DNA from: a virus
Lineage: Duplodnaviria; Caudoviricetes
Virus record (IMG/VR): IMGVR_UViG_3300046824_000124
Coordinates: 1 to 56,758 of that record
Strand: one strand, 5' to 3'
Length of the DNA stretch: 56,758 bases
The notes under the pieces were generated by a model. The model did not search any database and had not been told where the DNA came from. It saw nothing but the letters and a program-made list of their open reading frames with translations. The first letter of the stretch is position 1, and each line of letters begins with the position of its first letter. The position numbers were made by a program, and so were the translations under genes. This document shows, one piece after another, positions 1 through 56,758 of this stretch.

Positions 1-7619: not shown

Positions 7620-8078
7620 ATGGTGGCGATGACTGAGGAGACGCAACAGCGAAGAGATGATCGCTTCCCGACGTACAAGTTCAAACGGCTCATCGTCCTC
7701 GGTGGCTACTATCGCGCCAGCAGTGGGTATGGTGAGGTGGGCGGCGATACGTTCTTCGGCATCCCGTGGGCCGCGCTCGAACGCGCCGAACTCTCTGAGG
7801 TCGCCACCATCATGCTGCGCGTCATCGGGGATCGCGTCCGCCATCATCTGAACGTCAAGCACTTCCCTGTGTGGCTTGCCATGCAGTGCGGCGTGATTGT
7901 GGAGGGCAACGGGTCTGGCTGGCGATATGCATTTCCCGATAAGCCGCGCAAGGTGATGGACGACTATGAGACGGCGCGCATGTTCCATGTGAGCGAATCG
8001 ACGGCGCGTGAGTACCGCGATGAGATGCAGCGCGTCCTCGATAACGAATGGTGCTGGATGATGACGCGGGAGCGTTAG
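7620..8078 (+). CDS. Putative late-gene transcriptional regulator (RinA/ArpU-like position, C-terminal HTH)
   Basis: C-terminal YETARMFHVSESTAREYRD HTH; last early gene before a consensus promoter and the packaging genes. Confidence 0.6.
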   Translation: MVAMTEETQQRRDDRFPTYKFKRLIVLGGYYRASSGYGEVGGDTFFGIPWAALERAELSEVATIMLRVIGDRVRHHLNVKHFPVWLAMQCGVIVEGNGSGWRYAFPDKPRKVMDDYETARMFHVSESTAREYRDEMQRVLDNEWCWMMTRER

Positions 8079-8114
8079 ACTTGACAGAAAAGGTTAGCAC
8101 GGATAGACTTGACA
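8076..8114 (+). promoter_or_regulatory. Putative late promoter with 11-bp direct repeats
   Basis: TTGACA (8081) -17 nt- TAGACT (8104); TAGACTTGACA at 8076-8086 and 8104-8114. Confidence 0.7.
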
Positions 8115-8164
8115 TCAAGATACCGAAACTGTCTCTATCGCGCCGCCATCGGCGCATTTTTCTT

Positions 8165-8220
8165 GCCCGCCCCGCCGTCTCTCCCGCGGCGTCACGCACT
8201 CCCCATGCGTTCGGGCGGGC
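8165..8220 (+). ncRNA. Three-way-junction RNA element in the late leader
   Basis: GCCCGCCC/GGGCGGGC closing stem; inner stems CGCCG/CGGCG and ACGCA/TGCGT; both loops contain CTCCC. Confidence 0.5.
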
Positions 8221-8335
8221 TTCCCTTCGTACTCTGCCGTCCGATGTCATGCTCGCCGCCATACGAACAGCCGATGGCGGTCGGGATCGATTCGTGGCAA
8301 CGGCGGTGTGGGTAACTATTGGGGAGGCGAACGCC

Positions 8336-8449
8336 ATGCTGCTAGTGGCTGTGACCCTCCATCTCTGGTACGTCAAACTGCTCATCGGGCTCGGCATGGC
8401 AGCCTACGGCGTCTGGGCCATCTGGCGTGAGTGGAATCGGTGGAGATGA
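8336..8449 (+). CDS. Small membrane peptide
   Basis: GGGGAGG RBS; hydrophobic 37 aa. Confidence 0.5.
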   Translation: MLLVAVTLHLWYVKLLIGLGMAAYGVWAIWREWNRWR

Positions 8450-8450
8450 G

Positions 8451-8633
8451 ATGGTCACAACCGCGCCTCTGCCAACACCGCGCGTGGACCCGACGCCACG
8501 TGCTGCCCTGCGTGCCGTCCACGAGCAGCGCGTGCATGGGCAGGCGACGGTGAAGGAATGGATCATCGCCAAGCATGGAGACAGGCCACGGGATCTGTGG
8601 CTCAGGATGCTGCTTAGAGTGAGTGACGACTAG
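8451..8633 (+). CDS. Hypothetical protein
   Basis: GGAG RBS, follows the previous ORF. Confidence 0.45.
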   Translation: MVTTAPLPTPRVDPTPRAALRAVHEQRVHGQATVKEWIIAKHGDRPRDLWLRMLLRVSDD

Positions 8634-8808
8634 CGCGATATTCTAGCGCCTCCAGTGTGAGACTGAGGTACGGCGGGATTTCCCGCACGCCCCGCTCCCA
8701 ACGTGAGACGGTCATCACGTCCACGCCGAGCAACATGGCGAGCTTGGCTTGCGACAAGGAGAGCGCCTTGCGGCGCTCCTGAAGTTCCTGTGGTGTGATC
8801 GGTGTCAT
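8614..8808 (-). CDS. XRE-family HTH protein, Aca-like autoregulator of cassette 1
   Basis: ELQERRKALSLSQAKLAMLLGVDVMTVSRWERGVREIPPYLSLTLEAL. Confidence 0.85.
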   Translation of the reverse strand: MTPITPQELQERRKALSLSQAKLAMLLGVDVMTVSRWERGVREIPPYLSLTLEALEYRASRHSL

Positions 8809-8810
8809 CG

Positions 8811-9053
8811 TTATGCCCATCCCGCAGGAGAGTTCTTCTCGCTGGGAACGTCGTCGTACTTCCGGTCTTCGGGCCATTCATACACCGTGTGCATCGCGCT
8901 CTGTACCGCGCCATAGGCGGCGGCCGGGGTGAAGCGGTAGCGGTTCTGAAGTTCGCTCATCGCGGCGTACTCGGCTTCCTTGCGGCTGGTGCCCCGGTCG
9001 TTGCAGCGGTCGATGATCTGGCAGGCCATTTCGTACGGGGTCATCGGGGCCAT
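8811..9053 (-). CDS. Hypothetical small protein, cassette 1
   Basis: GAAGGAG RBS; co-oriented with the HTH gene. Confidence 0.75.
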   Translation of the reverse strand: MAPMTPYEMACQIIDRCNDRGTSRKEAEYAAMSELQNRYRFTPAAAYGAVQSAMHTVYEWPEDRKYDDVPSEKNSPAGWA

Positions 9054-9083
9054 GGTGGTACTCCTTCGCTTCGTGCGTGGTGG

Positions 9084-9302
9084 TTAGCGTGCGCCGAATG
9101 TGCGGGGGGTGCGCGGTACGCTGAGTTCGTGGTCAAGGATGGTCGCGATGGCGTCACGCTTGCTGAATGTCTTATCGATGCTCATCACCCGCCGCGTGCG
9201 TCGTGCCATCGCGATCAGGTCTTCCTTGCTTTGCTTGGCCAGTTGGTCGTAGCGCACGCTCCGCTTCTCCATGATTGCCGCGACCCGTTCCTCGTACGTC
9301 AT
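9084..9302 (-). CDS. Hypothetical small protein, cassette 1 (MTYEERVAAI...)
   Basis: GAAGGAG RBS; first gene after the promoter. Confidence 0.75.
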   Translation of the reverse strand: MTYEERVAAIMEKRSVRYDQLAKQSKEDLIAMARRTRRVMSIDKTFSKRDAIATILDHELSVPRTPRTFGAR

Positions 9303-9345
9303 CGTCTTGCTCCTTCGCTTCGTTGGTCCTATCTCCACTGTCATC

Positions 9346-9380
9346 AGTATAGACCATCGGCCTATAGAAGTCAAGGGGTT
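9346..9380 (-). promoter_or_regulatory. Sigma70-type promoter with palindromic operator, cassette 1
   Basis: TTGACT (9369-9374) -17- TATACT (9346-9351); TATAGACC-atc-GGCCTATA palindrome at 9348-9366. Confidence 0.8.
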
Positions 9381-9395
9381 TATGGGGGCACTATC

Positions 9396-10637
9396 GTGGC
9401 AATCTCGCACCTGAAACACCTCAAGCCCGATACCCGTAATGCACGCCGCCACAATCCGCGCAACATCGGCATGGTGGAGACGAGCCTGCAAACCGATGGC
9501 TTCGGCCGCTCCATCCTCCTCGACCGCGACGGCAATATCCTCGCGGGCAATGGCGTCACTGAGGCCGCGGGAAATGTCGGGCTTGAAGACGTGATTGTCG
9601 TGCCGAGCGATGGTACGAAGGTGATCGCCATCCAGCGCACCGATGTTGAGGCGGGGAGTGAGCGGGCCGTGCGCCTCGCCATCGCGGACAACCGGACACA
9701 GGAACTCAGCGACTTCGATCCTGCCGTGATCGCGGCCCTGAGTGAAGAAGTCGATCTGTCGGACTTCTGGCATGAAGATGAGATGGACGCGCTGCTGGAG
9801 GGGATCACCGAGGATGCGGAGCCTGCTGCCGATCCAGGCGCGCAGATGGATCGCGCCGAGGAACTCAACCAGAAGTGGCAGGTGGCGCGCGGCGACCTGT
9901 GGGAGATCGGCACGCATCGGCTTCTGTGCGGTGATAGCACGGATGCGGGCGATGTGGCGCGGTTGATGGGCAGTGAGCGGGCCGATTTGGTCTTTACCGA
10001 CCCACCGTATGGCGTGTCCTATCAGATGAAGATGACGACTGAGCGAGCGATTGCCTTACACCGCCGCAAGGATCACATGGAGGTGCCGAACGACGATCTG
10101 GGTGATGAAGGAACCCGTGCGTTTATCGCGGCCGCGGTTGCGGTTGCGCCGATGCGACCGGGCACACCGTTCTATCTGTGTTCCCCGCCGGGGAACACAG
10201 AGACTTCATTCCGATTGGCGCTCGCGGATGCCGGCTTGCAACTCAGGCAGTGTATTGTCTGGGCGAAGAACATTTTCGTCATGGGCCGGCAAGATTACCA
10301 TTGGCGGCATGAGTCCATTCTTTATGGATGGAAGGACGGTGCGGCGCACTTCTTCGCGGAAGATCGCACACAAGATACGGTCTGGGAAATCAATCGCCCG
10401 CGCATTTCTGAGGAGCATCCGACGATGAAGCCGGTTGACCTCGTTGCTCGCGCCATCACCAACAGCAGTCGCGGGGGAGACGTCGTCTATGACGGCTTCG
10501 GCGGGAGCGGCACGACGCTGGTAGCGTGCGAACAGGCCGGTCGCCTCGGTCGCATGTTGGAGTTGGAGCCGAAGTATTGCGCCGTGATCCTCGAACGCAT
10601 GGCAGGAATGGGCATCACGCCGCGACGGGTAGATTGA
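9396..10637 (+). CDS. ParB-like N-terminal domain plus N6/N4 DNA methyltransferase
   Basis: LKPDTRNARRH, GFGRSILLD..ILAGNG, LAIADNR; HRLLCGDS, VFTDPPY, HPTMKPVDL, DGFGGSGTT; typical pre-terminase position. Confidence 0.9.
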   Translation: MAISHLKHLKPDTRNARRHNPRNIGMVETSLQTDGFGRSILLDRDGNILAGNGVTEAAGNVGLEDVIVVPSDGTKVIAIQRTDVEAGSERAVRLAIADNRTQELSDFDPAVIAALSEEVDLSDFWHEDEMDALLEGITEDAEPAADPGAQMDRAEELNQKWQVARGDLWEIGTHRLLCGDSTDAGDVARLMGSERADLVFTDPPYGVSYQMKMTTERAIALHRRKDHMEVPNDDLGDEGTRAFIAAAVAVAPMRPGTPFYLCSPPGNTETSFRLALADAGLQLRQCIVWAKNIFVMGRQDYHWRHESILYGWKDGAAHFFAEDRTQDTVWEINRPRISEEHPTMKPVDLVARAITNSSRGGDVVYDGFGGSGTTLVACEQAGRLGRMLELEPKYCAVILERMAGMGITPRRVD

Positions 10638-10656
10638 CTACACATCGGACATTTGT

Positions 10657-11091
10657 ATGAAGCAACGACTGACGAGCCAACGCATCATTGACGCACTCGG
10701 GCATACAAAGGGCATGGTGTCGCTCGCGGCGCGCCGCCTGGGATGCGCACGCAGCACGATTTACGACTGGGCGGAGAAGCACCCCGAGATCAAGGACGCC
10801 ATCGAAGCCGAGCGCGAGACGATGACCGACTTGGCGGAAATCTCACTGTTCAAGCAGGTGCAGGACGGGCAGGGCTGGGCAGTGCAGTTCTATCTTCGCA
10901 CGCAGGGCAAGAACCGCGGCTACGGCGACCAGGTGAACGTGCAGCATAGCGGCGACAAGGATAATCCCATCCGCACCGAGAACCGTACCGAGGTGACGCT
11001 TGTCAATGCCGACGACTTCAACCGCGAGTTCGCGGCTCTCCTCGGTGTCGGCAATGGCACTGGCGACCCTGACGGAGACGCTGCACCGTAA
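10657..11091 (+). CDS. Terminase small subunit (HTH)
   Basis: GMVSLAARRLGCARSTIYDW...DLAEISLFK...AVQFYLRTQGKNRGY; directly upstream of TerL. Confidence 0.8.
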   Translation: MKQRLTSQRIIDALGHTKGMVSLAARRLGCARSTIYDWAEKHPEIKDAIEAERETMTDLAEISLFKQVQDGQGWAVQFYLRTQGKNRGYGDQVNVQHSGDKDNPIRTENRTEVTLVNADDFNREFAALLGVGNGTGDPDGDAAP

Positions 11092-12379
11092 CCGCGCCTT
11101 CATCCCGCACGACCCGACGCTGAAGCAATCGCTCTTCCTCTCGCTCTCCTGCCGCGAGGCGATGTACGGTGGAGCCGCCGGCGGGGGCAAAAGCGATGCC
11201 CTCTTGATGGCGGCCGCGCAGTACGTGGATGTGCCGGGATACGCGGCACTGCTCCTGCGGCGCTCCTACCGCGACCTCGCGCTGCCAGGGGCGCTGATGG
11301 ATCGGGCGCATGCATGGTGGCGCGGTAAGGCGCACTGGAGCAGCGCGGACAAGACGTACACTTTCCCATCGGGCGCGACGATCACCTTCGGCTATCTCGC
11401 CAACGACGCGGACGTGTACGGCTATCAGGGCGCGGAGTTCCAGTTCGTTGGCTTCGATGAGTTGACGCAGTTCACGCCGTGGCAGTACCGCTATCTCTTC
11501 TCGCGTACCCGCCGACTCGCGGAAACGCCGGTGCCAGTGCGCATGCGGGCCGCATCCAATCCGGGCGGCAGCGGGCATGCGTGGGTCTATGAACGCTTCC
11601 TCGCCACCGGCCGCGCGGCGGGCCGCATCTTCGTGCCAGCGAAACTCGCGGACAATCCACATCTTGACGCAGAGACCTATCGCGAATCGCTCGCGGAACT
11701 CGATCCGATCACGCAGCAGCAGTTGCTCGGTGGCGTCTGGATCACGGACGAGAGCGCGCACCCGTACAACCGTGCATGGTGGCGCGGCACGAACCGCTTT
11801 GACGCCGGCGACGAACGCCTCCTCCGGTCCGTAGTGGCGCGCTATATCTCGTGGGATACCGCGTTCAAAGACAAGGACTCGAGCGCCTACACCGCCTGCG
11901 TCGTCGGAGATCTGCTACCGGACTACCGCCTGCTGACGCGCTATGCGTGGCGCGACAAGTTGCAGTTCCCCGACCTTCCTGCCGCCATCGAGCGGATTGC
12001 GCGGGAATGGAACACGGACGGCAAGTTGCGTGGCGTCCTGATCGAAGATCGTGCCTCAGGTACGTCCGCGTATCAGACGCTCAGTGCGACCGCAGATGAT
12101 TGGCTCAAGCGGATCCTCGTGGCGTTCGCGCCATCGGGCAGCAAGGAAGAGCGGGCGCAACAGGCGGCGGTGTGGGGCAAGCTCGGGATGGTGCTGCTGC
12201 CCTCCCCCTCGGATGCCGTGCCGTGGCTGCGGGACTTCGAAGCTGAAGTGTTCGAGTTTCCCGACACGCTGTTCAAAGATCAGACCGATGCGTGGTCGCA
12301 GAAGATCATCTTCCTCGAACATCTCCTGGCGGAAGGCTACCGCGCCCGCACCAAGCCCGCCGCTACTGAAGCCGCGTAG
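11054..12379 (+). CDS. terL: Terminase large subunit
   Basis: YGGAAGGGKS Walker A, FDELTQF Walker B, ASNPGG, nuclease SWDTA...IED...DQTDA. Confidence 0.95.
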   Translation: MALATLTETLHRNRAFIPHDPTLKQSLFLSLSCREAMYGGAAGGGKSDALLMAAAQYVDVPGYAALLLRRSYRDLALPGALMDRAHAWWRGKAHWSSADKTYTFPSGATITFGYLANDADVYGYQGAEFQFVGFDELTQFTPWQYRYLFSRTRRLAETPVPVRMRAASNPGGSGHAWVYERFLATGRAAGRIFVPAKLADNPHLDAETYRESLAELDPITQQQLLGGVWITDESAHPYNRAWWRGTNRFDAGDERLLRSVVARYISWDTAFKDKDSSAYTACVVGDLLPDYRLLTRYAWRDKLQFPDLPAAIERIAREWNTDGKLRGVLIEDRASGTSAYQTLSATADDWLKRILVAFAPSGSKEERAQQAAVWGKLGMVLLPSPSDAVPWLRDFEAEVFEFPDTLFKDQTDAWSQKIIFLEHLLAEGYRARTKPAATEAA

Positions 12380-12387
12380 GAGAGAAC

Positions 12388-13896
12388 ATGCAATCGTTTA
12401 TCTCCCGGCTTTTCCCCGGCAATGCCGCGATGACCGCATCCTTTCAGCCCGTCTTGCAGAACGTAGACAGGCAAGGACGCCTGCTCTATTGGATAATGGA
12501 TGCGTACTACCAGGGTAACGCCGTCTATGACCGCTTGCGCCGCACCGAAGCCAGCGGTGATAACCTCGTGGCGTTGCGCAACCCCGTGCAGCGGGTGGTC
12601 GAGAGTTACGCAACCCATGTCTGGCCGGGGACGCTGCCTGATGCGCTACCCATCGAAGCCCTGAACGAGCGCATCATCGAGCCGATCCAGCAACTGTGGA
12701 CGTGGAGTAACTGGGGGGCACGCAAGCAGGTAGCGATCCGCTGGCTGGCGCTCTACGGTGACTTGTTCATCAAGGTCATTCAGACCGAGGACCGGCAGCG
12801 CGTCTTCTTCCAGTTGATCCGCCCGCACTTCGTCACAGAGATGCAGCGTGATGAGCGCGGCGTGCTGGAATATATCCGCGTCGATGTGCCGCAGGCGATC
12901 CGCCAGGGGGATCGCATCGTCCAGATGACGCACACCGAGGTCTGGACCGGCGAGAGTTACCGCCTGTGGGTGCATGACCGCCATAGCGAGCACGATCAGG
13001 TCAAGCTCGAAGACTTGGGTGCGCCGCAGGTAACTAACGCGCTGACCGACTTTGGCATCGACTTCATCCCCATCGTCCACGTGCCATTCCGCGATACGGG
13101 CGATGTGCGCGGCACGGCGGCGGTGACGCACGCGCTGGACAAGATCGATGAATCCAACCGTGTAGCGACGCGGCTGCACGAGACCTTGTTCCGCCATAAC
13201 AAGCCGACGTGGGTGGTGGGTGCGAACAGCGCGGACAAGGACGGTCGCCCGATGTCCGCGCCACGGTTCGCGGGAGCGGACGGCAAAGTGACGGGCACCG
13301 TGTCCGCGGAGATGCCCGATATTGTCTATCTCAATGGCATGGCATCGCTTGATTCACTGATTCCGAATATCAACTACGCGGCCGCGTTAGACATCCTGAA
13401 CGCCATGCTCACTGACCTCGAAGCGGACCTGCCCGAACTCGCCTTCTACCGTCTGCGGGAGTTGAGTCGCACGGGGACGCTCAGTGGCCGCGCGGTGCGA
13501 CTGCTCCTCTCCGATGCCGTCTCACGCATCCTCGAAGCACGCGGCAACGCCGAGGCGGGGTTGGCGCGTGCGGACATGATGGCACTCACCATCGGCGCCA
13601 ACGCGGGGCTGTTTCCGAACATCGGCGCCTATGACAACGGCGACTTTGACCATACGTTCAAAGACCGCCCGGTGATTCCGCTGTCAGACATTGAGGAAGC
13701 CGAGGGTGTGGCGGCACTGGACGGTATCGTCAGTGTCCAGGAGCAATTGCGGCTGCTGTCCTATACGCCGGAGCAGATCGATCAAATCATGGCGGAGCGG
13801 AAAGCGGAACAACCACCACCACCGATTCCCGCGCTCCCCACGGCGGCACCGACCCCGCAGGCGATTGCGCGCAGTAACAACGTCGCCAGTTCGTAG
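12388..13896 (+). CDS. Portal protein (SPP1 gp6-like)
   Basis: 502 aa directly after TerL; YGDLFIKV, FIPIVHVP, SGRAVRL. Confidence 0.85.
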   Translation: MQSFISRLFPGNAAMTASFQPVLQNVDRQGRLLYWIMDAYYQGNAVYDRLRRTEASGDNLVALRNPVQRVVESYATHVWPGTLPDALPIEALNERIIEPIQQLWTWSNWGARKQVAIRWLALYGDLFIKVIQTEDRQRVFFQLIRPHFVTEMQRDERGVLEYIRVDVPQAIRQGDRIVQMTHTEVWTGESYRLWVHDRHSEHDQVKLEDLGAPQVTNALTDFGIDFIPIVHVPFRDTGDVRGTAAVTHALDKIDESNRVATRLHETLFRHNKPTWVVGANSADKDGRPMSAPRFAGADGKVTGTVSAEMPDIVYLNGMASLDSLIPNINYAAALDILNAMLTDLEADLPELAFYRLRELSRTGTLSGRAVRLLLSDAVSRILEARGNAEAGLARADMMALTIGANAGLFPNIGAYDNGDFDHTFKDRPVIPLSDIEEAEGVAALDGIVSVQEQLRLLSYTPEQIDQIMAERKAEQPPPPIPALPTAAPTPQAIARSNNVASS

Positions 13897-13908
13897 AAAG
13901 GGACGGCC

Positions 13909-14295
13909 ATGAGCGCATCGGTGCCGCAGCACAACTACGAGGAAGTGGATCTTGCACCGGCGCTGACGACCGTCACCGTGACGATCACGAACGGCACGTC
14001 GCTCTCCGCAGCCGTTGACATCGGCAACGCGGGTATCGTGCGCGTCCTCATGCCCGCGACGTGGACGGCTGCAGTGCTGACGGCGCAGGTATCGCAGGAT
14101 AACGCGACCTTCTACGACCTCTATAACGCCGATGGCACCGAGTGGAGTGCCACCGTCGCCGCGAATCACGCGGTCGTGATGGATGTCACGGTGTGGACGG
14201 GCATGCGCTACGTCAAACTGCGTAGTGGCACGGGTGGCGCGGCGGTCAACCAGGGCGGAGATCGCATCCTGACGCTCGTGACTCGGGCGCTCTGA
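13909..14295 (+). CDS. Virion-associated beta-rich protein
   Basis: TITNGTSLSAAVD...MPATWTAAVLTAQVSQD jelly-roll-like pattern. Confidence 0.7.
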   Translation: MSASVPQHNYEEVDLAPALTTVTVTITNGTSLSAAVDIGNAGIVRVLMPATWTAAVLTAQVSQDNATFYDLYNADGTEWSATVAANHAVVMDVTVWTGMRYVKLRSGTGGAAVNQGGDRILTLVTRAL

Positions 14296-14296
14296 G

Positions 14297-15655
14297 ATGA
14301 GCCGCGTCTACCTCCTGCGCCGCAAGAATAAGGTCTGGGCGCTCGGTTCGGCCACCGCCGCGCAGATGAACACCACCGTCACGAACAACATGGGCCCGGA
14401 CGGCGTGACGTGGGCAAACGCCCCCGCGGTCGTGGACGGTCGCGGGAATGTGATCGTTTCGACCGAAGACAATAGCCAGAATCACCGCTTTACGTATCTG
14501 AACATCTCTGGCTCAACATGGGCAGACTCCACGCTCAGTGAGGGATTCCTGACCCGTGGCGCGATGTGGCTCGATGACACGAACCATCTCCTGCATGTCC
14601 TGTGGACGGCGACCATTGCCAACGGCGGCGTCGTCTATCGCCGCTATCAGGTGCAGTACACGGGCAACAACATCACGGACATCGTGAGCGATAACGGCAT
14701 CACCATCGGCGGCTCGTCCACGCGCACAAACGTCGTACTGGATGATGGCGCGGGCCTGACCGTCGTCGAGCATCCCGTCCTGATCGGACTACCGGACATC
14801 AATGCGATGCTAGCGGTCTGGGGCGCGGGCGCGACGACCAAAGGCGAAGTCCGCGCCGCGATGCTGACGTTCAATACCATCAACGACGGCAAGACGCTCG
14901 CCAACTGGGTCGCGCCGGTATCGAGCAGCACGACGACGCTCGGTGCGAACACGACGCCGGCGACGGGCAGTTACAGTGCCCTTGCCGCGACGACGACGAT
15001 CACAAGCGGGAATGTGCCCTATCTCGGCATCACGCGACAGGCGAACAAGAACCTGTTTCTCGTCTACTGGGATGGCGCGGCGTACAAGTGGCTGCGCGTG
15101 ACATGGAACGCAGGATCGAGCAACTGGTCGGGCGGACTCGGCACCGCGACGACAATCTATAACGTCACACGGTCGGGGTCGGACACGGGCTATAACCTCA
15201 AGTTCCAACTGATCTCCGCGCCTTCTGAGGACGCGGCGGGCACGATGTATGTCGGTCTGGCGTCGTGGAATGGCAATACGAACGGTGATACGTGGGGCGG
15301 TGCGCGGGTAGACTCCTCCGGCACGCTGACGACATTCGATATTCACGCATGGAGCGGATCGTCGGCGGGTGGATCACCGTCGCTCTATCCGACCGGCGAT
15401 CTCGCCATTGACACGACGAGCGGGCTGCTGGTCGCGACGTACATCACGCAGACGCAGGTGATCGCGCAACTCTACAACCGGACGACGCTCGCCACGCAGG
15501 GCAGCGCGGACGTGCTGCTGACGCGCGTGTTCGATATCCCGCTCATTCTGCGCACCCGCCCGAGCGCGGGCAACCTCCTCATCTACGGGCGCGATGCGGT
15601 GAACACGCCGACGCCGCCCTATCACGGGTACGCAATCACGGTGCCGATACAGTAA
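14297..15655 (+). CDS. Virion-associated beta-rich (possible beta-propeller) protein
   Basis: 452 aa, Thr/Gly/Trp rich, repeated LHVLW/LFLVYW/MYVG strand motifs. Confidence 0.65.
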   Translation: MSRVYLLRRKNKVWALGSATAAQMNTTVTNNMGPDGVTWANAPAVVDGRGNVIVSTEDNSQNHRFTYLNISGSTWADSTLSEGFLTRGAMWLDDTNHLLHVLWTATIANGGVVYRRYQVQYTGNNITDIVSDNGITIGGSSTRTNVVLDDGAGLTVVEHPVLIGLPDINAMLAVWGAGATTKGEVRAAMLTFNTINDGKTLANWVAPVSSSTTTLGANTTPATGSYSALAATTTITSGNVPYLGITRQANKNLFLVYWDGAAYKWLRVTWNAGSSNWSGGLGTATTIYNVTRSGSDTGYNLKFQLISAPSEDAAGTMYVGLASWNGNTNGDTWGGARVDSSGTLTTFDIHAWSGSSAGGSPSLYPTGDLAIDTTSGLLVATYITQTQVIAQLYNRTTLATQGSADVLLTRVFDIPLILRTRPSAGNLLIYGRDAVNTPTPPYHGYAITVPIQ

Positions 15656-15666
15656 GGAGAACACCC

Positions 15667-16230
15667 ATGTCACACCCCGATGGCGCGGTCGGCGCAGAGA
15701 GCGCCGTGGTCGTGAAGGAGTACCACCCGACGAAGGAAGGCGTGCGTGAGGGCGACCACGGCCGCTGGCGTGCCGATGTGCGCGTGGACAAGTACCTGGG
15801 CGATGATCGCACGCTCCACCCCAATCCCTACGATACGGTGGTGGTTGAGGACTGCAACCTCATCGTCACCAACGGCGCGAACATCATGCTCAACGCACTG
15901 ATCGTCGCGGCGAGCCCACTCTGGAACGCCACCAATGCCCGCATCGGCGTCGGTGACTCCGCAACGGCGGCTACCGCAGCCGATACTGACCTCAACGCCG
16001 CAACGAACAAACTGCGCGTCGTGGTCAACAGCATCCCGACCGTGACGACCAACGTGTTGACGGCGGTGGCGACGTTCACCACGGGTCAGGCGAACTGGGT
16101 CTGGAATGAATGGGGGCTGTTCAACGCGGCCAGCGGTGCCACGAGCATGCTGAACCACGCCGTAACGAACCTGGGTACGAAGACTTCCGCGAGTGCCTGG
16201 ACGATCACCGTGACCATCACTATCACGTAG
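15667..16230 (+). CDS. Virion structural protein
   Basis: NLIVTNG...IGVGD..TAATAADTDL...ATFTTGQAN..WNEWGLFN...KTS pattern typical of virion fiber-base proteins. Confidence 0.75.
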   Translation: MSHPDGAVGAESAVVVKEYHPTKEGVREGDHGRWRADVRVDKYLGDDRTLHPNPYDTVVVEDCNLIVTNGANIMLNALIVAASPLWNATNARIGVGDSATAATAADTDLNAATNKLRVVVNSIPTVTTNVLTAVATFTTGQANWVWNEWGLFNAASGATSMLNHAVTNLGTKTSASAWTITVTITIT

Positions 16231-16238
16231 GGGTGACG

Positions 16239-16472
16239 ATGAACGCCATCAGCAACCGCGATCCCGGCGACGAACACGCCGATCCCATCAACTGCGATCT
16301 CCACATCTACATCTATCCCGACCTCCCCAAGTACCAGCACGACGGTCGCACCCACCAATACGCCTGTACCAGTGACCGCTACGACCATACCCACATCTAC
16401 GCCCACGGCGATGCCGGGGATGGAGGGGATCGCGATGGACTTGAGCGCCCTACGCACAGAGATCACGAATGA
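16239..16472 (+). CDS. Small His-rich hypothetical protein
   Basis: AGGGG RBS; motif YACTSDRYDHTHIYAHGD is similar to the C-terminus of 1998-2276. Confidence 0.5.
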   Translation: MNAISNRDPGDEHADPINCDLHIYIYPDLPKYQHDGRTHQYACTSDRYDHTHIYAHGDAGDGGDRDGLERPTHRDHE

Positions 16473-16836
16473 TCCAGCGGGCCTCGGCTACGCGGGCAAG
16501 ACGGATGCTCAGGTAGCGACCCTGATGAACGCGGTCAACCAGACGGCGAACCGCGATACGGTCAACGCCGATCAACTCATCCGCGCCATCCTGCCCGCCG
16601 ACTTCGCCGCCCTGACGCAGATTCAGTTGTCGCGCCTCTCGATCATCCTCAGCGCGGAGCCGTTCGGGGTGAACGATCCGAACATCAAGCAGATGATCGC
16701 GGACCTCTTCGCGGGCAAGACGCAGACGCTGCAAGCATTGCAAGCGTTGCAGACCTACCAGACGAGCAGGGCATTGCTCCTGTTCGGGGAGCCGGTGACG
16801 ACGGGCGACGTGCAGCGGGCGCGGGCACTGACGTAG
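16435..16836 (+). CDS. Virion-associated protein (LRTEITNDPAGLGY motif)
   Basis: GGAGGGG RBS; clean ORF in the late operon. Confidence 0.75.
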   Translation: MDLSALRTEITNDPAGLGYAGKTDAQVATLMNAVNQTANRDTVNADQLIRAILPADFAALTQIQLSRLSIILSAEPFGVNDPNIKQMIADLFAGKTQTLQALQALQTYQTSRALLLFGEPVTTGDVQRARALT

Positions 16837-16852
16837 GGACGGGAGAGCGACG

Positions 16853-17293
16853 ATGGCAACCGTCAACTGGTCTACCCTGCCCGCCTCATCAAACGCGCTC
16901 ACGACCGAACTGAACTCGCTCGCCAGCGGCTCCAACAAGATCATGACCTCCTCCATCGACAACACGACGGCGGGGCACCTGTTCGCTGCGGTCGAGATGA
17001 GCGTGGCGACGCAGGGATCGGCGCGCTCGGCGGGCGCGTACATCGCCCTCTACATCGTCAAATCGGTTGACGGGACGAACTTCGAGATGGGGTCGGACTC
17101 GGTGACGCCAGGGGCAAACGCGCTCGCGGGCGTCTTCCCGCTGGATGCGGCGACGACGGCGCGGCGCGTGGCGATCATCGTGCAACTGCCGCCGACGAAA
17201 TACTATTTCCTCGTCCAGAACCAGACCGGGCAGGCGCTCGCCGCCTCCGGGAACACGCTCATCTACGCACCATTCGATGAAGTCGTAGCGTAA
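16853..17293 (+). CDS. Virion-associated beta-sandwich protein
   Basis: LNSLASG...IDNT...YIVKSVDGTNFE...VQNQTGQALAASGN. Confidence 0.75.
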   Translation: MATVNWSTLPASSNALTTELNSLASGSNKIMTSSIDNTTAGHLFAAVEMSVATQGSARSAGAYIALYIVKSVDGTNFEMGSDSVTPGANALAGVFPLDAATTARRVAIIVQLPPTKYYFLVQNQTGQALAASGNTLIYAPFDEVVA

Positions 17294-17298
17294 CTGCC

Positions 17299-19350
17299 AT
17301 GGCAGGCAGTAATCGCAATACGATCTGGATGCCGCGCCCGCCCGTTGCGGCCCCGTTCGACATCAACAATGCGTCACCGCAGGCTGAGGGGCTGGTGGCG
17401 TGGATACCGGACACACTGCGGCGAAACCCGCTCGACCAGAACCCGCTCAACGTCACGAACTCCTCCAACACGGTGGCCGCGGACGCGACGATGGGGCAGG
17501 TGTACAACCTGCCCGCCGGGTACATGGAGATCACGGCCCTCAAGCGGGCGGTGGCACTGAATACGGCGTGGTCGGTCGGCTGCTGGGTGCGCTTCAACGC
17601 CGTCACGGGCACGCAGACCGTCGTCGGCGCGGCGAACCAGTCGGTCGGCACGGGGGCAGTGCATATCGCCTCGCGTTCGGCGGGGTCGATCAAAGTCGAG
17701 AAGCCCTCCGCCGCCTTGCTGGTGGATAGCGGTGTCACGCCATCAACGAACACGTGGTATCACGTCCTGTACGTCTACGATGGCACGAACCGCATCTATG
17801 TCAACGGCGTGCAGAAGGCGACGAGCGCGACGGCGGAAATCGCCAACACGCCGACCGCGATCAACATCGGTCGCTACCACGACGCGGGCTTCACGGGTGA
17901 CACGCTCAACGGGCGTGTCATCGATGTGCGCTACTACAATATCGCGGTGCCCGCCGCCGTCGTCTGGCAGATGTGGGCAGCACAGACGCGCTACGAGCTG
18001 TGGCGACCGCTCGCGCCGCTCTTCGCCTTCCCAACGGGCGGCGGCGGCACATCGGTCAGCGACTCTGACACCGGCACGGGCGCGGATGCCGTCTCGGGCA
18101 TTGCCCTCAGTCGCGCCGATAGCGCGGTAGTCAGTGAGGGCGCATCCCTCACGGATACGACGACGGCTGCGGATAGCGGCACGGTTGCCGAATCGCAGGC
18201 CATCGCGCTCGCCCATGCCGATACAGGCACGGGCGCGGATACCGCAACGACGATTGCCCTCGCCCATGCGGACAGCGGCACCGTTGCCGATAGTGCGACG
18301 GGCATCGCGCTCAGTCGCGCAGAGAGCGGATCGGGCGCCGATTCCGTATCGGGCATCGCGTTTACTGCCACCGACGCAGGAACGGTCGCTGACAGCGCGA
18401 CGATCACCGTTCCCATTTCGTCGTCAGATAGCGGCACCATCGCGGACGCAGTAACCGGCCTCGCCCTTACGGCCACCGATGCGGCGTCAGGCACCGAGGG
18501 CGCGACACTCACCGCCACACTCACCGTCGCTGATGCCGGCACCGTTACGGACACTGCCAGTGGGATTGCGCTGACCGCAGCGGATAGCGGCGCAGGCGCT
18601 GAGAGCGCCACCATCAGCGTCCCGGTTAGCGCATCCGATAGCGGTAGTGTTGCCAATGCCGTAGCGGGCATCGCCCTGGCGAGTACGGACAGCGGCGCGG
18701 TTGCCGATGCTGCCAGCCTGACCGCCACCGTCACCGCCGCCGATAGCGGCACCGTCACCGAAGGGCAGACGGTCTCCGCACCCGGCAACCCCACGGGCGC
18801 CGATAGCGGCACCGTGGCGGATGCGGCCACCATCGCCAGTGCTGTTACTGCGGCGGAGAGCGCCGTTGGCACCGACGCCGTTCAGCAGATCGCCCTGGCG
18901 CGCAACGACGCGGGCACCGGAGCAGACGCGGCAGCCATCGCGCTGAGTGCTGCCGAGAACGCGACGGCGACCGATACTGCCAGCAGTGCCGCGGCAATCA
19001 CCCATGCGGATGCCGCGACGGGCACGGACGCACTCGTCGGTATCGCGCTCGCCCGCGGTGATACGGCAACCGTTGCCGATGGTGCGATGGTCACGGCGGT
19101 CACGCTCATCACCGCGAACGATCACGGCACCGTCACGGATGCCGCGTCGATCTTCGGAAGCGTCATCACCATCGGCACGATCACGGCGGGTGTGGGCGTG
19201 GCGAATACCATCACTGCTGGCGTCGGCATCATGACAGGGCTTGAGGCCGACGCGGGCCGCATCACGACCATCAACGGCGATGCCGATACCTTGACGGACC
19301 TCGAAGCGGACACGGCACTCGTGACGACGATCACGGCGGGGGTGGGATAG
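17299..19350 (+). CDS. LamG/ConA-like lectin domain plus long Ala/Thr/Asp repeat fiber
   Basis: WSVGCWVR, TWYHVLYVYDG..RIYVNG, INIG, LNGRVIDVRYYN; then many ~16-19 aa D-S/A-G-T-V-x-D repeats. Confidence 0.85.
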   Translation: MAGSNRNTIWMPRPPVAAPFDINNASPQAEGLVAWIPDTLRRNPLDQNPLNVTNSSNTVAADATMGQVYNLPAGYMEITALKRAVALNTAWSVGCWVRFNAVTGTQTVVGAANQSVGTGAVHIASRSAGSIKVEKPSAALLVDSGVTPSTNTWYHVLYVYDGTNRIYVNGVQKATSATAEIANTPTAINIGRYHDAGFTGDTLNGRVIDVRYYNIAVPAAVVWQMWAAQTRYELWRPLAPLFAFPTGGGGTSVSDSDTGTGADAVSGIALSRADSAVVSEGASLTDTTTAADSGTVAESQAIALAHADTGTGADTATTIALAHADSGTVADSATGIALSRAESGSGADSVSGIAFTATDAGTVADSATITVPISSSDSGTIADAVTGLALTATDAASGTEGATLTATLTVADAGTVTDTASGIALTAADSGAGAESATISVPVSASDSGSVANAVAGIALASTDSGAVADAASLTATVTAADSGTVTEGQTVSAPGNPTGADSGTVADAATIASAVTAAESAVGTDAVQQIALARNDAGTGADAAAIALSAAENATATDTASSAAAITHADAATGTDALVGIALARGDTATVADGAMVTAVTLITANDHGTVTDAASIFGSVITIGTITAGVGVANTITAGVGIMTGLEADAGRITTINGDADTLTDLEADTALVTTITAGVG

Positions 19351-19665
19351 ATGGCGACCTTCAGTGCCACGCTCGGTGACGTCGTGCGGATCGGCAAAGC
19401 GCCGACGCCTATTCTCATCAAAGACGTGAGCGGCAATCTCGTTGATCCCACTACGATCACCGTCACGGCCCTGCGACCGGATGGCACGATGGCATCGCCG
19501 CCGCCGACCGCGGTGCATGAAAGCCTGGGCACCTATCACGTGGATTACGAACCGCCCGTGGAGCGCACGATGGCGGGGCTGCACCGCATCCGCATCGTCA
19601 CGGCCGGCCCGGACGCCGCGTTCGAGTTGGCGATCTGGATTGATCCGTCGCCCTTTGCACCATAG
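19351..19665 (+). CDS. Virion Ig-like/BppU-like small protein
   Basis: DVSGNLVDPTTITVT..RPDGT...GTYHVDY. Confidence 0.7.
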   Translation: MATFSATLGDVVRIGKAPTPILIKDVSGNLVDPTTITVTALRPDGTMASPPPTAVHESLGTYHVDYEPPVERTMAGLHRIRIVTAGPDAAFELAIWIDPSPFAP

Positions 19666-19677
19666 GAGTATGACGCC

Positions 19678-19836
19678 ATGAACACGACACACGCCGGCGT
19701 TGCCTTCCTGATCGCAGCCATCGCCTTCGTGATTATCGGCATCGCGAAGCTTGTCCCGCCGCGCAACAATTGGACGGGGGCGGTGACGGACTTCGCGTTG
19801 GCGGTCCTGAGCGTCGGGCTGCTCCTGACGCAGTGA
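19678..19836 (+). CDS. Small two-TM membrane protein (52 aa, below the track cutoff)
   Basis: AGGAG RBS; MNTTHAGVAFLIAAIAFVIIGIAKL...FALAVLSVGLLLTQ. Confidence 0.65.
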   Translation: MNTTHAGVAFLIAAIAFVIIGIAKLVPPRNNWTGAVTDFALAVLSVGLLLTQ

Positions 19837-19955
19837 TGGCACTCTACATCATCCCCTACCGCTGGATAGAACGCGGCAAGCAATACGTGCTGTATCTGCC
19901 GTTTGCACGCCGTGAGGACGCGGACCGGTTCCGCGAACAAGTGGGTATTCACTGA
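19836..19955 (+). CDS. Small hypothetical protein
   Basis: TGATG coupling. Confidence 0.45.
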   Translation: MALYIIPYRWIERGKQYVLYLPFARREDADRFREQVGIH

Positions 19956-19970
19956 AAAGGAGCCATCGTA

Positions 19971-20585
19971 GTGAGCACGACAACAACCGACCCGACCACC
20001 CAGACCGGAACCGTGCCGGGAACCAACGAAGGTGGTCAGACGGGGAGCGCACCGCCAGCTCAGCCACAAGGCGGGGACGACAAGACCTTTTCCCAGCAGG
20101 CCGTCAACGCACTCATCGGGGCGCGGTTGAAAGAGGCGCGCCAGCAATGGGAGAAGGATCAGAAGGACGCCGCCGAAACCGCCGAGGCGGAAAGGCGCGG
20201 CGACTATGAGACGGCGCTCGCCAAAGAGCGGGAGAAGGCCGCCGCTGCCGAGCGCGAGCGGGACGAAACGAAGCGCCTTGCGAATGAGCGCATCATCCGC
20301 AGTGAGATCCGCTCCATCGCCACTGAACTCCGCTTCGCGGACCCCGCCGATGCCTACCGCTTTGTGGACATGGCCGCCGTGAACGTTGATGACGCCGGCG
20401 AGCCAACGAACGTCAAGGCGCTACTGGAGAAGCTGGCGAAGGACAAGCCGTATCTCCTCGGTGGCGCACCGCAGGGCGGGGCACACATCCCCGGCACGCC
20501 GAACGCCTCGCAGATGACACAAGATGAGTTCCGCGCTCAGGAGAAGGAGCGCGCGCTCCGCTCCGGCAAGTACGCGGCACTCTGA
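19971..20585 (+). CDS. Capsid scaffolding protein
   Basis: KTFSQQAVNALIGARL, coiled coil, ADPADA, KDKPYL. Confidence 0.85.
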   Translation: MSTTTTDPTTQTGTVPGTNEGGQTGSAPPAQPQGGDDKTFSQQAVNALIGARLKEARQQWEKDQKDAAETAEAERRGDYETALAKEREKAAAAERERDETKRLANERIIRSEIRSIATELRFADPADAYRFVDMAAVNVDDAGEPTNVKALLEKLAKDKPYLLGGAPQGGAHIPGTPNASQMTQDEFRAQEKERALRSGKYAAL

Positions 20586-20632
20586 ACCCACTGATGTAAA
20601 CGATAGATATCAGAGCAAAAGGAGTCTTCATC

Positions 20633-21028
20633 ATGGCTGAGATCACGCGCGTTGGCATCCCGTCACTCGCTTCTCTCCTCCTCCCGGCGAACTGCAAGCA
20701 TACCGGCCTGTACGCGGGCGAGGCGCTACTCGCGGGTGACGCCTGCTATATCAAGGCGGCCGACAACAAGGTCTGGAAGAGCACCGGCGCTGCGGCGAAC
20801 GCAGCAGCGGTCGTGGACGGCTTCGCGGCCCTTCCCGCACCGGTGGGCGAGGCAGTGACGTTGGTCTTCAACTGCACGATTCAGTACGGCGGCGTGGTCG
20901 CCGCGACCCCGATGTACCTCTCCGGCACAGTGCCGGGCGGTCTCGCGGATGCGGCATCCACGGGCGGTACAACGGTCATCGCCAAGGCGGTTGACACCAC
21001 GCGCATCTACGTGCAGAAGAGTTATTGA
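20633..21028 (+). CDS. Capsid decoration/cement protein
   Basis: AGEALLAGDACYI...G.A...YLSGTVPGGL; between scaffold and major capsid. Confidence 0.75.
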   Translation: MAEITRVGIPSLASLLLPANCKHTGLYAGEALLAGDACYIKAADNKVWKSTGAAANAAAVVDGFAALPAPVGEAVTLVFNCTIQYGGVVAATPMYLSGTVPGGLADAASTGGTTVIAKAVDTTRIYVQKSY

Positions 21029-21041
21029 GTGAGGTATGGCG

Positions 21042-21140
21042 ATGAGTGATCGGGACATCTACCTCGTCATCCGTCGCGCCATCCTCGCCGTCCTCGGTGC
21101 GTTCGACAAGCGGTTCAACGTCACCACGACAGAAAAGTAA
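21042..21140 (+). CDS. 32-aa leader/regulatory peptide, paralog of 24411-24518
   Basis: GAGGT RBS; MSDRDIYLVIRRAILAVLGAFDKRFNVTTTEK. Confidence 0.7.
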   Translation: MSDRDIYLVIRRAILAVLGAFDKRFNVTTTEK

Positions 21141-21249
21141 ACAACCCATCGGCCACCGATCCCTCGCGGGACGCTCGCCATGACATGAGGGCCACCGTCG
21201 CGTTATGCGCGCTCGCTCCTCTCGGTTCACCACCAGAGGAGCATTGCAC
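21141..21249 (+). promoter_or_regulatory. Structured leader with RBS-sequestering hairpin before the major capsid gene
   Basis: GGCCACCG twice; GCTCCTCT (21215-21222) pairs with AGAGGAGC (21235-21242), TTCACC at the apex. Confidence 0.7.
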
Positions 21250-22311
21250 GTGCCAAACTATGGAACCTTTACCAGCCTGGATACCCTGGCAACACTGAGC
21301 AACACGACGGTGGCACAACTCGGCGAGGACACGGCATTCGCGGCTATCGACGCCGCGCTCGCCGCGCACAACGCTATCATGCAGGATCTCCTGTCGTCGC
21401 TTGTGGATCGGACGACGGACCGGTTGCGCCGCTACGGTGGTCCCGCCAACATGGCGATGGACGAGATCGATGAGATGGGCACGCCGGACGCGCAGAAGGT
21501 GGCGGCCGGGAGCAATGTCGGCTTCCCCCTGCGCCTCTACGGCGGTTCGCTCCAGTGGACGCGCAAGGCGTTCCAGAACATGATGGCGAACGAGTTCGCC
21601 GCGCAGGTGACGGGCATGATGGATGCGGACAAGAACGTCGTTATCCGCCAGATCAAGCGCGCGATCTACACGCCGACGAATAACACGACGTACGTGGACC
21701 GCCTGGTGGACGGCGTGGTGCTCCCCCTGCGGGCGCTCGTCAATGCTGATAGCCAGCCCTTGCCGCTCGGCCCGAACGGTGAGGTATTCACCGCGTCATC
21801 GCACACGCACTATCTGGCCAACGCAACCTATACCGCTGCGTCCCTGACTTCGCTCATCTCAACGGTGACGGAGCACTACGGCAACGGCAACATCATCGTC
21901 TGCATCAACCAGGCGGACGAGGCGGCCACCCGCGGCTTCACGGGTTTTGTCGCCTACATCGACCCGCGGCTGATGAACCTGACGACGGCGATCACGGCGC
22001 GTGACTCGCTCGACAATCTGGTGAACATCTACAATCGGCGCATCGGCCTCTTCGCGGGCGCGGAAATCTGGGTCAAGCCGTGGGTACTCTCCGGCTATCC
22101 GTTCTGCTACCTCGAAGGGCAGCCGAAGCCGCTCGTCATGCGCACCCGTCCCACCGGCGGCGGCGACCTGTCGCTCGTCTTCGAGGACGAAGAGCATCCC
22201 CTGCGCGCACGGACGTATGAGCGCGAGTTCGGGATCAGTGTATGGAATCGCACTAATGGCGCGGTTCTCGATAATGCGCACGGCTCGTACACGGCGCCGA
22301 CCATTACCTAA
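21250..22311 (+). CDS. Major capsid protein
   Basis: ~353 aa after scaffold and decoration genes; GTG start with AGAGGAG RBS. Confidence 0.85.
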   Translation: MPNYGTFTSLDTLATLSNTTVAQLGEDTAFAAIDAALAAHNAIMQDLLSSLVDRTTDRLRRYGGPANMAMDEIDEMGTPDAQKVAAGSNVGFPLRLYGGSLQWTRKAFQNMMANEFAAQVTGMMDADKNVVIRQIKRAIYTPTNNTTYVDRLVDGVVLPLRALVNADSQPLPLGPNGEVFTASSHTHYLANATYTAASLTSLISTVTEHYGNGNIIVCINQADEAATRGFTGFVAYIDPRLMNLTTAITARDSLDNLVNIYNRRIGLFAGAEIWVKPWVLSGYPFCYLEGQPKPLVMRTRPTGGGDLSLVFEDEEHPLRARTYEREFGISVWNRTNGAVLDNAHGSYTAPTIT

Positions 22312-22361
22312 GCATGTCCTACGGATCGCTGACTAGCGACAACACAGAACGGAGCAGAATC

Positions 22362-22565
22362 GTGGCAGAGCGGAAAGAACAGCAGCCCCAGGTGCAGCCG
22401 CAGGACGATCAGTTCCAGCGCGTCTCACGGGCAACCGCCGAGGCGCAGCAGGAAGCGGAGAAGTTGCAACTGGACGAGACCGAACCGGGCGGCCGGTATG
22501 TGGTTGGCGATCAGGTCGTCAACAGCGAAGGCGAGCCCGTCAAGGACACGAAGAAGGACGAGTAG
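22362..22565 (+). CDS. Small head-associated protein
   Basis: GGAG RBS; LDETEPGGRYVVGDQVVNSEGEP. Confidence 0.65.
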   Translation: MAERKEQQPQVQPQDDQFQRVSRATAEAQQEAEKLQLDETEPGGRYVVGDQVVNSEGEPVKDTKKDE

Positions 22566-22570
22566 CCACA

Positions 22571-23005
22571 ATGCCCGCACCACTCAGCTATACCGAAGCC
22601 GAGCTTGCCGCCTACATGATCGCGACCCTCGCGGACGTGGCGACGGCGTTGGGATTGACCGCTGCCAGCACGCAGATCACCGAGGCGGTCTATGCCACTG
22701 AGATGGCGTGTGTGGTCACGGACATCGTGACGGCGACGGATATGGCGATGGTGCGGGCCATCGGTGCGCGTGAGGCGTGGCGCGTGGCAATGCGATCAGC
22801 AGCGTCTCGGTATGACGCCGCCATCGCCGGTGGCCCCAGTGCCCGCCGCTCGCAACTCTATGCCCAATGCCGGGATAACTATCTTGCTGCCGTGACGGAC
22901 GCGGGCGCATATGACACCGTAGGCAACGTGATTGGTGTCGCCAGCGTCACCTATGCACCCGATGTCTACGGGCCGCTGAATGCAACAACGGATGAGTTTG
23001 GATGA
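22571..23005 (+). CDS. Head-tail adaptor
   Basis: Position and size; SARRSQLYAQC motif. Confidence 0.65.
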   Translation: MPAPLSYTEAELAAYMIATLADVATALGLTAASTQITEAVYATEMACVVTDIVTATDMAMVRAIGAREAWRVAMRSAASRYDAAIAGGPSARRSQLYAQCRDNYLAAVTDAGAYDTVGNVIGVASVTYAPDVYGPLNATTDEFG

Positions 23006-23370
23006 GCGCCTTCTTCGATGCCGCAACAATGGCGGACCTGACGGCGCTCGATCTGTCCGCTATGCCCTCCACGGCGACCATCTCCCATACCGCCCCCGGC
23101 ACCGTCAATCCTGACGGCAGTACCGAGCCGGGGACGGTGACGACCACCGATGTTCCCGCTCGCTTCGTGGATACGGTGACGAGCATGCGCGAGACATTGA
23201 TTTCCATGAAGGTGACGGCGCAGGTGGACGGCGTGCTGAACATCCCGCTCGGCACCGATGTGACCACGGACGACACCGTGACGATGGGCGGGGTGACGTT
23301 CCAGATCGTCGGCACGAACGAGAATGTCTCGTACCGCACGAGCATCGCGCTCGCGGTGAGGAAGTCATGA
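23002..23370 (+). CDS. Head closure protein
   Basis: PARF...IPLGTDVTTDDTVTMGGVTFQIV. Confidence 0.75.
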   Translation: MSAFFDAATMADLTALDLSAMPSTATISHTAPGTVNPDGSTEPGTVTTTDVPARFVDTVTSMRETLISMKVTAQVDGVLNIPLGTDVTTDDTVTMGGVTFQIVGTNENVSYRTSIALAVRKS

Positions 23371-23675
23371 CCTTCACCGAGATTGACCGCATCATCGCCA
23401 ACCTCGAACGCGCCGACGCCATCATTGCCAAGTTCAGCGATCTGATCCTGGCGGAGATGCAGCGGCTGGTGCCCGTGAAAACCGGCGCACTCAAACGCAG
23501 CATCGCCGCGCATCTGGAGGGCATGGTGGCGGAGATCACGGCGGGTGAAGGTCTCACGTATGCGGCACATGTCGAATACGGCACAAGCAGCGCCGCTGCC
23601 CACCCATTTTTCAGGGTGGCTGTCGAAAGATATGCCGATGCCTTCCGCGCGGAAGTGCAGCAGTTGCTCGGATAG
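23367..23675 (+). CDS. HK97 gp10-like neck protein
   Basis: VPVKTGALKRSI...YAAHVEYGTS..AAHPFFR. Confidence 0.9.
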   Translation: MTFTEIDRIIANLERADAIIAKFSDLILAEMQRLVPVKTGALKRSIAAHLEGMVAEITAGEGLTYAAHVEYGTSSAAAHPFFRVAVERYADAFRAEVQQLLG

Positions 23676-23684
23676 GGGCGCACG

Positions 23685-24146
23685 ATGCCGATTACCAGTG
23701 CCACGCGCGCCCTTGATGTGGACGCCCTTATTGACGGCGCTCGCGCCGCCCTGCTCGCCAACAGCACCATCGCCACGGCGCTCAATACCGCCGCGAACCC
23801 GAAGCGGATCGCCAATGAGGTGATCGCGCCGGGAGTCACGGCGCCGTACATCGTCCTCAACCTGCCCTCGACCGTCTATGCATCACCCTATGGCGAAGCG
23901 GTCGTCAACGTCCTCATGGATGTGAGCGTCTACACCGATGGCGAAAGCACGACGCTCGTGCGCTCGCTCCTCAAGGCGTGCATCACGGCACTCGTGGACA
24001 CGGTGTGGACGGCGACGGGCTTTGTCATCTGGTCCGTCTCGCTGGAGGAGGACGGTGCGGGTATTCGGTCACTGACGGACGTTCTCAATGGCGTCATCAC
24101 GAGGGGGCGTCAGGTCACGTTGCGCATTCGGGCGCAAAAGGTTTAG
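23685..24146 (+). CDS. Tail terminator (DUF3168-like)
   Basis: Position; APYIVL, DVSVY. Confidence 0.7.
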   Translation: MPITSATRALDVDALIDGARAALLANSTIATALNTAANPKRIANEVIAPGVTAPYIVLNLPSTVYASPYGEAVVNVLMDVSVYTDGESTTLVRSLLKACITALVDTVWTATGFVIWSVSLEEDGAGIRSLTDVLNGVITRGRQVTLRIRAQKV

Positions 24147-24163
24147 CACAGGAGGCACACGAC

Positions 24164-24364
24164 ATGGCTGAGAGCACGACGAAAGCACAGACCGCCGAGG
24201 AGAAGCCCGTCGCGGTGGCGAAGGCGACGACGCCGGAGGAGGAAGAGGTGCAGCGCATCCACGATGAGCGGATGAAGAATGCCGACAAGCACGCCGCGAT
24301 GGCGGCCCGCACCGCCGCGAAGGCAGCGGCCGCACAGTTCCGCCCCGTGAAGGCAGACGAATAG
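24164..24364 (+). CDS. Small hypothetical protein
   Basis: AGGAGG RBS. Confidence 0.65.
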   Translation: MAESTTKAQTAEEKPVAVAKATTPEEEEVQRIHDERMKNADKHAAMAARTAAKAAAAQFRPVKADE

Positions 24365-24410
24365 CGGCAGAACGGTTGCCGGATGATGGCGAGTGAGGAG
24401 GCGTGCATGC

Positions 24411-24518
24411 GTGGAAGATAAGAAGCGCCTCTGGCTCGGCATCAAGCGCGCCCTCGGTGTCATCATCAGCGCGCTCGATGTCTTCTTCGGCACCGATAGA
24501 CCCACCACCGACAAGTAA
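24411..24518 (+). CDS. 35-aa leader/regulatory peptide, paralog of 21042-21140
   Basis: GAGGAGG RBS, GTG start; MEDKKRLWLGIKRALGVIISALDVFFGTDRPTTDK. Confidence 0.7.
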   Translation: MEDKKRLWLGIKRALGVIISALDVFFGTDRPTTDK

Positions 24519-24621
24519 CACCACCCCCTAGGCCGCACGGATCATCCGTCCCGCTGATGGGCAGGAGCCGCCGCATGGTGCGCCCGCTCTTTGTGATTCA
24601 CCTCACAAGGAGCAACACCCC
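24519..24621 (+). promoter_or_regulatory. Structured leader with RBS-sequestering hairpin before the major tail gene
   Basis: GCTCTTTGTGA (24586-24596) TTCACC TCACAAGGAGC (24603-24613); GGCCGCAC and GCCGCCG motifs upstream. Confidence 0.7.
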
Positions 24622-25317
24622 ATGCCAGCAGCGAATCTTGTACCGATCACAGGCGCGGACGGGTACGTGGCGATGATCAACAGCACGTCCGTTCCCGTGA
24701 CCGCTGAGACGTTGTCAAACATCACGACGATGCCCGGTGGCAACCTCGTCTACCCGGCAAAGCAGATTTATCAGGTGACGGCTCGGGCGCACAAAGTGAT
24801 GGATCCGAGGGCCACACCCGTGGTCTACGTGGGCGGCGTCTCGCAGTCCCCGACGCTGTACCGCATCTTCTGGGGCGCCGGGATCATCTTCTTCTTCGCG
24901 CCACGCGCTGAAGCGACGCCGGCCGTGACGATGGACTACAGCTACATGCCGACCGCTAGCGCGACGGATGTGGTCGGTGTGCTCCACGTGAACAACTGGC
25001 AACTCAACATGAGCGCCAACCAGATCGAGGGTGATGAGTACGGCACGATCATCGCCCCGTCCTACCGCGGCAAGCTCGGCGGCACGTGGCAGTTCGACGC
25101 ACTCGGTGCGAGCAGCAAGATTGACCTCTTTAATCTTATGCTGACGCAATCATTTTTCACCTTCGCACTATATGAGACGATCAGTGGTAATCGTCTCTGG
25201 GTAGTGTATGGTGACTTGACGTCGAACCCGATCAACGCGCCCTCGCAGGGCATGGTGGCGGGCACGATCAACGGCGGCATGCGATACACCCCGACATTTC
25301 TAAACGAAGCACTATAG
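24622..25317 (+). CDS. Major tail (tube) protein
   Basis: Position before the chaperones; PITGADG, NWQLNMSANQIE, G.WQFD. Confidence 0.75.
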   Translation: MPAANLVPITGADGYVAMINSTSVPVTAETLSNITTMPGGNLVYPAKQIYQVTARAHKVMDPRATPVVYVGGVSQSPTLYRIFWGAGIIFFFAPRAEATPAVTMDYSYMPTASATDVVGVLHVNNWQLNMSANQIEGDEYGTIIAPSYRGKLGGTWQFDALGASSKIDLFNLMLTQSFFTFALYETISGNRLWVVYGDLTSNPINAPSQGMVAGTINGGMRYTPTFLNEAL

Positions 25318-25341
25318 GTTGGTGTTTCGATGATCGCGCGA

Positions 25342-25410
25342 TGTGCGGGCGGGGTGGCTCTCAACCCTCCACCTCGTCGGCACACCGCACAAAAACCAGA
25401 AGGGTTGAGA
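25342..25410 (+). promoter_or_regulatory. Pseudoknot-like leader of the tail chaperone gene
   Basis: Hairpin 25342-25391 whose loop TCTCAACCCT (25359-25368) is complementary to AGGGTTGAGA (25401-25410) next to ATG 25413. Confidence 0.5.
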
Positions 25411-25412
25411 CA

Positions 25413-25868
25413 ATGGCAGGCAAGACCATCGAATCCACCGCACCGACGACCATCGAAGAAGTGCGCGCTCTCGTCATGCAGAAGTACCGCGCCGTGCCGT
25501 TTGACCATCCCGCGGGCTACGGCCGCATGGAGGTGGCGAAACTGAAGCGCCACGAGTACCAGGCGATCACCGAGGCAGTGCGCCGCACGGATGGCACATG
25601 GGATCTCGAACTGCAAGACCGGATGGCGGTTGCTTTCGGCCTCGTGGAGCCGAAGCTCGCGGCAACGCCAGAGCAGGCGATGGAGGAACTGAAGGAGTAC
25701 CCGAACGATTTCATCCAGCCCATCGCCAAGAAGGTCTGGGATTTGACCAACGATTACCGCAATGAGGCGGAAAAGAAGGGTGCCGGCGCGGACGTGCTCC
25801 CTTTTACCAAGACGAGTTCAAACGGTACGGCCTCGCCGCCGCCACCGGACGCCTCATCGTCGAAGTAA
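25413..25868 (+). CDS. Tail assembly chaperone (G)
   Basis: Between the major tail and tape measure genes; GLVEPKL. Confidence 0.8.
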   Translation: MAGKTIESTAPTTIEEVRALVMQKYRAVPFDHPAGYGRMEVAKLKRHEYQAITEAVRRTDGTWDLELQDRMAVAFGLVEPKLAATPEQAMEELKEYPNDFIQPIAKKVWDLTNDYRNEAEKKGAGADVLPFTKTSSNGTASPPPPDASSSK

Positions 25869-26161
25869 ATGCCCTCACCGATGAGGAGATTGACCGACAG
25901 TGCGACTTTTACGAACTGTTTTGCTCTGGCGACCCCTCACCCGCCAGCCCCGTTGACCACCCCGCCCGCGTCTTCGGGCTGATCCTCAAAGAGATGCGTG
26001 AGAGCGCCAGGAAGAGCGAGACGACGGCACTGCCGGATGTCATCCCGTGGGAGCAATTCCGCGCCCTCCAGGCTGCCATCCCGCCCGCCGAAGTCCATGA
26101 GCCCGACCCCGAACGCGCCGCGACGATTGACCAGATCGTGGCCGCATCCCTCGCTACCTAG
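25799..26161 (+). CDS. Tail assembly chaperone GT extension via programmed -1 frameshift
   Basis: Slippery C CCT TTT at 25799-25805 in the correct phase; the -1 frame (YQDEFKRYGLAAATGR...) is open to TAG at 26159-26161. Confidence 0.8.
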   Translation, partial: PFYQDEFKRYGLAAATGRLIVEVNALTDEEIDRQCDFYELFCSGDPSPASPVDHPARVFGLILKEMRESARKSETTALPDVIPWEQFRALQAAIPPAEVHEPDPERAATIDQIVAASLAT

Positions 26162-26175
26162 CATCGGAGCATTGC

Positions 26176-29100
26176 GTGCCTGACTCGATTTTGCGTAGCA
26201 GAATTGAAATCGTTGGTGTGCGCGAAGCCCTCGCGGATTACCGCGACCTGCGCACCGCCATGCAACAGGTAAGCACCACTGGTGCGACGGCGCGTGTCTC
26301 GCTGGATGACACCACGGCACGCGCACGACTCGCGGAGTTTCGGGCGGAAACACAGCGATTGAACGCCGTCAACACGCGCCTGAAGGTGGACGCAGACACG
26401 CAGCCCGCCGTACTCAAGTTACGTGCGGTGGATACTGAGACGAAGAACCTCGTCGCCCGTCGCAACCTGATGCGGTTGGAGCTCGACAACACGCCCGCCC
26501 TCTTGTCTTTGCGGCAGTATGAAGCGGAGACGAAGCGGATTCAGGCACAGCAGCGTGGGAGCGGCGGTGGTGGCGGAAGCATCCGCGGCGCGATTAGCAG
26601 TGAGGTGGGTGGCGGCATTGCGGGCGGCGCCGTGGCCGGGGGTGCCATCCTCGCGGGCGGGCTAGCGGCGAAGGAGATCAAGGATACCGTCGCCGCGTCC
26701 ATCGACCTCAATAGCAAGCTTCAGCAAGCCAATATCACCTTCACGACTTTCCTCGGCAGCGAGCAGGCGGCACAGGAGCATTTGCAGGAGTTGCAGCGGT
26801 TCGCCGCGACAACGCCGTTCCAGTTCCCCGACCTCGTGGATGCCTCCCGTCGTCTGCAAGCGATGGGCTTTTCCGCCAAAGAGGTCATTCCCGATTTGCG
26901 GGCGATTGGCGGCGCGGTGTCGGCGCTCGGCACAGGCACGGAGGGCATCAATCGCATTACGCTCGCCCTCGGGCAGATGCAGCAGAAGGGCAAGGTCACG
27001 GGCGAGGAGTTGCGGCAGTTGCAGGAGGCGGGCATTGACGCCACCGGCTACATTGCCAAAGCCCTCGAAACGACCACGGCCGATGTGCTGGCGAAATCCG
27101 AGAAGGGGCAGATCAGCGGTCGAACGGGCGTCAACGCTATCATCAGCGGACTGGCGGCTGATCCCCGGTTCGCCGGACTCCTTGAGGCGCAGAGCCGGTC
27201 GTTCGCGGGCGCGATGTCCAATATCCAGGACTCGGCGCAGATGGCACTGGCGCAGGGACTGAAGCCGCTGTTTGAGGCGCTGAACGATGGCGCCACAGCA
27301 TTAGCGAAGTTCACATCCTCTGAGACCTTCACGAAGGGTGCCGAGCAGTTCGCGCAAGTGCTGCACGAGGATATTGAGGCGATCAAGACGCTCTCGGCAG
27401 AGGCGAAGAACATCGCTGATCCGTTCCTGCCGCTGATCGACACCGCGACAAAGTACACGGTCAATCTCCGTACGGTTGCGGAAGCACTGAATGCCGTTGC
27501 GGCGATCACCAACCAGATCCACGGCCAGCCCTATGAGTCGGTCGGGTCAGCGAACGTGGACACCTCCTCCGTCAACGCGCTGATGGGCGGCGGGGCGGGG
27601 GCGCGCTTCCTGCAAAACAATGCCGCGTCGAGCGTCATCTCCGGTCTGACGACACAGGTCCGTGAGGGCGCGATCACCGCGGATCAGGCGCAGAAGCAGT
27701 GGGACGCCCTGGTACAAACCTTCGGCGCGCTCTACGGCAACGTTGATGCCGTGTCTGCCCTCTTCTCCACGAAACTTGCCCAGGCAACGAAGGACGCGAC
27801 TGCGAATGCCGCCAAGCTCCGTGATGAGCAGGAGCAATATCAGGCTAATCTCAAGGAGATGGCGAAGTATCAGGGCTTGGGTGCCAACCCCGAGGACATC
27901 AGCCGTGCCATCTTCGGCGTGACGGGCACGGGTGATGCGGCAACGACGGGGCAGATCAAGCGCGCCCAGGACGCCCTCAATGCCCTCGATCAGCAGCAGA
28001 AGCAACTGGAGACGGACACGCGCTCGGCGTGGCAGTCGATGGCGCAAGCGGTCGCGGGGTTCAGTTCCTCGCAGGGATTGCGCGGTATCGCTAACCTCTC
28101 CACCGACTTGCAGAAGGCGAACGCGGAACTGGCGCGTGTGGGGCAGACCTCCACCGCGACCTCGGGGCTGGCGAAGATCGCGGATCAGTTCCAGGCGATT
28201 GCCGATGCCGAGGATGCCGCGTCATCGTCCCTCAAGGGCTATCAGTTGACGCTCACTGAGACGGACCGCCGCATCCAGCAGTTGCAGGCATTCCGTGGGC
28301 AGATCGTGGAAGCGGTGCAGCAGGCAGACAAGGATCGCGGCGCGGGTGTCGCCACGCCACAGGAACTCGACCTGCTCAATAAGTATCAGCCGATCCTCAC
28401 CAATATCGACACGCAGATCCGCGGCTTGCAGAGCAACAAGATTGGCGATCTGCTCGGCATCGCGGACGCCTATCCCGATCTGAAGGCATTTGACGACACC
28501 TCACGCGATCTCGTGAGTCAGTACGGGGGCGGGAAGAACCTGCAACTGACGCTGCAAGCGGACACCAAAGATGCGTCGGACGCGATCAACGCCATCGTCA
28601 ATCCGCCAAAGCCGTACGAGACCACCGTTCGCGTGAACTACATCAACGTGGATGGCAGCCCCGCGGGCACCGGTCCCGTCCTTGGCCCGCCATCACCCGG
28701 CGGTGCTGGCTATGCGCGGCCGACGACAATCCGCTCTACGGGTGGCGGTCCGTACGGGAATGACACGCTCACGCAAGGTGGTGCGGGTGGCGGAGGGCTT
28801 GGCTATCAGCCGCTCTCGCAGGCGCAGTACGGACAGATCGTGTCGAGCGGCCCGCTGGCGAACCCGCAGGTGTACGCCGGCGTCATGGCGGCTGCGCAGA
28901 AGTACGGGGTCGATCCGCGGTTGCTCCTTGCCTTCGTAAAGAATGAGGGCGTTGCGCCCTCGCTCGCGGCCGTCAACAACTTCGGCGGCATCAAGGGCAC
29001 GGGCGGGCCGGCCGCGCCCGCGAATGAAGGCGGCACGTATGCTGCCTACTCATCGCCGCAGGCATTCTTCGAGGAGTTGGCGCGACTCATCACGCAGGGC

Positions 29101-31455
29101 GATAAGACCTATGCGAGTGGATTCGCCAGTGGCGACCTCGGCGCTATCCGCCAGCACTATGTCGCGGGCAATGCGCCGCCGTCGAGCGCGCAGCAGGCGA
29201 ATATCGCGAACACGGTCTCGAACTATAACCAACTGACGCAGCAGTATCCCGGCGGCGGCACCGATGATGTGCCATCTGGTGTCGTCTCGAATCTGCGGCA
29301 GCAGATCGTCCAGAAGGCGCTCCAGAGCGTCGGACAGGACAAACTCGTCAACCTCTGCGAGCAGTTCGTAGAGGAGACGGTGCAGGCGATCACCGGGCAG
29401 CGTGGTGCCACAGGGAAGAATGAGCTCAGCGCCAATGCCGCCCTCGCCACCGCGAAGCAGAAAGGGCTCGTCACCACTAATCCGCAACCGGGCGATCTTG
29501 TCTACTACGGCGACGCGCAGGCGGGACATGTCGCCATCTACATGGGCAACGGCAAGCAGATCAGCACCTACGATAAGGGCAACGTCAACGACCCCGAGGC
29601 GCGCAAGATTCACATCGAGCCCGTTGGCGCCGGCGCACAATACGTCCGCGTCCCCGGTCTCTCCGATGGTCCCGCGGGCAGCAACGTCGTCGGCAACGCG
29701 GCACTCGCGGCGGCGGGCGGTCTACCGCATCCGGTGGATATCGGCGCGACGACGGCAGCGGCAACCAGTAGCCTCGGCACGACCAATCTCACCTCGCCCA
29801 TCTCAGGTGCGGCAGGCGGACTCCACGAGGCGGGACAGGCGGCACGTGAGGCGGATAGCGCGGTCGGCAAGTTGCTTGCCACGCTGAATAGTCAGGATCT
29901 CTCTGCCTCACTGAGCAAGTTTCAGGAGATGCGCGGCGTCTTTGACCAGATCGCGCAGGCAAAGTTCCCGAACGAACCGATCCGTGCAGCGGACGACGCC
30001 TTACAGCAGGGTATCGGCTTCCTCGGCGCGTGGGCGCAGGCATTGCAGGCAATCCGTGGACAGACGGACGGGCTGGCGGCCGCGCAACAGAAGATCACGG
30101 AGATTGTTGGCGGGCCGATGGCGGCGAACCTCAATAGCCAACTCGATCACATGAACACGCTGTCACAAATCCATTCGCACATTACCGACCTCACGCAGCA
30201 GCGCAAGGAGTTGGAATCCCAGCACAACGCAACACTGGCATCACGGCAGCAGCAGGACAGCGGCATTCAGCGGGCGCAACAGCAGCAGCAGTTCATCCAG
30301 GGCGAGCAGGATCGGGCCCGCCAGCGCCAGCGGCAGGCGCAGCAGAACGATATTCAGGATCAGCAGAACGCCGCGAACGATGCCTGGACGAACGAATCCC
30401 GCATCTGGGATGATCGCATCGCCCGCCTCCAGCATTACGGCACCGACCGCTTCCGCCAACTCTCGAACGAAAAAGACGCCCTCGAAGCACTGAAGAAGAG
30501 CCAGGACGCGCTCAATCGCTCGCAGGAACTCAACCTTGCGGGCAATCTCGGGCTCGCCTTCGCGCATGGCGGTCCGAATGCCGCTCGTGACGCCTCAGCC
30601 CGCCTCTCGATCACGCGCCTGTCTGATGCGAATGCGGCCGATCAGCGGAATACCCGTCTCGATGCCGTCAATGACCTCCTGGCGAAAGAACAGAAGGTCG
30701 CAAGCGATCAACTGTTCGATCTGGAGCAGCAGCGCACGGCGGCCTCGCGGGCGCATGAAGACCGCATGACCGCCATCGAGCGTGAGAGTGAGGCAGAACA
30801 GCGGGCGGCGGCGGCACAGGACGACGCCATCGCGGGACAGCGGGCGGCACAGCAGGAAGCGGACGCCGAACGCGCCAACGCTCTTGAAGATCAGCGTGCG
30901 GCCGAGGATGCGGCCTATCAGCAGTCGCTCGATTCCATCGATGCGCAGATTCAGCAGTACCAGGCACTCGCGGATACGGAGCAACAGGCACTCGACGCGC
31001 TCACACAGGCATTCAATCTGATGACGCAGGGCGGTAGTCAGATCGCGCAGATCCTCGGCAGCGCCGTCTCGTCGGCGGGTGCGGCACAGGGCTTCCTTGA
31101 CGCGCAACCGGTCGGCGGTGGCTCCATCCGCCGTCTCGGTGGCAAGGCGGCAGGCGGCTTCATCCCCGTGGGCGGCAGTGCCCTCACGGGTGACGCGGCG
31201 GGCGGCGTGGCGACGCCGTTCACGGAAGAAGTCAAAGTGACGCCGCAGGGCGCGGTCGTGACGCCGCTCGCCAATCGCCCGAGCGCATCGGGTGGCGGGG
31301 ACATCACCATCAACATCGGTGGCGACACCATCCTATCTGCTCAAGCCCTCGCGGATATTCGCCGCTACATCGAACAGAAGAAGCGCGAGGCCATCACGGA
31401 AGCGCGGCAGGCCGTGCCGCTCACGCTGCGCGGTCAGGGAAGGGTGGGGCACTAA
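26176..31455 (+). CDS. Tape measure protein with lysozyme/glucosaminidase-like and NlpC/P60-like domains
   Basis: 1759 aa; FAATTPFQ...ALGQMQQKGKVTGEELRQL; KYGVDPRLLLAF...NNFGGIK; LCEQFV...PGDLVYY...GHVAIYMGNG. Confidence 0.95.
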   Translation: MPDSILRSRIEIVGVREALADYRDLRTAMQQVSTTGATARVSLDDTTARARLAEFRAETQRLNAVNTRLKVDADTQPAVLKLRAVDTETKNLVARRNLMRLELDNTPALLSLRQYEAETKRIQAQQRGSGGGGGSIRGAISSEVGGGIAGGAVAGGAILAGGLAAKEIKDTVAASIDLNSKLQQANITFTTFLGSEQAAQEHLQELQRFAATTPFQFPDLVDASRRLQAMGFSAKEVIPDLRAIGGAVSALGTGTEGINRITLALGQMQQKGKVTGEELRQLQEAGIDATGYIAKALETTTADVLAKSEKGQISGRTGVNAIISGLAADPRFAGLLEAQSRSFAGAMSNIQDSAQMALAQGLKPLFEALNDGATALAKFTSSETFTKGAEQFAQVLHEDIEAIKTLSAEAKNIADPFLPLIDTATKYTVNLRTVAEALNAVAAITNQIHGQPYESVGSANVDTSSVNALMGGGAGARFLQNNAASSVISGLTTQVREGAITADQAQKQWDALVQTFGALYGNVDAVSALFSTKLAQATKDATANAAKLRDEQEQYQANLKEMAKYQGLGANPEDISRAIFGVTGTGDAATTGQIKRAQDALNALDQQQKQLETDTRSAWQSMAQAVAGFSSSQGLRGIANLSTDLQKANAELARVGQTSTATSGLAKIADQFQAIADAEDAASSSLKGYQLTLTETDRRIQQLQAFRGQIVEAVQQADKDRGAGVATPQELDLLNKYQPILTNIDTQIRGLQSNKIGDLLGIADAYPDLKAFDDTSRDLVSQYGGGKNLQLTLQADTKDASDAINAIVNPPKPYETTVRVNYINVDGSPAGTGPVLGPPSPGGAGYARPTTIRSTGGGPYGNDTLTQGGAGGGGLGYQPLSQAQYGQIVSSGPLANPQVYAGVMAAAQKYGVDPRLLLAFVKNEGVAPSLAAVNNFGGIKGTGGPAAPANEGGTYAAYSSPQAFFEELARLITQGDKTYASGFASGDLGAIRQHYVAGNAPPSSAQQANIANTVSNYNQLTQQYPGGGTDDVPSGVVSNLRQQIVQKALQSVGQDKLVNLCEQFVEETVQAITGQRGATGKNELSANAALATAKQKGLVTTNPQPGDLVYYGDAQAGHVAIYMGNGKQISTYDKGNVNDPEARKIHIEPVGAGAQYVRVPGLSDGPAGSNVVGNAALAAAGGLPHPVDIGATTAAATSSLGTTNLTSPISGAAGGLHEAGQAAREADSAVGKLLATLNSQDLSASLSKFQEMRGVFDQIAQAKFPNEPIRAADDALQQGIGFLGAWAQALQAIRGQTDGLAAAQQKITEIVGGPMAANLNSQLDHMNTLSQIHSHITDLTQQRKELESQHNATLASRQQQDSGIQRAQQQQQFIQGEQDRARQRQRQAQQNDIQDQQNAANDAWTNESRIWDDRIARLQHYGTDRFRQLSNEKDALEALKKSQDALNRSQELNLAGNLGLAFAHGGPNAARDASARLSITRLSDANAADQRNTRLDAVNDLLAKEQKVASDQLFDLEQQRTAASRAHEDRMTAIERESEAEQRAAAAQDDAIAGQRAAQQEADAERANALEDQRAAEDAAYQQSLDSIDAQIQQYQALADTEQQALDALTQAFNLMTQGGSQIAQILGSAVSSAGAAQGFLDAQPVGGGSIRRLGGKAAGGFIPVGGSALTGDAAGGVATPFTEEVKVTPQGAVVTPLANRPSASGGGDITINIGGDTILSAQALADIRRYIEQKKREAITEARQAVPLTLRGQGRVGH

Positions 31456-32439
31456 GTGGGTGTCATCAGCCAGATCGAGCAATACAAAGTCTCCCCGACC
31501 GTCGTCCTCTACTCAGCGCCGCCGATTGGTGTGCAGAATGACCTCTCGTTTGCGCGGCGCAGTGGCACGTACACGGTGCGCGCGGTGGACGGCGGTCGTG
31601 ATCCCTACGGCAACCTGCCCGCGCCGCTGGATATTCGCCATTTCCCGTCCACGTGGATGGTGATTCCGCCCGGTCCGGTGGGGCACGGCAACTATGACCA
31701 GTCGCGGGATGCCCTGCTCGGCGCGGTCGGGCACGGGTTTCCGGTGACGCTCGTCTATCTCACCGATGGCGGCACCGAGCGGATCGCCCGCGCCAAGTTC
31801 ATGGGCATCAGTGACGTGGTGACGCCGCAATCGCCCTTTGCGCATACGTTTACGGTAACGTGGGAAATCGCGGACTGGACGGACCGTGACTCGCGCTCCA
31901 CCAACTCTATCGGCGTCGGGTCGCCGGTGATGGGGAGTGCGCCGACGCTCATCATGGGCGGTATTGTCTATCCACTCACCGATGGCAGCGGGCAGAACTT
32001 CATCGCCATCTACACGGACGGATCGGACGGGAAGCCGAAGACGACGAAGCCGGACCGGAGGTGCATCATCACCGTCAAGGGGCCGTTCGGGAGCGATCTC
32101 GTCGCGAACGGCGTCGGCGGTTATGCGCTCGGCGGCTTTACCGTCTTCAATACCACCGCGCACATCGTGGACTCCGCGGGAAATCTCTCATCGGTCGGCT
32201 TCACCGTCTACCGCAAACTCGGCAGCGGTGACACGGTGGTCGTGGACGCAGGCCGCAAGCGCGCCACCATCAACGGGCAACTGCTCGCCTTCGGGACGGA
32301 CTTCGTGATTCCTGATTGGCAGGTGGAATGGTTCCGCATCGAGCAGGGCGCCGCCAACTCCATCCTCTTTTCCGTCAATGGCCCGTCCTTTTCCACCGGC
32401 GGGCAGGCGTTGGTAGATTTTATTGGCCGGTATCACTAA
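31456..32439 (+). CDS. Distal tail (Dit-like) protein
   Basis: Directly after the tape measure; GDTVVVDAG...ATING...WFRIEQGAAN. Confidence 0.75.
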   Translation: MGVISQIEQYKVSPTVVLYSAPPIGVQNDLSFARRSGTYTVRAVDGGRDPYGNLPAPLDIRHFPSTWMVIPPGPVGHGNYDQSRDALLGAVGHGFPVTLVYLTDGGTERIARAKFMGISDVVTPQSPFAHTFTVTWEIADWTDRDSRSTNSIGVGSPVMGSAPTLIMGGIVYPLTDGSGQNFIAIYTDGSDGKPKTTKPDRRCIITVKGPFGSDLVANGVGGYALGGFTVFNTTAHIVDSAGNLSSVGFTVYRKLGSGDTVVVDAGRKRATINGQLLAFGTDFVIPDWQVEWFRIEQGAANSILFSVNGPSFSTGGQALVDFIGRYH

Positions 32440-32467
32440 TTCATATTGAGAGAAGGGCGGTTGCGCG

Positions 32468-34024
32468 ATGCCAGTCCCCGTCTTTAGTCCGCTCGTTGAC
32501 GGGCCCGTTGGCTCCGGTGGCTCACCGTACGCGGCGGCCACGTGGAATACACGCTACTCGCCACTCTATGACCAGATAACGGCTCACCTCACCAACACCA
32601 CGGTGGGCTCGTGGACGCCGCAGAACCATCAGACGAACGCCATCGTGCCAACGGGCAACCTGTCGATGGTGACGGCACGGCAGTTGCAGCCAGGGACGCA
32701 ACATCTCGCCAACGACATGTTCGCGCGGATGTGGAACGAGATCGTGGACGGCGACCAGACGCCGGCGAACTTCGTCACGAAAACCGTGCCCGTGACGCTC
32801 ACGACGATCAACACCCTCCTCGGCACCCGCGACCTCAATGCCTCCGTCAACTCGATCATGCTGCGCGGTACGCACGCGGAAACGAATCTCGGCGCGCTGT
32901 CCGTCGTCGCCACGCAGACGGGCGTGCCGACGATCCTCGCGAAGCCAATCACCAGCCAGACCTCGCCCGTCATCATGACGCAGAACGCGGCGGGCAGCGT
33001 CAACCTCTTCTATGTGGACGTAACCGGTGCCGTGTTCTCCGCGGTCGGCTTCACGGGCGATTTGACGGGCAACGCGACGGGTGTCAAGGGTGTCACCGCG
33101 CACAACCTGCTCATCGGCGCGGGCGCGGGGGCGATGTCATCGCTGGCACCGGGCACCGCGGGCTACGTCCTCACCTCACAGGGGGCGTCGCTTGACCCGA
33201 CCTGGAGCGCGCCGACCGGCACCGGCGGCGGCTCCACCCCGGCCACGCTCACCACCGGCGGCACGGGCGATGCCGCGCTGATCGATTTGACGACGCCGCT
33301 CGTGCAGAACATCGTCAACGCCATCTCGGTTTCGGGCGGCAGCAGCCTCCTGATCGCCGCCAGTGCCGCGAACAAGGTCGGCATCTCGGTCGGCGGCCGG
33401 TGGCGCACGAACACCGCAAACGTGACGACGAACAGCGCCTCAGGCGCGGCGGGCAACCGCTACCTGATCGCGGATCTCTCGGGCGCGGTCAGTGGCGGCA
33501 ACGGCATCGCGTTCACGCTCAGCACCTCCACGACGCTCTCGAACCAGTATCAGATGCTGATCGCGGCGGTGCGCTGGGATGGGACGACGCTCCAGTACGA
33601 TCCCGCGACAACGGATTTCACGAACATCTTTCCGATGATGAACTCAACGGGGTGGCAACCCGCCGTGCTCGCGCAGGACTTTACTGCCGCCGCCCTCACC
33701 GGGACGGGCTTCCAGAACCTCACCAATGCCGTGACAACGACGCTCTATTTCCCCACCGCGGTGCGAGGCATGATTTGGTGGACCTTCGCGCTGGCACAGG
33801 GCGCAGCGGTGCAGGACGGCTATCTCTATCTCTCCGTGGATGGCGGTATCGTCGGGCAGAACACGCAGTTCAACGGCGTGCCCGCCAATAAAACGCTCAC
33901 CCTCGCGGGACAGGCGCGGGTCTCGCTCGGCGCGGGCGCGCATACCTTCGTCATGCAAGCAAACTGCGCGACAGCGGGTCCAACGGTCGGCGTGGTCAGC
34001 GTCAATGGCCTCTTCTATCGCTAA
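32468..34024 (+). CDS. Tail fiber protein
   Basis: Thr/Gly-rich; FTGDLTGNA, LAPGTAGYVLTSQG fiber motifs; C-terminal LGAGAHTF. Confidence 0.8.
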   Translation: MPVPVFSPLVDGPVGSGGSPYAAATWNTRYSPLYDQITAHLTNTTVGSWTPQNHQTNAIVPTGNLSMVTARQLQPGTQHLANDMFARMWNEIVDGDQTPANFVTKTVPVTLTTINTLLGTRDLNASVNSIMLRGTHAETNLGALSVVATQTGVPTILAKPITSQTSPVIMTQNAAGSVNLFYVDVTGAVFSAVGFTGDLTGNATGVKGVTAHNLLIGAGAGAMSSLAPGTAGYVLTSQGASLDPTWSAPTGTGGGSTPATLTTGGTGDAALIDLTTPLVQNIVNAISVSGGSSLLIAASAANKVGISVGGRWRTNTANVTTNSASGAAGNRYLIADLSGAVSGGNGIAFTLSTSTTLSNQYQMLIAAVRWDGTTLQYDPATTDFTNIFPMMNSTGWQPAVLAQDFTAAALTGTGFQNLTNAVTTTLYFPTAVRGMIWWTFALAQGAAVQDGYLYLSVDGGIVGQNTQFNGVPANKTLTLAGQARVSLGAGAHTFVMQANCATAGPTVGVVSVNGLFYR

Positions 34025-34036
34025 AGGAGGGTAGGA

Positions 34037-35110
34037 GTGGCCTTTACACGCATCGACCAGACGGACGGCTCCGTGACGCTCGGCGGCGGACACTGGGGCA
34101 GCGCCGTCGTGGATACGAACGCGGTCAGCGGCAGTTACGCGAAGACGACGACCAACGGCGACACGGCGACTATCGTCATCCCCTCCGGCCCGTCCACAGT
34201 GATCCTCCAATGCACGCGACTCTCGACGGGCGGCACCCCGACCATCGTCAACTCCACGACGGGCAGCACGCCGGTGACGTGGGATCAGACGAGCGGCACG
34301 AGCAACGCCGCCGCAGCGTGGGTGATCTCCAAGTCGTGCTCGCCGCCCATCGCCCTCAATCCTGCCGTGGCGAATACGATTGTGGTGACGGCGGCCGGCG
34401 GCGGCGCGACCCTGGACGCCTACGAGAAGTACACGCCATCCGCGATCACGGCGGGACGCCTGACGGTGGCGGGGCACTCGATCCCCGCAGGCGCGATCAT
34501 CGCCTCTCCGACGACGAACCGCTTCACGGCACTGGCGGCGGCATGGCTCGGCATGACGGAGGACAACACGGGCGCGGCGACTGGGGCGACAATCGCTGAC
34601 AACAACCAGGCCGCGTCTCCGGTGCCGCTCTGGACGATCATTCATGTCGGTACGAACTGGGATCAGCGCACACCCGAGATCGCTCTGTGCATGATTGGCA
34701 TCAATGACATTTCCACCCTGCTCGCCAGCGATCCGACAGCCGGGTACTATCTCGCGCTCTTCAAGCAGCGCCTGCGGGAGTTGGTCTGGCGGATGAACTA
34801 TAGCGTGCCGGGGGCGCTCGTCGCACTGGTCGGCATGACGCCGAACACGAATATCGGCGGCGCGGTGACGGTGGCGAATATCGTGGCGTGGGATCGCGCT
34901 ATCCAGCAAGTGGCGCTCGAACCGACGATGACGAACTGCATGTACGTCAATGTCTGGGACGCGCTCAACAACAATGGGTATACGCAGACCTCGGTGTTGA
35001 GCGATGGCACGCACCCGACGATTTACGGGCATGAGTTGATGGCGCGGGCGCTCTTCAAGCAACTGTCGGCGCGGCGGTCACTGCCGCCTGCGGTGCGCCT
35101 GGTGGCATAA
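34037..35110 (+). CDS. SGNH/GDSL esterase-domain virion protein
   Basis: GHSIPAG, GIND and DGTHPT catalytic blocks, with an N-terminal beta-sandwich. Confidence 0.8.
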   Translation: MAFTRIDQTDGSVTLGGGHWGSAVVDTNAVSGSYAKTTTNGDTATIVIPSGPSTVILQCTRLSTGGTPTIVNSTTGSTPVTWDQTSGTSNAAAAWVISKSCSPPIALNPAVANTIVVTAAGGGATLDAYEKYTPSAITAGRLTVAGHSIPAGAIIASPTTNRFTALAAAWLGMTEDNTGAATGATIADNNQAASPVPLWTIIHVGTNWDQRTPEIALCMIGINDISTLLASDPTAGYYLALFKQRLRELVWRMNYSVPGALVALVGMTPNTNIGGAVTVANIVAWDRAIQQVALEPTMTNCMYVNVWDALNNNGYTQTSVLSDGTHPTIYGHELMARALFKQLSARRSLPPAVRLVA

Positions 35111-35123
35111 GGGGGAAACAGCG

Positions 35124-35456
35124 ATGGCACAGACAGACACCTATCCCGCGATCTCCTTTGAGGAGGCGCGGCGCCGGCAGAGTGCGGAGGAGTGCGCCAC
35201 GGACGTCCCCGACGCGCGGCGGCGCATCAGCGACAGAGAACTGGCGTACTGGCGCAAGGCAACGGCGCGGTCACAGGCGACACAGACGGCGATGGAGGAG
35301 GCGCAGGCGGCCTATCTGAAGGCGCACGCGGCGCGCGTCAGTTTCGCGACCCATCTCGCGGAATGCTACGGCATCGACCTGAACGCCGAAGGTATTGATG
35401 AGGAGACGGGCATCATCGGCCCGCTCGTGCAACCCGCAGAAACACCCGAGGACTAA
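35124..35456 (+). CDS. Coiled-coil tail chaperone-like protein
   Basis: GGGGG RBS; YGIDL...IDEETGII C-terminus. Confidence 0.65.
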   Translation: MAQTDTYPAISFEEARRRQSAEECATDVPDARRRISDRELAYWRKATARSQATQTAMEEAQAAYLKAHAARVSFATHLAECYGIDLNAEGIDEETGIIGPLVQPAETPED

Positions 35457-35459
35457 CGC

Positions 35460-38393
35460 GTGGCAAACGTCTATCTTACGCTGCATAACGCCGATCTGAC
35501 GGGCATCCCTGGCCTCGCGCCCATCGATGGCATCCAGTCGATGACCGTGCGCATGGAGGCGCTGGACGAATCGCCGCAGCATCAGGTCGTGCTCTACGGC
35601 ACCGAGCGTACCAATGTCGCGGCGATGGTGCAGGCCACCGCTATCGCGCCCGTGCGCGTGGCGATCCACGAGGCGGGTATCGGCATCCTCGCGTGGGGAC
35701 TGATCGCCACCCCCGAGCATCAGGTGGACGACGGCGGCCATCTCATCACGCTGACGATGGACGACATCACGCACGAACTGGCGTGGACCACGACCTCCCT
35801 CGGCTATGCACGTGCCGCCGAGATCGGGCAGGTCGTCACCGAGATCGGTTCGCTTCCTCCCACGGGCAAAGTGACGCCGTTCGTCATTGGCGGCGCAATC
35901 GCGGGCTATACATCGGTGGACGCGCAATCTACTCGTGTGTACGGGACGGACGGGGCGCTCCTCAGCACCTCCGCGGGGCAAGGGCCGGCGACGGGCTGGA
36001 GCGCGTCATTTGTCGATCAGAACACGATTGTCCCCTCCTCCGCGCCTGTGCCGTGGCTTGTCGATCTCTCGGGCGGCTCCATCGTCGCCACCGGGAACAA
36101 CCTGCGCAAACTGGACGGGCAGCCTGCGAGCTTGACGACCGCGTACACCGCCCTCGCGCAGTATCTCAATCACGATCTTGTCTCCGGTGCGGTGGTCAAC
36201 TCCGATTGTGACCTCACGTGGCAAGCGGCAAATGCCACGAGCGATTATCTGCTCGGCCTCAGGGACGCGACGGGCATCGGCCTCGCCAACCTGAAGTACA
36301 GCTTTCATGTGCTGGCGGACGGCACGTGGCAGATTGTGGAAGCGGGCGTCCCGGTCGCGGGAATGAGCGGCGGGTACACGACGAACGACTCGTTCATGAC
36401 CCGCGTCATCAACACGACCACGACGCCGCAGGTGGCGTACTACCATAACAACCTCGGCATCTACGTATCCGCCGTCACGCCGACGTTTCCGCTCAGTCCG
36501 CTGGCACTGATGAATCTGGCGGGCAGCGAAGTGGCGAACGTCATCATGCGCCGCTCCGTGCGCCCCTCGCAGGTATGGACGGGCATCACCCTGACGCAAA
36601 CGGGACTCTTTGATGCCTTGCGACAGGCGGCGAAGCAGACGCTCTACCACGTGCGGCAAGGACGCGACGCCTTCCTGAACGGGAACCGCACCATCGAGTT
36701 CGGCCCCTTCGGCGCGCTCTCCAACCTCCACCTGATCTGGGCGGGCGCGGGCGATGATCTGGATCTGATTGCCGAGAATCCCGATGTGCGTGTCATCGAG
36801 AGCATTCGAGTCACGCAGGACCGCACGAAGCTGGTAAACACGGTGACGCCGATTGGCGGCGGCGGGAATGCGCCGTTGACGTTAGAGCGACTTTGGAAAC
36901 TCCGCTACGATCCCCAGTATCCCAATTACGGCAAAGTGGGGAACGTACCGGGCTCGGTGTTTACGGAGTTCGACTCGAACTATCCGGTGGAGCAGCAGTT
37001 CACCCGCGATGGACGGAGCGAATACTACGTGCGCGACCTCGCCGCCTATGCCGCGATGGGCAATCAGGAGATCCGCGGCACGTACAATGACGCGCAGTTC
37101 ACCACGGGCACCAACGACGCGCCCGTTGTGCAGGAGATCGCCGCTCGCGGCCTCTATGCGGCCGTGGTGTCAAAGATGATCCGTGAGAGTAAACCGTCCT
37201 GGACGATCACGGTGGTGACGGACGGGCGTGGGCGGGTGCCGCGTGCCGGGGATCGGCTGACGATTGACTGGAAGGAAATCGCGGCGGACGATGACGGCAC
37301 ATTCATCGCCCTTCGCCCTGGCGATGTGCCCGAGATGAAGACGCCGTACATTACGGCGGTGGATCGCGTCTACGACGACACGGGCGGCGCGCACGATCAA
37401 TGGACGCTCTCCACGACGGGCATTACGCTCGATGATGGTACCGAGACAGCGGCGGATTCCGTGGCGCAGTTGGATGCGGTGACGCTCGCGGTGAGGCCGG
37501 GGCAGTTCTACGATTCGATCACCCGTGACGGTGACGTTGACGCCTCCACGAGTCCCGATCACTCGCTGATCGTGCGCTTTCGTGCGCCGGCGGCACTCTT
37601 CCGCTGGACGCAGGTATCGATTGATTGCTTCTTCCGCCCCTTGCGGCAGCAGGTAAAGACTGCGTCGGGCGGGCTGCATCATCACAGTGTGCAGATCACG
37701 ATTCCCGATCATGACCATGCGCCGCCTGCGGGATTACAGACCGATTCGGCACAGATTGGCGGGATGCCCGTCCACGTTCACGAGACAGCGGTCGCGGGTG
37801 CCGGAATCAGCATGACCGTACCCGCGCTCAATACGCCCTTCCAGCCGGATCGCTACCTCGTCCTTTCCGGCGACGGCGCACAAAACTCGTACCTGCACGC
37901 GAACGGCGGACACAGCGGTACGATCCTCACGAGCAGCCCGATGACAGGCGCCAACCTTCAACCGACCGAGCACCCGCACCCCGTCAGCGGCGTCGGCGGC
38001 AAGATCACGACGCCGCATCAGTTCGCGCCAATCTCGACCACGACCGTCCAGACCTCCAACGATGGCGTACATACGCACGACATCCCGACCGAACTGCACG
38101 ACACCACCAGCCCCACCCTCTGCTTCCTCTCCATTGATAGCGGCGATGGCGGCTTTCAGCCTGTCAGTGCCGCACTCAAAGATACACGATCCGGCAAAAC
38201 CGGACCGTGGTCGGGGGATTTCAGCATCAACGATGTGTCGAAATACTGCGGTAGCGCGGGGAAGTTGCTACAGTTCAAGTTCGCCTCAGGGATGAACAGC
38301 AATAACGGCGTGGGCAACTTCGACGTGCTGATTACGTTTCAGGGCGAACTCGGTGCCGCCGGCGTCGGCTTCACGATTGATTCATTCCACTAG
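35460..38393 (+). CDS. Minor tail/hub protein with His-rich fiber-like C-terminus
   Basis: 977 aa; LVNTVTPIGGG, RAGDRLTI; HHH, HDH, HVH, HPH and HTH motifs in the C-terminal part. Confidence 0.8.
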   Translation: MANVYLTLHNADLTGIPGLAPIDGIQSMTVRMEALDESPQHQVVLYGTERTNVAAMVQATAIAPVRVAIHEAGIGILAWGLIATPEHQVDDGGHLITLTMDDITHELAWTTTSLGYARAAEIGQVVTEIGSLPPTGKVTPFVIGGAIAGYTSVDAQSTRVYGTDGALLSTSAGQGPATGWSASFVDQNTIVPSSAPVPWLVDLSGGSIVATGNNLRKLDGQPASLTTAYTALAQYLNHDLVSGAVVNSDCDLTWQAANATSDYLLGLRDATGIGLANLKYSFHVLADGTWQIVEAGVPVAGMSGGYTTNDSFMTRVINTTTTPQVAYYHNNLGIYVSAVTPTFPLSPLALMNLAGSEVANVIMRRSVRPSQVWTGITLTQTGLFDALRQAAKQTLYHVRQGRDAFLNGNRTIEFGPFGALSNLHLIWAGAGDDLDLIAENPDVRVIESIRVTQDRTKLVNTVTPIGGGGNAPLTLERLWKLRYDPQYPNYGKVGNVPGSVFTEFDSNYPVEQQFTRDGRSEYYVRDLAAYAAMGNQEIRGTYNDAQFTTGTNDAPVVQEIAARGLYAAVVSKMIRESKPSWTITVVTDGRGRVPRAGDRLTIDWKEIAADDDGTFIALRPGDVPEMKTPYITAVDRVYDDTGGAHDQWTLSTTGITLDDGTETAADSVAQLDAVTLAVRPGQFYDSITRDGDVDASTSPDHSLIVRFRAPAALFRWTQVSIDCFFRPLRQQVKTASGGLHHHSVQITIPDHDHAPPAGLQTDSAQIGGMPVHVHETAVAGAGISMTVPALNTPFQPDRYLVLSGDGAQNSYLHANGGHSGTILTSSPMTGANLQPTEHPHPVSGVGGKITTPHQFAPISTTTVQTSNDGVHTHDIPTELHDTTSPTLCFLSIDSGDGGFQPVSAALKDTRSGKTGPWSGDFSINDVSKYCGSAGKLLQFKFASGMNSNNGVGNFDVLITFQGELGAAGVGFTIDSFH

Positions 38394-38398
38394 CGCGG

Positions 38399-38770
38399 TT
38401 ACGGTAGCCACGCCACGGTCGCGGGTGCGGTCGGCGCGCAGTCGAGCAGATTGGCAAGGTGCGTGGCTGCACCAAGTGCCGCGCTCTCCTCGCGCTCCTC
38501 TGCCGTGAACGTGCCGCACGCAGTCGGCGCACTTGCCTGATAGACGCCGTGCCAGTCAATGCGTGTGGGATGCTGGGCGTTGATGCCCCGCTTCGCCGCC
38601 GCAAGGTCGGGATAGTAGGCAACCTGCGCCAGCGATGCATCGGCACTCGTGACCACCGCCCATTGATCGGGATGCCAGACGGCAACCGATACCACGGGCG
38701 CATCCGCCATCACGGACGGCGCGGTGAGCATGACGGTCAGGGCAGCGAACAGGACGGCGACGAGGCGCAT
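38399..38770 (-). CDS. Secreted protein with signal peptide, cassette 2
   Basis: MRLVAVLFAALTVMLTAPSVMA signal peptide; AGGA RBS. Confidence 0.7.
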   Translation of the reverse strand: MRLVAVLFAALTVMLTAPSVMADAPVVSVAVWHPDQWAVVTSADASLAQVAYYPDLAAAKRGINAQHPTRIDWHGVYQASAPTACGTFTAEEREESAALGAATHLANLLDCAPTAPATVAWLP

Positions 38771-38817
38771 GGTGGTTTCCTTTCGGGGCAATTGCAGATC
38801 ACGGACTGGTAGTGTGT

Positions 38818-38991
38818 TCATTTGGAACGCTCCTTGTCAAGCAGGTGACGGACGCCTGCCGATACATTGTCATTACCGAGGTGCTTCAGGCGTTCAACCT
38901 GTGCTTGTGTGAGTGAGATCGTGATGCGGATGAGTCGTTCGGAGAGGAGCGGGGGTCGTCCCGCTCCCTCACGCTTTCCGCCTTTCGGCAT
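38818..38991 (-). CDS. Ribbon-helix-helix DNA-binding protein with GGKREGAGRP arm, cassette 2
   Basis: MPKGGKREGAGRPP...RITISLTQAQVERLKHLGNDNVSAGVRHLL. Confidence 0.8.
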   Translation of the reverse strand: MPKGGKREGAGRPPLLSERLIRITISLTQAQVERLKHLGNDNVSAGVRHLLDKERSK

Positions 38992-39049
38992 TGTGTTTCT
39001 CCAATCGCGAGAGCGGGCGACCGGTGCCGCCCGCGTCGTGTAGTGGGTG

Positions 39050-39277
39050 CTACGCTGCGAGCCGCTTGACGAGGCGACGTGCATTCTTGAGGGTGCCAGC
39101 GTCACCGATGCATTCGACGCCGCAGAAGATGAAGTAGGCATTGCGGTCATGCTCGGAGCGGCTGATCGTGTAGTTGCCGCTCGTCTCAACGTCGATGACG
39201 CAGAGGGTGAAGGGGATGTGTACGCGGTCGTACACGCGGGTCATGAAGCGGTCGGTGGTACTCTGTGTGCTGGACAT
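39050..39277 (-). CDS. Hypothetical small protein, cassette 2
   Basis: GGGAG RBS. Confidence 0.7.
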   Translation of the reverse strand: MSSTQSTTDRFMTRVYDRVHIPFTLCVIDVETSGNYTISRSEHDRNAYFIFCGVECIGDAGTLKNARRLVKRLAA

Positions 39278-39298
39278 TGGACTACTCCCTTTGTCTAC

Positions 39299-39338
39299 GC
39301 CCCGCCATCGCTGCGAACTTTGGCGGGGCTCTTCGTTT
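39299..39338 (+). terminator. Hairpin: possible plus-strand terminator or minus-strand leader element
   Basis: GCCCCGCCA...TGGCGGGGC followed by TCTTCGTTT. Confidence 0.45.
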
Positions 39339-39341
39339 CGA

Positions 39342-39578
39342 CTACGCGATAGTGATGGTGGCGATCACGCGCGGTCCGCACATCGCGGAGGTGGAACGCG
39401 CGTATGCGACATACCGCAGGGTGTCGTCCGCGTCGCGCTCGACACGAACATACCCACGACTGCCCGCGCGTAGTGCAGCAATCCCGTTCGCCATCGTAAC
39501 AGCGGCACTGTCGGCTTCCTCTGCGCTCGCACACTCATACGTGCCCTGGGTCGGGTCGGTCGAGGTCACGCGATACAT
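39342..39578 (-). CDS. Hypothetical small protein, cassette 2
   Basis: GAAGGAG RBS; first gene after the promoter. Confidence 0.7.
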   Translation of the reverse strand: MYRVTSTDPTQGTYECASAEEADSAAVTMANGIAALRAGSRGYVRVERDADDTLRYVAYARSTSAMCGPRVIATITIA

Positions 39579-39629
39579 GGGGGGCTCCTTCATCGTTCGG
39601 GGGATTCCGTATCCCCCTTCTATGTTTAG

Positions 39630-39664
39630 ATTATCTCATACAGATTCATAGAAGTCAAGGGGTT
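39630..39664 (-). promoter_or_regulatory. Sigma70-type promoter, cassette 2
   Basis: TTGACT (39653-39658) -17- GATAAT (39630-39635); TCATA direct repeats 10 bp apart in the spacer. Confidence 0.75.
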
Positions 39665-39677
39665 GAGCAGAGCAATT

Positions 39678-39770
39678 TCACTGCCGATTCCACGTGGCGA
39701 CGATCACGGCAACGACCACCGCCAGCAGGATCAGCGGCAGCAGCACCCACGGATTCGATAGATCGGGCAT
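39678..39770 (-). CDS. 30-aa single-TM peptide
   Basis: MPDLSNPWVLLPLILLAVVVAVIVATWNRQ; GGAAGGA RBS. Confidence 0.5.
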   Translation of the reverse strand: MPDLSNPWVLLPLILLAVVVAVIVATWNRQ

Positions 39771-39877
39771 CCCCATTCCTTCCCGTAGCGGCAACGTACG
39801 TCAAATGAACGGCAAAGTCAGCGGGATTCGTTCCATGATGCACGAATAGACCCGTGTGCAATGAAGGGGAGTGCGTA

Positions 39878-40300
39878 ATGGAGACGGCGCTAACGCTCCT
39901 CGTCACGGTGGGAATCGGGGGAGTGATGGGACTATTCACGCGCATCATGCTCAGTCACGGGGTGCGCATCGTGGCAGCGGCGACGGACAATCCATACGTC
40001 GTGACCATGCTCGTGGGCGCGGTGACGGCACTGTTCGGCTCACTGACCTGGGTGGCGAAGCTCCTCCTCCAGCGCACAGACAAGGCGCACGCCGATCTGA
40101 TTGCCAGCATGATCGCGGCGCACATCGATGCGATGGCCGGGAAGGACGCGGTAATCGCGGCAACGGAGGCGCGATGCGACGAGATGGAACAACGCGCAAG
40201 TCGGTACGAAACCCTCGTTCTGCGCTCTATCGACGCGGCGAAAGAGGCGGCGCACGTCGCCACGGCGGTCGTGACGAACTCGAAGCGAGGAGCGCCGTGA
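39878..40300 (+). CDS. Membrane protein with coiled coil (holin-like, lysis region)
   Basis: Two TM segments then a coiled coil; GGGGAG RBS. Confidence 0.7.
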   Translation: METALTLLVTVGIGGVMGLFTRIMLSHGVRIVAAATDNPYVVTMLVGAVTALFGSLTWVAKLLLQRTDKAHADLIASMIAAHIDAMAGKDAVIAATEARCDEMEQRASRYETLVLRSIDAAKEAAHVATAVVTNSKRGAP

Positions 40301-40500
40301 ACGCGATCCTGATGACCGCCCTGACCCCCGAGGAGCGGCTACGGCTGCGCGCCATCGAGGAGAAGCGCCGCCGTGATGCGCGCGAGCAGCGGCTTGTCAA
40401 AGAAGTGGCGCAACTCGAAGAGACGGTGCAGGCGATCAAGGCGCTGCTGAGTGATGATGACACAGGGGAGGCGGGCGATGCTGCTCCAAACGCTCGCTAG
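40297..40500 (+). CDS. Coiled-coil hypothetical protein
   Basis: GTGA overlap, GAGGAG RBS. Confidence 0.65.
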   Translation: MNAILMTALTPEERLRLRAIEEKRRRDAREQRLVKEVAQLEETVQAIKALLSDDDTGEAGDAAPNAR

Positions 40501-40918
40501 TGTAACCGTGAATGTCACCCTGCCGACCGCGCTCTGGACCCTGAGTGCGGCGACCGGCCTCGGCTTTTCGCTCACGGTGCTCCCGCAATACGTCGCCAAA
40601 CTGAAGACCGCGAAGCGCCTTTCCGCGCGCAACCGCAAAACGGCGGTGGCGCTGGTGCGAGATTACATCGCATCGGAGGCCAACCGCACCGTTCAGCACG
40701 CCCTGTCGCTCGTGGTGGGGATCGCGGCAGTCTTCGTGCCGCCCGCGCCGCCACGGGACGAACCCCTGCCGTACGCACTCGTGGTCTTCGGGAGCCTCGT
40801 GATCCTCGTGCTGATGACGAACAACATTCTCGCCACCGTCAACAGCGTGCGTGCCTATGTCGCGTGGCGGCGGCGGTACGGGGTCGTCGTCACAGCACGG
40901 GAAGAACAGCAGAAATAG
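40478..40918 (+). CDS. Three-TM membrane protein
   Basis: GGGGAGG RBS; hydrophobic segments. Confidence 0.7.
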   Translation: MLLQTLASVTVNVTLPTALWTLSAATGLGFSLTVLPQYVAKLKTAKRLSARNRKTAVALVRDYIASEANRTVQHALSLVVGIAAVFVPPAPPRDEPLPYALVVFGSLVILVLMTNNILATVNSVRAYVAWRRRYGVVVTAREEQQK

Positions 40919-40920
40919 TC

Positions 40921-41013
40921 ATGCACTTCACCGACGTGCTTCTTCTCGGACTGGCAACGGGGTGCCTCGTGTGGGGGCTGTGGGACTGTTGGAAACGGAG
41001 GCACCGACGATGA
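40921..41013 (+). CDS. 30-aa membrane peptide
   Basis: MHFTDVLLLGLATGCLVWGLWDCWKRRHRR; ATGA overlap with the next gene. Confidence 0.4.
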   Translation: MHFTDVLLLGLATGCLVWGLWDCWKRRHRR

Positions 41014-41693
41014 GCATTACACCGTATGCCCTCGGACGCACGCCCGGTAACTATCCACTCAACGCCAACTACCCGATGCGCGCCCTCATGGACGTGTTGC
41101 CGCCGCGAGCGCGTAGATCACCGTGGGCGGGCGGGCCACTGCTCGATCAGGGGGCCGTGGGTCAATGTGTCGGCGCAACGGGCCGCGAGTGGCTGACCTC
41201 CTCGCCCGTTCTCTATAAAGCGCCGCATCCGACGATGGAGGAATCCTACTTCGGGGCAAAGCAGTTTGACGGCTTCGGTGATCCCACACCGGATCGCGGC
41301 TCTAATAGCAACGGGTTAATGAAATTCTATCAGAGCATCGGGCTGGTGGACTCCTACTACTGGACAGACAACGCCGAGCAAGCCGCCGAGTACGTCCTGA
41401 CACGGGGCTGTGTCCTGCTCGGTACGCCGTGGGACAACAGCATGTTCTATCCCGATGCCACGGGACAAGTCCATCCAGACGGCAACGAAGTCGGGGGACA
41501 CGAGATAACAATCGAATGGTTCTATAAGACGAAGAAGCTCTTCCTCATTCGCAATCACTGGCGCAATCAGGACGGCTCGTGGTGGGGAAACGTCAAATCT
41601 CACCCCGGCTATTTCACGATCTCGCTCGCTGATCTGGATGGCCTGGTCGGTCGCGGGGCCGATCTTTGCGCCGCCGTGGAGCATCCGCTGTAA
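41010..41693 (+). CDS. Papain-like (C1) cysteine peptidase
   Basis: LDQGAVGQCVG (Gln/Cys), GGHEI (His), IRNHW..WG (Asn). Confidence 0.8.
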   Translation: MSITPYALGRTPGNYPLNANYPMRALMDVLPPRARRSPWAGGPLLDQGAVGQCVGATGREWLTSSPVLYKAPHPTMEESYFGAKQFDGFGDPTPDRGSNSNGLMKFYQSIGLVDSYYWTDNAEQAAEYVLTRGCVLLGTPWDNSMFYPDATGQVHPDGNEVGGHEITIEWFYKTKKLFLIRNHWRNQDGSWWGNVKSHPGYFTISLADLDGLVGRGADLCAAVEHPL

Positions 41694-41704
41694 AGGGGTG
41701 TGCG

Positions 41705-41950
41705 ATGCCCGATCCTATAGTGCTCTCCGCGAACGAACGCGATGTCCTTGAGAAACTGAGTACACGACCGGGCCAGTTTGCCATGCCGCGTACGGAGCGA
41801 GCCCTACGTGTCACACGGGCTGTTCTCACTGCCTTGCAGATACGCGGCTTTATCCGCAATGCGGGCGGCGGGGATCGCTGGTCAATCACGGCTGAGGGAA
41901 GCAGATGGTTGGCGAACAATCCGAGCACCGGCAAGAAGGGGCAACCATGA
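41705..41950 (+). CDS. Winged-helix-like hypothetical protein
   Basis: LSANERDVL...LTALQIRGFI...WSITAEG. Confidence 0.6.
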   Translation: MPDPIVLSANERDVLEKLSTRPGQFAMPRTERALRVTRAVLTALQIRGFIRNAGGGDRWSITAEGSRWLANNPSTGKKGQP

Positions 41951-42216
41951 GCGACAATTTCATTCAAGCCAACATCAAGGAGTCCGAGACCGTCACCACC
42001 CACCAGATCGTGCCGAACATCGACAACCCGCACATAGTCTGGGAAGGAAGCGCGCCCGAAGCAACCGCCACCGTGGACTATCTGAAACGACGAGCACCGG
42101 CGACGGACACGTTCACGGTGGTAAAGGGCGAGCCAGACCCTGCGTACGGGCCATATGACATGCGGCGGCTTGTGGAGCGCACACCGGACGACGTAAAGGA
42201 GAAGGGCAATGGTTGA
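41947..42216 (+). CDS. Hypothetical protein
   Basis: ATGA overlap, AGGGG RBS. Confidence 0.65.
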   Translation: MSDNFIQANIKESETVTTHQIVPNIDNPHIVWEGSAPEATATVDYLKRRAPATDTFTVVKGEPDPAYGPYDMRRLVERTPDDVKEKGNG

Positions 42217-42406
42217 TGATGCAGGAAAGAAGATTGTCGAGTCGTTCGCGGACATCGACGCGAAGATCAAAGAGGCGCGTCACGGTGCGCGGGGCGGCGG
42301 CACGGATGCGGCCCTGAACAGTCTCGTGCAAGCAGTGGACATGCTGCGGGATAAGGTCGTTGACCTTGCCATCCGCGTGGACAATCTGGAAGCGGCAGGC
42401 GACTGA
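42209..42406 (+). CDS. Coiled-coil hypothetical protein
   Basis: AGGAG RBS. Confidence 0.65.
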   Translation: MVDDAGKKIVESFADIDAKIKEARHGARGGGTDAALNSLVQAVDMLRDKVVDLAIRVDNLEAAGD

Positions 42407-42407
42407 G

Positions 42408-42617
42408 ATGTATCCACAGCCATACGAGTGCAAGGAAGACGCGCACACATGGGTACGCGAGCAGGTAGCAATCGCGGTGCCCGAAGAAGGTCCGAAGATT
42501 CACCGCTTTGAGGCTGAACGGTGCTCGACGTGCGGCGCGATCCGGCGTGCGCGCGACGCCAACGGCGACCTCATCCCAGAAATCGGTGGAGACGACGAGG
42601 AATGGCATGAAGCGTAA
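42408..42617 (+). CDS. Zn-binding hypothetical protein
   Basis: C....H.W...CSTCG. Confidence 0.6.
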   Translation: MYPQPYECKEDAHTWVREQVAIAVPEEGPKIHRFEAERCSTCGAIRRARDANGDLIPEIGGDDEEWHEA

Positions 42618-42837
42618 GGTCGTCATCGTCACATGGCGGGACTCCCGCATGTACACCACGCAGGTGAGCGGCGACGAGGTTGAGGGTGTGTGCGAGATCG
42701 TCTCGGCGGGCATCCTGATCGAAAAGACGAAGGAGTGCGTCGTGATCGCCCGTGACGATATGCAGCACGACGACCAGTGGCGTGGCGTGTTGGTGATCCC
42801 GCGTGAGAACGTGGTGATGATAAAGGCGGTCAAATGA
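42607..42837 (+). CDS. Phage hypothetical protein (VTWRDS...SAGIL...VIARD...IPR pattern)
   Basis: GAGGA RBS; recognisable phage motif pattern. Confidence 0.7.
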   Translation: MKRKVVIVTWRDSRMYTTQVSGDEVEGVCEIVSAGILIEKTKECVVIARDDMQHDDQWRGVLVIPRENVVMIKAVK

Positions 42838-43259
42838 TGTCCGCGCCTGCCATGCCCACAACGATGAACGCATTCCGTGCGGCGGTGCTGGAAATGACGG
42901 ACGGGGATACATTCCGTGCTCGCGTCTGGGTACTCCCCGACATGTATTGGGAAGGGAAGATTCGTCTGTCGCGGGTGAACGCCCCCGAACGCGGGACGAC
43001 CGCGGGCATGGACGCGATGCTCTTCACGCAGCGATGGCTCGCGGGGCAACCGTGGCCGATCAACACCGCACTCAAGTACGGCATCACCCCCGCCCCACAA
43101 TGGCCCTTAGTGATTGTCGTCAAGGGGACGGATAACTTCGGTGGGCGGCTCGATGCCGAGGTGTACCGCGTGCTGGACGGGCGCAACCTCTCCGATGATC
43201 TGCTCGCGGCGAACATTGCAGCGCCGTACCGGGGGATGATCGCCACACCGATGCATTGA
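42834..43259 (+). CDS. Thermonuclease (SNase-like)
   Basis: DGDTFRA...IRLSRVNAPE...DNFGGRLDAEV...NLSDDLL. Confidence 0.8.
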   Translation: MMSAPAMPTTMNAFRAAVLEMTDGDTFRARVWVLPDMYWEGKIRLSRVNAPERGTTAGMDAMLFTQRWLAGQPWPINTALKYGITPAPQWPLVIVVKGTDNFGGRLDAEVYRVLDGRNLSDDLLAANIAAPYRGMIATPMH

Positions 43260-43272
43260 AAGGGACAACGAC

Positions 43273-43419
43273 ATGTCGCTGCTCTGGGTTCTCATCATCA
43301 TCCTGATTCTGCTCGCGTTGGGCGGGGGTTACTACTTCTCGAATCTCCTCTATCTGCTCCTCATCATTGCCGCCATCGTCCTGATTGTGGAACTCGTGAA
43401 CAGGAACCGCGTGCCATGA
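43273..43419 (+). CDS. 48-aa two-TM membrane peptide
   Basis: MSLLWVLIIILILLALGGGYYFSNLLYLLLIIAAIVLIVELVNRNRVP; AAGGGA RBS. Confidence 0.7.
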   Translation: MSLLWVLIIILILLALGGGYYFSNLLYLLLIIAAIVLIVELVNRNRVP

Positions 43420-43625
43420 GAACCGCCCGCCCCACCCCTACCGCACCCCGCCCCGCGATCCCCACGCGCCGCGAGCAGGTGGCAATCCTCGCCAAAGCCG
43501 AGGCGTGCCTCGCGGGCGCGCAGATGCATGGACGGGATGAGAAGGGGGAGCGGTTGCTGCGGCTGGGTGTGCGGGAGTTGGCGTTGGTCGTTCGGGCCCG
43601 GTGGATAGAGGGGGAGTGGCGATGA
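43416..43625 (+). CDS. Hypothetical protein
   Basis: ATGA overlaps at both ends. Confidence 0.55.
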   Translation: MRTARPTPTAPRPAIPTRREQVAILAKAEACLAGAQMHGRDEKGERLLRLGVRELALVVRARWIEGEWR

Positions 43626-44248
43626 GCGATTGGCAGGTGATCGAAGGTGATTGCCTCGATGTTATGCGCGGGATGGCGGATGCGAGTGTGGACGCGATTG
43701 TGACTGATCCGCCCTATGGCCTTGATGTCGCGGATTGGGACGACCATGTCCCATACCATCTCTTATCGGAGTTCCTGCGGATTAGTCGCGGCATCGTCGT
43801 CTGGTTCGGTGCAGCATCCATGCTCGCTGAACAATCCGCAATATTCAACCCGAAGCCTGAACGCGTTTTGATCTGGGCACCAGCATTCACCTTATCGCAC
43901 ACGCAGAGCGATTTGATCCATTATCGCTGGCACCCGATCTATGTGTGGCGAATCACGAAGCAGAAGAGCAACCCCCGATGGGACATCTTTGACACGCCCA
44001 CTGAATGCGGTAACTGGTGGGAGCACAAATGCACGAAGCCCGTGCGGTTGATGAAATCGCTCCTCGGATTAGCAATCGAAGGCGGCACGGTACTTGACCC
44101 CTTCACGGGTAGCGGCACAACGGGGGTGGCCGCCGTAAACCTCGGCATGAACTTCATCGGCATTGAGCGCAACCCTGAATACGTCGCTATTGCCCGCAGG
44201 CGCATCGCAGACGCCGCCGCACAGCCTCGATTGGAGGGTGTCGCGTGA
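43622..44248 (+). CDS. N6/N4 DNA methyltransferase (third copy)
   Basis: GDCLDVM, IVTDPPY, HKCTKPVRL, VLDPFTGSGTT, FIGIE. Confidence 0.9.
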   Translation: MSDWQVIEGDCLDVMRGMADASVDAIVTDPPYGLDVADWDDHVPYHLLSEFLRISRGIVVWFGAASMLAEQSAIFNPKPERVLIWAPAFTLSHTQSDLIHYRWHPIYVWRITKQKSNPRWDIFDTPTECGNWWEHKCTKPVRLMKSLLGLAIEGGTVLDPFTGSGTTGVAAVNLGMNFIGIERNPEYVAIARRRIADAAAQPRLEGVA

Positions 44249-46296
44249 CAATACGCATGGGGATTCATTCTGCTCTCTCGGGGGCGAGCCCACGATTCGA
44301 ACAAGTATCCGCCGCACTCGGGGCGGATTTATTCTTGTGGGTGGCCCTCGTCCGCAAGCCCGATGGCACGACCGCGCCCAACAACGTCACCGATGCTCTT
44401 GCACGGCCAAGCGGCACTCACGTCCTCAGAGTGCCGACACCGATGCCCGACGAGCATCCCGACGACTGGATGCGGCACATCGTCCCTATCCTCGACCTCT
44501 GGGTAAGCGCGGGCATTCCACCAGGGGCGCTCATCGTGCAGCCGGGGAACGAACCCGACACGAAGGGCGTGGACGTGCCCGTGCCGTGGCATGTGGATGC
44601 ATGGCTCGCGGATGCGCACATGTACCGCGATGCCCTGAAAGCACGCTACCCGCGACTGCCGCTCCTCGCGCCACCACTGACGAGCATCCACACGCCCGCG
44701 ATCACCGGCGACTACCTGAACGGATACGAGGCGGCCGCCATTCACTGTTATTTCAGTGTCGATAATCCGGGCTGGCGTCAGGGGCGTGACGGCGGCGCGG
44801 CGTGGCGATGCGCTACTGATCTCGGCGTGCCCGTCTACGTGACCGAGGTGAACAGCAACCCGACGAGCAGCGATGAAATCCTTGCCTGGGCGCATGAGAT
44901 CGACAGCGACCTTGTGCTCGGCGCGTGCTGGTTTCTGCCCGACGCCAGCGGGACAGAGTTTGACCACTATAACGTGACGCCAGAGCAGGCGACGGCGGTG
45001 CGGGACGGGTTGCCTATCCCTTCCCCTTCCCCCCCCGATCCCAATCCGCCGCCGCCTCCGGGATACACGGGACAATCTGCACCGATGAACGGCGTTACCA
45101 CGGCAGCCGTGGGCTGGTCGGCAAAGGCGCCGCGTGAAGTGATCGACGCCTACAACCGCAACGCGCCGACGATCGGCTACGACCCGAACCTTGCCCTCGG
45201 ACAGAGCGCATTGGAGACGGGCTGGTGGACCTCACCCGCCTATCACAACCGTCACAATATGGCGGGCGTCGGCATCACGGGCGATAACGTGCTCGGCCCA
45301 ACCTGGGACACCATCGAGCAGGGCGTCCAGGCGCATCTCGCGCTCCTCAACTGCTACTACGGTGACGGCACCGATCCGTGGGGGCAGCTCACGCGGTTCG
45401 GGTTCGGTGGCTTCACGCTCGGCAAGACTGATCTGAACGGAATGAACGGCGTCTGGGCAGTGCCGGGGCTGACGTACGGCGATGACATCGCCCAGGTGGC
45501 GAACGCGGTGACGGGCGGCGTGGTGCCGGAACCGGGGCCGCAACCGACGCCTGCGCCGCAACACTATCAGATCGTCACCCCCGTTGATTGCCCTGTGGCG
45601 CAAGGCAGCGATGGCGGGTTCAGCCACGGTGGCAATGTCCCCGGTTTCTACGCCATCGATTACGGTTGCGAGCGCGGGACACCATGCAGAGCAGCCGCTG
45701 ATGGCACGGTGGGCGTGATCTACACCGCCGACTGGAATCCGATCAGCGCCCGCACCGGCCCGTCCATCTGGATCGACCACGACAACGGCTACAGCACGTT
45801 CTCCTGCCACATGTCGCGCATCGACGTGGCGACGGGAGGCCGCGTCACGCAGGGGCAGATCATCGGTCTGACGGGTGATCCCGCGATTGATGGCGGCTAT
45901 GGTTCGGGGGCGCATCTGCACTTCGAGACGTGGGACACAGCAACACACCTTCGCGTCAAAATGGAGGACTTAGAGGCCGCTGGCATTGCTGGCCCATACG
46001 ACTCGACACCCGTGGAGGAGGCACAAGATATGCTCGTAGAGACAGGCTATGACGATGGCATCCTTCGCCGCCAGTGGGACGGGCTAAAGACGGCAACGCA
46101 GATCAAGAAGGTCGGCGGGTTTGACCGTGCTCGTGGCATTGACCAGAAGTGGGAGTCTGAGATAAAGGCAGGGCGACCGCTGGGCTTTGCCATCTCTAAC
46201 GAGGAGAAGGATGCCGCCAGCGGGCGCGTGGTAAGGTTCTTCAGCAACGGGCGCATCACCTTCTTTCCCGCTGATGGCTCGGTGAAGGTCAACTAG
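44245..46296 (+). CDS. Multidomain endolysin: glycoside hydrolase + glucosaminidase + M23 peptidase
   Basis: GNEPD / HCY / VTEVN TIM-barrel GH motifs; Pro linker; LGQSALETGW..HNMAGVG; H...AIDY...AAADG...CHMS...HLHFE. Confidence 0.85.
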   Translation: MTIRMGIHSALSGASPRFEQVSAALGADLFLWVALVRKPDGTTAPNNVTDALARPSGTHVLRVPTPMPDEHPDDWMRHIVPILDLWVSAGIPPGALIVQPGNEPDTKGVDVPVPWHVDAWLADAHMYRDALKARYPRLPLLAPPLTSIHTPAITGDYLNGYEAAAIHCYFSVDNPGWRQGRDGGAAWRCATDLGVPVYVTEVNSNPTSSDEILAWAHEIDSDLVLGACWFLPDASGTEFDHYNVTPEQATAVRDGLPIPSPSPPDPNPPPPPGYTGQSAPMNGVTTAAVGWSAKAPREVIDAYNRNAPTIGYDPNLALGQSALETGWWTSPAYHNRHNMAGVGITGDNVLGPTWDTIEQGVQAHLALLNCYYGDGTDPWGQLTRFGFGGFTLGKTDLNGMNGVWAVPGLTYGDDIAQVANAVTGGVVPEPGPQPTPAPQHYQIVTPVDCPVAQGSDGGFSHGGNVPGFYAIDYGCERGTPCRAAADGTVGVIYTADWNPISARTGPSIWIDHDNGYSTFSCHMSRIDVATGGRVTQGQIIGLTGDPAIDGGYGSGAHLHFETWDTATHLRVKMEDLEAAGIAGPYDSTPVEEAQDMLVETGYDDGILRRQWDGLKTATQIKKVGGFDRARGIDQKWESEIKAGRPLGFAISNEEKDAASGRVVRFFSNGRITFFPADGSVKVN

Positions 46297-46787
46297 GCAT
46301 CATCAGGAAAGTTGAGCGCGGCATATTCGCCATGCACTTGACGGGCGGCGACATCGTAGGCGCGAGCGGCCTCTTCGCGCGTGCCATAGCAACCGAGATG
46401 GTGTGCGGCATGGTCGTATTGAATCTGTGCTCGCCACCGATTACCAGACCGGAAGACGCCGCGAAAGCCTGTGGTGTTCATCGTGAGTCGTGTGCGATTC
46501 GCATTGTTCTGCGTCCGCGTGGCCTCGCGAAGGTTGCTCCGCACATTGTTGAGACCGTTGCCGTCCCAGTGATCGGTGTCTTTATCCAGGGGCGTGTTGA
46601 GGATCATGCGATGCATGAAGACGCCGCGCGTGCCGCCGTCAAAATAGGTGATTGCGTAGTACGTCTTCCGCCCCTTGTTCACGTTCCACACATACTGTGA
46701 GACGAGCGGATAATCTTCCTTGTCCACGGTGGCGAAGAAGCCGACATACTTGCGACTACGAAGGGGAATCTGTACAGTTTCACTCAC
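46293..46787 (-). CDS. HNH-AP2 homing endonuclease
   Basis: MHRMIL...DHWDGNGLNNVRSNLREAT..QN; GFRGV...W.AQI...HLG.Y...EEAARAYD.AA...GEYA.LNF. Confidence 0.9.
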   Translation of the reverse strand: MSETVQIPLRSRKYVGFFATVDKEDYPLVSQYVWNVNKGRKTYYAITYFDGGTRGVFMHRMILNTPLDKDTDHWDGNGLNNVRSNLREATRTQNNANRTRLTMNTTGFRGVFRSGNRWRAQIQYDHAAHHLGCYGTREEAARAYDVAARQVHGEYAALNFPDDA

Positions 46788-46894
46788 GGCAGACCTCCAT
46801 CTGTCGTCGTCGCGCCCCACCGCTGGAACGGTGTTAGGGGCGCATTTCCTCTCCTGATTATAACCGATTTCCGCTGCTATAGGAAGGAAATGCC

Positions 46895-47194
46895 GTGCCT
46901 TGGTATCAATCCAAATACGCAAAAGCGGCGCTGGTCGCGGTCGCCACGGGCGCCATCTCCGCCATCATCATCTACCTCGGCATCATTGATGACGTGTCGC
47001 TCACGGGGCGGCAGATCATAAAAATAGTGGGGCTCGCCTTTATGGCGCCGTTCGCCACCCTCGTACGCTTCCTGCCCTCATTCCAGGACATCTTCAGCAG
47101 CGCGCCACAGGTCAATGCAGAGAACGTCGAGCAGATGACCGTGCTGCCGCCCGCCGATGCGCCCCCGACCGTGATGCCGCGGTCCACCAAATAA
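46895..47194 (+). CDS. Holin
   Basis: WYQSK N-terminus, two TM segments, after the endolysin. Confidence 0.7.
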   Translation: MPWYQSKYAKAALVAVATGAISAIIIYLGIIDDVSLTGRQIIKIVGLAFMAPFATLVRFLPSFQDIFSSAPQVNAENVEQMTVLPPADAPPTVMPRSTK

Positions 47195-47223
47195 CGCCTA
47201 CCACTTCCTTCCTTCCATTGCCC

Positions 47224-47274
47224 GCCCCTGCCACCGGATCGGTCTCCCCGCCGACACCGGAGCAGGGGCATTTT
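47224..47274 (+). terminator. Intrinsic terminator at the convergence of late and leftward operons
   Basis: GCCCCTGC...GCAGGGGC ATTTT long hairpin. Confidence 0.6.
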
Positions 47275-47510
47275 CACTTCCTGTCGGTCAGCTGCATCGC
47301 GGTGGTTGCAATCTCGTCCGCGATAGCGACAGCTTCCGCAGCATAGGTTCGCGCTTCCCGCAGTTGGGCCCGCAGTTCTCGTATCTCCGTATCCTTGTGG
47401 GCTGCCCGCTCCCATCTCGCGGCAAGCGGTAGGAGGATCAGGAGCGCGACCCCGACGAGGATGCCGAATGCAATCAATACCGTCGATGCGGAGAAGACCA
47501 CATAGCCCAT
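47274..47510 (-). CDS. Membrane-anchored coiled-coil protein
   Basis: N-terminal TM; GGGAG RBS. Confidence 0.6.
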   Translation of the reverse strand: MGYVVFSASTVLIAFGILVGVALLILLPLAARWERAAHKDTEIRELRAQLREARTYAAEAVAIADEIATTAMQLTDRK

Positions 47511-47719
47511 TCGTTACTCCCTGTCTCCAGCAGCGGTTCAATCACGTGCGATACGACACGCTCCTCGAAGGTCACGAAGCCGTTAGGTGCCACGGTGATG
47601 ACGACGGCGCTATCCGGCCCGGTGGGCCGCACATGGACGTTACCGGGTGTATCGGCGCCGACACGCACGGTCGTCAGCAGCATCACGAGCAGCGCCACGG
47701 CGAGCGAACGGCTATTCAT
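47474..47719 (-). CDS. Small secreted protein
   Basis: Signal peptide; ATGA overlap. Confidence 0.55.
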   Translation of the reverse strand: MNSRSLAVALLVMLLTTVRVGADTPGNVHVRPTGPDSAVVITVAPNGFVTFEERVVSHVIEPLLETGSNEWAMWSSPHRRY

Positions 47720-47973
47720 CGCCCTGCCTCTTCCTGCGCCGCCGCCTCGGACAGCGCCCTCTGCGCCTCCATATCCCGCAGGTGCTCAAGTGTCGCGTGG
47801 TACTCCCGCATCGTCACGAGATGCAGCACCTGCTCGCTGGACAACTTGTTCACGCCCGACAGGAACGCCATGTACGGCTCTATGAGGCGCATGCGCTGTT
47901 CGGGTGTGAAGGCGAGATGTTCGGCAACAGCGGCATCGATCTCGGCTTGGAGGTCGGCGTTATTGGTTGCCAT
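47716..47973 (-). CDS. Hypothetical protein
   Basis: AAGGAG RBS. Confidence 0.65.
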   Translation of the reverse strand: MATNNADLQAEIDAAVAEHLAFTPEQRMRLIEPYMAFLSGVNKLSSEQVLHLVTMREYHATLEHLRDMEAQRALSEAAAQEEAGR

Positions 47974-48460
47974 CACGCGCTCCTTCCGGTGGCGGGGCTG
48001 TCGGTTCGTTGATGGCGGACAGGGCGGCACGTCGAATGATGTCCCTGATGCTGTAGAGGCCGTGGCAGTAGTGGTGGGTGAGGTGTCTTCTCGCCGTATC
48101 GTCCACTCTCGCCAGCACTTCCCGCAACTGCACCAGCGGGTCACTGTCCGTGGGTGTTGCGGTCAGGACGGCGAGCAATCGAGACTCTAGGTCGCAATCC
48201 CACCCTTCGGCCCATGACCAGAAGGCGCTCATCACGGAATCGCTGTCCATCGGTGCATGTGCCTGCATCCAGATGCTCCAAGTGCGGATGAATGTCAGGC
48301 TGTTGAATGCGTCTGTGCTTGCCTCCCGCAACTGCACCAGCCCGCGCACGGCGGTATCGCGTTCGGTGCGGAGCGTGGCGGTCTCTGCTGCAAGCTCTTC
48401 CAATCCCTCGAAGATCGCCTTGGATACGGTGATAAGTTCCTGCTCTCGCTTCTCACTCAT
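47960..48460 (-). CDS. Hypothetical protein with internal LVQLRE repeat
   Basis: ORF in the leftward operon; CCCGCAACTGCACCAGC occurs twice. Confidence 0.65.
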   Translation of the reverse strand: MSEKREQELITVSKAIFEGLEELAAETATLRTERDTAVRGLVQLREASTDAFNSLTFIRTWSIWMQAHAPMDSDSVMSAFWSWAEGWDCDLESRLLAVLTATPTDSDPLVQLREVLARVDDTARRHLTHHYCHGLYSIRDIIRRAALSAINEPTAPPPEGARDGNQ

Positions 48461-48490
48461 CGTGCCCCGCACTCCTTCCCGCCCGCGGCG

Positions 48491-48793
48491 TCATTCCCGC
48501 TCCACCGCTCTGATTGCCGCCCGAATGTCCCGCAACAGTTGCATCGTCATATCCTCGCCATCCCCGACGCGGAACGCAGGGAGCGCTCCCTGCTCGGAGA
48601 GCCACGACATGAACGCCTCCGCACCCATCGCGCATTCAAGGAGCGCAGGGGCGGTCAGGAAGAGGCGTGCATCGTCCTCATTCGGGATCATCGCCGCGAC
48701 GACGCGCCCCTGCCCATTGACGATGCCAAGGTGCAGGCCGCTTGGGCCGCCTTTCGGTGCTAGGATCCAGGGTTGCTGTGTGATTGCCATCAA
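48491..48793 (-). CDS. Phage early protein (TQQPW...DARLFLTAPALL), paralog-like to 53746-54042
   Basis: TPGPW / ANARLIAAAPDL-type motif. Confidence 0.7.
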   Translation of the reverse strand: MMAITQQPWILAPKGGPSGLHLGIVNGQGRVVAAMIPNEDDARLFLTAPALLECAMGAEAFMSWLSEQGALPAFRVGDGEDMTMQLLRDIRAAIRAVERE

Positions 48794-49128
48794 AACGGCT
48801 CGCTTTCAGGATGATTCCAATCCACAACTACCGCCTGCCCGTCCCGCCCCTGGTGGGCGGTGTGGCGGTACATCTCGTCCAGATCGGCGTTGATGTCGGC
48901 ACGTGCCTCTGCTTCGTCGCGCATCTCGCGCTCGATGATCGCGTTCTTCACCACATCCTCGCGCTGTTGCCACGTCAGATGTTGGAAGCACATGGTATCG
49001 TCGGTGGAGATGCCGCCAATCCAGCCGCCGAAGATGCCCACCGAGTAGTCGGCGGGCTCCCAGTCGAGGACGATCGTAATCTCGCGGCCACAGACGGGGC
49101 AGATGGCGCGCTCGGTGTCGTCGTTCAT
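48790..49128 (-). CDS. Hypothetical Zn-ribbon protein
   Basis: CPVCG; EPADYSVGIFG. Confidence 0.7.
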   Translation of the reverse strand: MNDDTERAICPVCGREITIVLDWEPADYSVGIFGGWIGGISTDDTMCFQHLTWQQREDVVKNAIIEREMRDEAEARADINADLDEMYRHTAHQGRDGQAVVVDWNHPESEPF

Positions 49129-49131
49129 CGG

Positions 49132-49359
49132 TTACTCCTCATCCACTGGCCGCGCCACAGCCACAATGCCATGCACCGCCAGCGCGGCCACGAAGTCCCG
49201 CGCATCCCGTGGCGTGAAGGTCTCCGAACGGTAGGCGACCAACTGCTGCTCATCGGTGACGGTGGCGAGGCGAAGCAGACGTTCGAGGACGGCGTTGCCG
49301 CGTTCGGCATCGCCGCTGAGTAGGCGTTCATTGAGAGCGGCGAGTGCTTGGTCGTTCAT
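49132..49359 (-). CDS. Hypothetical protein
   Basis: GAGGGA RBS. Confidence 0.65.
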   Translation of the reverse strand: MNDQALAALNERLLSGDAERGNAVLERLLRLATVTDEQQLVAYRSETFTPRDARDFVAALAVHGIVAVARPVDEE

Positions 49360-49421
49360 GGTATGCTTCCCTCGTTCGTATTGTGGCGGTGGGCGGGGAT
49401 GATTCCCCGCCCGTTGTCGTC

Positions 49422-49664
49422 TCAGCCAATCAGGTGTGCGCCGGCGGCGATACGATCAACCCTGAGCGAGATCCGTGTGCCGCGGATAGAATCCCATCCG
49501 AAGATGAGGTCCGCGCCGCTTGATGTGGTCTGCAACCGCTCCGGCAAGACGACGCGGGCCTTCGGGGTGACGCCTTCGGTGCGGTAGGTCATGACGATGG
49601 CCTTGCGCTCATCGAGCGCCTTGTGAATCGTTGAGTACAATGCTACGGTATCGTGGATGGACAT
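49422..49664 (-). CDS. Stand-alone WYL-domain protein
   Basis: IHKALDERKAIVMTY......RVVLPERL......LIFGWDSIRGTRISLRVDRI. Confidence 0.75.
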   Translation of the reverse strand: MSIHDTVALYSTIHKALDERKAIVMTYRTEGVTPKARVVLPERLQTTSSGADLIFGWDSIRGTRISLRVDRIAAGAHLIG

Positions 49665-49724
49665 GGACTAGGCTCCTTGTCTGTCTGCCCTGTCGATGGT
49701 GGAACATCGGTGGGGCTTCTTCGT

Positions 49725-49922
49725 TTACGCCGCTTGCCGGATGCCGTAGTACGTCTTCGTCGCGCGCTCCTCGGTCGTGAGATTGCAATTCATCTCGAAG
49801 GTGCGATCCATGAGCGCCTCGTATGTCTTCTTGCTCGTCGCTTCCACCGTCTCGATGATCGTGTCATCGCGGCGACCGGCATGTGCGAGAACGATTTCGT
49901 ACCGGAGTGTTTGCTTTGCCAT
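49725..49922 (-). CDS. Hypothetical small protein, first gene of the leftward operon (cassette 3)
   Basis: GAAGGAG RBS. Confidence 0.7.
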   Translation of the reverse strand: MAKQTLRYEIVLAHAGRRDDTIIETVEATSKKTYEALMDRTFEMNCNLTTEERATKTYYGIRQAA

Positions 49923-49969
49923 CTCGTTTGCTCCTTCATCGTTCGGGGCATCTCCCCTTCACTGTCATT

Positions 49970-50080
49970 ATCTTACACCTATCTGCTAGATTTGTCAAGG
50001 GGTTTTGGGCTTGATTTTCTCACGGATATACGCTACGATACGGGCAGATACGTGAAAGGTGTCTGCTAGAATGTTTGACA
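49970..50080. promoter_or_regulatory. Leftward promoter and operator repeats of a divergent switch
   Basis: Minus-strand TTGACA (49993-49998) -17- TAAGAT (49970-49975); TCTGCTAGA at 49982 and 50062; CACCTATCTGC versus GCAGATACGTG near-inverted pair. Confidence 0.7.
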
Positions 50081-50289
50081 TGAAGATCGGGCGAGAAGAG
50101 TTCTACACTTTAGTTGAGGCCAGCGAGATCGTCGGTCTGAGCGCGAACACGCTGCGGGCGCAGATCAAGAACGGCGTCATTCCTGCGCGGCTCGTCGGCA
50201 AGACATACGTGGTGCGACCGAAAGACTTGGATCGCTATGTGCGCGATCACAAGGGCAAGCGCGGCCGCCCGCGCAAGAAGGACGCCTGA
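50071..50289 (+). CDS. Excisionase-like (HTH_17) DNA-binding protein with AT-hook tail
   Basis: YTLVEASEIVGLSANTLRAQIKNGVIPARLVGKTYVV...KRGRPRKK. Confidence 0.8.
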   Translation: MFDMKIGREEFYTLVEASEIVGLSANTLRAQIKNGVIPARLVGKTYVVRPKDLDRYVRDHKGKRGRPRKKDA

Positions 50290-50328
50290 GCATCGAGACT
50301 ACGGATCGTTCGGTAAGCCTTCTAATCG

Positions 50329-51750
50329 CTATCCCTGATGCCCACGCACGAACACGCCGTCATTCCAAACGATGCTATACCGGGGCGGGTGTTTCCTCCA
50401 GAAAGCGGCAGCCCCGCCCTGTTTCCCCTCAGTCGGCTCTACCTCCACCTCAACCCGCGCGATGAATGCCTCCACCAATGCCCGCAGATGCCCGATCCGC
50501 CGCTGCTCCCACGCGGCGCGCACCTCCTCATCCAGTCGGGCGCGGAGGTCGAGTAACGGCTTCACGGCGGCCAGATCGGGGATCGGCGGGAGGGCCGTCA
50601 GTTGCGCGTCTATCCCCGCCAACTCGCGCTGCTGCTCCTGCTCGATGCGAGCTATCCGTGCGGCGTCCAGTTCGCCGCGGGCGCGCATGCGATCTGTGGC
50701 GATCTGCTCGCGGATGAGCGCGTCCCGTTTGCGCACGAGACTACTGCGCCGACGCTTGGCGGGATCCTCGCGGATCTGTGCCCGTAGCTCGCGCTCGATC
50801 TCCGTGCGCTCCTCTGCGGTGATCGCAATCGAGGCTAACTGCTCCACCGCGTAGCCATCTGCGACATCGGCATCGACGGAGTAGCGCGGGAGGCGTCCCT
50901 CGGCACCCGGTGTTGTGTACCAGCGTCGTGGCGACCGCTTGTCCTTCGCCTGGTACATCCGCCGCTCCGTGCCCTTCACATAGAGAAACCCTGTCAGCAG
51001 TGCGGGTCCGAACGGTTCACGTCGCTTCGTCCGTTTGCGGGCATCCAGGATCGCCTGTACTGCGTCGAACGTCTCCCTACTCACGATAGCAGGATGCGCG
51101 TGCGGCACGACGATTCCGGCCCAATGTGACTCACCCAGATAGGCGCGGTTACGGAGCCACTGACGCATGCTGCACGTGTTGGCGTTGAACGCCACCGCCG
51201 TCAACTCGACGTTGCGTGTGGCGAGGAACATGTCGAATGCGCGCTGCGCGTCGCCGGCGTCCTCAGTCGGCTCCAGTCGCCCCTCACTGCTGAGGCGATA
51301 CCAACGCGGCGTGCGGCCGAGCCAATAGCCTTGCTCCGCCTTCCGGCTCATATTCGGGCGTACACGTTCCGCCAACTGCTGCGACTCATACGCGGCGAGC
51401 ACGCTCATAATGTCCCGGACCAGTTCATTGGAGAGATCAGGTTGCGTGACGGAGATCAGGGTGATGCGGTGGCGTTTGATGTGCTCGAAAAAGCGGAACA
51501 ACTCGGCCTTATTGCGCCCGATGCGGTCGAGTCGCCAGACGAGCACGACGTCTCCCGGCTGCAAGATGGCGAGCAATCGCTGATAGGCGGGCCGGTCGTC
51601 GCGGGTGCCGCTGAGGATGTCGACGAACTCATGCTGGATAGTTTCGCCGCGAGCCTTTGCGCCAGCGTGGATGGCGTCACGCTGCGTATCGAGGGAAACG
51701 CCCTGCTCCTGGCGCTGTGTGGAAATACGCAAATAGGCATACGCAGTCAC
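50329..51750 (-). CDS. Large serine recombinase (integrase)
   Basis: AYLRISTQRQ catalytic Ser, SGTRDDRP, VWRLDRIGR, E...LAERV, recombinase domain LRNRAYLG..HPAIVS, coiled coil; GTG start at 51750. Confidence 0.92.
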   Translation of the reverse strand: MTAYAYLRISTQRQEQGVSLDTQRDAIHAGAKARGETIQHEFVDILSGTRDDRPAYQRLLAILQPGDVVLVWRLDRIGRNKAELFRFFEHIKRHRITLISVTQPDLSNELVRDIMSVLAAYESQQLAERVRPNMSRKAEQGYWLGRTPRWYRLSSEGRLEPTEDAGDAQRAFDMFLATRNVELTAVAFNANTCSMRQWLRNRAYLGESHWAGIVVPHAHPAIVSRETFDAVQAILDARKRTKRREPFGPALLTGFLYVKGTERRMYQAKDKRSPRRWYTTPGAEGRLPRYSVDADVADGYAVEQLASIAITAEERTEIERELRAQIREDPAKRRRSSLVRKRDALIREQIATDRMRARGELDAARIARIEQEQQRELAGIDAQLTALPPIPDLAAVKPLLDLRARLDEEVRAAWEQRRIGHLRALVEAFIARVEVEVEPTEGKQGGAAAFWRKHPPRYSIVWNDGVFVRGHQG

Positions 51751-51813
51751 GGCTTGCGTATTTCCACACAAGAATACGCAAGCTGGCATACGCGGTCACG
51801 GCTTGCGTATTCT
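51716..51813. repeat. Tandem 49-bp-period repeat forming two perfect inverted repeats over the integrase start (candidate att/regulatory site)
   Basis: 17-bp IR 51716-51732/51754-51770; 13-bp IR 51771-51783/51801-51813; 27-nt direct repeat at 51736 and 51785 with one mismatch. Confidence 0.85.
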
Positions 51814-52215
51814 CTCCAACGCCTCCATCGGTTCCCTGTTTGCACCGGATGCAGCGATCGCTCAGGGAACGGCAGAAATCTCCATAAAACGCGCATCCTC
51901 TGGATAGCCATCGGTGGCAATCTTCCCGCTGAAAATCTATCTATTGCCGTCATGCCGTGATCCATGCATCTATGTACAGGCGTAGCAAATAGCAAGGAAA
52001 CGCCGTCGCGGCCGTGGCTGTGTACCTGGCGTCCGAAGCCGCAGTCACTTCCCATTGGTGCAAATCTTGCCAATGGCAACTTCTTGCGGGACTCAGATCG
52101 TTCACCCATAATCCCGCCGCGACAACGGACGTGGCGGGACAGCAACGAAGGGTGCGAACTATGCAGCGGATGGCAGGGATTCCGGCGTGTGCGGACGAAG
52201 ACAAACTCGAGAACA

Positions 52216-52686
52216 TCACGCATTTTCCGGTGGCAGATCCGGTTCGGATTGGTCCCTTTGCCCGCCTATGGCGCGCCTTCGCCTCTGAGATGCCTGATCC
52301 ACCTGACGCTCGACGCGTAGTCCCCATTCGTGGACGAACCGCGCGTAGGCGACGATATGATCCGCCGCGAACGGTTCCCGCAGATAGGGAATAGCGAGCC
52401 TCAGCGTCGCCATGATCTTTTCGTCACCGCCATGCAGCAGCGGCGGTACGTGACCCGCCCAGGTCAGCAGCGCTTCCACCGGCACGTGAATATGCGATGC
52501 CAGTGCGCGCAAGGTCTCCGGTGACGGCCGGTGTGGATGCGTCTCCGAGAGGATATTCCCAATCGTGCTACTCGCGATACCGGCCCGCTGTGCAAGATCG
52601 TTCTGTGAGATGTGCTGGTCAATGAGCGCCTGACGGATCGCCTGTCGAATGCGCTCAATACCCGGCGCGGCCTTCGGCACGTTCAA
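52216..52686 (-). CDS. CI-like XRE repressor
   Basis: ISQNDLAQRAGIASSTIGNIL...RPSPETLRALA...LLTWAG; divergent from a cro-like gene, upstream of the integrase. Confidence 0.85.
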   Translation of the reverse strand: MNVPKAAPGIERIRQAIRQALIDQHISQNDLAQRAGIASSTIGNILSETHPHRPSPETLRALASHIHVPVEALLTWAGHVPPLLHGGDEKIMATLRLAIPYLREPFAADHIVAYARFVHEWGLRVERQVDQASQRRRRAIGGQRDQSEPDLPPENA

Positions 52687-52691
52687 ACCCT

Positions 52692-52796
52692 CCGTTCAAT
52701 GCCCCACGTCCAAGTCTGCAACGTTGAACGCTTACGCGCAAGCAGTGTTGACAAATCGTCCAATACGCGCTACAGTCACTTTGACGCATTGAACGG
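52692..52796. promoter_or_regulatory. Lysis-lysogeny switch: rightward promoter and operator repeats
   Basis: TTGACA (52748) -17- TACAGT (52771); CCGTTCAATGC (52692) and GCATTGAACGG (52786) perfect inverted pair. Confidence 0.75.
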
Positions 52797-52806
52797 GGAG
52801 GCAAAT

Positions 52807-56758: not shown

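Follow-up and report, generated by a model that had tools for sequence, protein, structure and literature searches.

Why should the major capsid protein gene and the probable major tail protein gene of a phage each stand behind a very small ORF and a structured leader? Both arrangements occur in the 56,758-nucleotide stretch of viral DNA analysed here (the window). The preliminary description had taken the two ORFs for unannotated paralogues, each followed by a leader of about 105 nt with two GCCRC-type motifs and a final hairpin, TTCACC at its apex, that buries the Shine-Dalgarno (SD) sequence. It had proposed a translational switch, opened by the peptide or by a factor binding the repeats, analogous to Com of phage Mu but without a Zn finger. 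The features are as follows, with d1 and d2 denoting the tandem hairpins of each leader.

21042–21140, + strand: peptide gene 1, 32 aa, small-peptide family member
21141–21249: leader 1, 109 nt
21151–21179, + strand: leader 1 d1, GGC-C-A-C / stem with bulged A, loop UCGC / C-U-C-GCC
21190–21217, + strand: leader 1 d2, GGC-C-A-C / stem with bulged U / C-U-C-GCU
21215–21242, + strand: SD-sequestering hairpin 1, 8-bp base plus GGU/ACC, without U-run
21250–22311, + strand: major capsid protein gene, GTG start (phrog_3990 major head protein, E 1.4e-30)
24411–24518, + strand: peptide gene 2, 35 aa, GTG start, SD GAGGAGG at 24395–24401
24519–24621: leader 2, 103 nt
24531–24555, + strand: leader 2 d1, GGC-C-G-C-ACGGA-UCA-UCCGU-C-C-C-GCU (parser; in minimum-energy fold)
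24566–24588, + strand: leader 2 d2, AGC-C-G-C-CGCA-UGG-UGCG-C-C-C-GCU (parser)
24586–24613, + strand: SD-sequestering hairpin 2, 11 bp, without U-run
24622–25317, + strand: probable major tail protein gene, assigned by position only

Two peptide genes and their leaders in the window

Both small ORFs were confirmed, and codon statistics and matches to the family HMM mark them as coding. An ATG at 21036 is an alternative start for peptide gene 1, giving 34 aa, but the start at 21042 is favoured because GAGG lies 8 nt upstream; both forms are gene calls in public collections, along with 90%-identity variants. Peptide gene 2 likewise has gene calls in such collections. An HMM built from other proteins of the family matched peptide 1 (E 7.9e-15) and peptide 2 (E 2.4e-11). 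Their paralogy was upheld: BLASTP gave no match, but their BLOSUM62 local alignment scored 39 against 17.3 ± 3.6 for shuffled sequences, 2 of 5000 shuffles scoring as high. Neither peptide matched Pfam at E ≤ 0.1. In the AlphaFold2 model of peptide 2 (mean pLDDT 82), residues 2–26 are helical, and the predicted structure is a single helix free of cysteine.

The two leaders are about 55–60% alike. All four GCCRC motifs were located (GGCCAC at 21151 and 21190; GGCCGC at 24531 and AGCCGC at 24566), and a bulge-tolerant parser placed them as the 5' strands of d1 and d2. Within each leader the two hairpins resemble one another, with C-A-C/C-U-C and a bulge in both hairpins of leader 1 and C-G-C/C-C-C in both of leader 2. 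The parser found d1 of leader 1, whose inner stem is in the minimum-energy fold and whose stem is kept, with a changed loop, in the close relative L019; d2 is absent from that fold. The hairpin assignment in leader 1 is based on our parser and on likeness to leader 2. In leader 2, d2 corresponds to the family's conserved CCGCCGCA..GCGCCCG box, and the homologous helix covaries in relatives. As the preliminary description had proposed, a covariance model (R1) was built and Rfam was consulted. The best match of R1 in the window is in leader 2 (24540–24590, 23.8 bits, E 0.0016); leader 1 scored 8.7 bits (E 4), which is not significant. Rfam gave only chance-level matches, away from the leaders, between 20000 and 26000 of the window at E ≤ 10, and nothing on leaders of 15 relative loci at the gathering threshold or of 5 at E ≤ 1.

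The SD-burying hairpins are in the minimum-energy folds of both leaders. Hairpin 1 pairs GCTCCTCT with AGAGGAGC (21215–21222/21235–21242), with TTCACC at 21226–21231; the leader's fold has a z-score of −2.5, and 3 of 200 shuffles fold as well. Hairpin 2 pairs GCTCTTTGTGA with TCACAAGGAGC (24586–24596/24603–24613) around a TTCACC loop at 24597–24602, with a z-score of −3.45 and 0 of 200 shuffles as good. L019 retains the pairing of hairpin 1 through another 3' arm and carries an extra 57-nt hairpin within the loop, and the high-GC relative L105 has the design of hairpin 2 with another stem sequence. Beyond the window the TTCACC loop is shared with L019 only, and does not occur in the high-GC relatives L105 and L081. 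When regions from −45 to +6 were folded for the SD-bearing gene starts of the window, a crude set of 38 (mean −13.6, s.d. 4.4), the capsid start ranked first (−22.7 kcal/mol) and the tail start fourth (−19.7 kcal/mol). The window module is a high-GC variant, in which the last hairpin holds the SD and has no U-run. Overlap between d2 and the SD hairpin is only 3 nt in both leaders (in leader 1, the last 3 nt of d2), and with d1 and d2 enforced, at a cost of 12–13 kcal/mol, 5 of the 6 SD bases remain paired.

A peptide family and a linked RNA motif

A profile made from the two window peptides and three relatives was searched against 1.84 billion cluster representatives, of which 104 matched at E ≤ 1e-3, nearly all of 30–84 aa. 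The family as a whole consists of peptides of 30–60 aa. We read 44 of these 104. The family alignment gave the core M-x-D-R-x-[LF]-W-L-x-[IV]-R-R-A-L-L..A-[IF]-[DE]-x-R-[YF], which is N-terminal and followed by a tail of about 3 to over 25 aa before the stop. It is a hydrophobic peptide whose basic residues are few (RR plus K/R-R), and two members, P0012 and P0050, are fused double-repeat forms. Source databases name the members 'hypothetical protein' and once 'uncharacterized membrane protein'; ten members searched against PHROGs and ten against Pfam at E ≤ 1 gave E-values of 0.06–0.4 only, below the cut-offs. Entropies at the three codon positions of the gene are 0.98, 0.57 and 1.62 bits, and 13873 of 32121 differing codons are synonymous in the peptide frame; the corresponding counts for the two remaining frames are 3489 of 32512 and 1879 of 32224. 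Judged by these substitution patterns, the ORF is a real, conserved coding gene whose core is under purifying selection.

Related phages were searched for both parts, as the preliminary description had also proposed. A degenerate DNA pattern for the peptide matched 81 stretches of viral contigs, which together with the window, L010 and L019 represent 64 distinct peptide loci. In the window as in the related leaders, d1 and d2 follow one unusual plan: on a 3-bp base stand two C.C mismatches, with one Watson-Crick pair between them, and above these a capped stem. The central pair occurs as G-C, C-G, A-U and U-A. Loops are of 3 to 8 nt and variable sequence (GUAA, GCAA, UUCG, CUAGU, UCU and others), the conserved bases being in the stem mismatches and not in the loops. 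A strict form of this motif matched 45 times in the 9315 nt that follow peptide stops, where shuffles predict 0.75; elsewhere in the loci the rate is 0.10 per kb, and the enrichment after peptide genes is 47-fold. Tandem pairs were found in modules only. The suggestion that the GCCRC repeats are functional RNA elements is borne out by these tandem hairpins.

Strict detectors found the RNA at 42 of the 64 peptide loci and looser evidence at 8 more; 2 loci lie at a contig edge, and about 12 have no RNA by the detectors used. Searching the other way, with a pattern for the RNA only, gave 29 loci, 20 of them already known as peptide loci. The 9 new ones comprised 4 with the peptide, 1 ambiguous, 1 without it (L165, which carries the RNA) and 3 chance matches. 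By these counts the linkage of peptide and RNA runs both ways, on contigs of 44–72% GC and ahead of unrelated downstream genes. This tight two-way gene linkage is the one basis on which we propose the peptide as a candidate RNA-binding factor.

The genes behind the peptide were clustered by BLASTP and representatives annotated. Clusters comprised scaffolding protein (n = 14), protease–capsid fusion (n = 6), MuF-like protein (n = 5), major tail protein (n = 4, n = 3 and n = 2, the second of these including the tail gene of the window) and large terminase (n = 1). Modules are found ahead of genes of these kinds on dozens of contigs from uncultured phages. Most relatives of the capsid gene lack the module, which therefore comes and goes. 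The window's tail gene had no family match in PHROG or Pfam; it follows a tail completion gene (23685–24143, PF11367) and is followed by two short ORFs and one of 1759 aa (26176–31455), and its homologues in L081 and L105 likewise stand behind a peptide module.

Spacing between gene and RNA bears on how the peptide could act. In 21 of 62 modules, where 8.9 would be expected, a −10-like hexamer follows the peptide stop, including 11 perfect TATAAT and 9 extended TG forms; no such promoter was seen in two thirds of modules, both window modules among them. Inserts of 220–430 nt and entire ORFs, one of them an 870-nt homing endonuclease gene, also lie between peptide ORF and RNA. The peptide, if it acts at all, would therefore have to act in trans. 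Classical cis attenuation of the ermC or SecM kind, in which a ribosome on the small ORF remodels the leader and the peptide matters inside the ribosome only, is accordingly hard to extend to the many modules where promoters, 220–430-nt inserts or the 870-nt gene part ORF from RNA. It has attractions, since in modules without promoter d1 begins 9–16 nt after the peptide stop, near a terminating ribosome, the 30–45-aa peptide about fits the exit tunnel, and its sequence is conserved whatever the downstream gene. The conserved core is N-terminal, however, and the variable tail of about 3 to over 25 aa therefore leaves no stall position that is fixed with respect to the RNA; we consider this explanation very unlikely. 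The fixed short distance between ORF and hairpin of trp- or ermC-type attenuators was not found either (−10 hexamers, 220–870-nt inserts, variable tail), and we rejected that class.

Alternative helices and the proposed switch

Pair counts from our parser are circular because the parser selects for pairing, and independent evidence is confined to the enrichment and to counts from 20 leaders aligned by MAFFT without fitting to the structure. In this alignment d2 is 94.9% paired; columns 52 and 74 are A-U in 10 leaders and G-C in 10, and columns 51 and 75 are A-U in 10 and G-C in 6. Slid controls were 33–40% paired versus 77%. The d1 helix is poorly aligned and 58.6% paired. Of the 10 pairs in the terminator helix, 5 show double changes; the 5' arm of this helix uses columns 68–75, the 3' strand of d2. 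Column 74, used by both helices, therefore covaries with two partners; d2 and the terminator are therefore mutually exclusive. Since both alternative helices covary, most related modules contain an antiterminator/terminator switch. A U-run terminator ends 25 of 45 parsed modules, and in these 25 it overlaps d2 by 7–9 of 9 nt. When d1 and d2 were enforced in L072, the terminator was lost and the energy went from −38.7 to −22.8 kcal/mol. Because d2 is much weaker than the terminator, something must stabilise it. The proposed translational switch therefore stands in part: a regulatory device does precede genes of abundant virion proteins, but in most relatives its output is termination of transcription, not translation (25 of 45 parsed modules). 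Where the final hairpin lacks a U-run and holds the SD, as in the window and high-GC relatives, the output is therefore probably translation initiation.

That the window simply holds a chance or decaying duplication without function would fit its having two module copies only, with leaders about 55–60% alike, but is contradicted by family-wide conservation, enrichment and covariation, and we give it almost no credence. A stand-alone sRNA gene (promoter, RNA of about 80–100 nt, terminator), or a mobile promoter/terminator insulator like T4 PeSL, acting in trans or as punctuation of the late operon, is more in keeping with the −10-like hexamers (21 of 62 modules versus 8.9 expected), the strong U-run terminator in 25 of 45, the homing endonuclease inside one module and the module's coming and going among capsid relatives, most of which lack it. 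It leaves unexplained, however, the covariation of the antiterminator alternative d2 and the SD burial that replaces termination in the window variants, and two thirds of modules, both window ones included, have no such promoter. We regard it as improbable.

Our preferred reading, to which we assign a probability of about 0.45, is that the modules are a portable two-part cassette, a peptide gene and a leader RNA switch, placed before virion protein genes. The cassette probably controls the expression of genes for abundant virion proteins; it would be new, and by analogy may work like known protein-dependent attenuators. Its first part is the gene for a peptide of 30–45 aa, predicted to be mostly one amphipathic helix, and its second a leader RNA with tandem d1 and d2 and then a final hairpin, which in most relatives is an intrinsic terminator with the 3' strand of d2 as its 5' arm. 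We envisage that translation of the upstream late transcript supplies the peptide, which would then attach, probably as an oligomer, to both of the like hairpins. Bound peptide would stabilise d2, weak alone, and so relieve the terminator or sequestering hairpin, presumably giving more virion protein. In the window the signal would have to pass through the 3-nt overlap of d2 and SD hairpin. We counted against this mechanism the hydrophobic peptide, the 3-nt overlap, the 5 of 6 SD bases that stay paired, L165 and the ~12 loci lacking the RNA. The family peptide is unlike the familiar arginine-rich RNA-binding peptides.

It could be, instead, that the RNA alone is the device, its tandem hairpins acting on RNA polymerase in the manner of HK022 put, in which two stem-loops in a phage leader defeat terminators, or with a conserved host factor, while the peptide has another job or is a passenger. 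The switch is explicable without a peptide, L165 carries the RNA and none, and the peptide is hydrophobic rather than arginine-rich. Such a reading does not, however, account for purifying selection on the peptide core, or for two-way linkage maintained across contigs of 44–72% GC and before unrelated genes; d2, much weaker than the terminator, needs a stabiliser, and if this were a host factor, very different hosts would need to have it in common. We consider it unlikely.

If our preferred reading is right, dozens of uncultured phage lineages would share an unnoticed means by which the synthesis of capsid, scaffold and tail proteins is timed or boosted. Curated libraries contain neither part, the peptide having no Pfam or PHROG entry and the RNA motif none in Rfam. 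Two C.C mismatches around one covarying pair, twice in tandem, would make a clean, testable recognition element, and a switch of about 35 codons plus about 100 nt could become a compact orthogonal regulator. The case also indicates that conserved regulators can occur among genes of fewer than 40 codons, which annotation of phage genomes routinely passes over. A bolder version, which we hold tentatively and with more doubt than belief, is that a single-helix peptide of ~35 residues may be an antiterminator that binds RNA sequence-specifically and is one of the smallest of its kind known, its target being a new element of tandem hairpins in which two C.C mismatches enclose one base pair. Peptide and RNA would move as a unit, a plug-in switch inserted by phages ahead of the genes for their most abundant virion proteins; the window would then hold two diverged, possibly orthogonal pairs, in a high-GC variant rewired from termination to control of the ribosome-binding site (RBS).

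Known systems compared

ANTAR antiterminators (AmiR, NasR, EutV) recognise dual-hairpin RNA targets with hexaloops and conserved loop bases. As in the cassette, two similar hairpins stand in tandem and the second overlaps an intrinsic terminator, an overlap found in our relatives but of 3 nt only in the window; as proposed here, the protein is thought to bind both hairpins and prevent termination. The cassette differs in its loops of 3 to 8 nt, in having a stem C.C mismatch pair as the conserved feature, and in its proposed factor, a predicted single helix of 30–45 aa. PF03861 (ANTAR) had no match in the window, in a search to which 14 control genomes were equally silent.

BglG, SacY and LicT bind a RAT antiterminator hairpin through a CAT domain of about 55 aa and carry PTS regulation domains. 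As is proposed for the cassette, a weak antiterminator with internal loops overlaps the 5' arm of a terminator and needs bound protein, in their case a dimer, to prevail, but RAT is a single hairpin of a sugar operon, whereas the cassette has tandem hairpins before phage structural genes. CAT_RBD (PF03123) was without a match in the window, controls being positive in 4 genomes.

The Com protein of phage Mu, a zinc ribbon of about 62 aa, acts on mom mRNA. The suggested analogy is a fair functional likeness for the window variant, with a small phage protein thought to act on an RBS-burying hairpin of a late gene, but in most relatives the output is termination. Membership of the Com family was rejected: no Cys4 pattern occurs in the 44 sequences, and the peptide 2 model is one Cys-free helix, in agreement with the predicted lack of a Zn finger. 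A search with Zn_ribbon_Com (PF10122) gave no match, and its controls were likewise silent.

In lambda N, an arginine-rich protein, a short helical segment recognises the boxB hairpin. Lambda N and put mediate processive antitermination via RNA polymerase, unlike the cassette, which would be a local switch of alternative structures, as covariation suggests. The conAn system of Gram-positive conjugative plasmids is reported to be bipartite: a long operon begins with a processivity factor, which is a protein, and a large RNA element, the RNA region being just downstream of the protein gene (PMC8191782). It resembles the cassette in that a protein gene and adjoining RNA together make an antitermination device; the cassette differs in having a ~35-aa peptide and a ~60-nt tandem hairpin directly before single structural genes. 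The phage of the window occurs in soil and rhizosphere metagenomes.

The two peptide and leader modules of the window

The preliminary description had proposed that a small-peptide gene followed by a structured leader RNA is duplicated in front of the major capsid and probable major tail genes. The finding is real, and the two modules belong to a widespread, hitherto undescribed cassette of peptide and RNA. None of 50,697 isolate phages is closely related to the window record (56,758 bp, estimated 75% complete, high GC). Metagenome runs from soil and rhizosphere in four further studies (X2-X5; shares 0.96 to 0.05) contain contigs identical to the window; the runs listed include none of RNA. 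Over positions 20950-24700, contigs of four DNA runs were identical where covered, and thus added no variation. The nearest named relative of the capsid protein, from Micrococcus phage Kurnik, shares 26% identity, which is too distant for a host to be named from it.

Features of the window around the two modules (d1 and d2, the first and second tandem leader hairpins, were located with a bulge-tolerant parser)
19971-20585, scaffolding protein gene
21042-21140, ORF 1, encoding peptide 1
21151-21179, leader 1, d1
21190-21217, leader 1, d2
21250-22311, major head protein gene (phrog_3990, E 1.4e-30)
23685-24143, tail completion protein gene
24411-24518, ORF 2 (GTG start), encoding peptide 2
24531-24555, leader 2, d1
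24566-24588, leader 2, d2
24622-25317, gene at the expected major tail position

The last of these genes has no family match and was placed by position, preceding two short ORFs and a 1759-aa ORF. Both small ORFs lie where they had been described, each with a good Shine-Dalgarno (SD) sequence. The leaders, put at about 105 nt, measure 109 nt (leader 1) and 103 nt (leader 2); each does end in a hairpin that has TTCACC in its loop and the capsid or tail gene SD in its 3' arm. The GCCRC motifs that had been pointed out are the 5' strands of the d1 and d2 hairpins. Paralogy of the two ORFs was borne out by a local peptide alignment that scored above 4998 of 5000 shuffles, while BLASTP detected no similarity between the peptides. 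Leader folds were more stable than shuffles (z = -2.5 for leader 1 and -3.45 for leader 2), and the capsid and tail starts ranked first and fourth in local structure among 38 crude SD-bearing starts of the window. Only two copies of the module are present in the window. Between 19000 and 27000, a sigma-70 promoter scan returned no sites, and terminator-like sites were no more frequent than in shuffles.

Several readings of short motifs were rejected. TTCACC is not a promoter element, as a -10 would not fit ahead of the start codon; nor was it accepted as a mimic of the 16S rRNA 3' end, or as a family-wide feature, since the related loci L105 and L081 lack it. A boxA-like CGCUCUUU in leader 2 is the stem of the SD hairpin.

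A family of small-peptide genes

Public collections call both ORFs as genes, close variants occur on other contigs, and the suggested search for the peptide in relatives, using profiles and DNA patterns, revealed a family. A five-sequence profile matched 104 proteins (E <= 1e-3) among 1.84 billion cluster representatives, nearly all of 30-84 aa, and the 44 family members read share a clear common core. A degenerate DNA pattern of this core matched 81 stretches of viral contigs, almost all of them true members by HMM. Across 64 distinct loci, variability was highest at the third codon position (1.62 bits versus 0.98 and 0.57), and 43% of differing codons were synonymous in frame, compared with 11% and 6% in the other frames. 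The peptides are genuine gene products and belong to a large family.

The peptides match no Pfam or PHROG family, a protein atlas search gave no usable match, and the source names are 'hypothetical protein' plus one 'uncharacterized membrane protein'. An AlphaFold2 model of peptide 2 is a single helix (residues 2-26, mean pLDDT 82); the predicted complex of two copies scored 0.02, a figure without weight either way. Three members (P0012, P0043 and P0050; 55-69 aa) are fused double repeats of the core, which hints that the working unit of the peptide is at least two helices.

Other searches yielded little. The exact back-translated peptide 1 pattern had no match in viral contigs, and none of five stretches matching a Tyr-type pattern for peptide 1-like sequences was a family member. 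Six of 22 matches in a scan of genome contigs were members, all on metagenome-assembled (MAG) contigs of mixed phyla, which gives no basis for naming a host. Searches for related loci by the tail protein and by a two-peptide alignment confirmed nothing. Near and distant DNA searches and tblastn revealed no relative of the module in the 50,697 isolate genomes, some giving only chance-level matches (E 0.2-0.9).

The aligned peptide start lies -7 to +4 nt from the end of the preceding ORF in 35 of the 64 loci, and the stretch 3' of the peptide gene is usually non-coding and roughly 60-180 nt long. The next genes downstream of the modules were grouped by BLASTP and cluster representatives annotated. 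They encode scaffolding proteins (14 loci), protease-capsid fusions (6), MuF-like proteins (5), major tail proteins (two clusters, of 4 and 2) and a large terminase (1); the window's tail gene clusters with those of L081 and L105. Among loci fetched via the capsid protein (L002-L050, duplicates between collections included), only L019, with an 88% identical capsid, has a module before the capsid gene, while L010/L026 carry a peptide before the scaffold region. This rarity indicates that the cassette is sporadic among related phages.

Two further features of these neighbourhoods were recorded. The gene behind one module (L051:4185-5294) resembles Mu-like prophage I protein (protease/scaffold), with a match (E 2.3e-5) that falls just short of the Pfam cut-off. 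The same structural gene clusters also contain the int-alpA RNA motif (RF02996; gathering score 35.8), at about 1.5-2 kb downstream of the module and directly upstream of another ORF start (L065:11059-11126, 49.2 bits; L072:7443-7511, 35.1 bits; L056:2100-2162, 25.3 bits); the motif was not found in the window between 20000 and 26000.

Tandem hairpins and the terminator in related leaders

The spacers carry one conserved element across contigs of 44-72% GC, parsed as two tandem hairpins of like design, in which a 3-bp base helix is followed by a single Watson-Crick pair set between two C.C mismatches (the first sometimes U.C) and then by a capped stem. Strict matches to this motif number 45 in the 9315 nt that follow peptide stop codons, compared with 0.75 in shuffles and 0.10 per kb in the rest of the loci, and tandem hairpin pairs are confined to modules. 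The central pair may be G-C, C-G, A-U or U-A. Within leader 1, d1 and d2 are alike (C-A-C/C-U-C, with a bulge after CG), as they are within leader 2 (C-G-C/C-C-C). In the window and L083 the two hairpins have matching central pairs, but such matching was discarded as a rule because it fails in L072, L065, L117 and L129.

As the parser selects for pairing, d2 was tested on an independent MAFFT alignment of 20 leaders, built before the structure was known. Here d2 was 94.9% paired and showed covariation, with one pair AU in 10 and GC in 10 leaders and another AU in 10 and GC in 6; slid controls were 33-40% paired versus 77%. Pairing of d1 was only 58.6% in this alignment, where d1 is badly aligned.

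RNAalifold on the same alignment recovered neither d1 nor d2, only a terminator: a 10-bp stem followed by a U-run, with double changes at five pairs. Most of the terminator 5' arm (columns 68-77) coincides with the d2 3' strand (columns 67-75), so that the d2 and terminator helices are mutually exclusive, and column 74 covaries with both its partners. Enforcing d1 and d2 in L072, which cost 16 kcal/mol, abolished the terminator; formation of d2 thus needs help. The mismatches may do more than weaken d2: d1, which is clear of the terminator, keeps the same mismatch design, which argues that they are also a recognition feature. An antiterminator-type switch is well supported in the relatives. 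The switch had been proposed to be translational: an RNA switch is supported, but 25 of the 45 parsed modules end in a terminator rather than an SD hairpin: at least five of the 9 nt after their last hairpin are U, and this hairpin takes up 7-9 of the nine nucleotides in the d2 3' strand.

The logic of the cassette is similar to that of ANTAR dual hairpins and the BglG/LicT RAT element; likeness to Mu Com, drawn in the preliminary description, is confined to the window's SD variant. Searches for the defining domains or RNA features of ANTAR, BglG/LicT and Com found none, and ANTAR and Com control genomes were also silent. No Rfam family matches the leader RNA. A covariance model of the unrelated leaders L072 and L065 had leader 2 as its best match in the window (23.8 bits, E 0.0016) but missed leader 1 (8.7 bits, E 4).

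The conAn system likewise pairs a gene with an RNA downstream of it, on a different scale (PMC8191782). Candidate structured RNAs from IMG/VR were catalogued in 2023; among them are candidates upstream of capsid genes, and many of the catalogued candidates have terminators (PMC10690425). No description of the peptide or the RNA was found in the literature, though the supplementary tables of that catalogue may list the RNA motif.

The SD variant and the peptide as candidate partner

The last hairpins of the window have no U-run, contain the SD and share only GCU with d2; L105, L061 and L112 have SD-in-arm designs of a related kind. Base pairing of hairpin 1 is retained in L019 through an altered 3' arm and a loop insertion. 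In this locus, to which module 1 is most closely related, the SD-hairpin loop is interrupted by a perfect hairpin of about 57 nt (approximately L019:348-404), with TTCACC retained 3' of the insert.

Opening of the ribosome binding site, as had been proposed, does not follow from plain competition between d2 and the SD hairpin. Enforcing d1 and d2 in the window leaders cost 12-13 kcal/mol and left five of six SD bases paired, so simple strand competition is insufficient. The minimum-energy fold of leader 2 joins the 5' half of d2 (GCAUGG, 24572-24579) to CCAUGC (24619-24626) across the tail start codon, enclosing the SD hairpin. This pairing could be the route by which d2 formation frees the start site, or could be due to chance; any working of the window's SD variant is thus far hypothetical.

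The RNA was present at 42 of the 64 peptide loci by strict detectors and at eight more by looser evidence, with two at a contig edge. Conversely, a pattern of the RNA only matched 29 viral loci, 20 of them known already through the peptide; the nine new loci comprised four with a peptide, one ambiguous, one without a peptide and three chance matches. Feedback by downstream products is unlikely, because the downstream genes differ between modules. Judged from sequence, the constant partner of the RNA is the peptide. Of 62 modules, 21 have a -10-like hexamer after the peptide stop codon (8.9 expected), and other modules have inserts of 220-870 nt between ORF and RNA; both features speak against a leader peptide working in cis and favour action in trans. 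We infer that the peptide may bind the leader RNA, and hypothesize that it would take part in the switch.

The inserts of 220-430 nt in L053, L101, L124, L130 and L161 are apparently small extra ORFs. In another module the peptide gene is separated from its RNA by a GIY-YIG plus NUMOD3 homing endonuclease gene on the opposite strand (L054:11893-12765, minus strand).
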